Assembly (NCBI GenBank): GCA_951406725.2
Contig: OX597816.1
Span: 27,156,001 to 27,220,000, forward strand
Length of the DNA stretch: 64,000 nucleotides
From: Octopus vulgaris
Taxonomy: Eukaryota
Direction of reading: 5' to 3'
The position numbers were made by a program, and so were the translations under genes. Positions 1-64,000 of the stretch are shown one piece after another (the first letter of the stretch is position 1; each line of letters opens with the position of its first letter). A model generated the notes under the pieces. It did no database searches, had not been told where the DNA came from, and saw nothing but the letters and a program-made list of their open reading frames with translations.

Positions 1-660
1 TGCCTCAACAGGTCTTCGCAAACAGAGTTTAGTGTCCAATGAAGGAAAGGTACACATAAGTGGGCTGGTTACACCACTTGGCTTGCTGGGTCTTTTCAAG
101 CACTGCATATTTCCAAAGGTCTCGGTCATTAGTCATTGCCTCAGTAAAGCCTAATGTTCGAAGGTCGTGCTTCACCACTTCATCCCAGGTCTTCCTGGGT
201 CTACCTCTTCCACAATTTCTCTCAGCTGCTAGGGTATGACGCTTTTTCACACAGCTGTCCTCATCCATTCTCACCACATGACCATACCAGCACAGTCGTC
301 TTTCTTGTACACTACATCTGATGCTTCTTAGGTCCAACTTTTCTCTCAAGGCACTTACACTCTGTTGAGTATGCACACTAACATTACACATCCAGTAGAG
401 CATACTGGCTTCATTCCTTGCAAGCTTACGCATGCCCTCAGTAGTCATGTTTCACTGCCATGTAGCATGGCTGTTCATACACATGCATCATACAGTCTAC
501 ATTTTACTCTGAGCGAGAGGCCCTTTGTCACCAGCAGAGGTAGGAGCTCTCTGAACTTTGCCCAGGCAGTTCTTATTCTAGCAGCTACACTTTCAAAGTA
601 CCTAACCCCCCCGACTGACTTAGCACCTAGGCAATGGAAGCTATCAACTACTTCTAGTTT
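1..660 (-). mobile_element. RTE-clade LINE 3' fragment (decayed)
   Basis: ARIRTAWAKFRELLPLL...RRLCWYGHVVRM...GRGRPRKTWDEVVKHDL, broken by frameshifts. Confidence 0.88.
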
Positions 661-706
661 TTGTATATATATATGTATATATACACACACACACATTTAT
701 ATATAT

Positions 707-927
707 ATTTCTTTATTACCTACAAGGGGCTAAACACAGAGAGGACAAACAAGGACAGACAAACGGATTAAGTCGATCCCAGTGTGCAACTGGTACTTAA
801 TTTATCGACCCCGAAAGGATGAAAGGCAAAGTCGACCTCGGCGGAATTTGAACTCAGAACGTAACGGCAGACGAAAAACGGCCACGCATTTCGCCCGGCG
901 TGCTAACGTTTCTGCCAGCTCGCCGCC
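707..927 (-). mobile_element. tRNA-derived SINE, family A
   Basis: GGCGGCGAGCTGGCAGAA...GAGTTCAAATTCC head; near-identical copies elsewhere in the window. Confidence 0.88.
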
Positions 928-1749
928 TTGCACATTTATATATAAGTGTGCTTGCTTGTACATATATGTGCATGTGCATGCATATGTAGGCAGCCATAGA
1001 AGTCAAGCCCAAAACAGACGACTGGAGCTAAGTGCAGTTCCTTGGCTTGCCAGCTCCAGTCAAACTGTCTAACCTGTGACAGCATTGAAAATGGACGTTA
1101 AATGATAATGATGATGATGATAATGATGAAGCTGATGAACAGAATGCCCATTCAAGACTAGATTTAACAAGCACAAGTCTTCGTTTAATATCCAGGAGAA
1201 CCATGTCACATCATTGACAGGACATATAAGGACATTGAAAAAAAAAACCTTCACAATATAACAAGTAGAGACTGCCAAAAAAGTTCAGCCCTTAACTCAA
1301 CAGTAACAGAATAAAGAATCATATTTAAAAGAACCTTTCATCTATGGGACCTATCTGAAACTTCAAAAGTGAAGTTTTTACCTCGTGCCCTTATGAATGT
1401 AAGTATATTTTAATCAGCTGGTAGGGTATGCTACAAGTATGATGATTAGCTCTTCCCCACTCGATATTTTTCTTTCTCCTCTCCACCCCAAGCTTGCCCC
1501 GTCGTGTGAACTTTTTTGGTTCCTGAACGTTGGCATACAGGTCAACGACTAATAAAAAAAAGACCAATCCTAGGGACAATTCTGATGGGCTTAAGACCAT
1601 CTTTTCCATATATATACTTATACATGCATACAAGCAACCAGACAACAAGTTTTAAGACTAACCCTGACCATCTCTCCCATCCTGCTCAATCCTCTCTCTC
1701 TCTCTCTCATGCCTCTATCCCCATTTCATTCTCCCCACCTTACCCTTAG

Positions 1750-3810
1750 ACCCACTTACTACAATCAACTATCACATAAAACTGGAATGGACTTACGTGA
1801 ACTTTGTTATTGATCACTAGATAACTGCGCTGTACCTGATGTATATCCTATTCCACTTCTACAGGACTTTTCTAGCTTGCTGCATAGAACTTGCATCTTT
1901 TCAAAGATCGACCTTGTGTGAGATTACAGTCAAATCCCTGTGGAACCTGTGGAGATTCCGAAGACAGCAGTCACAACACTCTTCAGAATGTTTGAATTCC
2001 AGTGTATGCCTTTCGGTTTATGCAACTTGGCACAGACATTCCAACGTTTTATAGACTCAGTTATCAGAGGTTTGCCTTCTATCTATGCATACATAGACGA
2101 TATACACGTGGCCAGTTGCTCAGACGAAGAGCATGATTAACACCTGCACCTGCTATTCCAATACCTGTGTCAATACAGTATTATCAACCCCAGCAAGTGT
2201 TCGTTTAAAGTTGCGTCCCTTCATTTTCCTGGGCACATCGTTGATAAGGTTGGCATTTGCCCACTTCTTAATTTTCCACCAGCCACATCACGGGAATTTC
2301 TTGGCTTGGTGAATATCTACTGGAGATTTTTACTCCACTGTGCAGAGACAGCCCAACCACTCACAGATTTGCTACGACAGTGAACATGCAAAAATACAAA
2401 CAATTCCCTGAGTGAAGAACAACTTGCCTCTTTCACTTCCTTGAAAATAGTGTTATCCAATGCTACTATACTGGTGTATCCCAAACCAGATGCCCCACTG
2501 TGCGTACTAGTGGATGCATCTGATTCCAGAGTTGAACTTGTGCTCCAACAACTCACTGACGGTATTTGGCAACCTGTATCCTTCTCCAAGCGCTTAAAAC
2601 TTGCTGAGACTAAATACAGTACATTCAATCAAGAATTACTGGCAGTGTATCTCGCTGTTAAGCATTTACAACACATGCTGGAAGGTTACATTTTCTCCAT
2701 TTATACCCATTTCTTTATTACCCACAAGGGGCTAAACATAGAGGGGACAAACAAGGACAGACATGGGTATTAAGTCGATTACATCGACCCCAGTGCGTAA
2801 CTGGTACTTAAGTTATCGACGCCGAAAGGATGAAAGGCAAAGTCGACCTCGGCGGAATTTGAACTAACAACGTAACGGCAGACGAAATACCGCTAAGCAT
2901 TTCGCCCGGTGTGCTAACGTTTCTGCCAGCTCGCCGCCTATATTTCTCCATTTATACCGACCATAAACCACCAGTTCATGCCTTCAACACCAAGCCCGAT
3001 TGTCACTCACACCGGGAAGTCTGACATCTAGACTTCATATCACAGTACACAACAGACATTCACCACATTAAGGGTGCAAACAACTCTGCAGCTGATGCCC
3101 TGTTATGCATGGAACTTATCGCTATCCACACCACTGCTACCATTGATCTCCAGCAGATTGCAGCTGATGAACAAGATGATGAAGTACTATTATCGCTCCG
3201 GAATTCGTCATCTCTGAAATTTTGGGCAATCACAGGCTATATTTTGTGCGACACCTGTAGTGGTCATGAACATCCATACGTGCTTCAGAAACACAGACGT
3301 GCCGTTTTCTCTGCTCTGCATTCCCTAGCACATCCTGGTGTCCACACCACATGAAAGCTGATATCGACCCATTTAGTGTGGCCCAATATCAATAAGAACA
3401 CCTATGATTGGGCTAGGACCTGCATTGCGTGCCAAAAAGCAATGGTCCACCAACACATTAAATCTCCCATCGGTTCCTTTGCAACTCCAGATGCGCATTT
3501 TCAACACATGCATATTGACATTGTTGGACCTTTGCCTCCTTCCAACAACTGCACTCACCTGTTCAACTGTGTTGACAGATTTTCTCGCCGGCCGGAAGCT
3601 TTTCCCCTATCAGAACACTTCTGCGGAAACTGTCACCAAAACGCTGATTTCGGGTCAATATTCAGAAACACGAGTCCGTGTGTATCATAGGTTGAAGACG
3701 GGAAGGATGGCTTCCCTTTGCAAATACTGATAGAGCACAGAAAGTGTGTCAATAGCCAGCTGGAGGAGGTGTCCTCCTGGGCTACAAGCTACAGTAGCAT
3801 CCACCCTTAG
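1750..3810 (+). mobile_element. Ty3/Gypsy pol remnant (RT, RNase H, integrase) interrupted by a SINE
   Basis: MPFGLCN..QTFQRFID..YIDD; VDAS..KYSTFNQELLAVY; H..H..C..C then HIDIVGPLP..CVDRFSR; multiple stops and frameshifts. Confidence 0.92.
2708..2938 (-). mobile_element. SINE family A inserted in Gypsy RNase H region
   Basis: Flanked by target duplication TTTCTCCATTTATACC (2692-2707 and 2943-2958). Confidence 0.9.
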
Positions 3811-5036
3811 GGGCTAGCCACATTTAAGTGGCAAATATAATTCACGACTTTGTAAAGTATTTTCCAGTTAATATTTTCCCTCTTCAAATTTCAGAATGTG
3901 TGCATATGTTGTTTGTATTAACTTTGAAAGAGTTGGCTGTTAAACTTAAGTGTGATGGTGAGGAAAAATGCATGGAATAAGTTGTTTACTGCCACAATAT
4001 AGGCTATGGTACTAGCCAGACACTTTTCTATTCCAAAGGAAAAAAAGGATAGTTGTAACTTTGTTTGTTGAACTTGTGAGGTTTTGGTCAGTTGCATAAG
4101 TTTCGTAAGATAGGTTAAGTTAGTATTTTGAAAATTATTATAAAATACAATGTTTTGATGTTTTTGTATTTCTTAACTTATACTTTTTATGGATAGGGAA
4201 AAATATTTTTGTAGGATTTCAATGAATAGAGTTACTATTGTGATTGAAACTTGTTAGTTAATTGAGGGATTAAACTAGACCTCATGTAATACATTTATTC
4301 GGTGACCTAGTATTAAAAATAATAAAGAAAACGAAGTCACATAATTTCGACATTTTAAGTGCGTTGCGGAGCCTGACGATATAAATTTTAGAGCTTGAGA
4401 TTTTAACGCTCTTGTTTTTAAAGAATTTCGCAAAGAAAATCGTATCGTAACAATGAATGTAAAAAATGAAAGGAAGAACGGCAAACGTGTTACAAAGTGA
4501 TATTTCGATCATTATTCAAAATTTCAAGTGGGCTGCGGAACCGGAAGATGTAAATTTAAGAACTTCAGATTTTAACACAGTTATTTCTAAAGAATTTTGC
4601 AATAGAAAATATATTCTTTAAAGCATAGTTTGAAAATCTGTGTAAAATGTACCTCTTCGTTCTACCCTAACGTGTATGTAAACTACAGTATTGAGAAGCC
4701 GTACACGGGAGGTAAGTCTATCAAGGGACGTAACTTCAGTAAAACTTACAAAAATAAAAAGTTAACTGGTCAGAATAATTTTGCAATTGTTTTATTTTAA
4801 TTATATATATATATATATATATGTATGAAATTACAAAGTGAGATAGGGGTTATGAGTGTAACCTATTATGGGATATCAGTTATCCAATATAATGCTAGTG
4901 AAGTACCCAAAAGGCAAATACATAAATGCTTATAATTGCAATGCAATTAATTCATATATTGTATTAGATGGGCGATATGTATATTTCGTTTTTGGATTTG
5001 GTTTGCAAAATTCTTTATGAGTTCGTGTGTTGATGC

Positions 5037-5325
5037 ATATTCTGTTGTGTCTGAGGAGAGTCATTCTCTTTTAGTGCCTTATTATTTAACACAATCACCG
5101 GTAAAATTTCCACTTATTCCTTATTTTTATTTTCTAAAATTTTCGTTGCGTCTTCCACCCTTTTCAATAGTCTTGCAACATTTCATTAGTCAAGATTATT
5201 GAAAAAGTTGCAAGACGCAACGAAAATTTTAGAAAATAGAAATAAGAAATAAGTGGAAATGTTACCGGTGAGTGTGTTAAATAAGGCACTAAAAGAGAAT
5301 GACTCTCCCCAGACACAACAGAATA
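5037..5325. repeat. Long inverted repeat, ~140-bp arms
   Basis: ATATTCTGTTGTGTCTG... / ...CAGACACAACAGAATAT. Confidence 0.9.
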
Positions 5326-5635
5326 TATATATATATATATATATTTATTATATAGAAGGAGCTTCTACAGGACTAGAACTGTTTCATTCAAGAGAAATCT
5401 TCAGGAAGCTAGTTAACAAGAATTGTATTGGCATTTATACATTTAGGCAGGTTTAAAGGGGTGGTGGTGGGGGACTTTTTGGGGGTAGGCATAGCGCAAA
5501 AAAATCATACTTGGGGGAGTGGTCAAGGAGTCAGTGGTAAATTAGATAGAAGAATAAATAAAAGAATAAAAAAAGGGGAATAAAAAAATATATAGAAGAA
5601 TAGAGTTTTAGGTAAATAAGGAAAATCTCACTTAT

Positions 5636-5707
5636 ACCTATACACATATGTATACGTATATACACACACACACACACATATACATACTCACATACATACA
5701 CACACAC

Positions 5708-5750
<43 letters not shown>

Positions 5751-6022
5751 CACACACATACATACACATACATATATCTACATATACACATATATATATA
5801 TATATATATATATATCTATATATACATACACATATACATGCATATACATATACACACACACATGTATATATATACACACACACGACCACACATACACATA
5901 CACACAAAAAAAATATATACATACACACACATACACATACACACATACACACACATATATCCACATACACACATGCACACACAACACACAAGTCCCTATA
6001 TACTCATATATACTTATACACA

Positions 6023-6070
<48 letters not shown>

Positions 6071-6516
6071 CATATGTGTACCTATTCATACCTACACATA
6101 CACACATATATACATACAAATACAAACCCATTCCCTAATTTTAATTTTATTATCTTCATTTATTACTTTTGTTATCTTTGACCGCTGGTCACAAGCATCT
6201 TGGCTACAACAGCTAGTCCCTTTTATCTTTCTACTTGAGCACAAGCACTCACTCACGCACGCACACTCGTTAGCACGCACACTCACTCATTCGTACACTC
6301 ATACACATACACGCATGCACGCGTTATATTCATACATACATACATCTACATACATACACGTATATACACATACGTACGCGTACCTACAGATTCATGTCTA
6401 CAATCTTAGAAGACTAGTCTATACATATACACCAATAAATATATATACACACATACATATACACCTACATACAAATACATACATACATATATATACACAC
6501 ACATATACATACACAT

Positions 6517-6559
<43 letters not shown>

Positions 6560-6688
6560 CATATCCGCATACATACATACATACACCCATACATACATAC
6601 GTATATACACACATACATACACCCACACGTATACATATACATACATATACGTGCATGCATACACATACAAATACATACACATACACAT

Positions 6689-6743
<55 letters not shown>

Positions 6744-7130
6744 CATACACATACATACATACATATACATATATACACACACACATACATACACATATAC
6801 ACATACACGCACATACTCATATACATGCGTACCCATACACACACACACACACGCGCATCCATATATACACATAAGTACACACATGCGTAAAAGTATACAT
6901 ATATCTATGCTTACACATACACACACACACACACGCCACTCCTTATGTTCATACTTACATGCATACTCAAAAAATAAGTAATAAAATATATATACGTGCA
7001 GTTATTCATACATGCATACTCAAAAAATAAATAATAAATAATAAATATTAAGTATATATACGTGCAGTTACCTATTATACAGACGGATACATACATATAA
7101 ACTTACACACACATATATATACATATATAC

Positions 7131-7195
<65 letters not shown>

Positions 7196-7340
7196 TACAC
7201 ATATGTACATATACATACACACATACATAACTCTACGTACCTACATATACCTAAACACACGAGCGTACACGTATATGTACATATACACATACACATACAC
7301 ACGCATATATACATACATGCACATACATACACGCACATAT

Positions 7341-7397
<57 letters not shown>

Positions 7398-7636
7398 CAT
7401 ATACACACATATATACATACATATACATACACACACATACACATACACACATATACATATATATATATATATACATATATATACACATATACATATATAT
7501 ACATATACACATACATACATACACATACATATACATATACACACATACACACACACACATACATATATACACACACACACATACATATACATACACACAT
7601 ACATACACACATATATACACATACATACATATATAC

Positions 7637-7687
<51 letters not shown>

Positions 7688-7940
7688 TACATATACATGT
7701 GTGCAAACATACATACATACTCATACACACTCACACACTTACATATACATATATACACACACTTACACACATATATATATATATACATATATATATACAT
7801 ATACATACATACATATAAATATATATATATATATACATATATATACACACACATATCTATACACACTTACACATATGTACACATACACACACATATTCAC
7901 ATATATACATATATACATATATATACACATATATACACAT

Positions 7941-7975
<35 letters not shown>

Positions 7976-8187
7976 CATATATACATATACATATATATAC
8001 ACATACATATATACATACATACATACGCACACATATATATATACCCACACCTACACATACACACATATATATACATATATACATACATATACACACATAC
8101 ACACACACACACATATATATGTACATACATACACATACACATACATATACATATACATATACACATGCACATGCACATACATACATA

Positions 8188-8223
<36 letters not shown>
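5636..8223. repeat. Compound (TA)n/(CA)n/(TACA)n microsatellite field
   Basis: Direct reading; source of the Y/I/H/T and C/V/M/Y pseudo-ORFs. Confidence 0.97.
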
Positions 8224-8227
<4 letters not shown>

Positions 8228-8414
8228 TTTATTTATTTTCTATAATTTGAAGTTTGTATAAAATCTCAATGTGTGAGAAAAACTGAGTGGAATCATGAGT
8301 CCAGTAATTCACCGTTAAATAGTTCTAATACGTTCTTCCTTCCTTTAAAACAGTTGGGATCTTTTTCCCTTTGATTACTTTTAACGGGTCAAGGGATCAC
8401 ATAAAGCGTACCTC

Positions 8415-8436
8415 GACAGCGCGCGCGCGCGTGTTT

Positions 8437-8487
<51 letters not shown>

Positions 8488-8716
8488 GGAACGAAATCAA
8501 TGTTCCCCATTCCACGTTTTATGTACATCAGTGAATCACGTGATTAGACATGGCTCGTCGTTTGTTTTGACGTGTCGGAATCGTTGGCCGAAGAGGAAAT
8601 AATTACATTTATTAAAATTTAAGGTGTCTTATATATTGTAATTCTATACTATTTAGTGTGTCTTGCATTGCAATGTATTAAAGTAGCTGACAAAGATATT
8701 TATTTCAACCTCCAAC
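8415..8716 (+). promoter_or_regulatory. Putative COG7 promoter / 5' UTR
   Basis: Locally CpG-rich; (GC)n, (GA)n, CCACGT 8512, palindromic AATCACGTGATT 8534-8545, TGACGTG 8568 and CGGAA 8576 lie just upstream of ATG|GT. Confidence 0.55.
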
Positions 8717-8719
8717 ATG
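8717..8719 (+). CDS. COG7: COG7 coding exon 1 (ATG only)
   Basis: ccaacATG|gtaaat next to a promoter-like region; exon 2 begins in phase 0 at the second residue (D) of the conserved N-terminus. Confidence 0.8.
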
Positions 8720-10016
8720 GTAAATAACTTTAATTTCTTTTACAATTTCTGACCTTCACGACAGAAACGAAATATCACATTCATGTTGTCCTCAAGTATT
8801 GATGTCATCGTTGTTGTTTAATCCCTAATTAAGTAGACCTATTGTCAAAGACGTTCCAGCCATGGCTATTCCATCGTGGTCGTTTTAAGACAGTGGAGTC
8901 TCATTTGCGGTTATTGTTGTAAGCTGTAGGTTAACCCTGACTAATTAAATTTTACAATCAAAGGCGTTCCTGCCATGACTATTCCATCGTGGTCGTTTTA
9001 AGACAGTGCAAAGGCGTTCCTGCCATGACTATTCCATCGTGGTCGTTTTAAGATAGTGCAAAGGCGTTCCTGCCATGACTATTCCATTGTGGTAGTTTTA
9101 AGACAGTGCAAAGGCGTTCCTGCCATGACTATTCCATTGTGGTCGTTTTAATACAGTGCAAAGGCGTTCCTGCCATGACTATTCCATTGTGGTCGTTTTA
9201 AGACAGTGCAAAGGCGTTCCTGCCATGACTATTCCATCGTGGTCGTTTTAAGACAGTGCAAAGGCGTTCCTGCCATGACTATTCCATCGTGGTCGTTTTA
9301 AGACAGTGCAAAGGCGTTCCTGCCATGACTATTCCATTGTGGTCGTTTTAAGACAGTGCAAAGGCGTTCCTGCCATGACTATTCCACCGTGGTCGTTTTA
9401 AGACAGTGGAGTCTCATTTGCGGTTATTGTTGTAAGCTGTAGGTCGGCCTTGACTAATTAAATTTTACAATCAAAGGCGTTCCTGCCATAACCACCCTGT
9501 TATTGTATATCGGGAACGGCAGTGAACAGTGTCTTTCTTCTAGCAACATTAATGCTATTTTAGAGACTATGACTGCTATTTTTAGCATGTAGCTATTCTT
9601 TTTTCACAAAAGGTCATCCCAAAACAGAATAGCCGTGCCATATAAATACTTTTAAGGTACTACTAGCGAACAGTGGTCCCGGTGTGCGCATCTGCGCTAG
9701 CTAGTCGTAAGTAGTCGATCCTACAACGACTTTTTAACCCTAAACCTTACCCTAATTTTTTTACCCTAACCCTAGTTTGTTTATAAAAAATAATTTATTT
9801 ACTTACTCTTTTACTTGTTTCAGTCATTTGACTGCGGCCATGCTGGAGCACCGCCTTTAATCGAGCAACTCGACCCCGAGACTTATTCTTTTGTAAGCCC
9901 AGTACTTATTCTATGGGACCCTTTTGCCGAACCGCTAAGTAACGGGGACATAAACACACTAGCCTCGGTTGTCAAGCAATGCTAGGGGGACAAACACAGA
10001 CACACAAACACACACA

Positions 10017-10060
<44 letters not shown>

Positions 10061-13000
10061 TACGATGGGCTTCTTTCAGTTTCCATCTACCAAATCCACT
10101 CACAAGGCTTTGGTCGGCCCGAGGCTATAGCAGAAGACACTTGCCCAAGATGCCACGCAGTGGGACTGAACCCGGAACAATGTGGTTGGTAAGCAAGCTA
10201 CTTACCACACAGCCACTCCTGCGCAGTTTAAAAAATTGTAGGATCGACTACTTATAACTAGCTAGCGAGTGCGTGCACCAGGACCACTGTTCGCTTGTAG
10301 TACCTACTTTTAATAGAACACTTGATAGTGAGAAATAGTTTAACTGTTTTCCGTAAACGTCACTTCACACACATTTGTTGTCATCTTACATACAAACTTA
10401 TTCCAAAATCTTTACACTGATTGTAGTTCCATAAGATTTTAGTACTCGTAGGTTTCAAAGGTCCTCAAATTTTTATTGTCTACGAGCATGACTGTTTAAG
10501 AAGTTTATTTCAAAAACAAATGGTTTCAAGTTCAGCATCTTCTATAGACCCGAGTTGACCAAAGCTGTGTGAATGAATTTCGTCGACAGAAACTAAAAGA
10601 AGCCCGTTTATGTGTGTGTTTCCTTGACTTGACATTACGCGCTGGTTGTAAACAAACATCACCGTCAAACTAGTGGTATCGTTAGTTTGCAGTCTTTCTT
10701 GGTAGCATGCCCGGCTGCTGTACTGTTCTTGTTTGAAGAATTGGATCTGGGACCCCCTTCGGTCACGACATTGACCATGGGATTGCACCTAGAAAGTTAC
10801 CCTCCTAGTAACAAGTCTGGGCAAGGTGGTTTATGGAAGACCAGCAGTCGCCCATGCATACCGGCCTCCCCTCTCCACGCCACCAGTGGTATCCAAGGGA
10901 AAGGCAGCAGCCGATACAGCTTGGCACCAGTGACGTCGCAACTCATTTCTACAGCTGAGTGAACTGGGGCAATGTGAAATAAAGTGTCTTGCTCAAGAAC
11001 ACAAAACGCAGCCCGGTCCGGGATTCGAGCTCACAACCTCACGATCGTAAGATCGACGCTCTAACCACTGAGCCATGTGCCTTCACACAATTAGGGAAAA
11101 AATATTACCATGTTTGTTTGGCAACAGGAAGAGCATCCATCCATTTTAAAATTTATCTTAGTCATTTCGTCTGGCTGATGCAGACATGGAAATGTGGATG
11201 CTAATTCAATGATGATGATAATGAGTCGCTATTTTTATTTTGTTTGATATACACTGCAATCCTATCTTACTCTCTGCTACTGACATGTGTGGTTGCTTGC
11301 CCCTTTTCACAATATTAGTCAGCGGTCCAAAACTTCTGTTAATTTATCACCTGAAAGAAGCCTGTTGTATATATGTATATATATATGTATGTGTGTATGT
11401 TTGTGTGTCTGTGTTTGTCCCTCTAGCATTGCTTGACAACCGATGCTGGTGTGTTTACGTCCCCGTCACTTAGCGGTTCGGCAAAAGAGACCGATAGAAT
11501 AAGTACTGGGCTTACAAAGAATAAGTCCCGGGGTGGATTTGCTCGACTAAAGGTGGTGCTCCAGCATGGCCGCAGTCATATGACTGAAACAAGTAAAAGA
11601 GTAAAGAGCATCAATACCATTTTTGATGTGCTCTCCGTATGGCTTCAAGAGCTGACCACCTTGCTGAAATGAGGACACTAATAAAGCTGTATCTCAATCT
11701 GAGTATTTGCTTTTAAACTCAGTTATATGATAAACAAATTATAGCTTCCATTTTTCTTTTTCTTTTTTTTTTTCAAAGTCTAATCTAATATGTTGACAAA
11801 CTCTACTGAAACTGAGACAATATCGAAAGTTGCTAGTTTCAATGAAGAAGGGTCAACATTAAATTCAATTTAGTTTCTCAGCTTTTTACTAACATTAATG
11901 TATTAGAAACAAAATGTGAATGCATATAAGGAAAAAGAAAAATCAGTCAAAAGTAACTAATACTCATTTATATGCATCTGATATCTGCATTCCTCTACCT
12001 GTTATTTGTTTCGTATCATCTAATATAGTCTGGAGGAAAGGAACTGTACCTATGGCCTTCACAAGCTCTTCAAGACCAGATTATAATGATAAAAATGAGA
12101 AAGATAAGATGAGTATGGCTGGAATGTAATTTGATTGTAGGTCTGCTCAGTGATGGATAACCTGAAGTTAAACAACATAGCTTTAAAAAAAAGATTATTT
12201 TTAATACCAACCCACCTAAGACTGTCCTTCATTCTATGATACAAAAATTGTCCACTTGAAAGTGTTTCTATATAAATCATGTTACATTTCATAAAACTGT
12301 ATAATAATAAAGTTACTTATTTTGTTAAATCCTTCACAATTTTTGATAATTTTCAAAAGAAACTGATTCCGAAATCCGCCGAAACTACACCTGATTATAT
12401 ATACACTTTAGATGAGTTGTAGTGCACCTGAGCACTGTACACAATTATTATTATTATTATTATTATAAATACAATTACAAAATAGATGAATGTGTTTTCT
12501 GTTTAATGTGATGTTAAGCTTTGAAAAAGAAAGCCTCTTGGAAAAATATATCTGAAAATTATTATCCAAAGTATGCTTGCTGTATAGTGTTAACATCACA
12601 TCAGGAATTTGAAATGATACCTGCTAAATTCTTATGTAAATATTCCTTTTTTTTTTCAGGATTATTCAAAATTTTTAGATGAGAATTTTGATGTGAAGGA
12701 ATGGGTGAATGGAGCCTTCAGGTCCCATAAAGACACTACAGTCAGTAAAGATGTAAGTGGATTGATGTTAATAAAACTAACACAAACTTTAAAACAACTA
12801 AATCATAGTTTTAACTTAAAATTTATAATGATTTTAAATTATGGAGAATTTTAGGTTCTTTGTATTCAACTTTCAGTATCTCATTGTGTTCATGACAAAA
12901 ACATTTAAGTCTGCAGAACTTCAGCTCCATATATGAACTACATAAAATATCATGGATCTTTTCAGTTTGAACGGCAGTTTTTAACATAATTTCTAGGTAA

Positions 13001-16000
13001 CTAAAAAATGTTAAACTTCGTATACTGGTAGAATGTGTTTATAAAACATCTTTTTCTCTTGGCTTTATTGAGAAAATTCTATAGTTTGTAAGATATTTGT
13101 TGTTTTTCTTCTTCAATTTCTGCAATTTCAACCAATCAATGACCGTCTGTTGCGGTGAAAACATTCTGTGCCGTATGAATATGTCCCTCGTTTAAGAAAC
13201 AGATTGGGTTTATTTACATTTGTGAAGAAAAAAGATACCCTTACCCCCACTCCTAACCCTAACCCCAAAACAGATTGAAATGCAATAGATCGATACTAGG
13301 GTCATAATTATGGGTGACAATTTCATATGACACCGCTAGAAAAAACTGCCGTTCAAACCGAAAAGATCCAATATCATTTGTCCCCACTATGGTGGTTACC
13401 TGTATGTGAAAGGCTTCATGTAATATTGACTGTTGCACAAAAACCTTCATTTGGGTGTAACATTTCCTGTGTGTTTAAGAAGTTGGCTGTGAGCTCATGT
13501 GGTTCCATGTACCATCCAATGATATGACACATTAGGCAAATGTCTTCTACATTAGCTTCAGGTCATTCCCAAATTTTGGGTGATAACTGAATTGACAGTA
13601 ACTGTATCTATTCTTTGGTGATAAACTTCATCTGTCACCCTGTTTATCATACTCTATTGAGTTCACTCTGTTGCAAGCAATCATTCTAGGTCCCTAGTCT
13701 GAGAACTTGCTCCCTACCAAGCTTTGTGATTCTACAAAATGATCTTTAACTGCTGCTCTTCCTATTTTGATTAATCTTTATTACCAGCATGGAATCAACT
13801 TGGATTTAATGACAGTACTAGCTTGATGGTTGGTGATGGATTCTTGTTGAAATACTAGAGCTGATTCCCATTGTACTCACCAAATTCTCAGAAGTGCTTG
13901 AACTCTGGTGCATCAGCTGATGAAGCAATCATTAATTAAGTAGTGCTCCCACTACTCTGAATGTTGAGCTGTACCTAACCACAGTACATGTTTAAAGCAG
14001 AGGCGCAATGGCCCAGTGGTTAGGGCAGCGGACTCGCAGTCATAGGTTCGCGGTTTTGATTCCCAGACCAGGCGTTGTGAGTGTTTATTGAGCGAAAACA
14101 CCTAAAGCTCCACGAGGCTCCGGCAGGGGGTGGTGGTGATCCCTGCTGTACTCTTTCACCACAACTTTCTCTCACTCTTACTTCCTGTTTCTGTTGTACC
14201 TGTATTTCATAGGGCCGGCCTTGTCACTCTCTGTGTCACGCTGAATCTCCTCGAGAACTACGTTAAGGGTACACGTGTCTGTGGAGTGCTCAGCCACTTA
14301 CACGTTAATTTCACGAGCAGGCTGTTCCGTTGATCGGATCAACCGGAACCCTCGTCGTCGTAACCAACGGAGTGCTTCCATCCACATGTTTAAAACTGAA
14401 TTAGCAGGACCATAGTTAAATACCTTGGCCATGAGCACAGTTCAGTGCTGGTGACTGGAAATGACTTCTTAACCTTTTGACTCACACCTTGTTGACTGTG
14501 AGTCTACAAGAAATATGTATTACTTATAAGATGATGATAATTTTTACTTTTCTCTTTGCAGCAATATGCCACAAATTTAGTGATGAAATTACAGATGTTT
14601 ATACAAGTAAGCTCTCCTTAATATTATTGTAGTTATAAATTTCCCATTGTGACATGTGGAAATGTTTATCTGTTAGAGGAATTAATAAGAGATGGGAAGT
14701 TTTCAATTAACCATTGAACTGTGAAACAGAGGTGGACCTTTTTTGTCATGTTCATAATTACAATTATTGCTATCATCATCATAGTTGTCATTTTTGGATC
14801 TTTTCCTTTTGAACGGCAGACAATTTCTAGTTAACTAAATACTTTAAAACTTTGTATACTGGTAGAATGTGTCAAAATAAAACATTTTTTCTCTTGGCTT
14901 TCTTGAGAAAATTGTAATTTGTTTATTTAACGTAGTTTAATTTTTTGAATTTTAACCAATCGATTACTCTCCATTGAGCTAAAATCATTTGCTGCGTCTA
15001 AAACTGAGACAACATCCTGTCACTAACCCTAAACCTCCCCCCAATCCTAAATTTTTTTTTCTTAATTGTTAAATTAATTTAATTGTTACTCGTGTAAAAA
15101 AAACTAAAGCAATGGAAAATAATTTAAACAATTAACAAGCAAAATAATTCTATAATTTTATACACACGCTTTCCGTACGTGACAGGATGTTGTCTCAGTT
15201 TTAGACGCAGCAAATGATTTTAGCTCAATGGAGGTAATCGATTGGTTAAAATTGCCGAAATGCTCGGATTTTCAGATGAAATATCTTACAAACTATAGAA
15301 TTTTCTCAATAAAACCAAGAGAAAATGATGTTTTATAAACACATTCTACCAGTATACGAAGGTTAAAACTTTTTAGATACCTAGAAATTATGTTACAAAC
15401 TGCCGTTCAAAAGGAAAAGATCCTCATTTTTATGCCCAATTTTTCCATGTTGGCATGGGTTACACAATTGCTTGAGATAGTATCCTGTAGTCAGATACCT
15501 CTCATGATGCCAACCCAATTACTATACATTACCTTAAAGGGTAATTTATAGTAATTGAAATGTAATAGTTCCAAGCACTTATCATCTGCTTGATTTCTTC
15601 TGAATCAGTGAATAAATTTCCAGTATAAATGCTAGTATTCATCATATAGACCTTTGAAAAATGAGAAGTAAAATCAGCCCCCGTGGCATTTGAATTTCAA
15701 CAAAGGCAGGTTTTCGTTTCAAAACTCGGTTGTTTTTACCAGTTTTTATGTCTTTTGTAATGTCCATGACAGTCAGACAAAGGATAAGAACCAAAGATGT
15801 TACATTCTCCGTTCTCATAATACCAATTGTGATTATCAAACCCTGTGTAGTCTCCTATGAGCTAAATGTTACAAAGACTATTAATCACTATTATAGATTT
15901 GGCTCTAACTTAAAGCCCATGGCGTATGATAGTGAAATACTCTCAAATAAAAGCATCTTTTTTTTTACTTTTACTTTTACTTGTTTCAGTCATTTGACTG

Positions 16001-19000
16001 CTGCCATGCTGGAGCACCGCCTTTAGTCGAGCAAATGGACCCCGGGACTTATTCTTTGTAAGCCCAGTACTTATTCTATCGGTCTCTTTTGCCGAACCGC
16101 TAAGTGACGGGTACGTAAACACACCAGCATCGGTTGTCAAGCAATGCTAGGGGGACAAACACAGATACACAAACACATACACACACACACATATATATAT
16201 ATACATATATACGACAGGCTTCTTTCAGTTTCCGTCTCCCAAATCCACTCACAAGGCATTGGTCGGCCCGGGGCTACAGCAGAAGACACTTGCCCAAGAT
16301 GCCACGCTCATGAAATTTAATTTCCCCAAGGAAATTAAACTCTGTGAATTCTCCTATAAACTTTATTGCTGACATACACTGTCACCAGCTTACTCATTAC
16401 AGATTTTATATTTTTGGGTAAAGAACACCAGTCTCTTGTAAAAGTAATTACATTTGATTGAATCAACTTTGATATATATTGCACTATGAGAACCTACACA
16501 GTTGCTTGATTTATTAAAAATTTAAAAAAACAGCCAAATCTCTCTCGGTTTCAATGCTACCATCTTAAAAAAGGAGACATTCAAGAATGGGATGGTCATA
16601 ACTGGAATGCTTTTAATCAAAGGTCTATTGAATCTGAGCTTATCTGGGGTTAAATAAGTACATATTTTGTTTCCCCTCTTCTCATCTTCTTGGTGTCTTA
16701 GTCTCCTATTATAATTCCAGTCACCTCTTTGATATATTATAAGAATGTATGTCTTATAGGAATATAGATGAACCCCAGTACTTAACTGGTATTTTCTTTT
16801 ATTGACCCCCCAAAAAATGGAAGTTGATCTCAGTGGAATTTGAACATAAAGAACTGTAACTAAATATCACAAGGTATTTTGTCAAAGGCGGCGAGCTGGC
16901 AGAATTGTTAGCACGCCGGGCAAAATGCTTAGCGGTATTTCATCTGCCGTTATGTTCTGAGTTCAAATTCCGCCGAGGTCGACTTTGTCTTTCATCCTTT
17001 CAGGGTTGATAAATTAAGTACCAGTTACGCACTGGGGTTGATGTAATCGACTTAATCCGTCTGTCTGTCCTGGTTTCTCCTCTCTGTGTTTAACCCCTTG
17101 TGGGTAGTAAAGAACTAGGTATTTTGTCCAATACTCTACCAATTCTGTCAATCTAAGTTAGAATCAATTTCAGTCATATTTGAACTCAGTGGAGAAAGAG
17201 GGATGGAAATAAATGCAGTAAGTGATTTAGCTTGTTGCTTTATATATTCCTCCATCTAGTCATTCATTCAACATCATTCACATTATTTATCCTCTATCCT
17301 CTTCAGAAACCTTTCCTCTTTCAATGATCCTGTTTAATGTAATTCTGTTAATCTCATTTCAGGAAGTCAATAATGTTATAGAAGACTCCAGCCAGCAAGC
17401 CTTACAGAATTTACCCAGGTCTCTCTCTCTCTCTCTCTCTGTCACACACACACACACACCTGCTAGAAATTGCTGCCAGATTTTACTTAAATAACACACT
17501 ACTGTTAATGTATGGTTTAAGAGAGATTTTGCTACTATTTCTAGCAAGTCAAGTCAGTCGCATAGTGCCTGCTATATAGACTTGACTTCACAGTCAAATG
17601 GTTCTCTACAGGAAGAGCATCATGCTATGAGAAACAGTTCCTCCAAAACTGGGTTAATCACTAAATCGGTGATAGTGTGAGTAAAATGGATTAATCTCTG
17701 ATGGTGAGAACCACAAGGTAGTGTCTATAATTTGCAGCAAAGGAAACATTACAAGAAGCTTAATTCAAAAAGTACTTGTTTCATCCTGTGCCACTATGCA
17801 TTCACATAAGATATACACTGACATATGTACTTATATCTATGATGGGTTTTGGTACAATTTCTGTCTCCCAAATTGTTCAATTTGAGTCTATGCTATGAAT
17901 CAATAGGATTGAATCTGGGTCAAGGATTACCAGAATCAGGAAAGCTTCTCTGGGCTTCTTGACAGGTTATTGATCTTTGTGAAATGGAAATCTCATTCCT
18001 AAGATGCTATTTGTTTCCAGCTCTCTGTGTAAACATGTCTGTTGTTTGGTAGACTGGGATATTATTGGCTTGTTTGGTAACAGATGGGGGTTGGTGTTAG
18101 GTAAGGCATTTGCCCCTACATATCTGATTCATGCAAGAATGGAAAAGTAAATGTTAAAATGAGGATTATGATGTTAGTCTGTCAGAGAAAACACCTTGTA
18201 TTTAGTTGGTTGTAAAGGAATCTTGCTTACTCTTTTACTCTTTTACTTGTTTCAGTCATTTGACTGCGGCCATGCTGGAGCACCGCCTTTAGTTGAGCAA
18301 ATCAACCCCGGGACTTATTCTTTGTAAGCCCAGTAGTTATTCTATTGGTCTCTTTTGCCAAACCACCTAAGTGACGGGGACGTAAACACACCAGCATCGG
18401 TTGTTAAGCAATGCTAGGGAGACACACACAAACATACATATATATATATATACATATATACGACGGGCTTCTTTCAGTTTCCGTCTACCAAATCCACTCA
18501 CAAGGCATTGGTCGGCCCGGGGCTATAGCAGAAGACACTTGCCCAGGATGCCACGCAGTGGGACTGAACCCGGAACCATGTGGTTGGTTAGCAAGCTACT
18601 TACCACACAGCCACTCCTACTACTATGTAGTAATTTTGTTTTACATTTTTTGACCAAGCAAGCCATGTCATAATTAAAGAGATTAATATATTAACTATTC
18701 AAAGTTAGCCTAAAAAGTGGTGATTGGATGGATACTTGCTTGGATATTTACTCAATTTTGATGCCAATTCTCACACTTAACATTATTCTAAAACATGGAG
18801 CAATAGAAAACTTTACAGCATTTAGGTCTATATTTAAGAGATGAGGAATTAGGTACATTATTTAAATTATTTACATTGTTTACATTTGACGGATATTTGT
18901 CCTCATCTTGTTCGTTGATAACACGTTTCGGCTGATATACCCTCCAGCCTTCTTCGGGTGTCTTGGGGAAATTTCAAACCTGGGTTCTCATTCCTAAGGT

Positions 19001-19009
19001 ATTTTTCAA

Positions 19010-19049
<40 letters not shown>

Positions 19050-20814
19050 GTTAATGTGCAGGTCACTACTTGGAATCGAACTCGGAATCTTGGGGTTAGT
19101 AGCCCGTGCAATAAACCACTACCCCATATGCCCATGGGCATATGGCATAGTGGTTAAGAGCATGGGCTACTAACCCCAAAATTCTGGGTTCGATTCCAAG
19201 TAGTGACCTGAACACTAACAATAATAATAATAATAACATTGAAAAATACCTTAGGAATGAGAACCCAGGTTCAAAATTTCCCCCAGGACACCTGCAGAAG
19301 GCTGGAGGGTATATCAGCCGACACGTTGCATTAACAACAAATAAGATGAGGACAAATATACGTCAAATGTAAATAATGTTTACAGCATTTAGTTTTATCC
19401 TTTTATGTTTTGAGTTCAAATCAGCCTTTTTTTTTATCCTTGATTTTTAATTCTTAGAGGTTAGAAAATAGTTTAAGTTATCTGAACTTGTCTTCCATTG
19501 CCACTGTTAGTGATCCTTAAACTAATACTTTTTTTTTTTTTACATTCCAATAAGGGTAATGAGAGAAATAGAAGCTGTTCGTCAAGAAGCAGCACTTCTT
19601 CAAGATCAAATGAGACTAGTCAAACAAGATATTCAAAAGGTAAATACATACCCCCACTCTCTCTAGCCACTAACATTCTTTATTTTCTCTCCTTGTTTCT
19701 TTCTGTCCTCCTTTCTGAGGAAGAGCGTTGGCTCGAAATGTTAAAGACTTTTTCACTTGCCGAGCGTTAAACTAATGCATCTGTTTGTTGTCTACACCAC
19801 CTGTCTTTATCCTTTGTTTTTTTTTGTGAATTTTCCCTATATATATATATCTTGCAAACAACTTGCACATGCAAGTGCTACCAGTCAAAAACTCCGGAAG
19901 CCAGCAAGTGTATGGGGTCATCAGGAGAGAATGCACACCGTTTCGGGGCCTACATCTCGATGGCATCAATGCGCACCCCCCCCCCCCTCACTGATATGAA
20001 CCCCCGATTGCTAGATCTGCTGGTTATCAAATAAAGCTCAATATCCTTCTAGCCATCACTCATCTTCTCTTTTTAACCAAATCCAGTGGCTAGCCTTCTC
20101 CACTGTAGATTGGATATCGGTCATGGTGGTATTGACTTTACGATGAGTTAAGCCTAGCGATAAATATCTATATATATATATATATTTGTGATAAAAGCTG
20201 TATTGGTATCGGATATCTCACAGATAGCTGAATCAGAACACATAGCAGCTGCTAATGTTTGTTGCATAAACTTACTTTGTGTGACCACCACCTTCCAATC
20301 TTGTATTATATTGTGGATGTATCCCCACCTGCTGTGAATTATGCTTTGTGAATTCACCACTTGCTAATTTATTATCTCGTGCACCTTCCCACCTGCTAAT
20401 CTACCATTATGTATTGTGTCAACACCTCCCACTTGCTAATTATTGTGACCAGACTAACAAACAGTAACATTTGCTAAACAAGTGGTATATTTTCTCAGAT
20501 ACATCACTTGGTTATAAGTGAGATATTTTATAGAATCAGTATTAGTAGGTATGAAAGAGAGAAGCTGAAATTTTGTATTGTATAGCACTTGTGAAATGTG
20601 TTCTTACTTTGCGTTTATATTTTAGGTTGAACAGGACACCTCTCAGTCCATGCAGACCCTCTTGAAACTTGATGGCATAAAATCTCGGATGAAAGCAACT
20701 TCTGATGCTCTCAAGGTAAAATGGATTTTACTAAAATCACAGAAAATCACATTCTGAGATTACTGTTTATGTTTGGAGTTAACTTTGATTTGTAAGTGTT
20801 TGAGTGTGTATGTG

Positions 20815-20848
<34 letters not shown>

Positions 20849-21626
20849 TGTGTGTGTGTGTATAATATATATGTATATATATAAAATACAAAATGGGACA
20901 AGAACGCAAAACATCCAGACAGTTAGGTGATACAAGAAAGGGACAACAAAACATCCAGATAGACGATACAAAGAAAACAAGGACGTTGGAGTTTTCTTTC
21001 CTCAGTTGAGTTCCAGATTATATTTGCAATTTCAGCTGGTTATACTCGAGATTGCTCCAATCTGGCCAGCCCCAAGGAAAAACTAAGCTAAAAGCATTAG
21101 ATTCCTTGAAGAAAATCAGCGAATGTATACGAAAACAAGGACGGAAAAAATGGTGAAAGTTACAGAAATACAAATACCAGGACATAACAACAGGTGTCTT
21201 TCGACTAAGGACGAATTAAATTAAGCTGGTGTGTGTGGAAGTAAAGCCTCATGGCAGGGATGCAAGATTTCACAGGCACAGGGAAGAATATAGATGTTGC
21301 ACGGACAATGGCTGAACCATGAAAGAAAGGTCAGGCTTGGCTGAACACCAGTCATGTGGGGAGAGAAGAGAGAAGTAGAAGCAGAGGGACAGAAGAAATA
21401 AGAAGGGGCAAGAAAAAATGACAGGGACACAGTGAGGTGAAAAGAGGAGGGAAAGTGAGCATGAAGAGAAGGCAATGAAATGTGAGAGACTGGGAATGAA
21501 AGAACGAAGAGTGGAATGAATGAAGTAAGCATGAAAGGGCTGATAGAAGGAAAGAATAAGAGAATAGAGTCGTACAAGATTTTGATAAATATATACTTAG
21601 ATATAAGAGACCAAAGTGTATGTAGG

Positions 21627-21714
<88 letters not shown>

Positions 21715-22570
21715 CAATAAAGGGTTTGGCAATGAATTGCCTTACCACATACCGAATTTAGAAATAGCAGTCAAAGAGTTATAGCTATTTCTTCTACTAA
21801 AAAGGGAGATCTCAGTAAAAACAGCAATTGGAAGGCAGACACAAAACAGGTAAGAGGGAATGAATTGACGGCAATCTATCATACAATTTTAAGTTATCTA
21901 CGGACGTACGTTTCGAAATCAAGTTTTTAGGAAAGCATAAGAATTAAATATTAAATAATTCTATCTTACCAAGAACTTCTTTTCTCTTCAGCGTAGAATA
22001 CTATAATCATAAATGATTATATATTGAATTTTGAGATACTAGAAGGCATCAACTCAACTCAGTATCAGAGCGAGCTAGAATCCGCAACTAGTATCACCAA
22101 ATTCAATGTGTGAATGAAAAGATTGTGTCACCAGCCCCTTCCCACTCGCGTGTAGCCAAAACAAGATGCTGTGGTCATCTACTGAGATAAAATATGGTTA
22201 TCCGTAATAATGAAGGGTGAAATTAATTAATTTGGAATAATTATCAATTACACCAAGTAGTCTTCGGCATGTAAAAGCCTCATTCGAGGAAAATTTAAGT
22301 AATACTAAGCAATAAAGGGTTTGGCAACGAATTGCCTTACCACATACCGGATTTAGAAATAGCAGTCAAAGAGTTATAGCTATTTCTTCTACTAAAAAGG
22401 GAGATCTCAGTAAAAACAGCAATTGGAAGGCAGACACAAACAGGTAAGAGGGAATGAATTGACGGCAATCTATCATACAATTTTAAGTTATCTACGGACG
22501 TACGTTTCGAAATCAAGTTTTTAGGAAAGCATAAGAATTAAATATTAAATATATATATATATATATATGT

Positions 22571-22606
<36 letters not shown>

Positions 22607-25600
22607 ACAGTTAGGTGATACGAGAAAGGGGCAATAAAACATCCAGATAGACGATACAAAGAAAATAAGGATGGGTCATTCGGAGTTTTCTTTCCTCAGT
22701 CGAGTTCCAGATTATCTTTGCAATTTCGGCTGACACAAACACACACACACCTTTTTAGTATAATATATGGATTCATAGAATTGTGTAGTTATCACAGAAA
22801 GCTCCTCTAGCGAACTCAGCTAGTAGGCTACATAATAATCCATTATGGAGGAGTATGAGGTAAAGTTCTATGCAGTTGTTTTCCAAAGTTTGATTTTTTT
22901 CAGCTAGATATATACTAGATGAACAATGGGATATATAAAAATAAAATAATATCAGTTACATGAAAATAATATGGTCAAATCATATTACTGTTATATAACA
23001 ACAGACTGTGCAATGAATGCAGTTCTATTTAGTTTTATTTTTGCCTTAGTCATTACTGTTGAATTATATTCTACTGCAGGAAGCTGACAATTGGACAACT
23101 CTTTCTGCAGATGTTGAAGAAGTTTTTCTATCTCAAGACATCCAGGCTGTAAGTCAATCTTTGAGTCTTTTTAAGATATCTGTTAGTCCACAAATGCAAC
23201 TTGAAATATATAGTTGTCTTTCAAAATAATGTTTCTAACAAGTATATATATATATATAACTGTAAAATTCAATTTTTTATTCATTAGATATTTGTTAATG
23301 ATTTATTTATTATTTATTAATATAATGATTTAATTAGAGAAAGAACTAAGACTTGGTGTAAATAGTGATATTTCAGTGTCATCCAAACACATAATCAATC
23401 TAAGTGACATTGAAATACACAGACTTTGAGTAGGAGTAAGGTTATATAATTAATCACGGCATTGATGTGTTGTTAGTGTTGTGGGCCATACAAAAAAAAC
23501 TTTTTAACTTAAAAGCAAACCTGTTGAGTATTTTCTTCAACTTTTTCTAGAAGAAATGTTTATTATTTGGATGAACAATAAGACCATAAGGTATGCACAT
23601 CAGCAGGGTAATGGTACCTTCATCACATCCGTGGAAATAAAGGCATGTCTCAGAATGCTTATGTGAAAATACCTATTTGTATTCAAGCTACATGGGCAAG
23701 GGAAAGTGACATGACTGCTAAAAATCAACAACACACTCTACTCAGAATTAAGTCTTTATATCAGTAAGTTAGCTATGTGTATAGCTAACATTGAAATATC
23801 CCTCTAATTCTTTTCTCCAAGAACAGGCTCTCTTTCTCTAATCAAATCATTACAGTGATATCACTGAATTCTAACTCCCCACTTGAGTTATTAACTGCCA
23901 CAATGCTTGGAATTACACACCAACAATCGTTATATCATATCTGTAAATTTCATACAAATTCATGAATATAGTTATATTATATTGATTGTCATACTGATCT
24001 AAACTGCATTTCATCAAGATCTCGAGTTTCTAATGAGAAGTTTTGATTTTGTGAAGATTTCACCAAAATGAAATATCGTGTCTCATGTTATTCATTTGTG
24101 GTGTGTATTTGAAAAGTAGAAAATTCCTAGATGTAAGGATTATTGTTGTAAAATCCTTGGTTAGGTTTTATTGAGTATGCTTATGGCCAAAAGTATTCTA
24201 ACCATGACCATCTTGTCTTTTATATGACAGTAAGATGTGGTTTGAGGGAGATTTGGTTGTTATTTCTAGCGACCACATAGCAGCCTCCTCATTAGATGTA
24301 GTGAACACAGTAATGATAGAATTGAAAGGTCAGATGTGATAGAATAAATTAGTGATAATGCAAAACTGAAAATATAATTAAATGGTGATTATTGCCTATT
24401 GATTTGAACACTGTAGCATTTAAACCAACCATATCGAGTCTGAATATTCTACCTGTTCTTATCTTCACATCTTCGAAATCTTGAAGCTACAAGATAATGC
24501 AGAATTAATTCAAAACAATGGAAATAAGCATGCATTACATTTGATCAAGTTATCTGAATGTTAAAGGATTAACTGAAATGATATTGTTGACAACTGTTTC
24601 ACACAGACTTGGATTTCTGGATTATGTTCTAATTATTTAATTACAGATAACAGCCAAACTTGTTGGGATGCAGCAGAGTTTGGTAAGAGGAATTTTTGTT
24701 TTTTAATGTTATTCAGCATTTTATTTATTAAGAGCTTTTTAAAAGTAAATGTTAGAGAAAAACAGTATTTTATTAAAATACACTTATATTTTAGAGAAAA
24801 CATAATTTGCTTTTTGCAAAAACACTATATATTTAATAGAAGATTTTATATTTCATAGAAAATCATATGCATTTTGTGTCAGTTTGATACTTTTAATGTG
24901 TGTGGGAACGCACGCATCATTATCATCATCATCATTTAACGTCCGTTTTCCATGCTAGCATGGGTTGGACGATTTTGACTGAGGGCTGACAACCAGATGG
25001 CTGCACCAGGCTCCAGTCTTGATCTGGCAGAATTTCTACAGCTGGATGCCCTTCCTAATGCCAACCACTCCGAGAGTGTAGTGGGTGCTTTTTACGTGCC
25101 ACCTGCACAGGGGCCAGTCAGGTGGTACTGGCAATGACCTCGCTTGAATCTTTTTACAGGTGCCAGTGAAGCGAGGTTGGTAACGATCATGCTCAAATGG
25201 TGCCCTTTTATGTGCCACGGGTACAGAAGCCAGTTGGCTGCTCTGGCAACGATCACGCTCGGATGTTGTTCTTGGCACCCTACTAGCACAGGTATAAGTG
25301 CCAGTAAGGTGACGCTGGTAACGATCATATTTGAATAGCCGCTCTGTCAACAATCGCACTCGTATGGTGCTCTTTGCACCCCGCTAGCACGGATGCCAGT
25401 CATCGATTTGATTTTGATTTCACTTGCCTCAACATTTATACATATATAAAATCGTTATAGTCCAAGTTCTTATTTGGACTGCATCGCATTCATGCATTTC
25501 AGTTTTGGCTTAGTTTCTATTGTTGGATGTCCTTCCTAACATCCACTTTACAAAGTGTACAGGATACATTTGTTCATAGCACTAACATTAGAGTGATTAC

Positions 25601-28600
25601 TATGTTTATATACAGGGTGTCCCAAAATTAAGGCAACTGACTTTTGTCTTTGTTTGAAATCAATGGTCAGTCAGTAATTAACACACTACCAGTAATAATT
25701 AATTATCACCTTGTAAGGTAAGAAGGCATTTGTTCAGTTGTTCCATGCAGTGTGATTGAAAGATAGCCTAAGATGGGATCCAGGTAACAAAAATCTCTCC
25801 TAAAGATTTATAGTATCATTGTACTTGAGATACTACATTTAGCTAGGTCAATGAACCAACACACATTAGTGTAGAAGTTAGACAAACTATGATGATGATG
25901 ATATGATTTACTCAAAAAACTGAATCGTTCTTACTTTATATAACTAAAGAGAACTATTATTGTTATTTCAGCAAATGCTGGTTGATACCCCAGATTACCA
26001 ACAGCGTTGTCAGCATCTGGAAAAACTTCAAAATAAGTTGGAGACCCTACTAAGTCCTCAAGTTGTAGCTGCATTTAATGCACAGTCACTAGGTAAATGT
26101 TGGATTTAGTCTCTTATTAATCTCAATGGCCGTGGAGGCGCAATGGCCCAGTGGTTAGGGCAGGTGACTCGCGGTCATAGGATCGCGGTTTCGATTCCCA
26201 GACCGGGCGTTGTGAGTGTTTATTGAGCGAAAACACCTAAAGCTCCACAAGGCTCCGGCAGGGGATGGTGGTGATCCCTGCTGTACTCTTTCACTACAAC
26301 TTTCTCTCACTCTTACTTCCTGTTTCTGTTGTACCTTTATTTCAAAGGGCTGGCCTTGTCCCTCTCTGTGTCACGCTGAATATCCCCGAGAACTACGTTA
26401 AGGGTACACGTGTCTGTGGAGTGCTCAGCCACTTACACGTTAATTTCACGAGCAGGCTGTTCCGTTGATTCGGATCAACCGGAACCCTCATCGTCGTAAC
26501 CGACGGAGTGCTTCCAATCTCAATGGTCAGTCTTTTTCTCAATACAAGGGAACCGAGTTTTAAACAAACAAACAAAAAATGTAAACGTGTAATGATATTG
26601 AGAACAATGTGTGAAGAGAAGATTGCTAAATTGATTTAGAATTGTTGTTGTTGTTGTTGCTTAGCCCTGAGTCAACACTGACCAAAGATTATCCCTGTCT
26701 TTTTTTATATATGTATGTCTATATGTTTGTGTGTCTGTATAGAGACTCCCTCTTCGGCTCATGATATATATACATGTTGAATGTAAAGGTGTAGTGGTGA
26801 TAGAATTAGTAAGATAGTTCTCCTGAGTGAGTATTGGTATCGAGGTTTGACCTCAAGCCTGTAAGTTAATAAAGAACATGTTAATGTTCTTTATTGTTAG
26901 GGCATAGGAGTGGCTGTGTGGTAAGTAGCTTGCTTATGAACCACATGGTTCCGGGTTCAGTCCCACTGTGTGGCACCTTGGGCAAATGTCTTTTACTATA
27001 GCTTCGGGCCGAACAAAGCCTTGTGAGTGGATTTGGTAGACGGAAACTGAAAGAAGCCCGTCGTATATATGTATGCATATATATGTCTATATGTTTGTGT
27101 GTCTGTGTTTGTCCCCCCAACATCGCTTGACAACCGATGCTGGTGTGTTTACGTCCCCGTAACTTAGCGATAGAATAAGTACCAGGCTTACAAAGAATAA
27201 GTCCTGGAATCGATTTGCTTGACCAAAGGCGGTGCTCCAGCATGGCCACATGACTGAAACAAATAAAAAGTAAAAAAAAAAAGTAAAAGTAATGCAGTAT
27301 CCTGTTACTCCTTAGTTTCATTCTGTGTTCAGATGCAAGCAAAAGTTTTGTTTTTTTTGTCCATATGTAGGTTGATGAAATAGTTTCCAGTCATTTACTG
27401 AAATTGATTCAATTCATGACACAGATTCCCTACAATTTGTGACCTTCTGCTGAAGGGCCAAATCAGTTGTACGGTAACTAAGTAATTGCCTTGACCACAG
27501 ACACAATACAGTGCTAATGATATGTTATGAACTTGTGACCTTTGAACCAGTAACCCAACATACATCCAACAGACTTGAGTAAATTACTCAGTCAATAGTC
27601 TGATATACTATTTACTCTCTGTAATTTGCCATGCTATTTACTCAGTCAGTAATTTTCAACAGAAGTTGCTATTAGTTAATTTTGAAGTTTTCTTTGAACA
27701 GTCAGCTGTCAGTTTACCTGGATAGAAACAATGCAGTTGATAAGAATGATGGAAATTAATGCATGCAAAATTTCACACCTCTCGTACCAGTCCTTCATAG
27801 TCGGCCTATGAACTTTTCAACCTACTCTCATCTATTTGTCATTGTTTGATATATTTTTACCTATTTAACTTTCTCTCCTCCTTTAACCATATTTCTTTAC
27901 ATGATTGTATGAGGAATATTATCTATCTTCCTGTCTACACCTCCTTCGTTTTTCACCCTCTTGTACTACACTCCTTAGCAATCCTTTGCTCTGCTAAGTC
28001 AATTGCTTGTCTTCAGTTTTTTGTCCTCATTTCCTCAATCCCAGACTAACAGCTACAATGACAAAGTACTGTATTTTACAAACCTCGTGGCAATAAACTT
28101 TGTCACTCTTCCAATTCATTGATTTTTACTGAAACTAACCTTTGGACTTGCATCAACAAAGCGATATTTTGATACAAGGATATTTTATTTGGAATTTTTT
28201 TATAGAGAGCCTGTTAAAATGTAATGGTAACTCAGTGAACTGTTTGTTGAGAACTTGGTGGCTCACTATAGCATATCACTGTAGAATAATTTTCTTCTCC
28301 TTTTGCAGAAGCTACACAGACTTATGCAAAGATATTTGAGGACATCAATCGCTTGAGTCAGTTGTACAAATATTATCACAAGTGTCAGAAGGTAAGTCAG
28401 TTTTGGCATCAATTTAGGCATCAATTTAAACAACCCTCTCACTTATTCATGCACATGACAGTAATACATATCTTAAAATATCAACATTGATAAGAGCTAG
28501 GTTTTACATATAGGTATTAATGAAACTAGAAATATTGAATTTCTAAATGTCTCAACGAGACATGAGCGGTGGTGGAGCGATAGAGTGGTTGTATAAAGTC

Positions 28601-31600
28601 AACATAACGTTGACAGTCCTGTAGAGGGAATTTCACCACCGCTATTTAGCCCTAGGAAGCATCGACGCTTCCTGTCGGCTTTGACACATTTCTTGTGTCC
28701 TTATATTTGCAAAGGGGAGGCAAGCACCTCTCTGTAAATAGATATATTTGCAAAGGCTTGGCAAGTATCACCGCTAGCAGGGACTCGCTACCCTGGACTG
28801 ATGACGGGCAAGACCCAGAAACATGCATGTATTCAGGTTGCTAATCCTAACTGGTGGGGGTGCTTGCCTCCCCTTTGCGAATATAAGGACAAAGGAAATG
28901 TGTCAAAGCGAACAGGAAGCATCGATGCTTCATAGGGCTATATAGTGGTGGTGAAATTCCCTCTAGGGGACTGTCACGTTATGTTGACTTTATACAACCA
29001 CTCTATTAATAAAAAGTTATTTTAAATGTTATATGGGGTTATAGCAAGTAATTTGTTATGTAAGAGAATAAATGTACTTTTTTACAGAAATGAGTTACTA
29101 CTTTATTCATTCAACTAACCTTGAACCTTATATGAAGCTAACTAAATAAAGGTTTCTGTTCAGTTAATGTAATCCTAGCAGAGAAACAAAAGATGTATTA
29201 GCTGTGTGACTTGAAACAACTGTAATCAAGCTATTATGTCAAGGCTGAATGTGAAATGTATGGCTTGAAATTAACTGCCTTATCATGGCCATTAAGTTAG
29301 CTGCATAACTGAAGAAAATTGTCATATAATGGCTAATCATTGAGCTACATAACTTGTGTTTGCTGACGGTCATTAAATTTCCTTGATATAGTGTAACTGT
29401 TTAATTAGCTGGTCTATTGAGAGAAAGTCCAGTAGCCAGTAGCGATAATGACTGGTAAATTGAACTGTAATGGTTTGCATAGCAGTTGATAAAGGCCCAA
29501 ATGTGTGGTAAGATCTATTGGTCAAAGTCACCAATGCAGGAGCCTTTGTGGAAGGGCTCTGAAAAACAATGTACCTTTTCTTTTAAAATAGCATATACTT
29601 TTGGTATAGCCTATTATTTGGGTTAGTTCATTTCTTGATAATTTTCATTTACTGGGTTGCTCCAATAATAGCACTCCATGATGACAGTGCTTATCTGTTT
29701 ACGCCACTTCTGCCTATTTTTACAGCTAGCAGTAGCTAAATTACAACTCGGTCCACCCTGCTGCGCAGTGGGTGCTTGTCAGGTGACACTGCTCCACTTT
29801 TGGTTCCAGTCCCATTTATGCTGTTATTTGGCTCATTATTTGACATCCTTCTCTCTCTTTCGGAGAGGCACGGAGCACCTACACGCACACATACACACAC
29901 GGCAGTAACTTCCGCCTGCCGAATTCAATCACAAAGCTTCGGTCGGCTCGGGGCTATAGTAGAAGACACCTGCCCAAAGTGCCACGCAGTGGGACTGAAC
30001 CCGAAACCATGTAGCTAGGAAGCAAGCTCCCTAATCACACAGCCACGCCCGCGCCTGTGAGGGTTTTACTGTCCATGAGTATTATTTTCATAGCTTGATC
30101 ACTAAATGCACTGTCATAGTTTAATTCCACTAGACCCCAAGCTGATATTTCTTGTTCATGAGATTATTGTTATCATTATTATTATTAAGGGAAAGAGCAA
30201 TGTATGCCATCAAAGTGACACTGGGGTACAAATGTATGAAGTGCTGTATACCCATCATGACTACCTATCTAATAAGGATACACCAAGCACATGCATCACA
30301 GCCATATGTGCATGACATGGTGATCTTGTATCAAGATAAACAGTGCATGAGCTTTGTAGGTGGGGCCCAGTTAGAATCTTCTTCAAGTCGAGTAGCTCAT
30401 CCTGCTCAAAAGGTCCTTGGATGAAGGTTGTTTAAGGATGATGAACAAAACGCCCATGTTTCCCAGGGGTGAATTATTCAAACCCCCAAACATTCCTCTC
30501 AACACATGACTATGATGCTTCCCCATTACTCCTGCTCGTGATCAGAGATGCACATATAGTCAGCCGCTAAGGGTCATGCTCAACTGGTTAAGGTCAAACA
30601 ACTGATAAGCAAATCTGTAGTATTGAGCAAAATATTTGCTGTAGCCCGTCTTTTTATACCAAGATAAAATATGTACATGATAACACTTCCAATCAGTTAA
30701 GATCAGAAGCCATGAGAATCACTACCTTGTACTGCACAAATATTATCATTATATTATTATTATTATTGATATTGTTATTATTATTATTTTACAACTGACT
30801 GCATCTTTATATTCCTATCAACAGGTTCAACTGATTAATCACTGGAAGAATATTCTGGACACCAATTCTGATGACACATTCTTAGAATGGCTTACATCAT
30901 TTTACGATCATCTGTTGTCTACTTGGCATGGACAGGTGACTTAGAATTTTGTGTTATATAAATTACCTCATTCCCAAACTGGCCCCCTCCTGCATAACCA
31001 ATTTTACATGGATTTCTTTTTAAAGTGGCAAGGTTCACATTAGCTGAAGTTGTCTGAGATACACAATACCTAAAATGCAAACAACAGACTGGAGACATCT
31101 AGAATGTCTTTGATGAAAACTCTCTCCTCAACCAGTGTTTGATGAGGGTTAGACAACAACATTGGCATTCCTGCTTGACAGAGTTTCTACTGTTGGAAGA
31201 AACCAAGTTGAAACTTGGTACGACTACTGTGCCAGAATTGGGACCTTTTCCGTTCGAACGGCAGTGTCATATGAAATTGTCACCCATAATTATGACCCTA
31301 GAATTGATCTATTGCATTTCAATCTCTTTTAGGGTTAGAGGTGGGGGAAGGGTATATTTTTTTCTTCACAAATGTAAATAAACCCAATCTGTTTCTTAAA
31401 CGAGGGACATATTCATACGGCACAGAATGTTTTTTAACTCAACAGACGTCACTGATTGGTTGAAATTGCCGAAATTGAAGAAAAAAAACAACAAATATCT
31501 TACAAACTATAGAATTTTCTCAATAAAGGCAAGAGAAAAAGATGTTTTATAAACACATTCTACCAGTATACGAAGTTTAAAATTTTTTAGTTACCTAGAA

Positions 31601-34600
31601 ATTATGTTAAAAACTGCCATTCAAACCGAAAAGATCCCAGAATTGTTTGTCAGTTTTAGCTAGTCCTCAATAATAAAGTAAACTAGTCCTCAATAATAAA
31701 GTAATTATCCTGCTAATTGTAATTATATATGTGTATATATTCCGTTGGGTGTAATAATATTGGTGTAAATATCCTCTTGACTCTAATAATATAGGTGTAA
31801 ACAACTTGCTGACTGAAATAACACAGATTTGTGTGTGTGTATGTAAATGGTGGACATCAACTATTGATGTTTTCTAAAATTTTACATCGATATGGCTATC
31901 AAAGGAAGGTGAATATTTTACAGCATGTTTTGATAATGAGATTGTAAATGTGTGCTGTGCAAGAAACTAACAATTATTATAGTTTTTGCATTTATTTAAA
32001 GGGAAAATAAAACATGTTGCCTTAGGTATATTATTACTGAAAACAAAATAAAAGGCAAGACAATCATGACCACATCACTTTTCATCATAAGCCTACTGGA
32101 TCTAAATAATTTTACTTTTTGAAATGCTTTTTCGGTTTGAACGGTAGTTTTTAACATAATTTCTAGGTAACTAAAAAAATTTAAACTTCGTATACTGGTA
32201 GAATGTGTTTATAAAACATCTTTTTCTCTTGGCTTTATTGAGAAAATTCTATTGTTTGTAAGATATTTGTTGTATTTTTTTCTTCATTTTCTGCAATTTC
32301 AACCAATCAATGACATCTATTGAGGTAAAAAACATTCTGTGCCATATGAATATGTCCCTCGTTTAAGAAACAGATTGGGTTTATTTACATTTGTGAAGAA
32401 AAAAAAATATCCTTCCCCCACCCTAACTAACCCTAACCCTAAAACAGATTGAAATGCAATAGATCGATACTAAGGTCATAATTATGGGTGACAATTTCGT
32501 ATGGCACCGCTAGAAAAAACTGCCGTTCAAACCGAAATGATCAGCTTTTACTAATTGTTTTTGTTCTGTAGAGAAAGTAGCAGCAGCTATCCAAGTTTCA
32601 ATTTTGTATATGTCTTCAAATCATTTAGTTAATTATTTCTGTACATTGTTCTTCTTTTACATATTTTTTAAAGATTATGTTTTTATTTATTTTTTTTTAA
32701 AGATAAAATGGTGCAGTCAAGTATTTCGAGATCCTGTACCTATTCTCTGTGACCTTTTCACAGAAGTCATCAAGGACCTTGACCCAAGTTTGGATGATTG
32801 CCTTTCTGTATATATTGACGAGCAGGGTTCTAATGTCACCTTAATTAGTCTTATCAACTTGAAACAGGTTTGTTTTATTGCTTATATGACTTTGTTTCAA
32901 GAATATTTTTAGATATCTGTATTTAGAATATTGATTGTTTTACAGTGCTCCTTATTGCTGTTGTTGTTATTGGTGGTGGTGGCGGCAGTGACATCAGTGT
33001 TAGTATAGTGTAGTATTAGCTGCAGCACTGTAAACCATCTTTGCCTCTATTTTCTTTTCCTGATGTTAATTATGTAAACATCAAATCTATATATATAAAA
33101 CTCAACTTGTGTGTCTGTGTGTTTAACTTCCCGGCACATCTCCTAGCCAACAAATCGTAGAACCACCCAAAATGGGTCACTTAAAGTTTAGGCGAATGAA
33201 AAATGAACTGCGCTATTTCTGTTCCGAAATTCATCTCGCAAGTGCAAAAATCGATAATGTGTTTTTTAGGCCTTATCCCATGCATTAAATAGTGAACTTT
33301 ACTCAGTCAGCTGTTTGACGTGAACTGTGTTCACCACGCGTGCAAGCATGCGTAAATTGCATGAAAAATAAAAAAATCAAGATATAAAAACGAATCGCCA
33401 TAAACATTGTAGAAATTCGGCTAAGAAATGAATTTTCGGGATGTAGCCTGGAGGGTTTTTTCGTATTAATTGTTTGGACTTTGTGAACACATACCAATTG
33501 TTTCCATAACATTTTTAACACTTTGAATTAAATGCGACCATTTTGCGTTGAGTCTGCTGTTTGAATCACTTTAACCAAATTTTAGCAGGCCAGATTTTTG
33601 ATCATCACGATACTTCGCCAGCGACTACCTGACTCTCTCCCCTGAAATCCCCGTTGAGAAATCTATTATATATATAAAATTACTTTGAATGTGACTCCTG
33701 AGAAAGAGTAAAAGTAATTATCCGATGAACGACGGGTATTACTGCTAGTATTATATAAAAATGTCACACTGGCTTCAAGCACATGAACGTACAACAGAAT
33801 GATGATTTATGAGAGTGGTCAAATAGCTGCACTACCTGTGGTTCAATAGCTGGACAACTTGTTAAATATTTGGACCAATTGTGCCTAAATGAGCTACATT
33901 TGCTTAAATATTTGGACTACTTGTGGTTAACATTTGAGTCACTTTTTAGATATTTGGACTATCTGTGAAGAAATAGTTGGGCTACCTTGAGTTAAATCAG
34001 TGGTTAAATTGATAGGTTACCTGTTGTTGGATTACTTGTGGCTAAATAATCAATTAGTCTGCATGGATTTCAGTTGCCGCAGACCTGTATTGTCAATAGG
34101 CATTTCCACAGTGAAGGTCTCAAAGTAGCTAATTGTTTGTCATATCCTTCCCTGTGGACAGACTAGCAGATAGCAATTGTTTTCTCATTGAGATGAGGCA
34201 ATGTCACAAAGTCAAGATTGAGGAATCTTGTCTCTCTCTCCCCTTTGATAAAGATAAGGAATGTTGTGTTGTCATATGAGACATCAATAATGAGCCAGTG
34301 TATAAACAATAGCAAGACATACACCCAAGACTACCTGAAATACAATGCATTTTTAAATTATATGTTCTTTCACCTTGTAAGAAGCTTTCCATCAACCTCT
34401 CTCTCTCTCGCTCTCTCTCTCTCTCTATATATATATATATTTATATGTGGCATGCTGTGCTGGTGGCACATAAAAAGCACCAACCGATCGTGGCCGTTTC
34501 CACCCTCCCCTGGCACCTGTGCCAGTGGCATGTAAAAAGCATCCACTACACTCATGGAGTGGTTGGTGTTAGGAAGGGCATCCAGCTGTAGAAACACTGC

Positions 34601-35079
34601 CAGATCAGACTGGAGCCTGGTGCAGCCTCCTGGCTTTCCAGACCCCAGTCAAACCGTCCAACTCATGCTAGCATGGAAAAGGGACGTTAAACGATGATGA
34701 TGATATATATATAGGAGGGAATCTGTGGAAGAGGTAGACTCAGGAAGACATGAGGCAAGGTGGTGAAGTATGATCTTCAGAAGCTGGGTCTCATGAACAT
34801 ATTGACAAGTGATTCAGGCCTTTGCTGATTTGCTGTGCTTTAGAAGACTCATCAGACCAAGTGAAATCATAGTCGTGGACAGTATCAGTGACACGTAAAA
34901 GGCACCCATGCTGGTGACCCATAGAAGGCACCCACTACACTCTTGGAGTGGTTGGTATTAGGAAGTGCATCCAGCCATAGAAACCAAGCCAAAATCAGAT
35001 AGGAGCATGCCAGTTCCAGTCAAACTGTCTAACCCATGCTAGCATAGAAAACAGACACTAAATGATGATGATCATCATG

Positions 35080-35111
<32 letters not shown>

Positions 35112-38100
35112 TGTGTGCTATATTTAAAATTTTGTCATTTGTTGAAAGAGCTCTCTTATTCACCTTTTTTTAAAAATTATTTCATAAGGTTTCTGAAAGA
35201 TTTTCCAAAAGTATTGAGTCTGCTGTGGAATATTGTATGTCAGGTAAGCTTGAAATCATCTTTTTACTTACATGCATTGTCATCTGTTACCACTTTGTTT
35301 TCCTCTGAACACTCCTTTCTCCAAAACACCCTCCCATCTGTATTATATATTGAAGAGGTCAAGCAACAAAACAGACGTTCCTTCTCACTGACCTGAATAA
35401 AAACCCTCCATCTACTTTACTGTTACATGTTGGTTAGTCAGCTTCCACATGGGTATTAGACCTGCTTAAAATAGAAGCCAAACTTCTTAAAACTAAACCT
35501 TACAGTATTTTAAGACATGGATGGATGCATTAGTCTTGGTTTCATGCAATAGGAAAGTTTTGATAGAATTGAGTTGAGGTTACACAACTGCTATCACTAC
35601 TACAATACCAACTCTACTTCATTGTTGATATTTGATCTTCTTCCAGATAATCCAGAACATGCAGTAAGTCTCCTGGATCTACAGAAGAGTATATATGCTG
35701 TCTACCAGCCATATCTGAGCAAATATAAACATTTTGAAGAGGTTGCCCTTCAGTGTGAGCTTGATAACATCAGACTGGTGAGTTATTTATTATTTTGTTT
35801 CTGCAAGTTACACTTTAACTCTTTTATGACCATCAGTCAATCACTCAGAATCCATAACCTAGTCAGCTTTTAAATTGCAGTAATGTTAAGGTCGGCTATT
35901 CATGTTTAAACAACATTGCTTCTCATATCACATGCCACAACAGAAGCAAGCACATACCCGCAAAATTCCCATCCCACACCCTACCTGCAATTGTCCACTG
36001 AGAGGATCTTACCTCTTGAAAGCTATGGTCTAGAGAGCCACTCTCTCACTACCCAATGGTATTTATGAGATACTGCACAGGTATGACAGCCAACAACTTC
36101 AAGAGAAGATATTCTCAACATATGCACTCCTTCAGATGTAGGTACAGAGAAAGCTTTACTGCTTTATCTAGAGACTTCATGACCATGGCAACACATCACC
36201 TAATATCAAAGGGTGTATGCTCAACAGGGCTCCACCTTACTCGTCAGGGGGCTCAAAATTGCCAATTCTGCCTCCAGGAAAGGTTGCACATACATCAACA
36301 ATAGAAACCCTGAAATTTCATATTTGCTCCAGGAATCAGTCCGAAGAAGGTTTGCAAAGGTTTTTTTGAAATTTTCTCTTAACCAAATTCTTTTACTTTC
36401 TCTTATTAAGGATCATGAGGAAATTGTTGATTCTATTGGTTTACTTGGAGAATCTGTCAGCAAGCTGATGTCTTCTGCTAAAAAGGTTTGTATTATTAAG
36501 CCTTTTCATTTAAAACCAAAACATTTCTGTCAACTGTCAGACTGTCTATGACTAATTAACGACATTCTTCAATCTTAATTATCCATTCTCTTATGTAAAA
36601 TACCAAACTGGTTTGTCATTCTAAACATTGTTCTTCACAGCACACAATCACATACAAACCACAAACCATCACCATTATCATCATCTATTCCCACCCAATA
36701 AACAAGTCTTGGCCATATTTCTGCTATTAGGTCAGTTAATGTATGGTTATATATGGAGTGTATTTGCAATTTGCTAATATCTGTATTGCTAATGATTTGT
36801 ATGTGAATGGCAAATCTAGAATTTCTCTTTTATAACCTATTTTTGATGGTTTACTGAGAGGAGAAACCTCAATTCATTTTCAATGCTTCAAAAACTTGTA
36901 TGACAAGAGGTAGTTATTCTCAGTTCAGTGATCCAGCCTTGGTGCCTGCCATAGAGTGTTCTCCACTAAAGGCATCAAAGAACCAGACAGTGAAGCCAGG
37001 CAACAAGTTAGCCCACCACTTAAGACAGGAACACTCCTTTTGAAAAGCTTACACCCAGTTTCTGTTGACTAAATTTCACTCAAGTCTTTGGTTGATTTGA
37101 GGCTGTGGTAGAAGACACTTGCTCAAGGCTTCATGCAGTGGAATCAAACCCAGAACCTTGAAGTTGCTAAAAGATGCTCTTTATCAGACAGTCATACTTC
37201 TACTCATAACTGTTAATCTCTTTCATCCTGTTGGTAGATATTTGTGATGGGACCATGATACAGAGTTCCACATGACATCTGTTGTACTTAGCAACGGAGC
37301 CCTTGTACAGGAAAAGGTTAAGATGAAGAACCTCAGATCATACTGTGGACTGAGAGAAATTAGAATTTAATTTGTTGTGGGTGCTGGTTTTGGTTAATGT
37401 AACAATACCAACAGGTAGATATTTATATTTAGCTACGATCATCTTCATCATTATCAAGTCCATAAGCACCACTAGCATCACTGTCATCATCATTACCTTT
37501 AAGTCCACCACCATTACCATTTGGAATATTCTGCAACATCTCAGACCTTGTATATTAATGAAAGTAAATTTTACATTTTAGGCTAATGAGAGGTGTATCC
37601 AGTTTACTGATGGCTTTGGATATCTGTACTTATTGGAAGCCCTAAAGGTATGTCATTATATAGTATATACCAAGGTATACTGACAAACATTTACACACAT
37701 ACTCACTGACCCAAGACACACACACACACAAAGTGCAAGCATGGTTTTATAATTAAGAAGATTACTTTGCAACCATGAGGGTTTTGGGTTCCATCTCACT
37801 GAATGGCATGACCAATAACTTTGAGGCAAATTTATGAGATGTAAAGTGCTTGGAAACTCATTATTTGTGTGTGTGTGCATATCTTCACACTGGCACTATC
37901 TGAGCAAAACAGAAACATTGTTTATGCCCCTTATAAGCAGTGTCCCTTAATTTAAAAAGCAAGTACACGTTGGCAACAGGCAGGGCATCCCACCATAAAA
38001 TATTGCCTCAGTAAATGCCCAGCCTATACCAGCATGGTAAAAACAAACTATAAAACAATGAAAACATCATAAGATATATTTGAATATGCCTTTATATATT

Positions 38101-41073
38101 TTGCATTCTTTTATTCTTTAGATGTTCTATATCAGTTACTGCCGAGAGTTCAAGAGAGTTCTGTCAAATGTAAGGGCTAAGTGTTATATTGGTCGACAGC
38201 AGGAAGATTTTGAAGATTGGTCTTTATTTCAACAATCCTTACGGATGATTCAAATCTGTGGTCTGTATGCAGTATACTCCTTTCATTGTTTCTCATTTCT
38301 CTTATGTATTTGTGTATTCATGTGTTTGATTTACAGTAAGTGATTTTGTGTCGAGTCTCTTAACCTGTTGGAAACTTAAGTCAACAAAAAAATTCTCTGG
38401 GTAGTTGTGGTTCTCCTAGAAAATGCAGCTATGTACTTCTCAAATCACAATGTACTGTCTAAAAAGAAAAGGACACATTGAACAATGTAAACTTAGATAT
38501 ACTATGTCTCATGTAAAATGAAATGCTCACTGCTGAAATGGCTTTGATTATAGGTTCCCCGGAATAGGGCTGTCCTAAGACAGTCCTAGTCTTGTGGTCC
38601 TGTAGTCAAACATTGAAACATAGGAATCCCTCTGACGTCTCTGTCTTCATGTGAATTTTGAGAATATTTAGCAGCTAGAGCTCTTCACAACTCTAGCAAG
38701 GATTGAACTTTACATGGGGAAATAAAACTCTTATCAATTTGACAGTATTACCAATGTTTTCAGCAACAACTTGTTTTTCGTTTGTTGCTACTTCTTTGCA
38801 GCTTTATGGACCGTATCGAGTGATACAGTCCATATAGCTGCAAATAAGTAGCAACAAACTAAAAACAATGAAGATATTTGCAGACATGGTAGTGCTGATG
38901 ACAAGACCTTCAACAACAGTTTCCATATCCTGTAGTCCATAATATTAGTGATATTGTGGATTTTTCATTGTTAATCTATTTCAATCTAATCCAATAGCAA
39001 GGTCAACAACTTCCTTAACCCTTTCGTTACCAACCCGGCTGAAACCGGCTCCGGCTCTGTACTATAAATGTCTTGTTTTCATAAGTTTTGAATTAAAATC
39101 TTCCACCAAACCTTAGTCACAATTTACGTTCCTAACACTAGCTTAATGATAACTAAGTTATTTTGCTAAATATTTTGTTATATTTAAAGTAATTGAAAGA
39201 AGCACAGAGAATCTTAAAATAAATACAGTAACGAAAGGGTTAAAGCCTTATTAAACTGCAAAATCTATTTAGTAACAAACTTTCTCCAACATAATGGTGA
39301 CAGATCAGATAGTATAACGTATCAAATTCTCATTTAGTTATCCACACGGCAACCCATAGATCAAGTTGTCATCAGCATCATTGCTATTCTCCTCCTTTAT
39401 GTATTATATCTTGTAGAGCCAGCTCCAGCCTTATAGTCTGAGGCATTATCATCATCATCATCATTGTTCGATCGTGGTCGAGACAATGGAATTTACTATG
39501 CTACGCCAGACTTCACGGTCCATCATAGCATTACAGAGGTCCTGTTGCTGGATGCCTGTATCCCTGGAGATTACATCAGGGTAGGAGAGTGTGTGCCCTC
39601 TGGTATTGCGAGTAGATGGCTTCCAGAGGAGAAGAGTAGAAATTACTTCTTTTTCAGCTCTACAACAATGTCCAGCAAACTGGACTCTCCTACCCTTCAC
39701 AATCCCAGAATAGCCCTCGAACATTTCCTCCCTAATTGTGAAAATGTTATTACTTTTTTTTTGTTACTCCTATTTACACAAATAGACACATACACTCAGT
39801 GTTTTGTCTTGTGCCATCCTTAAGGTTTTTCTTTGTGTAAACCATTTCTAGCCAATAGAGAAATCATCATTATTATTTTTTAGACTATTGTAGCCTCTAA
39901 TTTTATGTCTTTTAATTGACTTGTACCACATTCCTTTCGTCTATATCTATATTTATGTGAATATAGTCTGTAAGAGCTAGGGAGTGGATTCAGCCTGTAC
40001 ATTAGACCAAGGTCCTGAATGCCAAGGAGGACCTCCCCTACTCACTAAAAAAATCACAGTCCCCTTGGATTTTGAGCAACATTTCCCTCTACTCAGGACC
40101 CAAATGCATTCTTATTCAGCTTTACCAAATTTGTTTGGAAGGCCCTGTGTATATATATATATATATCTGATCGGGCAGTCTACTAAACTCTACAGTTCTG
40201 TCAAAAGTGAAGACTTCTTTTGTTATTCAGTTTACTCTATATCTTTATATATAAAAGTGAGGTTGTGTGCTGTCTGTCTCCTTCGATTTAGATTCCTAAC
40301 TACTCCCACATTTTGTGGTGCAGTTTAACCAAAACCGGGTATCTTATAGTCGTGATTCATATCAAGCCCTTCTGGGTATTAGCGCACGTCTACGATGAGT
40401 CTACGATTTAAAAAAAAATTTACCATAAATTTTTCCCATTTTTAATGCATTTTTGGCATACATAAGGGAAGTAACTCTCTAAAAATTTATTAGTAAAGCT
40501 CAGAACGTAAAAAGCTACAGTAACACCCCCCCACCTTTGTGGTTAGCCATATTGAGATGGCTATTATACTTTACATCTCTAAAAATGCTTATATAGTTAT
40601 TTCCCTTACAAACCCGAGCAACGCCGGGCGATACTGCTAGTTTATTATACTTTGATTGTCTTAATAGATGTTTGTTATTGTTGTTGCATTCAGGCGAGTT
40701 GATCATACAAACTGAAGAACTTGATAAAACCCTCATCAACAATATCATCTCAACCTTAGGCAAGTACTTCTTACCCAGTCAGCATTCACCACTGAAAGAA
40801 ACTACTGATAAAAAGTAAGTCACACCTATATTAAGTAACAATTACTCTTTTACTCTTTACTCTTTTCAGTCATTTGACTGCGGCCATGCTGGAGCACCGC
40901 CTTTAGTCGAGCAAATCGACCCCGGGACTTATTCTTTGTAAGCCCAGTACTTATTCTATCGGTCTCTTTTGCCGAACCGCTAAGTTACGGGGATGTAAAC
41001 ACACCAGCATCGGTTGTCAAGCGATGTTGGGGGGACAAACACAAAACACACACACACATACACACACACACAT

Positions 41074-41123
<50 letters not shown>

Positions 41124-44100
41124 TATAGCCTCAGCCCCACCAAAGCCTTATGAGTGGATTTTGTACACAGAAACTGAAAGAAGACTTTCGTATATATGTG
41201 TATATCTGTATGTCTGTGTTTGTACCCCCACCATCACTTGATAACTGATGTTGCTGTACTTACCTTCCTGTAACTTAGCCTTTTGGCAAAATGCACTGAT
41301 AGAATAATGCTTAGCTGCATTTTGGCCATTACATTCTGAGTTCAAATTCCACCAAGGTTGACTTTGCCTTTCAACCCTTCGGGGTCGTTAAAATAAGTAT
41401 CACTTGAATACTGGGGTCAGTGTAACTGACTTAAGCCCCCCCCCCCCTCCCCCCAAATTGCTGGCCCTGTGCTAGAATTCAAAACCATTATCATTTAGTT
41501 TTTTCATATTTGCTACTTGACAAAAATTTTTCTATATGGCCCAAGTAAGATTACCTTACCACACACTCACACATACATCCACATATATGAACCACTATCA
41601 CCACCATCATCCTCACTGTCACCACACCACCACCACCATCCTCACTGTCACCACACCACCACCACCATCATCCTCACTGTCACCACACCACCACCACCAC
41701 CATCCTCACTGTCACCACACCACCACCACCACCACCACCATCATCCTCACTGTCACCACACCACCACCACCACCACCATCATCCTCACTGTCACCACACC
41801 ACCACCACCACCATCATCCTCACTGTCACCACACCACCACCACCACCACCACCATCATCCTCACTGTCACCACACCACCACCACCATCATCCTCACTGTC
41901 ACCACACCACCACCACCACCACCATCATCCTCACTGTCACCACACCACCACCACCATCATCCTCACTGTCACCACACCACCACCACCACCACCATCATCC
42001 TCATTGTCACCACACCACCACCATGACCAAACTCTACCAGTCTTAGAGACTCAACAACATCTATGGGTGTTGTCCTTGTCTTCTCTAAACTTTAAAATAT
42101 TAAAATTTCTAAAATCTTGACTGTTACTCAAATGTTTCTTAATATTTGACTTAAATCTCATATTTTGTGTACAGGACTGGCAAGAAAGTGTCTCTCTTCC
42201 AGCGCCATGCTTCCCTTTTGCTGGAAGATGAAGCAGATATAGAAATTCTTGAAGAGTTTGTCTTGAAACTTGAGGAAGGTAAATACTTTTTGAAATCATG
42301 TTACTAAAAAGAAATTTTATTTTTTAAGTTGGGTTGCCATCATTATGGTTCAATTCCACTGTACAGCAGTGTCTTCTACTATTGCCCTGGGCCAACTAAA
42401 GCCTTATGAGTGGATTTGATAGATAGAAACTGAAAGAAGCCTGAGCCTCGCCTGGCCTCCGTGCCGGTGGCACATATAAAGCACCATCCGAACGTGGCTG
42501 TTTGCCAGCCTCGTCTGGCACGTAAAACGCACCCACTACACTCATGGAGTGGTTGGCGTTAGGAAAGGCATCCAGCCATAGAAACATTGCCAGATCAGAC
42601 TGGGCCTGGTGCAGCCTTCTGGCTTCCCAGACCCCAGTTGAACCGTCCAACCCATGCTAGCATGGAAAGCGGACACTAAACGATGATGATGATGATATAT
42701 AGATAAATAATTTAAACTGAAGAATATTATTATTATTATTCAATAAATGCAACAGAACATCTGTTTGTATTTTCACATTGTTTAAACACAATTTTATAAT
42801 ATTTTGGCACACTGGTGTACTGCAGTACACCATATGTAAACCATTATCCTATACTATACACCATGTAAAATTATGATTCCTCTTGAAAGCTATATCTTTC
42901 TACTCTCTAAATCTCATATCTATAGAATTTATTCTGAGAAAACTTTGATAGAAACATGTAATTTATCTTCTTCTGCAAATTTGTTATTTGACTTTATGCT
43001 TTCTATCAATTTTACATTCTGAAACCAAATTTGTTGAAACTATGGACAAATATAGAAATTCTAGAAGAGTTTGCCTTTCTTGATGTATGAAGGGCATAAC
43101 ATACACTCTTTCTCTTCAGAAATTGACAAACCCAAAATATGATCTAGAAACTTCCATGGGAAACTTCTTCAGAGTTTTTTTGAAACACAAAATCTCTGTA
43201 TTTAGATGGTTTTGTTACTGTTGGAACAAAATAAATGGTTTTGTCACTTTCGATGATTTTATAACTATTGGCAGAATTGGAAAAAAAACATCTTGTGTTA
43301 TGTAGTTGGATCCCTCTACATTCTGAGTTTAAACCTGGCTGAAACTAACATCTAAGATCAAATAAAAATACCAATTAAGTACTTGGGATGTTTTATCAGG
43401 TTCTACCCATCCCCTTACATTTGTGGCCATCTACCAGAGTGAAATCTTATTTGACTATCAGTTGGTAGAAGTGACAGGATATGATGTGTCTCTTAATTCT
43501 TTATGGAGTCATAGGGGTATCGTTGTTATATAGGTGTTCTGCTTAGAACCCATTCCTCTCCAGATCTGAACATAGGTAACCCCATTTATAACTTATTTTA
43601 ACAACTCCAAAAGGATGAAAGGTAAAAATGGCCTTAGTGGGGTTTGAATTTGCATCACAGAGAGGTAGAACAAATGCCAAAAGGCATTATAATATAATAA
43701 TGAAATTATTGTATACAGTGCTCAGGTGCACCACAACTTGTCAAAAAGTGCGTATAATATATATGCAGTAATGTACAAATGTCTGGGAAGTGAACAGTGT
43801 ATGAGTCAGATACATGCTTGCGTGTGTATGGAGGGGACAAAATCGGTTGTAGTGTTGGTGAATCTCAGAAAGCATGGAAGTTTTGAAGGATGCAGTGCTC
43901 CGACAACTAGCAACTGATGCCGGCAGTTTGTTCCATGCTTCAGCAACTCTCAGTGTGAAAACATGTTTCCTAAAGTCATGGGAGCTGTGCTGTTTTCTGA
44001 CTTTGTAAATATGTCCACGGGTGTTAGACGGGTGGAGTTTGAAAAGGTGCTCAGAGTTATTGTTTGTACGATGGTTGATAATTTTATGGGTGTCTGTCAA

Positions 44101-47100
44101 GTCAGCTGCCAGACGTCGGAGTTTCAATGTGTCCATGCCCAGGGAAGTAAGGCGTTCAGAATATGGCAAATTCTATCTGATGTTATTAAGTATGTTTCCA
44201 TGATGGACAAAATGCCAAAATTAGTTATGTCCCTTCTGAGTTCAATTCCCCTGTGGTCACTATTATAGTTCATCCTTCTGGGGTTAATTTAATCCACTGT
44301 TCCCATCCCATAAATTTATGGCCCTTGTGTCTTAATCAGAAATTATCATCATCATCATCATCATCATCTAACTTTCTCTCTCCTTCAGGTGATACACCAT
44401 CAGTGTTGTCTGATGTTACCAAGGAAATGTTCAAACTCAGTCAGGAAGTGCACAAGTTTGGTTTTGATATTGTTTTTGCTCAGCTCAAGAAACATCTCAT
44501 TGGAATGGCCAACATGGAGGTTAGTAACAGTTTATGACAGCAAACTTATGAGTAAATAACATGTGGGACTAGTATCTCAGATGTTGTCAGTTCAGATCCG
44601 TTGTAGGTGTTTTTTGTTTAGTTTCAAATCAGCTGTGATCAAGCAGTCCCATGATTTAAAAGAATGGTCCTACCATGATGATCCTGTCTTTATTTCAGAT
44701 ATAGTGTACTCTGGATTACAAAGTCCAGTGTGTCTTTTAGACAATAAGATTCAGTTTGAGGGAGGTTTAGCTGCTATTTTTAGCAGGTTGATTAACTGTG
44801 TAGAGATTCCTTCTTTGATTCAACAAATATTTCCAGGTAGAATGCTTTATTCCACATTACTTTGGTTCATGTTGTTGTTGACACTACATCATCTGGGAAT
44901 GTTACTCGTGATAGACTGGTTTATTTCCAGAGACAGGTTTGTTTCTCATTCACTTTACATCATGAAACCAGATCTGATCACAAATCCTTAAAAAAATCCA
45001 TCAACACTTGTGAAACATTTAGAAAAATGTAGATTCTATAAAGTATGTGACTCTAACAGTTGAAGGATCGTGATTTTGATCTTGTTGAGTTTCAATGGAA
45101 AATCAAAATCAAAATCGATGACTGGTGCCCGTGCTAGTAGGGTGCCAAGAGCACCATCCTAGCATCCTGTGAGCTATGAACTCACTTCATTTGTCGGGTC
45201 TTCACAGTCACAGCATATCTCAGGGGTCTCGGTTTTCGTCATTTCCTCTGTGAGGCCCTACGTGCCACCGGCACAGGTATCACAACTACAATATCCATAC
45301 AATTTTAATTTTGATGTTGATGAACTTGACACACTAGGTCATCTCATTGTTTCTTGAAAAACTTCCAAAATTTCCATTAAAAGACCCAAATCCTTTTCTT
45401 TAAATTTTTGTTCCAATTCTATTTCAATTTTCTAATTTGCAGGTGTGGATATCCCTGAGTGCTGGAACAGCCATAACCTCTGACCTTCCTGCATTTAGTC
45501 TTTCACCTCAAGAATACATCACAAAGGTAAGACTATTACTTCTGTTTGTTGATTACTTCAATTCATACAATAGATGGTGTATTTAGTGATAAAATTTAAT
45601 GTAGTGTTGGTGGTTATATGGTCAATGATTTGATTAAACCATCACTATATCATTTACTATAGGTATTTCATAGTATCATCAGTTGATATAATCAGAAATT
45701 AACTTTAACTCTTTACTAACTGATCAGTGTTTGAAAGACCTTTCTATTCCTATTAGTGGAAAGGACATTTTCTCTCTTTTCTATCTTTTACTTGTTTCAG
45801 TCATTTGACTGCGGCCATGCTGGAGCACCGCCTTTAGTCGAGCAGATCGACCCCAAGACTTATTCTTTGTAAGCCCAGTACTTTTTCTATCGGTCTCTTT
45901 TGCCGAACCGCTAAGTGACGGGGGACATAAACACACCAGCATCGGTTGTCAAGCAATGCTAGGGGGACAAACACAGACACACAAACATATACACACACAT
46001 ACATATATATACATATATACGACGGGCTTCTTTCAGTTTCCGTCTACCAAATCCACTCACAAAGCATTGGTCGGCCCGGGGCTATAGCAGAAGACACTTG
46101 CCCAAGATGCCACGCAGTGGGACTGAACCCGGAATTTTAATGAAATTTTCAGATTATTTTGTGTTTCCTAATCTGATATTTTTAATGCTGGTAATTCCAG
46201 TTGTAATTAACTTCTCACTTGTCTCTCAAAGTTTCATATGGAATTACAAATCAATGAATAATAAAATCTATTACAAATCAATAAATCTATTATAAATCAA
46301 TCAACTGAAATTGTGAAAAGTTTCATCTTACATTGAACTTCAAATTCAAATCAAATTTAAGCTTAAACTAAATGAAACATTAATTTCTTTTCTTTTTTGT
46401 GAGTAAATTTGGGTTTAGACATTTCTATCTGATGTTTGATTGTGACATTTTATATCTTTTTTAATTTATGAAATTAAAAACAAAAATTGAGAAAAAATTG
46501 AATAGAACTTTCCATGTTGATTGCAGGTGCATGTGTGTCTATATACATATGTATATGTATTGTATATTGTGAATATGTGTATGTTGTGTGTGTGTGTCTA
46601 TGTATATAATGTATACATATGTGTATCATGTGGCTATAAAATAGATATTGTAGTTTGGTTATGTTAAGCCAGCCAAGAATTGTGCTCCTTACTTGACAAA
46701 ATTATGTTTTAGCTCAAAAACTATTTGTTCATGTCAGTTAAATCAAGCTCCAGTTGGTTTAGAAGGAAGTATTATCTTTGTTGGACTTAAAATATTTGGG
46801 AGTTGGCTGGTAAAAAAACTCTGGAGGTTATGGCCACTACTCTGTCTCCTAACTTGGCTGGAAATGAACACTAAAGATAATGGTCATTGTCCCATCTCAA
46901 TTCATTGTCATCATCATCATTATCATCACTTAACGTCTGTTTTCCATGCTAGTATGGGTTGGACAGTTTGATAAAAGCTGGCAAGACTAGGAGCTGCACC
47001 AGATTCTCTTGTCTGTTTTGGCATGGTTTCTACAGCTAGATGTCCTTCGTAAAGCCAACCTCTTTACAGAGTGTACTGAATGCTGTTTATGTGGCATCAA

Positions 47101-50100
47101 CACCAGTGCTTTTTATGAAGCACCAGCACCAACAGGGTCACCAAATACTTTGCCAGATAAAGACCCCTCAACTGGAACAGGGTGTGGTTTTGCACCACTT
47201 GAGAGATTAACAGAGACAGAGTAGATACATGGTGACCCCAGTTGGAAAAGAAAGGATAGTGGGTTAGAGGTTATTCTGGTTATAATCATCCGCTCTTTTT
47301 TAGGCATAGTGTACAAGGACTACATTATCTGATGTCTTTTTTTTTAATAGTAGCTTAAGATTTGAGATTTAGTTGCTACTAGCACTATGACCCGGCAACG
47401 CTGGATCATAGTGCTAGTGCATGCATATACAGCTGCGTGCGTGCACACATACACGCGAGTACTGTCCAAATCTCTGACCAGTCCCATACAGCTAGCTGGC
47501 ATTCAATTGGCGTATCAAGTTTCGGGCATTTTGATTGGGTTTTGGATAAAAAATTCACAAAAAAGTCACTTCTATTGATTTTTTTAATGGCTTTGCAGGG
47601 TGACTGGGGAAATGTAAAGATGTGCACGACCACCCTTGGACGGTTTTGAATGACAATAGAAAGTGCGAGCCCTCTCACTGAAAAATTGTGGATTTGTATA
47701 AAGGACACACATGCAGGCATTTTGCCGTTTATATTTTGCCCCACTACACTCACGGAGTGGTTGGCATTAGGAAGGGCATCCAGCTGTAGAAACACTGCCA
47801 GATAAGACTGGAGCCTGGTGCAGCCTTCTGGCTTCCCAGATCCCCGGTCGAACCGTCCAACCCATGCTAGCATGGAGAACGGACGTTAAACGATGATGAT
47901 GATGATGATATATAGAGAGATTTATTGCAGGTTGAATAACCTTGTAGAACTGCTCTTGTTGGTTAGTACTCGTGTAGATAATTTCTGTTGATATTTTCAG
48001 TGACCATTTATTATTATGGTTGAGTTACTTTATTAATAGTGTGATCAATACATATATAGAAGCATTTTTACTGATTTCATTACTTCGTTATATTATAAAA
48101 GCCACAAATTTATCTCCAACAGGTTGGTCAGTACTTAATGACCTTACCACAGTTATTGGAACCGTATATAATCCAAGACAATCAAGCAGTCACTGTAGCA
48201 TTGCAGCATGGGCGTTTGCCATACACTGAAGATCAAGGTAATGTAGTTCTGGGTATTTCTCTTTCAGTGTTATCAGGGCCTCGAATTTACAGAGGATGGG
48301 AATAGTAAGTTACCATAAGTTGCTAATATGCCAAAGACTTTAGCTGTGTAATTCAGGTGAGATTTCTTCAAATAGATATTGAAACCTCAACTTGTTGGAA
48401 GAATACTCTTTTACTCCTTTACTTGTTTCAGTCATTTGACTGCGGCCATGCTGGAGCACCGCCTTTATTCAAGCAACTCGACCCCGGGACTTATTCTTTT
48501 GTAAGCCCAGTACTTATTCTATCGGTTATCTTTTGCCGAACCGCTAAGTAATGTGGACAAAAACACACCAGCATCGGTTGTCAAGCAATGCTAGGGGGAC
48601 AAACACACACGCATATAAATACATATATACGACGGACTTCTTTCAGTTTCCGTCTACCAAATCCACTCACAAGGCATTGGTCGGCCCGAGGCAATAGTAG
48701 AAGACACTTGCCCAAGGTGTCACGCAGTGGGACTGAACCTGGAACCGTGTGGTTGGTAAGCAAGCTACTTACCACACAGCCACTCCTGCGCCTATAGTTC
48801 ATTCATTTTTAAGTTTATTCTGAAAGTAGAACTGTATTCATGGGGGGCACTAGTACTCAGCTATTGCAAACTATTAAATCAATCACGTGTGTATAAGTAT
48901 ATATTCTCTGTGTGAAAAGTCTGGCTGCATACACGTTAGCATATGTCAGGTGCATACAATTGACAACACAGTTAATTAAGATTTATTCAGTGAGTTCTAT
49001 TCAACACATGTTTACACGTGGAATCCATTAGATGAAGGCATTTTCAAAGTTTTGGCCGATAAAGTTGAACTGAAAAACCCTACAATGAGGCATGAATTGC
49101 ACGAAGCCGTCTTGCAGTCTTGGGAAGAGCTATCTTTGTTGTCTTTTTTCTTCAATTTCTGCAATTTCAACCAATCATTGACGTCTATTGAGGTAAAAAA
49201 AACATTCTGTGCCGTGTGAATATGTCCCTCGTTTAAGAAACAGATTGGGTTTATTTACATTCGTGAAGAAAAAAAGATACCCTCCCCCCACCCCTAACCC
49301 TAAAACAGATTGAAATGCAATAGATCGATACTAGGGTCATAATTATGGGTCACAATTTCATATGACACCGCTAGAAAAAAAACTGCCGTTCAAACCGAAA
49401 AGATCCCATAAAACAAGTGGAATATTTTGGCCAGATATGCCTGCTTTAAATGCTAAAGGGTTTAAGCAAAGACAGGAAAAGGGAAACTGGACTGAAGAAC
49501 AATGCATAACGTATTCCCTAAAAGTAATATTGATAGGCTCTATTCACCGAGGGTAGCTGGTGTAGAGGTTTGTTACATGTAGAAGACACCATAAGTATTG
49601 CAATTTTGGGTTTAAAACACATTATTATTATTTCAATACTTAATGTGTTATAATCATTCCAAACTATAACAAGTGCTTCTGTCTTGTAGACATTCCTGAA
49701 CACAGTGCTGATTTGTGGCTGCAGTCTATTGCTCGAGGAACAATGTTTTTGTATTCAGAAGAAATCCTGAAGATTTATGAACTCAGTCCGCATGGCACCA
49801 AACAACTTGTCACAGATCTTGGTAAGTAAACAGGTTCTAAATAATTGGTTTTATCTGCAGAGACTAATGAAAGATATGTGTTAGTTTTGATGTATAATGT
49901 TAACCTAGATGAATGGCAGATTACAAATTAGCATCCGAATGTGGCCGTTGCCAGCGTCGCCCCGACTGGCCTCGTGCTTGTGGCATGTAAAAAGCACCAT
50001 CTGATTGTGGCTGTTGCCAGCCTCGCCTGGCCCCCGTGCCAGTGGCACATAAAAAGCACCATCCGATCACGGCCGTTTACCAGCCTCGTCTGGCACGTAA

Positions 50101-51957
50101 AAAGCACCCACTACACTCACGGAATGGTTGGCGTTAGGAAGGGCATCCAGCCGTAGAAACATTGCCAGATCAGACTGGGCCTGGTGCAGCCTTCTGGCTT
50201 CCCGGACCCCGGTTGAATCATCCAACCCATGCTAGCATGGAAAGCGGACGCTAAACGATGATGATGATGATGATGATGAGAGAGAGAGAAGCAGCTGGAT
50301 ATTATTATCAGCTGATATAGGAAAAATGACTGTTGGTATAGATATGAAATGAGTAAAGAGGTGTTGTTAGTGAAAGGTATCTGGAAAACTAAGATCAAGG
50401 AAGACACAAGTTTGGAAATGTGGTCCAGAAGTTTGTTTGACAACCGAATGGTGAACTTAATATCAGAGTTCAACTCCCCTGATATTTAATTGATCAATAC
50501 AGAATTTGGTAAAGAGAAACAGTATGGAATCCATTATTATTTTACACTAGCTTTTCATACTGGTCTCATATTGATTCCCACTTGAAGTTACTGCCTTTCT
50601 TGTTTTGGCTACCCTTCCTAACACCAACCATTTGACATAATGATGATGCATGCATTTTGTCTGGACACCAACTTTATCTTGCATATATACCCTCCACAAA
50701 AGAGACTTTACTGCTATTTGTTGTCCTTTGTGGTTCAAGGCAATTGCAGAAGATGAACCAAGGTGATAGTACGAAGGAGGGAAATAGTGTGATTAGAATG
50801 GAAGAGAAAGTTGAAATGAAAGAGTGTCATAAAAAAGTAATTGAACAGAGAACAGTAATGAGGGAAACCCTAATGGCAGCCTGCATGTTTGGTAAGAAAG
50901 AGGTGATGTGTTCTCATAAAAATAGTTGAGGGAAGGCATTTTGCAGTTAAGAGCATAGAAGAGCAGTGATAACGACTGAGAGTGATTGAGTGATGAATTG
51001 TTGAGGTAACAATGGTAAGAGAGTGGTGGATGTTAAGAGAAACCGGCGGCGAGAAATAAGGTGGCGAGCTGGCAGAAACGTTAGCATGCCGGGCGAAATG
51101 CTTAGCGGTATTTCGTCTGCGTTATGTTGTGAGTTCAAATTCCGCTGAGGTCGACTTTGCCTTTCATCCTTTCGGGGGTCGATGAATTAAGTACCAGTTA
51201 CGCACTGGGGTCGATGTAATCGACTTAATACCTATGTCTGTCCTTGTTTGTCCCCTCTGTGTTTAGCCCCTTGTGGGTAATAAAGAAATAGGATGTTAAG
51301 AGAAACCTGGAGAAGAAGAAGGGGAGCATGTATAGGATGTCAACTGACTCACGTTACTCAAGCACCATGATGGAAGGGAGATATTTTAATGATAAAGTGG
51401 AGCTTGAAGATGATCATTTCTAATGTGTTCCCTTATTTGATGGGTCGCAATGATATAGTGAATAGATGAAGGGACATAGAAAGGTGGAAGAATGAATAAG
51501 ATAAGAGGAGTGGGGTAGGAGACATAGTCATGGAGGTAGGTTTTATTGATTTTGAATTTTTTTTTTTTTCGCTATTTGATATTTAAAATTTAGAAAACTA
51601 AGATATTTTCATTAACAAATAGTAAATGGAACAAGAAAATTAATCTAAATCTGTAAAACTGAAACTGAAGTTAATTTTAAAAAACCCATAATTTAAGGTA
51701 ATTTTGTCACTGTCTTTAATTTTCTTCAAGTTTGTTTAATATTCTTGTAACTCTCTTAGACTCTCTCAGACTTGCCATACTTTCCATTTGCAGATTATTT
51801 ATGCAATGTTTTGGATGACCTCGGTCTAAGTGCAGAACAAATGCATGACATCAAGCAGCTGTTGAAAGCTGAACCAGATGAATTCCGGCCTCTTGCCAGT
51901 CGAATGCCTCAAAGACTGGCCAATGTGATAAGTCAGATGAGAAACATTGAGCTGTGA
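8717..51957 (+). CDS. COG7: COG7 gene span, 24 coding exons, 757 aa
   Basis: Spliced translation [21 protein letters not shown]...[34 protein letters not shown]...[23 protein letters not shown]...MRNIEL* follows recalled human COG7 ([21 protein letters not shown]...LVMKLQLFIQEVN...[23 protein letters not shown]). All introns are GT-AG with consistent phases; exon lengths sum to 2274 nt. Confidence 0.96.
8846..9490. repeat. 50-bp minisatellite (9 tandem units at 8960-9408) inside a larger duplication
   Basis: AAAGGCGTTCCTGCCATGACTATTCCATCGTGGTCGTTTTAAGACAGTGC every 50 bp. Confidence 0.95.
9656..10304. mobile_element. MITE with ~70-bp TIRs and 9-bp TSD (Mutator-like), containing SINE B
   Basis: GGTACTAC...GTAGTACC ends; TACTTTTAA duplicated at 9647-9655 and 10305-10313; internal CCCTAA-like repeats. 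Confidence 0.85.
9800..10224 (-). mobile_element. tRNA-derived SINE, family B (internal TA/TG microsatellite, AGTAAAAG tail)
   Basis: GGAGTGGCTGTGTGGTAAG...GGTTCAGTCCC head; many copies in the window; nested in a MITE. Confidence 0.88.
10693..11084 (-). mobile_element. tRNA-derived SINE, further family
   Basis: Minus strand TGGCTCAGTGGTTAGAGCG...GCTCGAATCCC head, then GTGTTCTTGAGCAAGACAC core and a GC-richer tail. Confidence 0.8.
11350..11609 (+). mobile_element. SINE family B, 3' part
   Basis: Matches the body and tail of other copies. Confidence 0.82.
12660..12752 (+). CDS. COG7: COG7 exon 2
   Basis: tttcag|[31 protein letters not shown]|gtaagt. Confidence 0.95.
12954..13369 (+). mobile_element. 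MITE family E
   Basis: TIR GGATCTTTTC(G/A)GTTTGAACGGCAGTTTTT; 8-bp TSD AATATCAT; internal CCTAACCCTAACC. Confidence 0.9.
14000..14386 (+). mobile_element. tRNA-derived SINE, family C
   Basis: A box TGGCCCAGTGG and B-box-like GGTTTTGATTCC; flanking ACATGTTTAAA repeat; second copy at 26135. Confidence 0.87.
14562..14606 (+). CDS. COG7: COG7 exon 3
   Basis: tgcag|[15 protein letters not shown]|gtaagc. Confidence 0.95.
14796..15423. mobile_element. Fold-back MITE related to family E, ~230-bp inverted arms
   Basis: TIR GGATCTTTTCCTTTTGAACGGCAG; 8-bp TSD TCATTTTT. Confidence 0.88.
15965..16307 (-). mobile_element. SINE family B, 5'-truncated
   Basis: Matches other copies. Confidence 0.85.
16887..17119 (+). 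mobile_element. SINE family A
   Basis: Full copy, flanking GGTATTTTGTC repeat. Confidence 0.88.
17363..17418 (+). CDS. COG7: COG7 exon 4
   Basis: ttcag|[18 protein letters not shown](R)|gtctct, phase 2. Confidence 0.93.
18226..18617 (-). mobile_element. SINE family B
   Basis: Matches other copies. Confidence 0.87.
18826..19378. mobile_element. Head-to-head inverted dimer of a tRNA-head short element
   Basis: Palindrome centred at 19134/19135; A and B boxes in each arm; 14-bp flanking repeat TTTACAGCATTTAG. Confidence 0.78.
19555..19639 (+). CDS. COG7: COG7 exon 5
   Basis: ataag|(R)[28 protein letters not shown]|gtaaat. Confidence 0.93.
19711..19746 (+). ncRNA. Minimal hammerhead motif, probably decayed
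   Basis: CUUU-CUGAGGA-aGAGCguugGCUC-GAAA-UG-UU-AAAG. Confidence 0.5.
20626..20715 (+). CDS. COG7: COG7 exon 6
   Basis: tttag|[30 protein letters not shown]|gtaaaa. Confidence 0.95.
21711..22551 (-). mobile_element. Retrozyme-like non-coding element (~594-nt unit, ~1.4 copies)
   Basis: Direct repeat 21711-21957 / 22306-22551, flanked by (TA)n; carries a hammerhead motif. Confidence 0.75.
21897..21997 (-). ncRNA. Type I hammerhead ribozyme motif, canonical core
   Basis: UCUACG-CUGAAGA-[GAAA..70-nt stem II..UUUC]-GAAA-CGUACG-UC-CGUAGA. Confidence 0.85.
23080..23148 (+). CDS. COG7: COG7 exon 7
   Basis: tgcag|[23 protein letters not shown]|gtaagt. Confidence 0.95.
24647..24682 (+). CDS. COG7: COG7 exon 8
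   Basis: tacag|[12 protein letters not shown]|gtaaga. Confidence 0.93.
24917..25432 (-). mobile_element. RTE-type 3' tail repeat, family D, ending in (GAT)n
   Basis: GGAGTGGTTGGCGTTAGGAAGGGCATCCAGC...CCATGCTAGCATGGAAAACGGACGTTAAA(TGA)n; at 34715-35070 the same tail directly follows decayed RTE ORF sequence. Confidence 0.8.
25972..26092 (+). CDS. COG7: COG7 exon 9
   Basis: ttcag|[40 protein letters not shown]|gtaaat. Confidence 0.95.
26135..26515 (+). mobile_element. SINE family C
   Basis: Near-identical to 14000-14386; flanking AATCTCAATGG repeat. Confidence 0.87.
26901..27290 (+). mobile_element. SINE family B
   Basis: Matches other copies. Confidence 0.87.
28309..28391 (+). CDS. COG7: COG7 exon 10
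   Basis: tgcag|(E)[27 protein letters not shown]|gtaagt. Confidence 0.95.
28580..29006. repeat. Long inverted repeat, arms 28580-28728 and 28859-29006
   Basis: ATAGAGTGGTTGTATAAAGTCAACATAACG... / ...CGTTATGTTGACTTTATACAACCACTCTAT. Confidence 0.92.
28792..28837 (+). ncRNA. Minimal type I hammerhead motif
   Basis: CCUGGA-CUGAUGA-cGGGcaagaCCCa-GAAA-CAUGCAUG-UA-UUCAGG. Confidence 0.72.
30825..30935 (+). CDS. COG7: COG7 exon 11
   Basis: aacag|[37 protein letters not shown]|gtgact. Confidence 0.94.
31241..31637 (-). mobile_element. MITE family E
   Basis: 8-bp TSD CAGAATTG. Confidence 0.88.
32126..32542 (+). mobile_element. MITE family E, degenerate ends
   Basis: Matches 12954-13369. Confidence 0.85.
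32703..32867 (+). CDS. COG7: COG7 exon 12
   Basis: taaag|[19 protein letters not shown]...LINLKQ|gtttgt. Confidence 0.93.
33086..33748 (+). mobile_element. Non-autonomous Helitron
   Basis: A|TCTATATATATAAAA start; subterminal CCG..CGG hairpin; CTAG|T end. Confidence 0.78.
34445..35080 (+). mobile_element. Two tandem RTE-type 3' ends (family D)
   Basis: Two tails; the second is preceded by [14 protein letters not shown]-like coding remnant. Confidence 0.8.
35189..35243 (+). CDS. COG7: COG7 exon 13
   Basis: ataag|[18 protein letters not shown]|gtaagc; phases fit both neighbours. Confidence 0.88.
35647..35777 (+). CDS. COG7: COG7 exon 14
   Basis: tccag|(D)[43 protein letters not shown]|gtgagt. 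Confidence 0.94.
35900..36310 (+). mobile_element. Penelope-like element GIY-YIG endonuclease remnant
   Basis: [17 protein letters not shown]...TALS...[11 protein letters not shown], preceded by a CNC motif. Confidence 0.7.
36411..36485 (+). CDS. COG7: COG7 exon 15
   Basis: ttaag|[25 protein letters not shown]|gtttgt. Confidence 0.93.
37582..37647 (+). CDS. COG7: COG7 exon 16
   Basis: tttag|[22 protein letters not shown]|gtatgt. Confidence 0.94.
38122..38260 (+). CDS. COG7: COG7 exon 17
   Basis: tttag|[14 protein letters not shown]...[16 protein letters not shown](G)|gtctgt. Confidence 0.92.
39019..39239. mobile_element. piggyBac-like MITE
   Basis: TTAA|CCCTTTCGTTAC ... GTAACGAAAGGG|TTAA. 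Confidence 0.85.
39445..39700 (-). mobile_element. LINE 3' end (RTE-like) with (TGA)n tail
   Basis: [11 protein letters not shown]...LLLWKP...[12 protein letters not shown]. Confidence 0.78.
40242..40640 (+). mobile_element. Non-autonomous Helitron
   Basis: A|TCTTTATATATAAAA start; CCCGAGCAACGCCGGG hairpin 40613-40628; CTAG|T end. Confidence 0.82.
40694..40814 (+). CDS. COG7: COG7 exon 18
   Basis: ttcag|(G)[39 protein letters not shown]|gtaagt. Confidence 0.93.
40843..41110 (-). mobile_element. SINE family B, 3' part (older SINE fragments follow to ~41470)
   Basis: Matches other copies. Confidence 0.8.
41592..42022. repeat. Compound repeat CATCCTCACTGTCACCA(CAC)n
   Basis: Direct reading. 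Confidence 0.95.
42175..42278 (+). CDS. COG7: COG7 exon 19
   Basis: tacag|(K)[34 protein letters not shown]|gtaaat; phases 2 and 1 match neighbours; weaker homology. Confidence 0.87.
42445..42697 (+). mobile_element. Family D tail
   Basis: Matches other copies. Confidence 0.8.
43690..44168 (-). mobile_element. CR1-group LINE 3' end
   Basis: [17 protein letters not shown]...TRGH..K....R...FTLRV...WNKLP. Confidence 0.85.
44389..44519 (+). CDS. COG7: COG7 exon 20
   Basis: ttcag|(G)[43 protein letters not shown]|gttagt. Confidence 0.94.
45443..45526 (+). CDS. COG7: COG7 exon 21
   Basis: tgcag|[28 protein letters not shown]|gtaaga. Confidence 0.96.
45780..46132 (-). mobile_element. SINE family B
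   Basis: Matches other copies. Confidence 0.86.
47378..47920 (-). mobile_element. Non-autonomous Helitron with a family D tail inserted near its 5' end
   Basis: Minus strand TCTCTCTATATA start; terminal hairpin and CTAGT at 47378-47418. Confidence 0.65.
48123..48237 (+). CDS. COG7: COG7 exon 22
   Basis: aacag|[38 protein letters not shown]|gtaatg. Confidence 0.96.
48404..48792 (-). mobile_element. SINE family B
   Basis: Matches other copies. Confidence 0.87.
49135..49406 (+). mobile_element. MITE family E, right part
   Basis: Matches 13095-13369. Confidence 0.83.
49690..49821 (+). CDS. COG7: COG7 exon 23
   Basis: tgtag|(D)[43 protein letters not shown]|gtaagt. Confidence 0.96.
49932..50279 (+). 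mobile_element. Family D tail with internal GGCACGTAAAAAGCACC repeats
   Basis: Matches other copies. Confidence 0.8.
51060..51291 (+). mobile_element. SINE family A
   Basis: Full copy, flanking GGATGTTAAGAGAAACC repeat. Confidence 0.88.
51794..51957 (+). CDS. COG7: COG7 exon 24 (terminal coding part)
   Basis: tgcag|(D)[53 protein letters not shown] with tandem TGA TAA. Confidence 0.96.
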
Positions 51958-52029
51958 TAACAGACCGTATGCTCCAGGATACTTCATAACAAATTGTTGG
52001 TTTTATTTATTTTTGAGTGTATGTGCATG

Positions 52030-52076
<47 letters not shown>

Positions 52077-52300
52077 AGCAACAAGAATATCTTTGGTAAT
52101 TTGGTACCGAAGTTATTCTTGTTGCTTATTTTGATTATAATCACCCCATGGATTTTAATGGATAACACCATACAAAATTCTGGTGCATCTAACTTAAGTA
52201 CCATATTCATTTGAATCTAAATTTTGCTGAACTTATATATATATATACTGGAGTAAACACATAAATGTGAAACAAGGTGGAAAAAAGAGTACTCAAATAC

Positions 52301-52356
52301 CAGCAAAAACTGTCTGATGAACGGCAACGGGAAACTCAGAGTAACAGGTTTTGTTG
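52301..52356 (+). ncRNA. Minimal type I hammerhead motif in putative COG7 3' UTR
   Basis: CAGCAAAAACUGU-CUGAUGA-aCGgcaaCGg-GAAA-CUCaGAG-UA-ACAGGUUUUGUUG. Confidence 0.68.
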
Positions 52357-52373
52357 AATTTTCTGCTGCTTTA

Positions 52374-52379
52374 AATAAA
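52374..52379 (+). terminator. First canonical AATAAA after the COG7 stop (alternative near 54020)
   Basis: Motif scan only; usage unknown. Confidence 0.35.
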
Positions 52380-52415
<36 letters not shown>

Positions 52416-53374
52416 GTTAGGAGGCACAAGCATGTACACACACATGTACACACACGGTGATAACTTCCGCCTACCAAATTCAGTTACAAGGCTTTGGTCA
52501 GCCACACGCATTTACACACGTACAAACAAGAAAAGGGCATGATACACATTACGTAGAGTTCATATTTGTAATGGGATAGTTGGTAACTCACTTGGCCACT
52601 CAGTTTCATGGACACTAAACCAGGTGCCTTGTTGACCAAATACCCATGATGGTTACACACAAGTTTTCGTATCTATAACCTTTTGAATAACAGCCATATA
52701 GATTTTCAAACCAAGGTTACTTATTACCTCGGTTTAAATATATGGAAAAAAACCCCAAAAAAACAGCACACCAAGTATTGAGTACTAATACACACACAGG
52801 TAACATACAGAAAGATCCAGTGACTGCATTTTCTGTTTATCTGTTCCATAACAATATTCATTATAATGTCATTAATATATTTCCTTTAGGTGGGTATTTG
52901 GAAGTAGTGATATCCATGCCTTTCTGAAACAGGGTTACAAATACAGGAGAAATCAAATGGTTCTGCTTACCAAGAGTTTACTCACATGCATGTATATATG
53001 TTTATTCAGGGGAAGAAATTAGAAGATTAATCATGTCACTTCAGATGATTTTGAAACTCAAAAGAAGCATGCACTCTACCATGTTACTCAGCACTTTACT
53101 TTAAATTGTGGTTCTCCCAGGCTTCTAAATGTGTAACACACACATAGGTTAAATACGGTTCATTATATTCATGGAGTAGAAATTATAGACATGTAAATAC
53201 ATAGAAATCATCTAATATTTTGAAGTGGTGGCAGAGGTTACATTTTAACACATTTTTTAAATTTCCATTAACAGCCAAACAGTGGCTTTTGATTCACTAC
53301 TGGCAACAGTTATCACAGTATCATCAAAATCAATGATTTTTTTTTCTTGTTTTTCCTTCTGTTGGGTGATGTGA

Positions 53375-53418
<44 letters not shown>

Positions 53419-53521
53419 AATGTGAGGATAAAATTATTTTCGAAAAAAATATTTTCTCGAAAAAAATTTTATCAATGGCCAGCAATATTAAAAAATACCT
53501 TTAACGGTTAAATTTATAAAC

Positions 53522-53791
53522 AATTCATAAATGAGGGCAAAGAAAAAAAATTCTAATGCCAGATATGCCGAAAAATTGGACATATTGTCCATTAACCATA
53601 TAATTTTTTCACAATACGCACACTACTCGAAAAAAGGCCGACAAATTTCTAAAAAATTCCATTATTACCATATCGGACCATTTTGAGTAGCGTGCGTATT
53701 GTGAAAAAATTATATGGTTAATGGACAATATGTCCAATTTTTTGGCATATTTGGCATTAGAATTCTTTTCCTTTGCCCTCATTTATGAATT
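53522..53791. repeat. Long inverted repeat, ~120-bp arms, between (TA)n tracts
   Basis: AATTCATAAATGAGGGCAAAG... / ...CTTTGCCCTCATTTATGAATT. Confidence 0.9.
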
Positions 53792-54324
53792 ATATATATA
53801 TATATATATTATTAGTTTTGTCTGTTGTTGAGGAACTTGCCAGAACAATTCAGTGTCAAGAGAGAAACATTCCAGGCAGAATGTTCCATTATTTCCATCT
53901 TATGTAGCAGCAGCAGACGGAAGACTTTTATAAATAATCTGCCTTTCCTTTCTTTCAGTAAAAGACTTATTTGCTCAGACAGAAAGAAAAAATTATATTA
54001 ATAGGGAAAACTGTAAATAAATAAAAAGAGGGACAAAATGTATCCCAAATTATGTTATGATGTTCGATGTCTTATTTATTTTATATTGCATTCTGTGTTG
54101 TCGGTCAGGAGGTCCCAGTGGGACAGTCACTGGTTTATTGTATTTTCAATGGTGAGAGAGAGAGTGACAAGAGAGTGTCCATACAGGTTGAGTTGTAAAA
54201 TATGACATGGTGGTATCTGGCTTTCATTTGAAACAAATCAGTTTTCTATGATTATAGATCAGTAAGATTTATCCCGTTTTGGGGGGAGCAAACAGAGACT
54301 TATGTTATTGTTCATTATCTAGAG

Positions 54325-54503
54325 CAGTGGTTTTCAACCAGGGTTCTGCAAGAAGTTACAAAACTGCTAAAATCGGCAGTAATTTTTAATTCTCCTGTGC
54401 AGATATGTGTGCATAAGACTATTAAATCCTTGCACAGGGGTTCCCTGAGCCAGTGGAATGTTTCCTTGGGGTTCCACTCCAGCAAAAAGTTTGAAAAGCA
54501 CTG
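54325..54503. mobile_element. hAT (Charlie-like) MITE
   Basis: CAGTGGTTTTCAA...TTGAAAAGCACTG; imperfect 8-bp TSD ATCTAGAG/ATGTAGGG. Confidence 0.75.
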
Positions 54504-54904
54504 ATGTAGGGAGTAGTCAGTAACCAAAAGCCTGTAGACTGAAGTGACAATGGAATGAGTACAACAACAAAGGCGTGTATATTTGCTGAGAGGACCAAGG
54601 AGGGGAACAGGAGAAAGAAGAACATCAGAACCAGAAGTGGGAAGATGGAAGGAGCAAGAATATAAAAAGAAAACAGGGATATGTGAAGGTGGTCCTTTTA
54701 GCCTGAAAGTAGGGGTCCTTCGAAGTTCACTCCTCGACCCCCTCCTATTCATCAATGTCCCTCGTGTTACATCTTCAAAAAAACACTGAATATTCAAATC
54801 ATGAAAACTCTTAGATACCTGCAAAAATGTGCATTGCCACTACTTATTGTCAATGCAGACTAAACAACAGCAGTGTGGCATGACAAACCCCAGAACAACT
54901 CAGT

Positions 54905-56300
54905 CCATCATCATTCAACATCGAGTTTCCATGCTGCTGTAGGTTGGCCAGCTGAAAAACTGCCCAGGCTCCATATCTGTTCTGGCATGGTTTCTACGGC
55001 TGGATACCCTTCCTAACGCCAACCACTTTACAGAGTACTGAGTGCTTTTACATGGCACCAGCACCCACAGGATTAGAAATGCTCAACTAAAGAGAGATGC
55101 AGGGGACATGCCTGTATGCGAGGACAACCACAATTTTACTTTGTTTGATGTGTATTCTCAAGCATTGTAAATTGCCAGGAGTCTTATCCCATCTGTGAGG
55201 CCTAACGTATGAAGATCCTTACCACTTCATCTGTCTTCCTCTACTTTTTCCATGTTCTCTTCACAATTAGTTGCATCAAGAAGCATCAATCTCTGTCTTC
55301 ATTCATATGTATTACATGACCGCACCAGCACAGACTTCTCTCTTGCACACATCTGATGCTTTGTATACCCAGTTTTTCTCTCAAATCACTTACACCGTCG
55401 TATATGCACACTGATATTACCCAACCAGTTGAGCATACCGGCTTTATTTCTTTCAAGCCTTCACATGTCCTCAGTAGTCACAGCCCATATCCTACTGCCA
55501 TGTAGCATAGCTTTTCTGTATACAGGCATCATACAATCTGCCTTTCACTCTGAGGGAGAGGCTTGTTGTTACCAAGAGGTAGCAGCTCTCTCAACTTTGC
55601 CCAGCTTATTCTTATTCTAGCAGCTATGCTTTCAGAACAACCTCCACCACTACTAATCAAGTGCTTCTACAAATTTCCCCTTCTGCTTCTTCCCTGGCCC
55701 AGTATACCTGTTTTCTAGCTATCTGATATAGTTCTCTGCTACCATTATTCTTCCAGACCCGTTTCTTTGCTCCAATGGCCTTATCTACAATATCATTCCA
55801 CCACTACATCATCCTTGGTCTGGTTTGGGCTTTGCATCAGCCACAGATTTGGTCTGTAGTACTCAGCAAGCTCTCCTACAGGAACTCCCAGAAGTCTAGT
55901 CCCTCTTCCGCTTTGTTAAATTTCTCAGTTAGGGTGTCCCTAAATCTCTGACCATTTAAAGGATCCTTAAACTTCTAAATCTTTTTTCCAGATTGGTCTG
56001 CTAGCCTAAAGTCGCTAATGACTAATCTATGCATAGGGGTACACTCTTCCCTAGGGAACATCTTTGCATTTATGAGCAGCCATGTTGTCTATTGAGAATG
56101 TAATCAATCTGGTTAGCAAGGTCACCTGATTGATAGGATATCAGGTAACTGGCTGGCTTTCTGAAATTAGGTTATTTGTATCCAGCAGCTTTGCTCCCTC
56201 CTCATTTTGGGAACCAATTCCAAGGCCCCCACGTGCATCATGGAAGATACCTGGGTGCTGCTCAACATGTCCATTGAAATCACCAGCCACAGAAGCTATG
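54905..56300 (-). mobile_element. Old, deleted RTE-clade LINE (tail, RT C-terminus, endonuclease remnants)
   Basis: 55190-55660 is visibly homologous to 140-600; GDFNGHV-like and QIDYIL-like endonuclease motifs near 56090-56290. Confidence 0.72.
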
Positions 56301-56803
56301 AGAGAAATATACTCCAACAGTATACACTGAGAAAACTAATTGCTGAACATTGTATTGATTAACAGTGTTAATTTAATTATCCTATGGGTTAACTCGGTAC
56401 AATTTAGGATCTGAGAATACTAACAGCGGATCTGTGTTGACAACAATGTTAATAAAATCCAAGAGTTTGCAGAGGGATTGAAAGGATATTCCCATTCCTT
56501 CCACTAACTAAACTTGACACCTTCAAACTGCTAGGTAAGTCACAGAAATATTGGGAGCTTCAGCAGGCTAAATTGCCCTAGTAAACACTACAAAAGTTTC
56601 TTTGATCTAGCATTACTAATAATTTATCAAATAGCATTCTGGAATCACTTAATGAGGATCTATTTTTTTTTATGCATTTATTATGAGCCAGTACTACATA
56701 AAAAACACTCGGTGCCATGTGGAAGCGCTCAAGCCAGTGTCATGTAAAAGTGCTTGTTCTAGTGCCACATTAAAAGCACACACTGTAAAGTGGTTGATGT
56801 TAA

Positions 56804-57036
56804 GGCGGCGAGCTGGCAGAAGCGTTAGCACGCCGGGCAAAATGCTTTGCGGTATTTCATCTGCTGTTACGTTGTGAGTTCAAATTCCGCCAAGGTCGAC
56901 TTTGCCTTTCATCCTTTCAGGGTTGATAAATTAAGCACCAGTTACGCACTGGGGTCGATGTAATCGACTTAATACCTATGTCTGTCTTTGTTTGTCTCCT
57001 CTATGTTTAGCCCCTTGTGGGTAATAAAGAAATAGG
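56804..57036 (+). mobile_element. SINE family A inserted in an RTE-type tail
   Basis: Full copy, flanking GGTTGATGTTA repeat. Confidence 0.88.
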
Positions 57037-57759
57037 TTGATGTTAGGAAGGGCATCCAGCCTTAGAAAGCAAGCCAAATCAGACTGGAACCTGGTGTGGC
57101 TTCTCAGCTCTGGTCAAATCAATGCCAGCAGGGAAAATGGGCATTGAAGATAATGAAACCACAAATTTCGTGGAATTACTGCGTAAGGTATTAATATTTG
57201 TACCTTTTAGAGTAGTGGATTTGGCAGAATTATTTGATAGTTGAACCAAATGTCTTTTACATATTAAGTTCAAGTCCCAAGGGTGACAAAATAAGTACTA
57301 GGGCCTATAAAATTCCTTTTATAGCTTGGAGGACTATGATAAACAAAAGGGGGCTAAGAATTGATCGCTGGCGGACTCCTACTTGTATACTAAATTCCTT
57401 GCTATACTCATTGACGACTTTCACCTTAATGACTACATCCCAATACATGACTTATAGCTCTTACCATCCACTCGTCTATCCCTAGTTTCTGCATTGACTA
57501 CCAGATAAGGGAGTGGGGGACCATCAAAGGCTTTCTCCATGTCAACAAAAACCTACGCTAAGGTTGTAGCAATATGCCTATGTAATATATTGATATCTGA
57601 CTTTAAGGAGTAAAGGGCAAATTGCTTCCTCGATAAAAAAATAATTCAAAGTTGTTTTCTCAATCAAGGTAAAATGTGCCTGGTATGCAAACCTCTACTT
57701 GGTCATTTGATCTGTAAGAAATAACAGCCAAACCTTCAAAAAAAAAAAAATCACCCAAA

Positions 57760-58082
57760 TCATCATCATCATCATCGCTTAATGTCCGCTTTCCATGCTA
57801 GCATGGGTTGGACGGTTCAACTGGGGTCTGGGAAGCCCGAAGGTTGCACCAGGCCCAGTCAGATCTGGCAGTGTTTCTACAGCTGGATGCCCTTCCTAAT
57901 GCCAACCACTCCGTGAGTGTAGTGGGTGCTTTTTACGTGCCACCAACACAGGTGCCAGACAAGGCTGGTGAACGTCCACGCTCGGATGGTGCTTTTTACG
58001 TGCCACCGGCACGAAGGCCAGTTGATGCGGCACTGGCTACGGCCACGTTCGGGTGGTTTTCTTATGTGTCACCGGCACTGGT
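57760..58082 (-). mobile_element. Family D tail
   Basis: Matches other copies. Confidence 0.8.
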
Positions 58083-58242
58083 CAATGTCTTTAAAAAAAG
58101 GACACGAGATAATGTAGTCTTAGATATACTACTTGAATAAAAACGGGATAGTCACTACTAGAATACTTTGCTTGCCAGCTGAGCTGATAATATAATGGCT
58201 AGGGGAGAAACAAACCCGGGGCTAAACAATAAGGAAATTTAC

Positions 58243-58648
58243 GGATCTTTTCGGTTTGAACGGCAGTTTTTCCTAGCGGTGTCATATGAAATTGTCACCC
58301 ATAATTATGACCCTAGTATCGATCTATTGCATTTCAATCTGTGTTAGGGGTGGGGAGAAGGGTATCTTTTTTTCTTCACAAATGTAAATAAACCCAATCT
58401 GTTTCTTAAACGAGGGATATATTCATACGGCACAGAATGCTTTTTACCTCAATAGACGTCATTGATTGGTTGAAATTGCAGAAATTGAAGAAAAAAAAAC
58501 AACAAATATCTTACAAACTATAGAATTTTCTCAATAAAGCCAAGAGAAAAAGATGTTTTATAAACACGTTCTACCAGTATACGAAGTTTAAAATTTTTTA
58601 GTTGCCTAGAAATTATGTTAAAAACTGCCATTCAAACCGAAAAGATCC
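58243..58648 (-). mobile_element. MITE family E
   Basis: 10-bp flanking duplication GGAAATTTAC. Confidence 0.9.
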
Positions 58649-58931
58649 GGAAATTTACATTGGCTAATAAGATTGAGGACAGTGATTGAAAAATAGATTG
58701 GGTAGTGATGGATGGAGCATTTACTTAATCAGGACTGACCAAGGGCTAAATAATAATTGTACAGAGAGAAATTAAACATGAAAACCTGTAAGGAATTTTC
58801 AGACTGTTTTTATTTTGACAAAACACAAACAACTTTTTGTAAATTAACTAATTTAATACACATAAATGTTCTAATTAACAGCATACATCATCTAATTAGA
58901 GACACACACTCACACACAATCTGTTTTTTTT

Positions 58932-58970
58932 TTATTCCTGTTGACTGCTCTTGTATGTATTCACACTTTC
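58932..58970 (-). CDS. POLR1D: POLR1D/RPAC2 terminal coding exon
   Basis: Strong pyrimidine tract, ttcag|ESVNTYKSSQQE*; phase 0 fits; resembles human ASIKDYK. Confidence 0.85.
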   Translation of the reverse strand, partial: ESVNTYKSSQQE

Positions 58971-59304
58971 CTGAAGAGAAAAGAAAAGTAACAATTAGGA
59001 ACATAATTCAGATCAGACATCAAAATTAAATTATTTGATTTTCCTCCTTTAACAACTAAACTCATGTGATTTTCCACAATAATGTTTTTGTAGAATTGCT
59101 GTAAGAAAAGTCAAGTAGGTATCAATGTCATAGGGTTGGAAAACATCACAAACACTAGCATTTCTCTCTGACTGAAAATAAAAGACAAACCCTACTGACT
59201 AGAATATCAATGTCTCACACTGTTGTCATCAATGTTACTTTGGATCCTTGACAAAGACAGTCAACTGTTTAATATAATCAGTGGTTGTGTGATTCCTTTA
59301 ATGT

Positions 59305-59960
59305 GTGTTAGTGGAGGCACATTGTCTTGTTACTGCATCGTCCCTCTATACATCTTATACTATAGACTACATTTCTGGCTTTACAGTTTGTTTGTGGGCT
59401 AAATCTACACACGGTAAAGTTCCTATCAGTACAGGGGGTTCTACTAAAAGGGTAGGTTCTACCGATTATGGATTTGATAGGGTTGCCTGGCCTGTCAACA
59501 ACCTTAATCCTTAGCTTAAGTTTGTCTAGGGTTCTTCTAAAGCGGTACGCCAGTTCACCTCTAGGGGTGGTGTCGACGAACATGACACTCTGGTATTTGT
59601 GGCTATCATACCAAGAGTTGGCCTTCCTTATTTTCTTCTTTGTCCTTTCAATGACTTGCTCCTATAGAGTGGGCAAATTCCATTCCTATCATTACATAAG
59701 ATAGCATCAAATTTCTTCATGGCTCCTTTGTATACGCTGATCCTTTCTTTATGGCTGTAACCTGAGAACTGCATGCGGTGAACGAAATGTTCTATGTGTC
59801 TCTTTAACTCTGTAGGCTCGCACATGCGGGATACATTTCGCATTATTCTGACGAAGTCTGCCATCAAAATATTGAAATTGGCATTGTCCGCGATAGCTGA
59901 GTTCCTGTGGATCAAGTATTTGGAGGCCATAGGTTTGGCATAGTACGAACGAAGGATTTG
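59305..59960 (-). mobile_element. Penelope-like element fragment (RT thumb to start of GIY-YIG)
   Basis: YAKPMASKYLIHRNSA...RMQFSGYS...PLYRS; FVDTTPRGELA...C...NC...NVVYSIRC; frameshifted. Confidence 0.78.
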
Positions 59961-60129
59961 GGCTTTATAAAAAAATAAATAACACTGAAGCAAAGTAACA
60001 CCAAATATATAGTGCGTGTGTTTTTATTGGCTAAACTGGCAAAATGACCATTCCGAAATACAACAATATCTGTTTCAACACATGATTTCACATCAAAAAT
60101 CTTGCAAAACAAATATATATATATATCTT

Positions 60130-60605
60130 TACACTGGCTTCCGTGCCGGTGGCACGTAAAATGCACCAATCCGACCGTGGCCGTTGCCAGCCTCGCCTGG
60201 CACCTGTGCAGGTGGCACGTAAAAAGCACCCACTACACTCACGGAGTGGTTGGCGTTAGGAAGGGCATCCAGCTGTAGAAACATTGCCAGATAAGACTGG
60301 AGCCTGGGGCAGCCTTCTGGCTTCCTAGATCCCTGGTTGAACCGTCCAACCCATGCTAGCATGGAGAACGGACATTAAACGTTGTGAGTGTTTATTGAGC
60401 GAAAACACCTAAAGCTCCACGAGGCTCCGGCAGGGGGTGGTGGCGATCCCTGCCACACACTTTCGCCACAACTTTCTCTCACCCTTTCTTCCATTGGCCT
60501 GCTCACTTAGCCAGCGGGGTGGCGTCATTTGAAGGCTAAAACAATGCAAAGCGCATTGTGACCAGCGATATGTAGCAACATCTGATAGCCTGGTCGGTCA
60601 TGGTG

Positions 60606-60606
<1 letters not shown>
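60130..60606 (+). mobile_element. Family D tail joined to a SINE-C-related fragment
   Basis: Junction at ~60381. Confidence 0.75.
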
Positions 60607-60636
<30 letters not shown>

Positions 60637-60785
60637 AACACACACACCCATGGTGGACTTTTCTTTCACTGGTTAAGCCTGAGGTCATGCTGGGACACTA
60701 TGTCTGAGAAAGATTTAAGTTAAACAGCAAAGTATCCTACTCTTAATAGTTGTTCATTTTTCTTGATTAAAACTGGTTTACTTAC

Positions 60786-60865
60786 CTCAAATTCATCCAG
60801 AACAATTTTACATAAAGCATCTAAATTGTTAAGTCCATCAACTAAAACTTCCACAGCAGGAATAA
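60786..60865 (-). CDS. POLR1D: POLR1D/RPAC2 penultimate coding exon
   Basis: tttag|(V)IPAVEVLVDGLNNLDALCKIVLDEFE|gtaagt versus recalled human [26 protein letters not shown]. Confidence 0.92.
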
Positions 60866-60933
60866 CTAAAGACAAAGACAGAAAAGAAAATTAAAATAAA
60901 TAAGACTGTATTTTGCTACACACACACACACAC

Positions 60934-61308
60934 ACTCTTTACTCTTTTACTTGTTTCAGTCATTTGACTGCGGCCATGCTGGAGCACCGCCTTTAGTCGA
61001 GCAAATCGACCCCAGTACTTATTCTATCGGTCTCTTTTGCCGAACCGCTAAGTTACGGGGACATAAACACACCAGCATCGGTTGTCAAGCAATGCTAGGG
61101 GGACAAACACAGACACACAAACACACTCACACATATATATATACATACACATATACAACGGACTTCTTTGAGTTTCTGTCTACCAAGTCCACTCACAAGG
61201 CTTTGGTCGGCCCGAGGCTATAGAAGAAGACACTTGCCCAAGATGCCATGCAGTGGGACTGAACCCGGAACCATGTGGTTGGTTAGCAAGCTACTTACCA
61301 CACAGCCA
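60934..61308 (-). mobile_element. SINE family B
   Basis: Matches other copies. Confidence 0.86.
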
Positions 61309-61816
61309 CACATGTATATAATATATATATTTGTTTATACACAAACTGCATATAACCTATATTTCTAAACAAAAAAAATTGTTTTCTCCAGATGTAGTTG
61401 ATTATTTACATACATTATGCTTATGCACACCCATGTAGGATAATTTGCATAGAGTAGTTCATATACTATTCCTCAAATACATGCCACTTGATTCTTGAGA
61501 TTATTTTTTACTTATTCAAAGTCAGTCCCGATTGGCACCAAGCAATGGAAGTGGGGATTATTTCAATAACTCAAGAATTTACCCACATAAACTTGTATCT
61601 AACCTAACACTACGAAACTGGTTATTAACCTATGTGGAAACTGTTTTAATTAAAATACCCCACTACAAAATGACAACATTTTATCTGCCCTTCCATGTGT
61701 TGTATTGAATGTAGACAACCTATGTCACAAAAATATCACACCCTGCAGAATGCCAGCATCCTGTTTGCTCCAACACTTGAATTTACCAATAAAATAAATG
61801 ATGTCACTGTAATGGC

Positions 61817-62016
61817 AAAGAGAATTATTCAATTTGAAGTGACCAACAGCAGTCTAAAGAGAATTATACAACTTGAAGTGACCAACAGCAGTCTAAAGAG
61901 AATTATACAATTTGAAGTGACCAACAGCAGTCTAAAGAGAATTATACAATTTGAAGTGACCAACAGCAGTCTAAAGAGAATTATACAATTTGAAGTGACC
62001 AACAGCAGCAGTCTAA
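61817..62016. repeat. 39-bp tandem repeat, 5 units
   Basis: AAAGAGAATTATACAATTTGAAGTGACCAACAGCAGTCT. Confidence 0.95.
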
Positions 62017-62701
62017 ATACTTTCACTTAGAGTCACTTAAAATTTATTTAAACTCCAGTCTACCTTGAAACATTTGTGATGATATGAACATGTTCTATAA
62101 CCCTAAAATCTAAGTAATCTAACTGTTGTGTATGTGTGTGTGTTGAATGTACAATGAGTTAAAGAGTATATAATACATATTATATTTATTTGTTCAAAGA
62201 TGATGATTCACCATCTCTATTCAGAGTTGCCATGAAAATAATTTCTGTACACTAATTAAATTCAGAATAGATCAAATATGGGAAATGACATAAAATCTCT
62301 GTATTTCAATAATTAATAACTAATCCAAGTGTTCAGTAAAATGAGTGGTGAAAGTGAAGTTGTGAAAGTGAAAGTTGTGAAAATCATTAGTGACAGGAGT
62401 GTCTGGCTAGGTTCTCACACCAGATACTCTAGAGCCCTTACTTGAACGTTTGTATAGAATAACATATAGTAGTAATATTTTACACGAGGGAAAGAAGTGG
62501 AAACTTGTTCCATATAAGAAATAACAGTGTACAAGGGACAAAATAACCAGTTACTTTTAGAGAAATAAACTATTTTTTATACACAGATCTGTAATATTTC
62601 AAAAGCTAATGTAAAGCAAAGGTTTTGAAGGGTTGTAGGTATCACACAGAATGTTGTGAGGGTAGGGGTAAGAATAAACAAATATGAAAGAAACTGTTAG
62701 A

Positions 62702-63382
62702 AAACTGACTGATTTTCCCCAGTTCCTTTATAAAAAAAACACATTATGCAATCCATTGCCCTTGTTGAAGACACAACTTGAGCCTCAGGTGTCTTAAATG
62801 GAGTCTACTCTGTTAGAAGGATTGAGATGTTGTGTCTCAGGAGATATAATATATTAATGTATGGTTACACTTTTCAGTATCAACAGCTTTTTTTATTTGT
62901 TATGCTTTATCCTTCCTTCTGCTATATACCCAGTTGCCTCAGAATCCTATGAGAGTCATGATAGTTATCTTTCTTCCTCTGAGTAAGAAAAACGTTTTGT
63001 TTATCACGTTAAGGAAGAAAATAGAAAAAGTGAAGTTGAGTAACACTGGAAAATAAAAGGATTAAAAAGTATAACATACCTTTGCTTTGTATCCGGAAAT
63101 TTATCTGTTTGTCAAAGGGATGAGGTACACCATATCCACAAAATTCCACTCTAGGACTGAAACATAAAAGCATCATCAGTTACACCACCTCTACTCATGT
63201 CTTACAACTGCCTTCATTGGCAATATATTATCTCTCCTGAGACACAACATCTCAATCCTTCTAACAGAGTAGACTCCACTTAAGGCACCTGAGATCCAAG
63301 TTGTGTGTTAAAGAAGGGTAATGTGGATTGCACAATTCTTTTTTCTAAAAAAAAAAAGGAACTAGTGAAAATCAGTCAGTTT
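62702..63382. repeat. Inverted repeat, arms 62702-62855 and 63222-63382, enclosing a POLR1D exon
   Basis: TGGAGTCTACTCTGTTAGAAGGATTGAGATGTTGTGTCTCAGGAGA has its exact reverse complement at ~63233-63278. Confidence 0.92.
63080..63156 (-). CDS. POLR1D: POLR1D/RPAC2 (AC19) internal exon; 5' part of the gene is outside the window
   Basis: ttcag|PRVEFCGYGVPHPFDKQINFRIQSK|gtatgt versus recalled human [26 protein letters not shown] (RBP11-like family). Confidence 0.92.
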
Positions 63383-63414
63383 CCACATCAAACAGTTTTT
63401 CCCACTTTTGGCTC

Positions 63415-63692
63415 CTACCAAAGTCGCCTTACTGGCACCTGTGCCGGTGGCATGTGTAAAAGGATTCGAGCAAGGTCGTTGCCAATACCACCTGACTGGC
63501 CCCCGTGCCGGGGCATGTAAAAAGCACCCATTACACTCTCGGAGTGGTTGGCGTTAGGAAGGGCATCCAGCTGTAGAAACTCTGCCAAATAAAGATTGGA
63601 GCCTGGTGCAACCATCTGGTTCGCCAGCCCTCAGTCAAAATCGTCCAACCCATGCTAGCACAGAAAGCGGACGTTTAACGATGATGATGATG
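63415..63692 (+). mobile_element. Family D tail
   Basis: Matches other copies. Confidence 0.8.
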
Positions 63693-64000
63693 CACAGTAG
63701 CTCTAACACCATCTTTTTACCTTCCCATTCTGACAGTCAACTTTATATTCTAAGATGGCCAGCTATTACTTTCTAATAACATCTTCACAAGCTACAGAAT
63801 TTTTCAGTCTATTTCCTCATATTAGCTATGTCCTTTATCTGGTTAACCACCAAACTTTTAGGGGTAGAACTGATTGTTGGGTAGCCTATGGCAGGCTGGT
63901 AGAATCATGTGACTGTTCCCACAGATACACTGCAATGGTTTAAGTTTTGAACATATAGCTTTATGGAACGGTGCCTTATGGAACTTGCCATAGTGAAAGA

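Follow-up and report, generated by a model that had tools for sequence, protein, structure and literature searches.

The hammerhead motif behind the COG7 stop codon of Octopus vulgaris is probably a passenger remnant of a Hydra-clade PLE

The hammerhead motif that follows the COG7 stop codon in Octopus vulgaris is, with good confidence, a passenger remnant: the 3' end of a Hydra-clade Penelope-like element (PLE), a retrotransposon, that was inserted in a TA repeat and that likely does nothing important for COG7. The COG7 insert was traced to its repeat family, whose copies were counted, and to an intact parent, and it was resolved into an inverted tail and a truncated arm. The best explanation for the hammerhead and the AATAAA found together in this insert is that both arrived as standard parts of the element. 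A first-pass annotation of this DNA had described a transposon-donated cassette that could give COG7 mRNA both a poly(A) signal and a conditional self-cleavage site. The transposon origin stands, carried by the family and its intact parent; the poly(A) and conditional cleavage roles are not supported.

Results

The insert and its hammerhead motif

The window, by which we mean the whole 64-kb stretch that was analysed, contains COG7, identified by a last exon that aligns to positions 722-772 of the 772 in Pfam COG7 and by 12 exon matches in the genome, all of which fall at this single locus. The features behind the stop codon are collected in Table 1. Runs of (TA)n at ~52234-52246 and ~52381-52411 flank the insert on both sides, which bears out the TA-flanked insert of the first-pass annotation (~52247-52381), and the AATAAA inside it is indeed the first canonical one after the COG7 stop. 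The arm, which carries the hammerhead, aligns to positions 3381-3464 of the stretch taken from locus L152.

Table 1. Features of the COG7 3' region (window positions)
Feature	Position	Strand	Basis or remark
COG7 last coding exon	51793..51958	+	TGA 51956-51958; Pfam COG7; splice 49820 -> 51793, GT..AG
Whole PLE remnant, 135 nt	52247..52381	.	dispersed repeat; boundaries common to other copies
Inverted truncated tail piece, 57 of ~72 nt	52247..52303	-	94-98% identity to intact-element tails
Type I minimal hammerhead motif	52301..52356	+	sequence, Hydra-clade layout match, folding
5'-truncated tail-less PLE 3' arm	52302..52380	+	93.5-97.4% identity to intact-element arms
U4 of core	52315	+	likely CpG C-to-T change from the subfamily's CCGAUGA
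Element's own AATAAA	52374..52379	+	at most 45 nt from core in 54/60 copies
Contig-covered stretch, likely further COG7 3' UTR	52420..54060	+	contigs (strandless), hexamers

Read from the sequence, stem I of the motif has 12 of 13 possible pairs (52301-52313 / 52344-52356, mismatch A52309/G52348) and is followed by the core CTGATGA (RNA CUGAUGA) at 52314-52320. Stem II (A-CG-GCAA-CG-G, 52321-52330) has 2 bp, a GCAA loop and an unpaired A52321/G52330 at its base; a GAAA box lies at 52331-52334, and stem III (CTC-A-GAG, 52335-52341, then TA) is near-palindromic as ACUC-A-GAGU. The predicted cut falls after 52343. These parts (stems I-III, CUGAUGA, GAAA and the cut position) are the ones that had been reported in the first-pass annotation, and all were confirmed. 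The core boxes of PLE hammerheads (CUGANGA, GAAA and UH), together with stem I, are all present, as is a short palindromic stem III that permits a dimer (ACUC-A-GAGU self-duplex, -7.4 kcal/mol). The COG7 motif lacks G10.1-C11.1, the pair that closes stem II at its base, and has the A52321/G52330 mismatch instead. A relaxed hammerhead descriptor gave 4 matches in the 64-kb window, as compared to 1 in total over 20 shuffles.

Other matches to the descriptor, weaker and with CTGAAGA cores, lie at window positions 5404 (-) and 43119 (-). A further minimal hammerhead at 28792-28839 (+), within ~28600-28990, sits on the sense strand inside the COG7 gene and is better formed, with a 6-bp stem I, CTGATGA, a 3-bp stem II and a palindromic ACATGCATGT stem III. 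It lies near the centre of what by eye is an apparent long inverted repeat, and its family differs from that of the copy in the UTR.

A search for relatives of the 135-nt insert returned 62 matches from the 40 scored of 562 candidates. The exact junction of tail and arm occurs at only 2 places in the genome, the COG7 insert included, and on this ground an amplified 135-nt mini-element was rejected.

Besides the insert, this UTR has two further TA-flanked repeats. Upstream in the same UTR, a TA-flanked repeat with an inverted 5' end (52072-52240; 83 matches, 40 scored of 1,380 candidates) is probably the end of another PLE family. A third TA-flanked insert, at 53417-53804 in the likely UTR, contains an ATTAAA at 53487 and has inverted arms of 124 nt that are 92% complementary (53509-53632 / 53681-53804); within the mRNA, these arms could pair into long double-stranded RNA. 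Upstream of COG7, broken frames at ~1800-3730 (+) resemble, by eye, LTR-retrotransposon pol (RT, RNase H, integrase), and other PLE-like ORF fragments with GIY-YIG-like motifs lie at ~59300-60020 (-) and 36020-36300 (+) of the window.

A high-copy family with an intact parent

A 35-nt core pattern was searched across the genome for exact matches only. Position 11.1 is G or T in 1,904 of the matches and A in another 3,614, for a total of at least 5,518 exact matches; reversed control patterns gave 0 matches genome-wide. The resulting density of ~2 motifs per Mb is a lower bound because only exact matches were counted, and chance alone is therefore expected to place a sense copy in one 3' UTR or another. 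Every counted motif spans the cut site, and the copies were therefore made from uncut or re-joined RNA.

Sixty copies, the first 30 loci of each list (L031-L060 and L164-L193), were sampled for their layout. (TA)4 or longer lies within 130 nt downstream in 58 of these, AATAAA at most 45 nt from the core in 54, and an optional tail of ~72 nt is found in 27. Inverted pairs with (TA)n on either side are a frequent arrangement of family copies, and three variants of the stem II base occur within the family (A-U, A/G and A/A). In the same sample, 38 of the 60 arms end at most 14 nt upstream of the core pattern, with truncation points clustered at the outer edge of stem I; many arms stop at CTAG, the centre of perfect hairpin insertions. 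The clustered 5' ends may mark a fold-back hotspot of the reverse transcriptase in a sample that is biased by the pattern search.

Longer copies extend 5' through a 1.1-kb UTR into an ORF. In a protein search, more than 40 of the 150 matches listed lie in stop-free frames of at least 716 aa. The intact parents encode a 727-aa RT/GIY-YIG ORF, with frames of 716-735 aa that have YRDD and a VVY...YTG endonuclease region. Among 20 regions chosen for their long frames, which contain 21 ORFs, the hammerhead lies 1.0-1.2 kb past the stop in all 21. The architecture is that of PLEs: a tandem at L144, an upstream arm and a tail in most intact copies, and inverted pairs. The intact copies are nearly the same (94-100% protein identity), suggesting an element that was active recently or still is.

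According to Craig et al. 2021 (PMC8557442), Hydra-clade PLEs are marked by RWK, a DKG changed to DKT, CxCx5C, CxxC, CxH, the absence of CCHH and insertion in (TA)n. DKT and YRDD were found in 21/21 ORFs of the chosen regions and RWK, CxxC and CxH in 20/21 each, while the CxCx5C linker is present in 11/21, with one example reading CNF for CNC. An example protein has no cysteines between VVY and YTG, as checked for CCHH, and (TA)n flanks 58 of the 60 sampled copies as described above. By these motif tests, the family is assigned to the Hydra clade; a Neptune-clade parent, also considered, was dropped after the Hydra motifs were found in the ORFs. The reading of the ORF as RT with GIY-YIG draws on its motifs and on its likeness by eye to published Hydra proteins. 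Pfam gave no match on four fragments of the parent ORF and nothing informative on five homologs, a PDB search returned weak, unrelated matches only, and nearly all of the 297 proteins from a homolog search are unnamed.

Subfamilies and the origin of the canonical core

In intact elements, the core is CUGAUGA and position 11.1 is A in 21/21 ORF copies, with an A/A stem II base, and CUGAUGA is likewise found in 100/100 of the first rows in the list with A at 11.1. In the group with G or T at 11.1, CCGA (C4) accounts for 1,789 motifs as compared to 115 with CUGA (U4). At least two core generations are thus seen: C4 with A-U or A/G in decayed copies, and U4 with A/A in intact copies. A family-wide C4 core was accordingly rejected: U4 combined with A at 11.1 is the state of the intact copies and of 3,614 motifs.

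At three diagnostic sites (52330, 52348 and the run before AATAAA) the letters of the COG7 copy are the older ones, and it differs from the majority of the fetched loci at 52249 and 52315 only, both CpG C-to-T changes. By these letters, the copy is a member of an older subfamily that mostly reads CCGAUGA, and its CUGAUGA is most likely an accident of CpG decay after insertion. The U4 count of 115 in the G/T background fits such decay because control changes at CpG sites are of similar frequency: C-to-T at the CpG of stem II occurs 104 times (p=0.50), and the mirror change at the CpG that contains U4 occurs 80 times. A non-CpG C-to-T control gave 23 in this background. U4 is slightly commoner than its mirror change (p=0.015), and some U4 copies may therefore descend from a U4 source. 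Descent from such an intermediate source is possible for a minority of the U4 copies. U4 is spread across sub-haplotypes like the group as a whole (p=0.82, hand count of the first 100 rows per list).

The COG7 3' UTR and the AATAAA of the element

Contigs of sequencing runs were compared with the locus, among them X1, X2 and X13, presumed to be RNA-type, and X17. The first three, which come from three studies and two organisms, have contigs in which the last COG7 intron is spliced out (49820 -> 51793), and X17 does not; the splice join supports the presumption for these three runs. Their contigs cover unique sequence at 52420-53365 or 52420-53484, beyond the AATAAA of the insert, and those of X1 and X13 are also found at 53821-54004 or 53821-54060. 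Contigs carry no strand, end or level, and cover in RNA-type runs becomes thin beyond ~54,060, which was not taken as the mRNA end. Two downstream hexamers stand out, an ATTAAA at 53487 and an AATAAA at 54016 with a GU/U-rich stretch after it. These data fit a 3' UTR that extends 1.0-1.7 kb past the AATAAA of the insert, toward ATTAAA 53487 or AATAAA 54016.

No contig bridges the insert, because the TA runs are masked, and none of 4 runs compared shows a locus-specific insert junction; for organisms B and C, the contigs are interrupted at the flanking TA runs. The read-through may therefore come from insert-free alleles.

It is conceivable, if unlikely, that the ribozyme is silent and the AATAAA of the element acts as a minor, alternative signal for poly(A) addition, which would give some COG7 transcripts a short 3' UTR. 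The hexamer is the first canonical one after the stop and lies on the sense strand, and a minor end is compatible with the contigs. Against such a site, they cover unique sequence 1.0-1.7 kb beyond the AATAAA. The hexamer is followed by (TA)n with no GU/U-rich element, whereas the AATAAA at 54016 has one. Furthermore, the templates of the element ran at least 72 nt past the AATAAA in 27/60 copies, which suggests a weak signal. Of the two roles proposed in the first-pass annotation, the donated poly(A) signal thus finds no support: the hexamer belongs to the element as standard, and the contigs continue for 1 kb past it.

Predicted folding and the capacity for cleavage

As a monomer, the COG7 motif is predicted to form stem III with a probability of 0.0005-0.0006 in three sequence contexts. 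With U4, the CUGA of the core can pair with the UCAG of stem III, giving a predicted inactive fold; this helix has a predicted probability of 0.98-0.99, and the hammerhead fold is predicted to lie 5.5 kcal/mol above the best fold. In these models, the single COG7 copy is trapped in the inactive fold. Among the C4 variants, the predicted probability of stem III is mostly 0.1-0.3, and 0.005 in one. That C4 evolved to avoid the CUGA/UCAG misfold is less credible given how well the U4 subfamily has done. The young U4 A/A subfamily has the same predicted misfold, yet it has spread most widely, and the misfold is therefore no proof that the element has no use for its motif.

Published work on related ribozymes frames these predictions. 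A single minimal hammerhead of S. mansoni showed no cleavage and its dimers cleaved at a low level (Cervera and De la Pena 2014, PMC4209133). Perreault et al. (PMC3088659) describe hammerheads that are active with stems II of 1-2 bp or with U-U mismatched at positions 10.1-11.1; in a viroid, they report, a U4C variant still works in vivo. The Anolis PLE hammerhead is reported to cleave in vitro and to be dispensable for insertion in vitro, with no RNA-seq reads ending at its cut site (PMC11167929). The first-pass annotation had noted that minimal PLE hammerheads are weak as monomers, and both the predicted misfold and the published PLE monomer that does not cleave agree with it. The conditional self-cleavage site that it proposed is, by comparison, left unsupported by a motif with no closing pair in stem II, a predicted misfold and no nearby partner.

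Dimers were also modeled. The active homodimer is predicted at -28.8 kcal/mol, as compared to -28.2 for two monomers and -30.6 for a misfolded dimer. With three family variants, active heterodimers are 1.4-4.8 kcal/mol more stable than two monomers, and in each of the three cases the misfolded heterodimer is more stable than the active one. No second copy of the same family lies within the 64-kb window to pair with.

These energies bear on cleavage in trans, where COG7 mRNA would be cut upon pairing with RNA of the family through the palindromic stem III and activity of the element would lower COG7 expression. Stated for the family, an active Hydra-clade PLE would have seeded thousands of near-identical half-ribozymes, some of them in mRNA 3' UTRs, that are cut only in trans with RNA of the element. 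We regard both forms of this proposal as highly improbable. Its attractions are the self-complementary stem III (-7.4 kcal/mol as a duplex), the margin of the active heterodimers over two monomers, the presence of family-arm sequence in contigs of RNA-type runs and the existence of intact parents. Opposed to these are the greater stability of the misfolded dimer in each case, the missing 10.1-11.1 pair in the COG7 half and the lack of a same-family partner in the window. Moreover, PMC4209133 reports that dimers of minimal PLE hammerheads cleave poorly even in cis, and pairing at cellular concentrations seems unlikely.

A chance resemblance to a hammerhead, with which the absence of a hammerhead at the COG7 motif in Rfam at the gathering score, its absence among 30 matches relaxed to E=10, and a region that folds no better than shuffles (z = -1.1, best fold not a hammerhead) would agree, is already refuted by the family context and has next to no probability: the motif lies where 21/21 intact ORF copies carry their hammerheads, its layout agrees with published Hydra-clade motifs, and shuffles yield about none.

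Discussion

The passenger remnant described here could have arisen in a few steps. The endonuclease of the element would have cut (TA)n in the COG7 3' UTR, and the reverse transcriptase would then have copied only the last 60-80 bases, twice and in opposite directions. Alternatively, a longer hairpin may have been inserted and later lost its middle. After insertion, two CpG sites would have decayed, one of these changes turning CCGAUGA into CUGAUGA. The new CUGA is predicted to pair with the UCAG of stem III, giving an inactive hairpin in the single copy, and COG7 mRNA would mostly be read through uncut and end downstream, perhaps near the AATAAA at 54016.

Hydra-clade PLE hammerheads are already known, and the family and locus presented here are a further member. 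We found no description of this PLE family or of the COG7 locus in the mostly open-access hammerhead literature on PLE, cephalopod, variant and Clec2 topics. The Hydra-clade PLEs of PMC8557442 (Hydra-2_Amil, Penelope-3_HM, Hydra-1_Obim) likewise have a single ORF with RT and C-terminal GIY-YIG, a (TA)n target and a type I hammerhead near the 3' end, with the same layout in File S2 of that paper. The motif of Hydra-2_Amil is nearly the same as that of the COG7 family (stem I ctgt/acag, stem III actc-g-gagt-a). Hydra-1_Obim, an octopus member in File S1, has another hammerhead by eye, and its family differs from that of the COG7 insert. Differences from the elements in PMC8557442 are also seen. 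The unit of the COG7-insert family is ~3.4 kb with a 1.1-kb 3' UTR, as compared to <3 kb for most of the published Hydra PLEs, and the tail is ~72 nt instead of 30-40. Unlike the published Hydra motifs, those of the family have a stem II of no more than 2 bp with A-U, A/G or A/A at the base, and core position 4 is C in the older subfamilies, whereas all Hydra rows of File S2 read ctga.

The minimal PLE hammerheads of PMC4209133 are similarly type I, with a short palindromic stem III, and are dimer-dependent and weak; they too are dispersed as single motifs in truncated copies, often in opposite-strand pairs. As described there, they have a conserved G10.1-C11.1 and often a long stem II, whereas in the COG7 motif both are lacking and stem I is long. 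The 3' UTR hammerheads of rodent Clec2 (Martick et al. 2008, via PMC2950038 and PMC6765202), which had been offered as an analogy in the first-pass annotation, also lie on the sense strand between stop codon and poly(A) signal. As summarized in these two sources, the Clec2 ribozymes are discontinuous, are known from several mammals, show cleavage in vitro and reduce the output of a reporter by 80%. The COG7 motif is unlike them in being compact and dimer-type and in lying within a recent, high-copy repeat, and the analogy fails on architecture. Active folding of a single copy, as in Clec2, is not predicted for the COG7 motif, with its stem III probability of 0.0005-0.0006. The non-LTR retrozymes of bioRxiv 10.64898/2026.07.22.740005 share PLE-related type I hammerheads, and their exon-overlapping copies tend toward 3' UTRs; they are described as tandem non-coding units, whereas the COG7 insert is the single truncated end of an autonomous PLE.

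As found, the COG7 copy is one of thousands of PLE ends and matters little; it does illustrate that CpG changes can by accident give a 3' UTR a textbook ribozyme core. Cleavage in trans, if true, would add a new mode of host mRNA regulation by a transposon, with retroelement expression as the trigger. For the family itself, PMC8557442 poses as an open question whether EN+ PLEs need their hammerheads. C4 cores (~1,800 motifs) and U4 cores without the closing pair of stem II (~3,600, intact elements included) have both spread widely, and the family, with these subfamilies as natural variants, is of modest value for this question.
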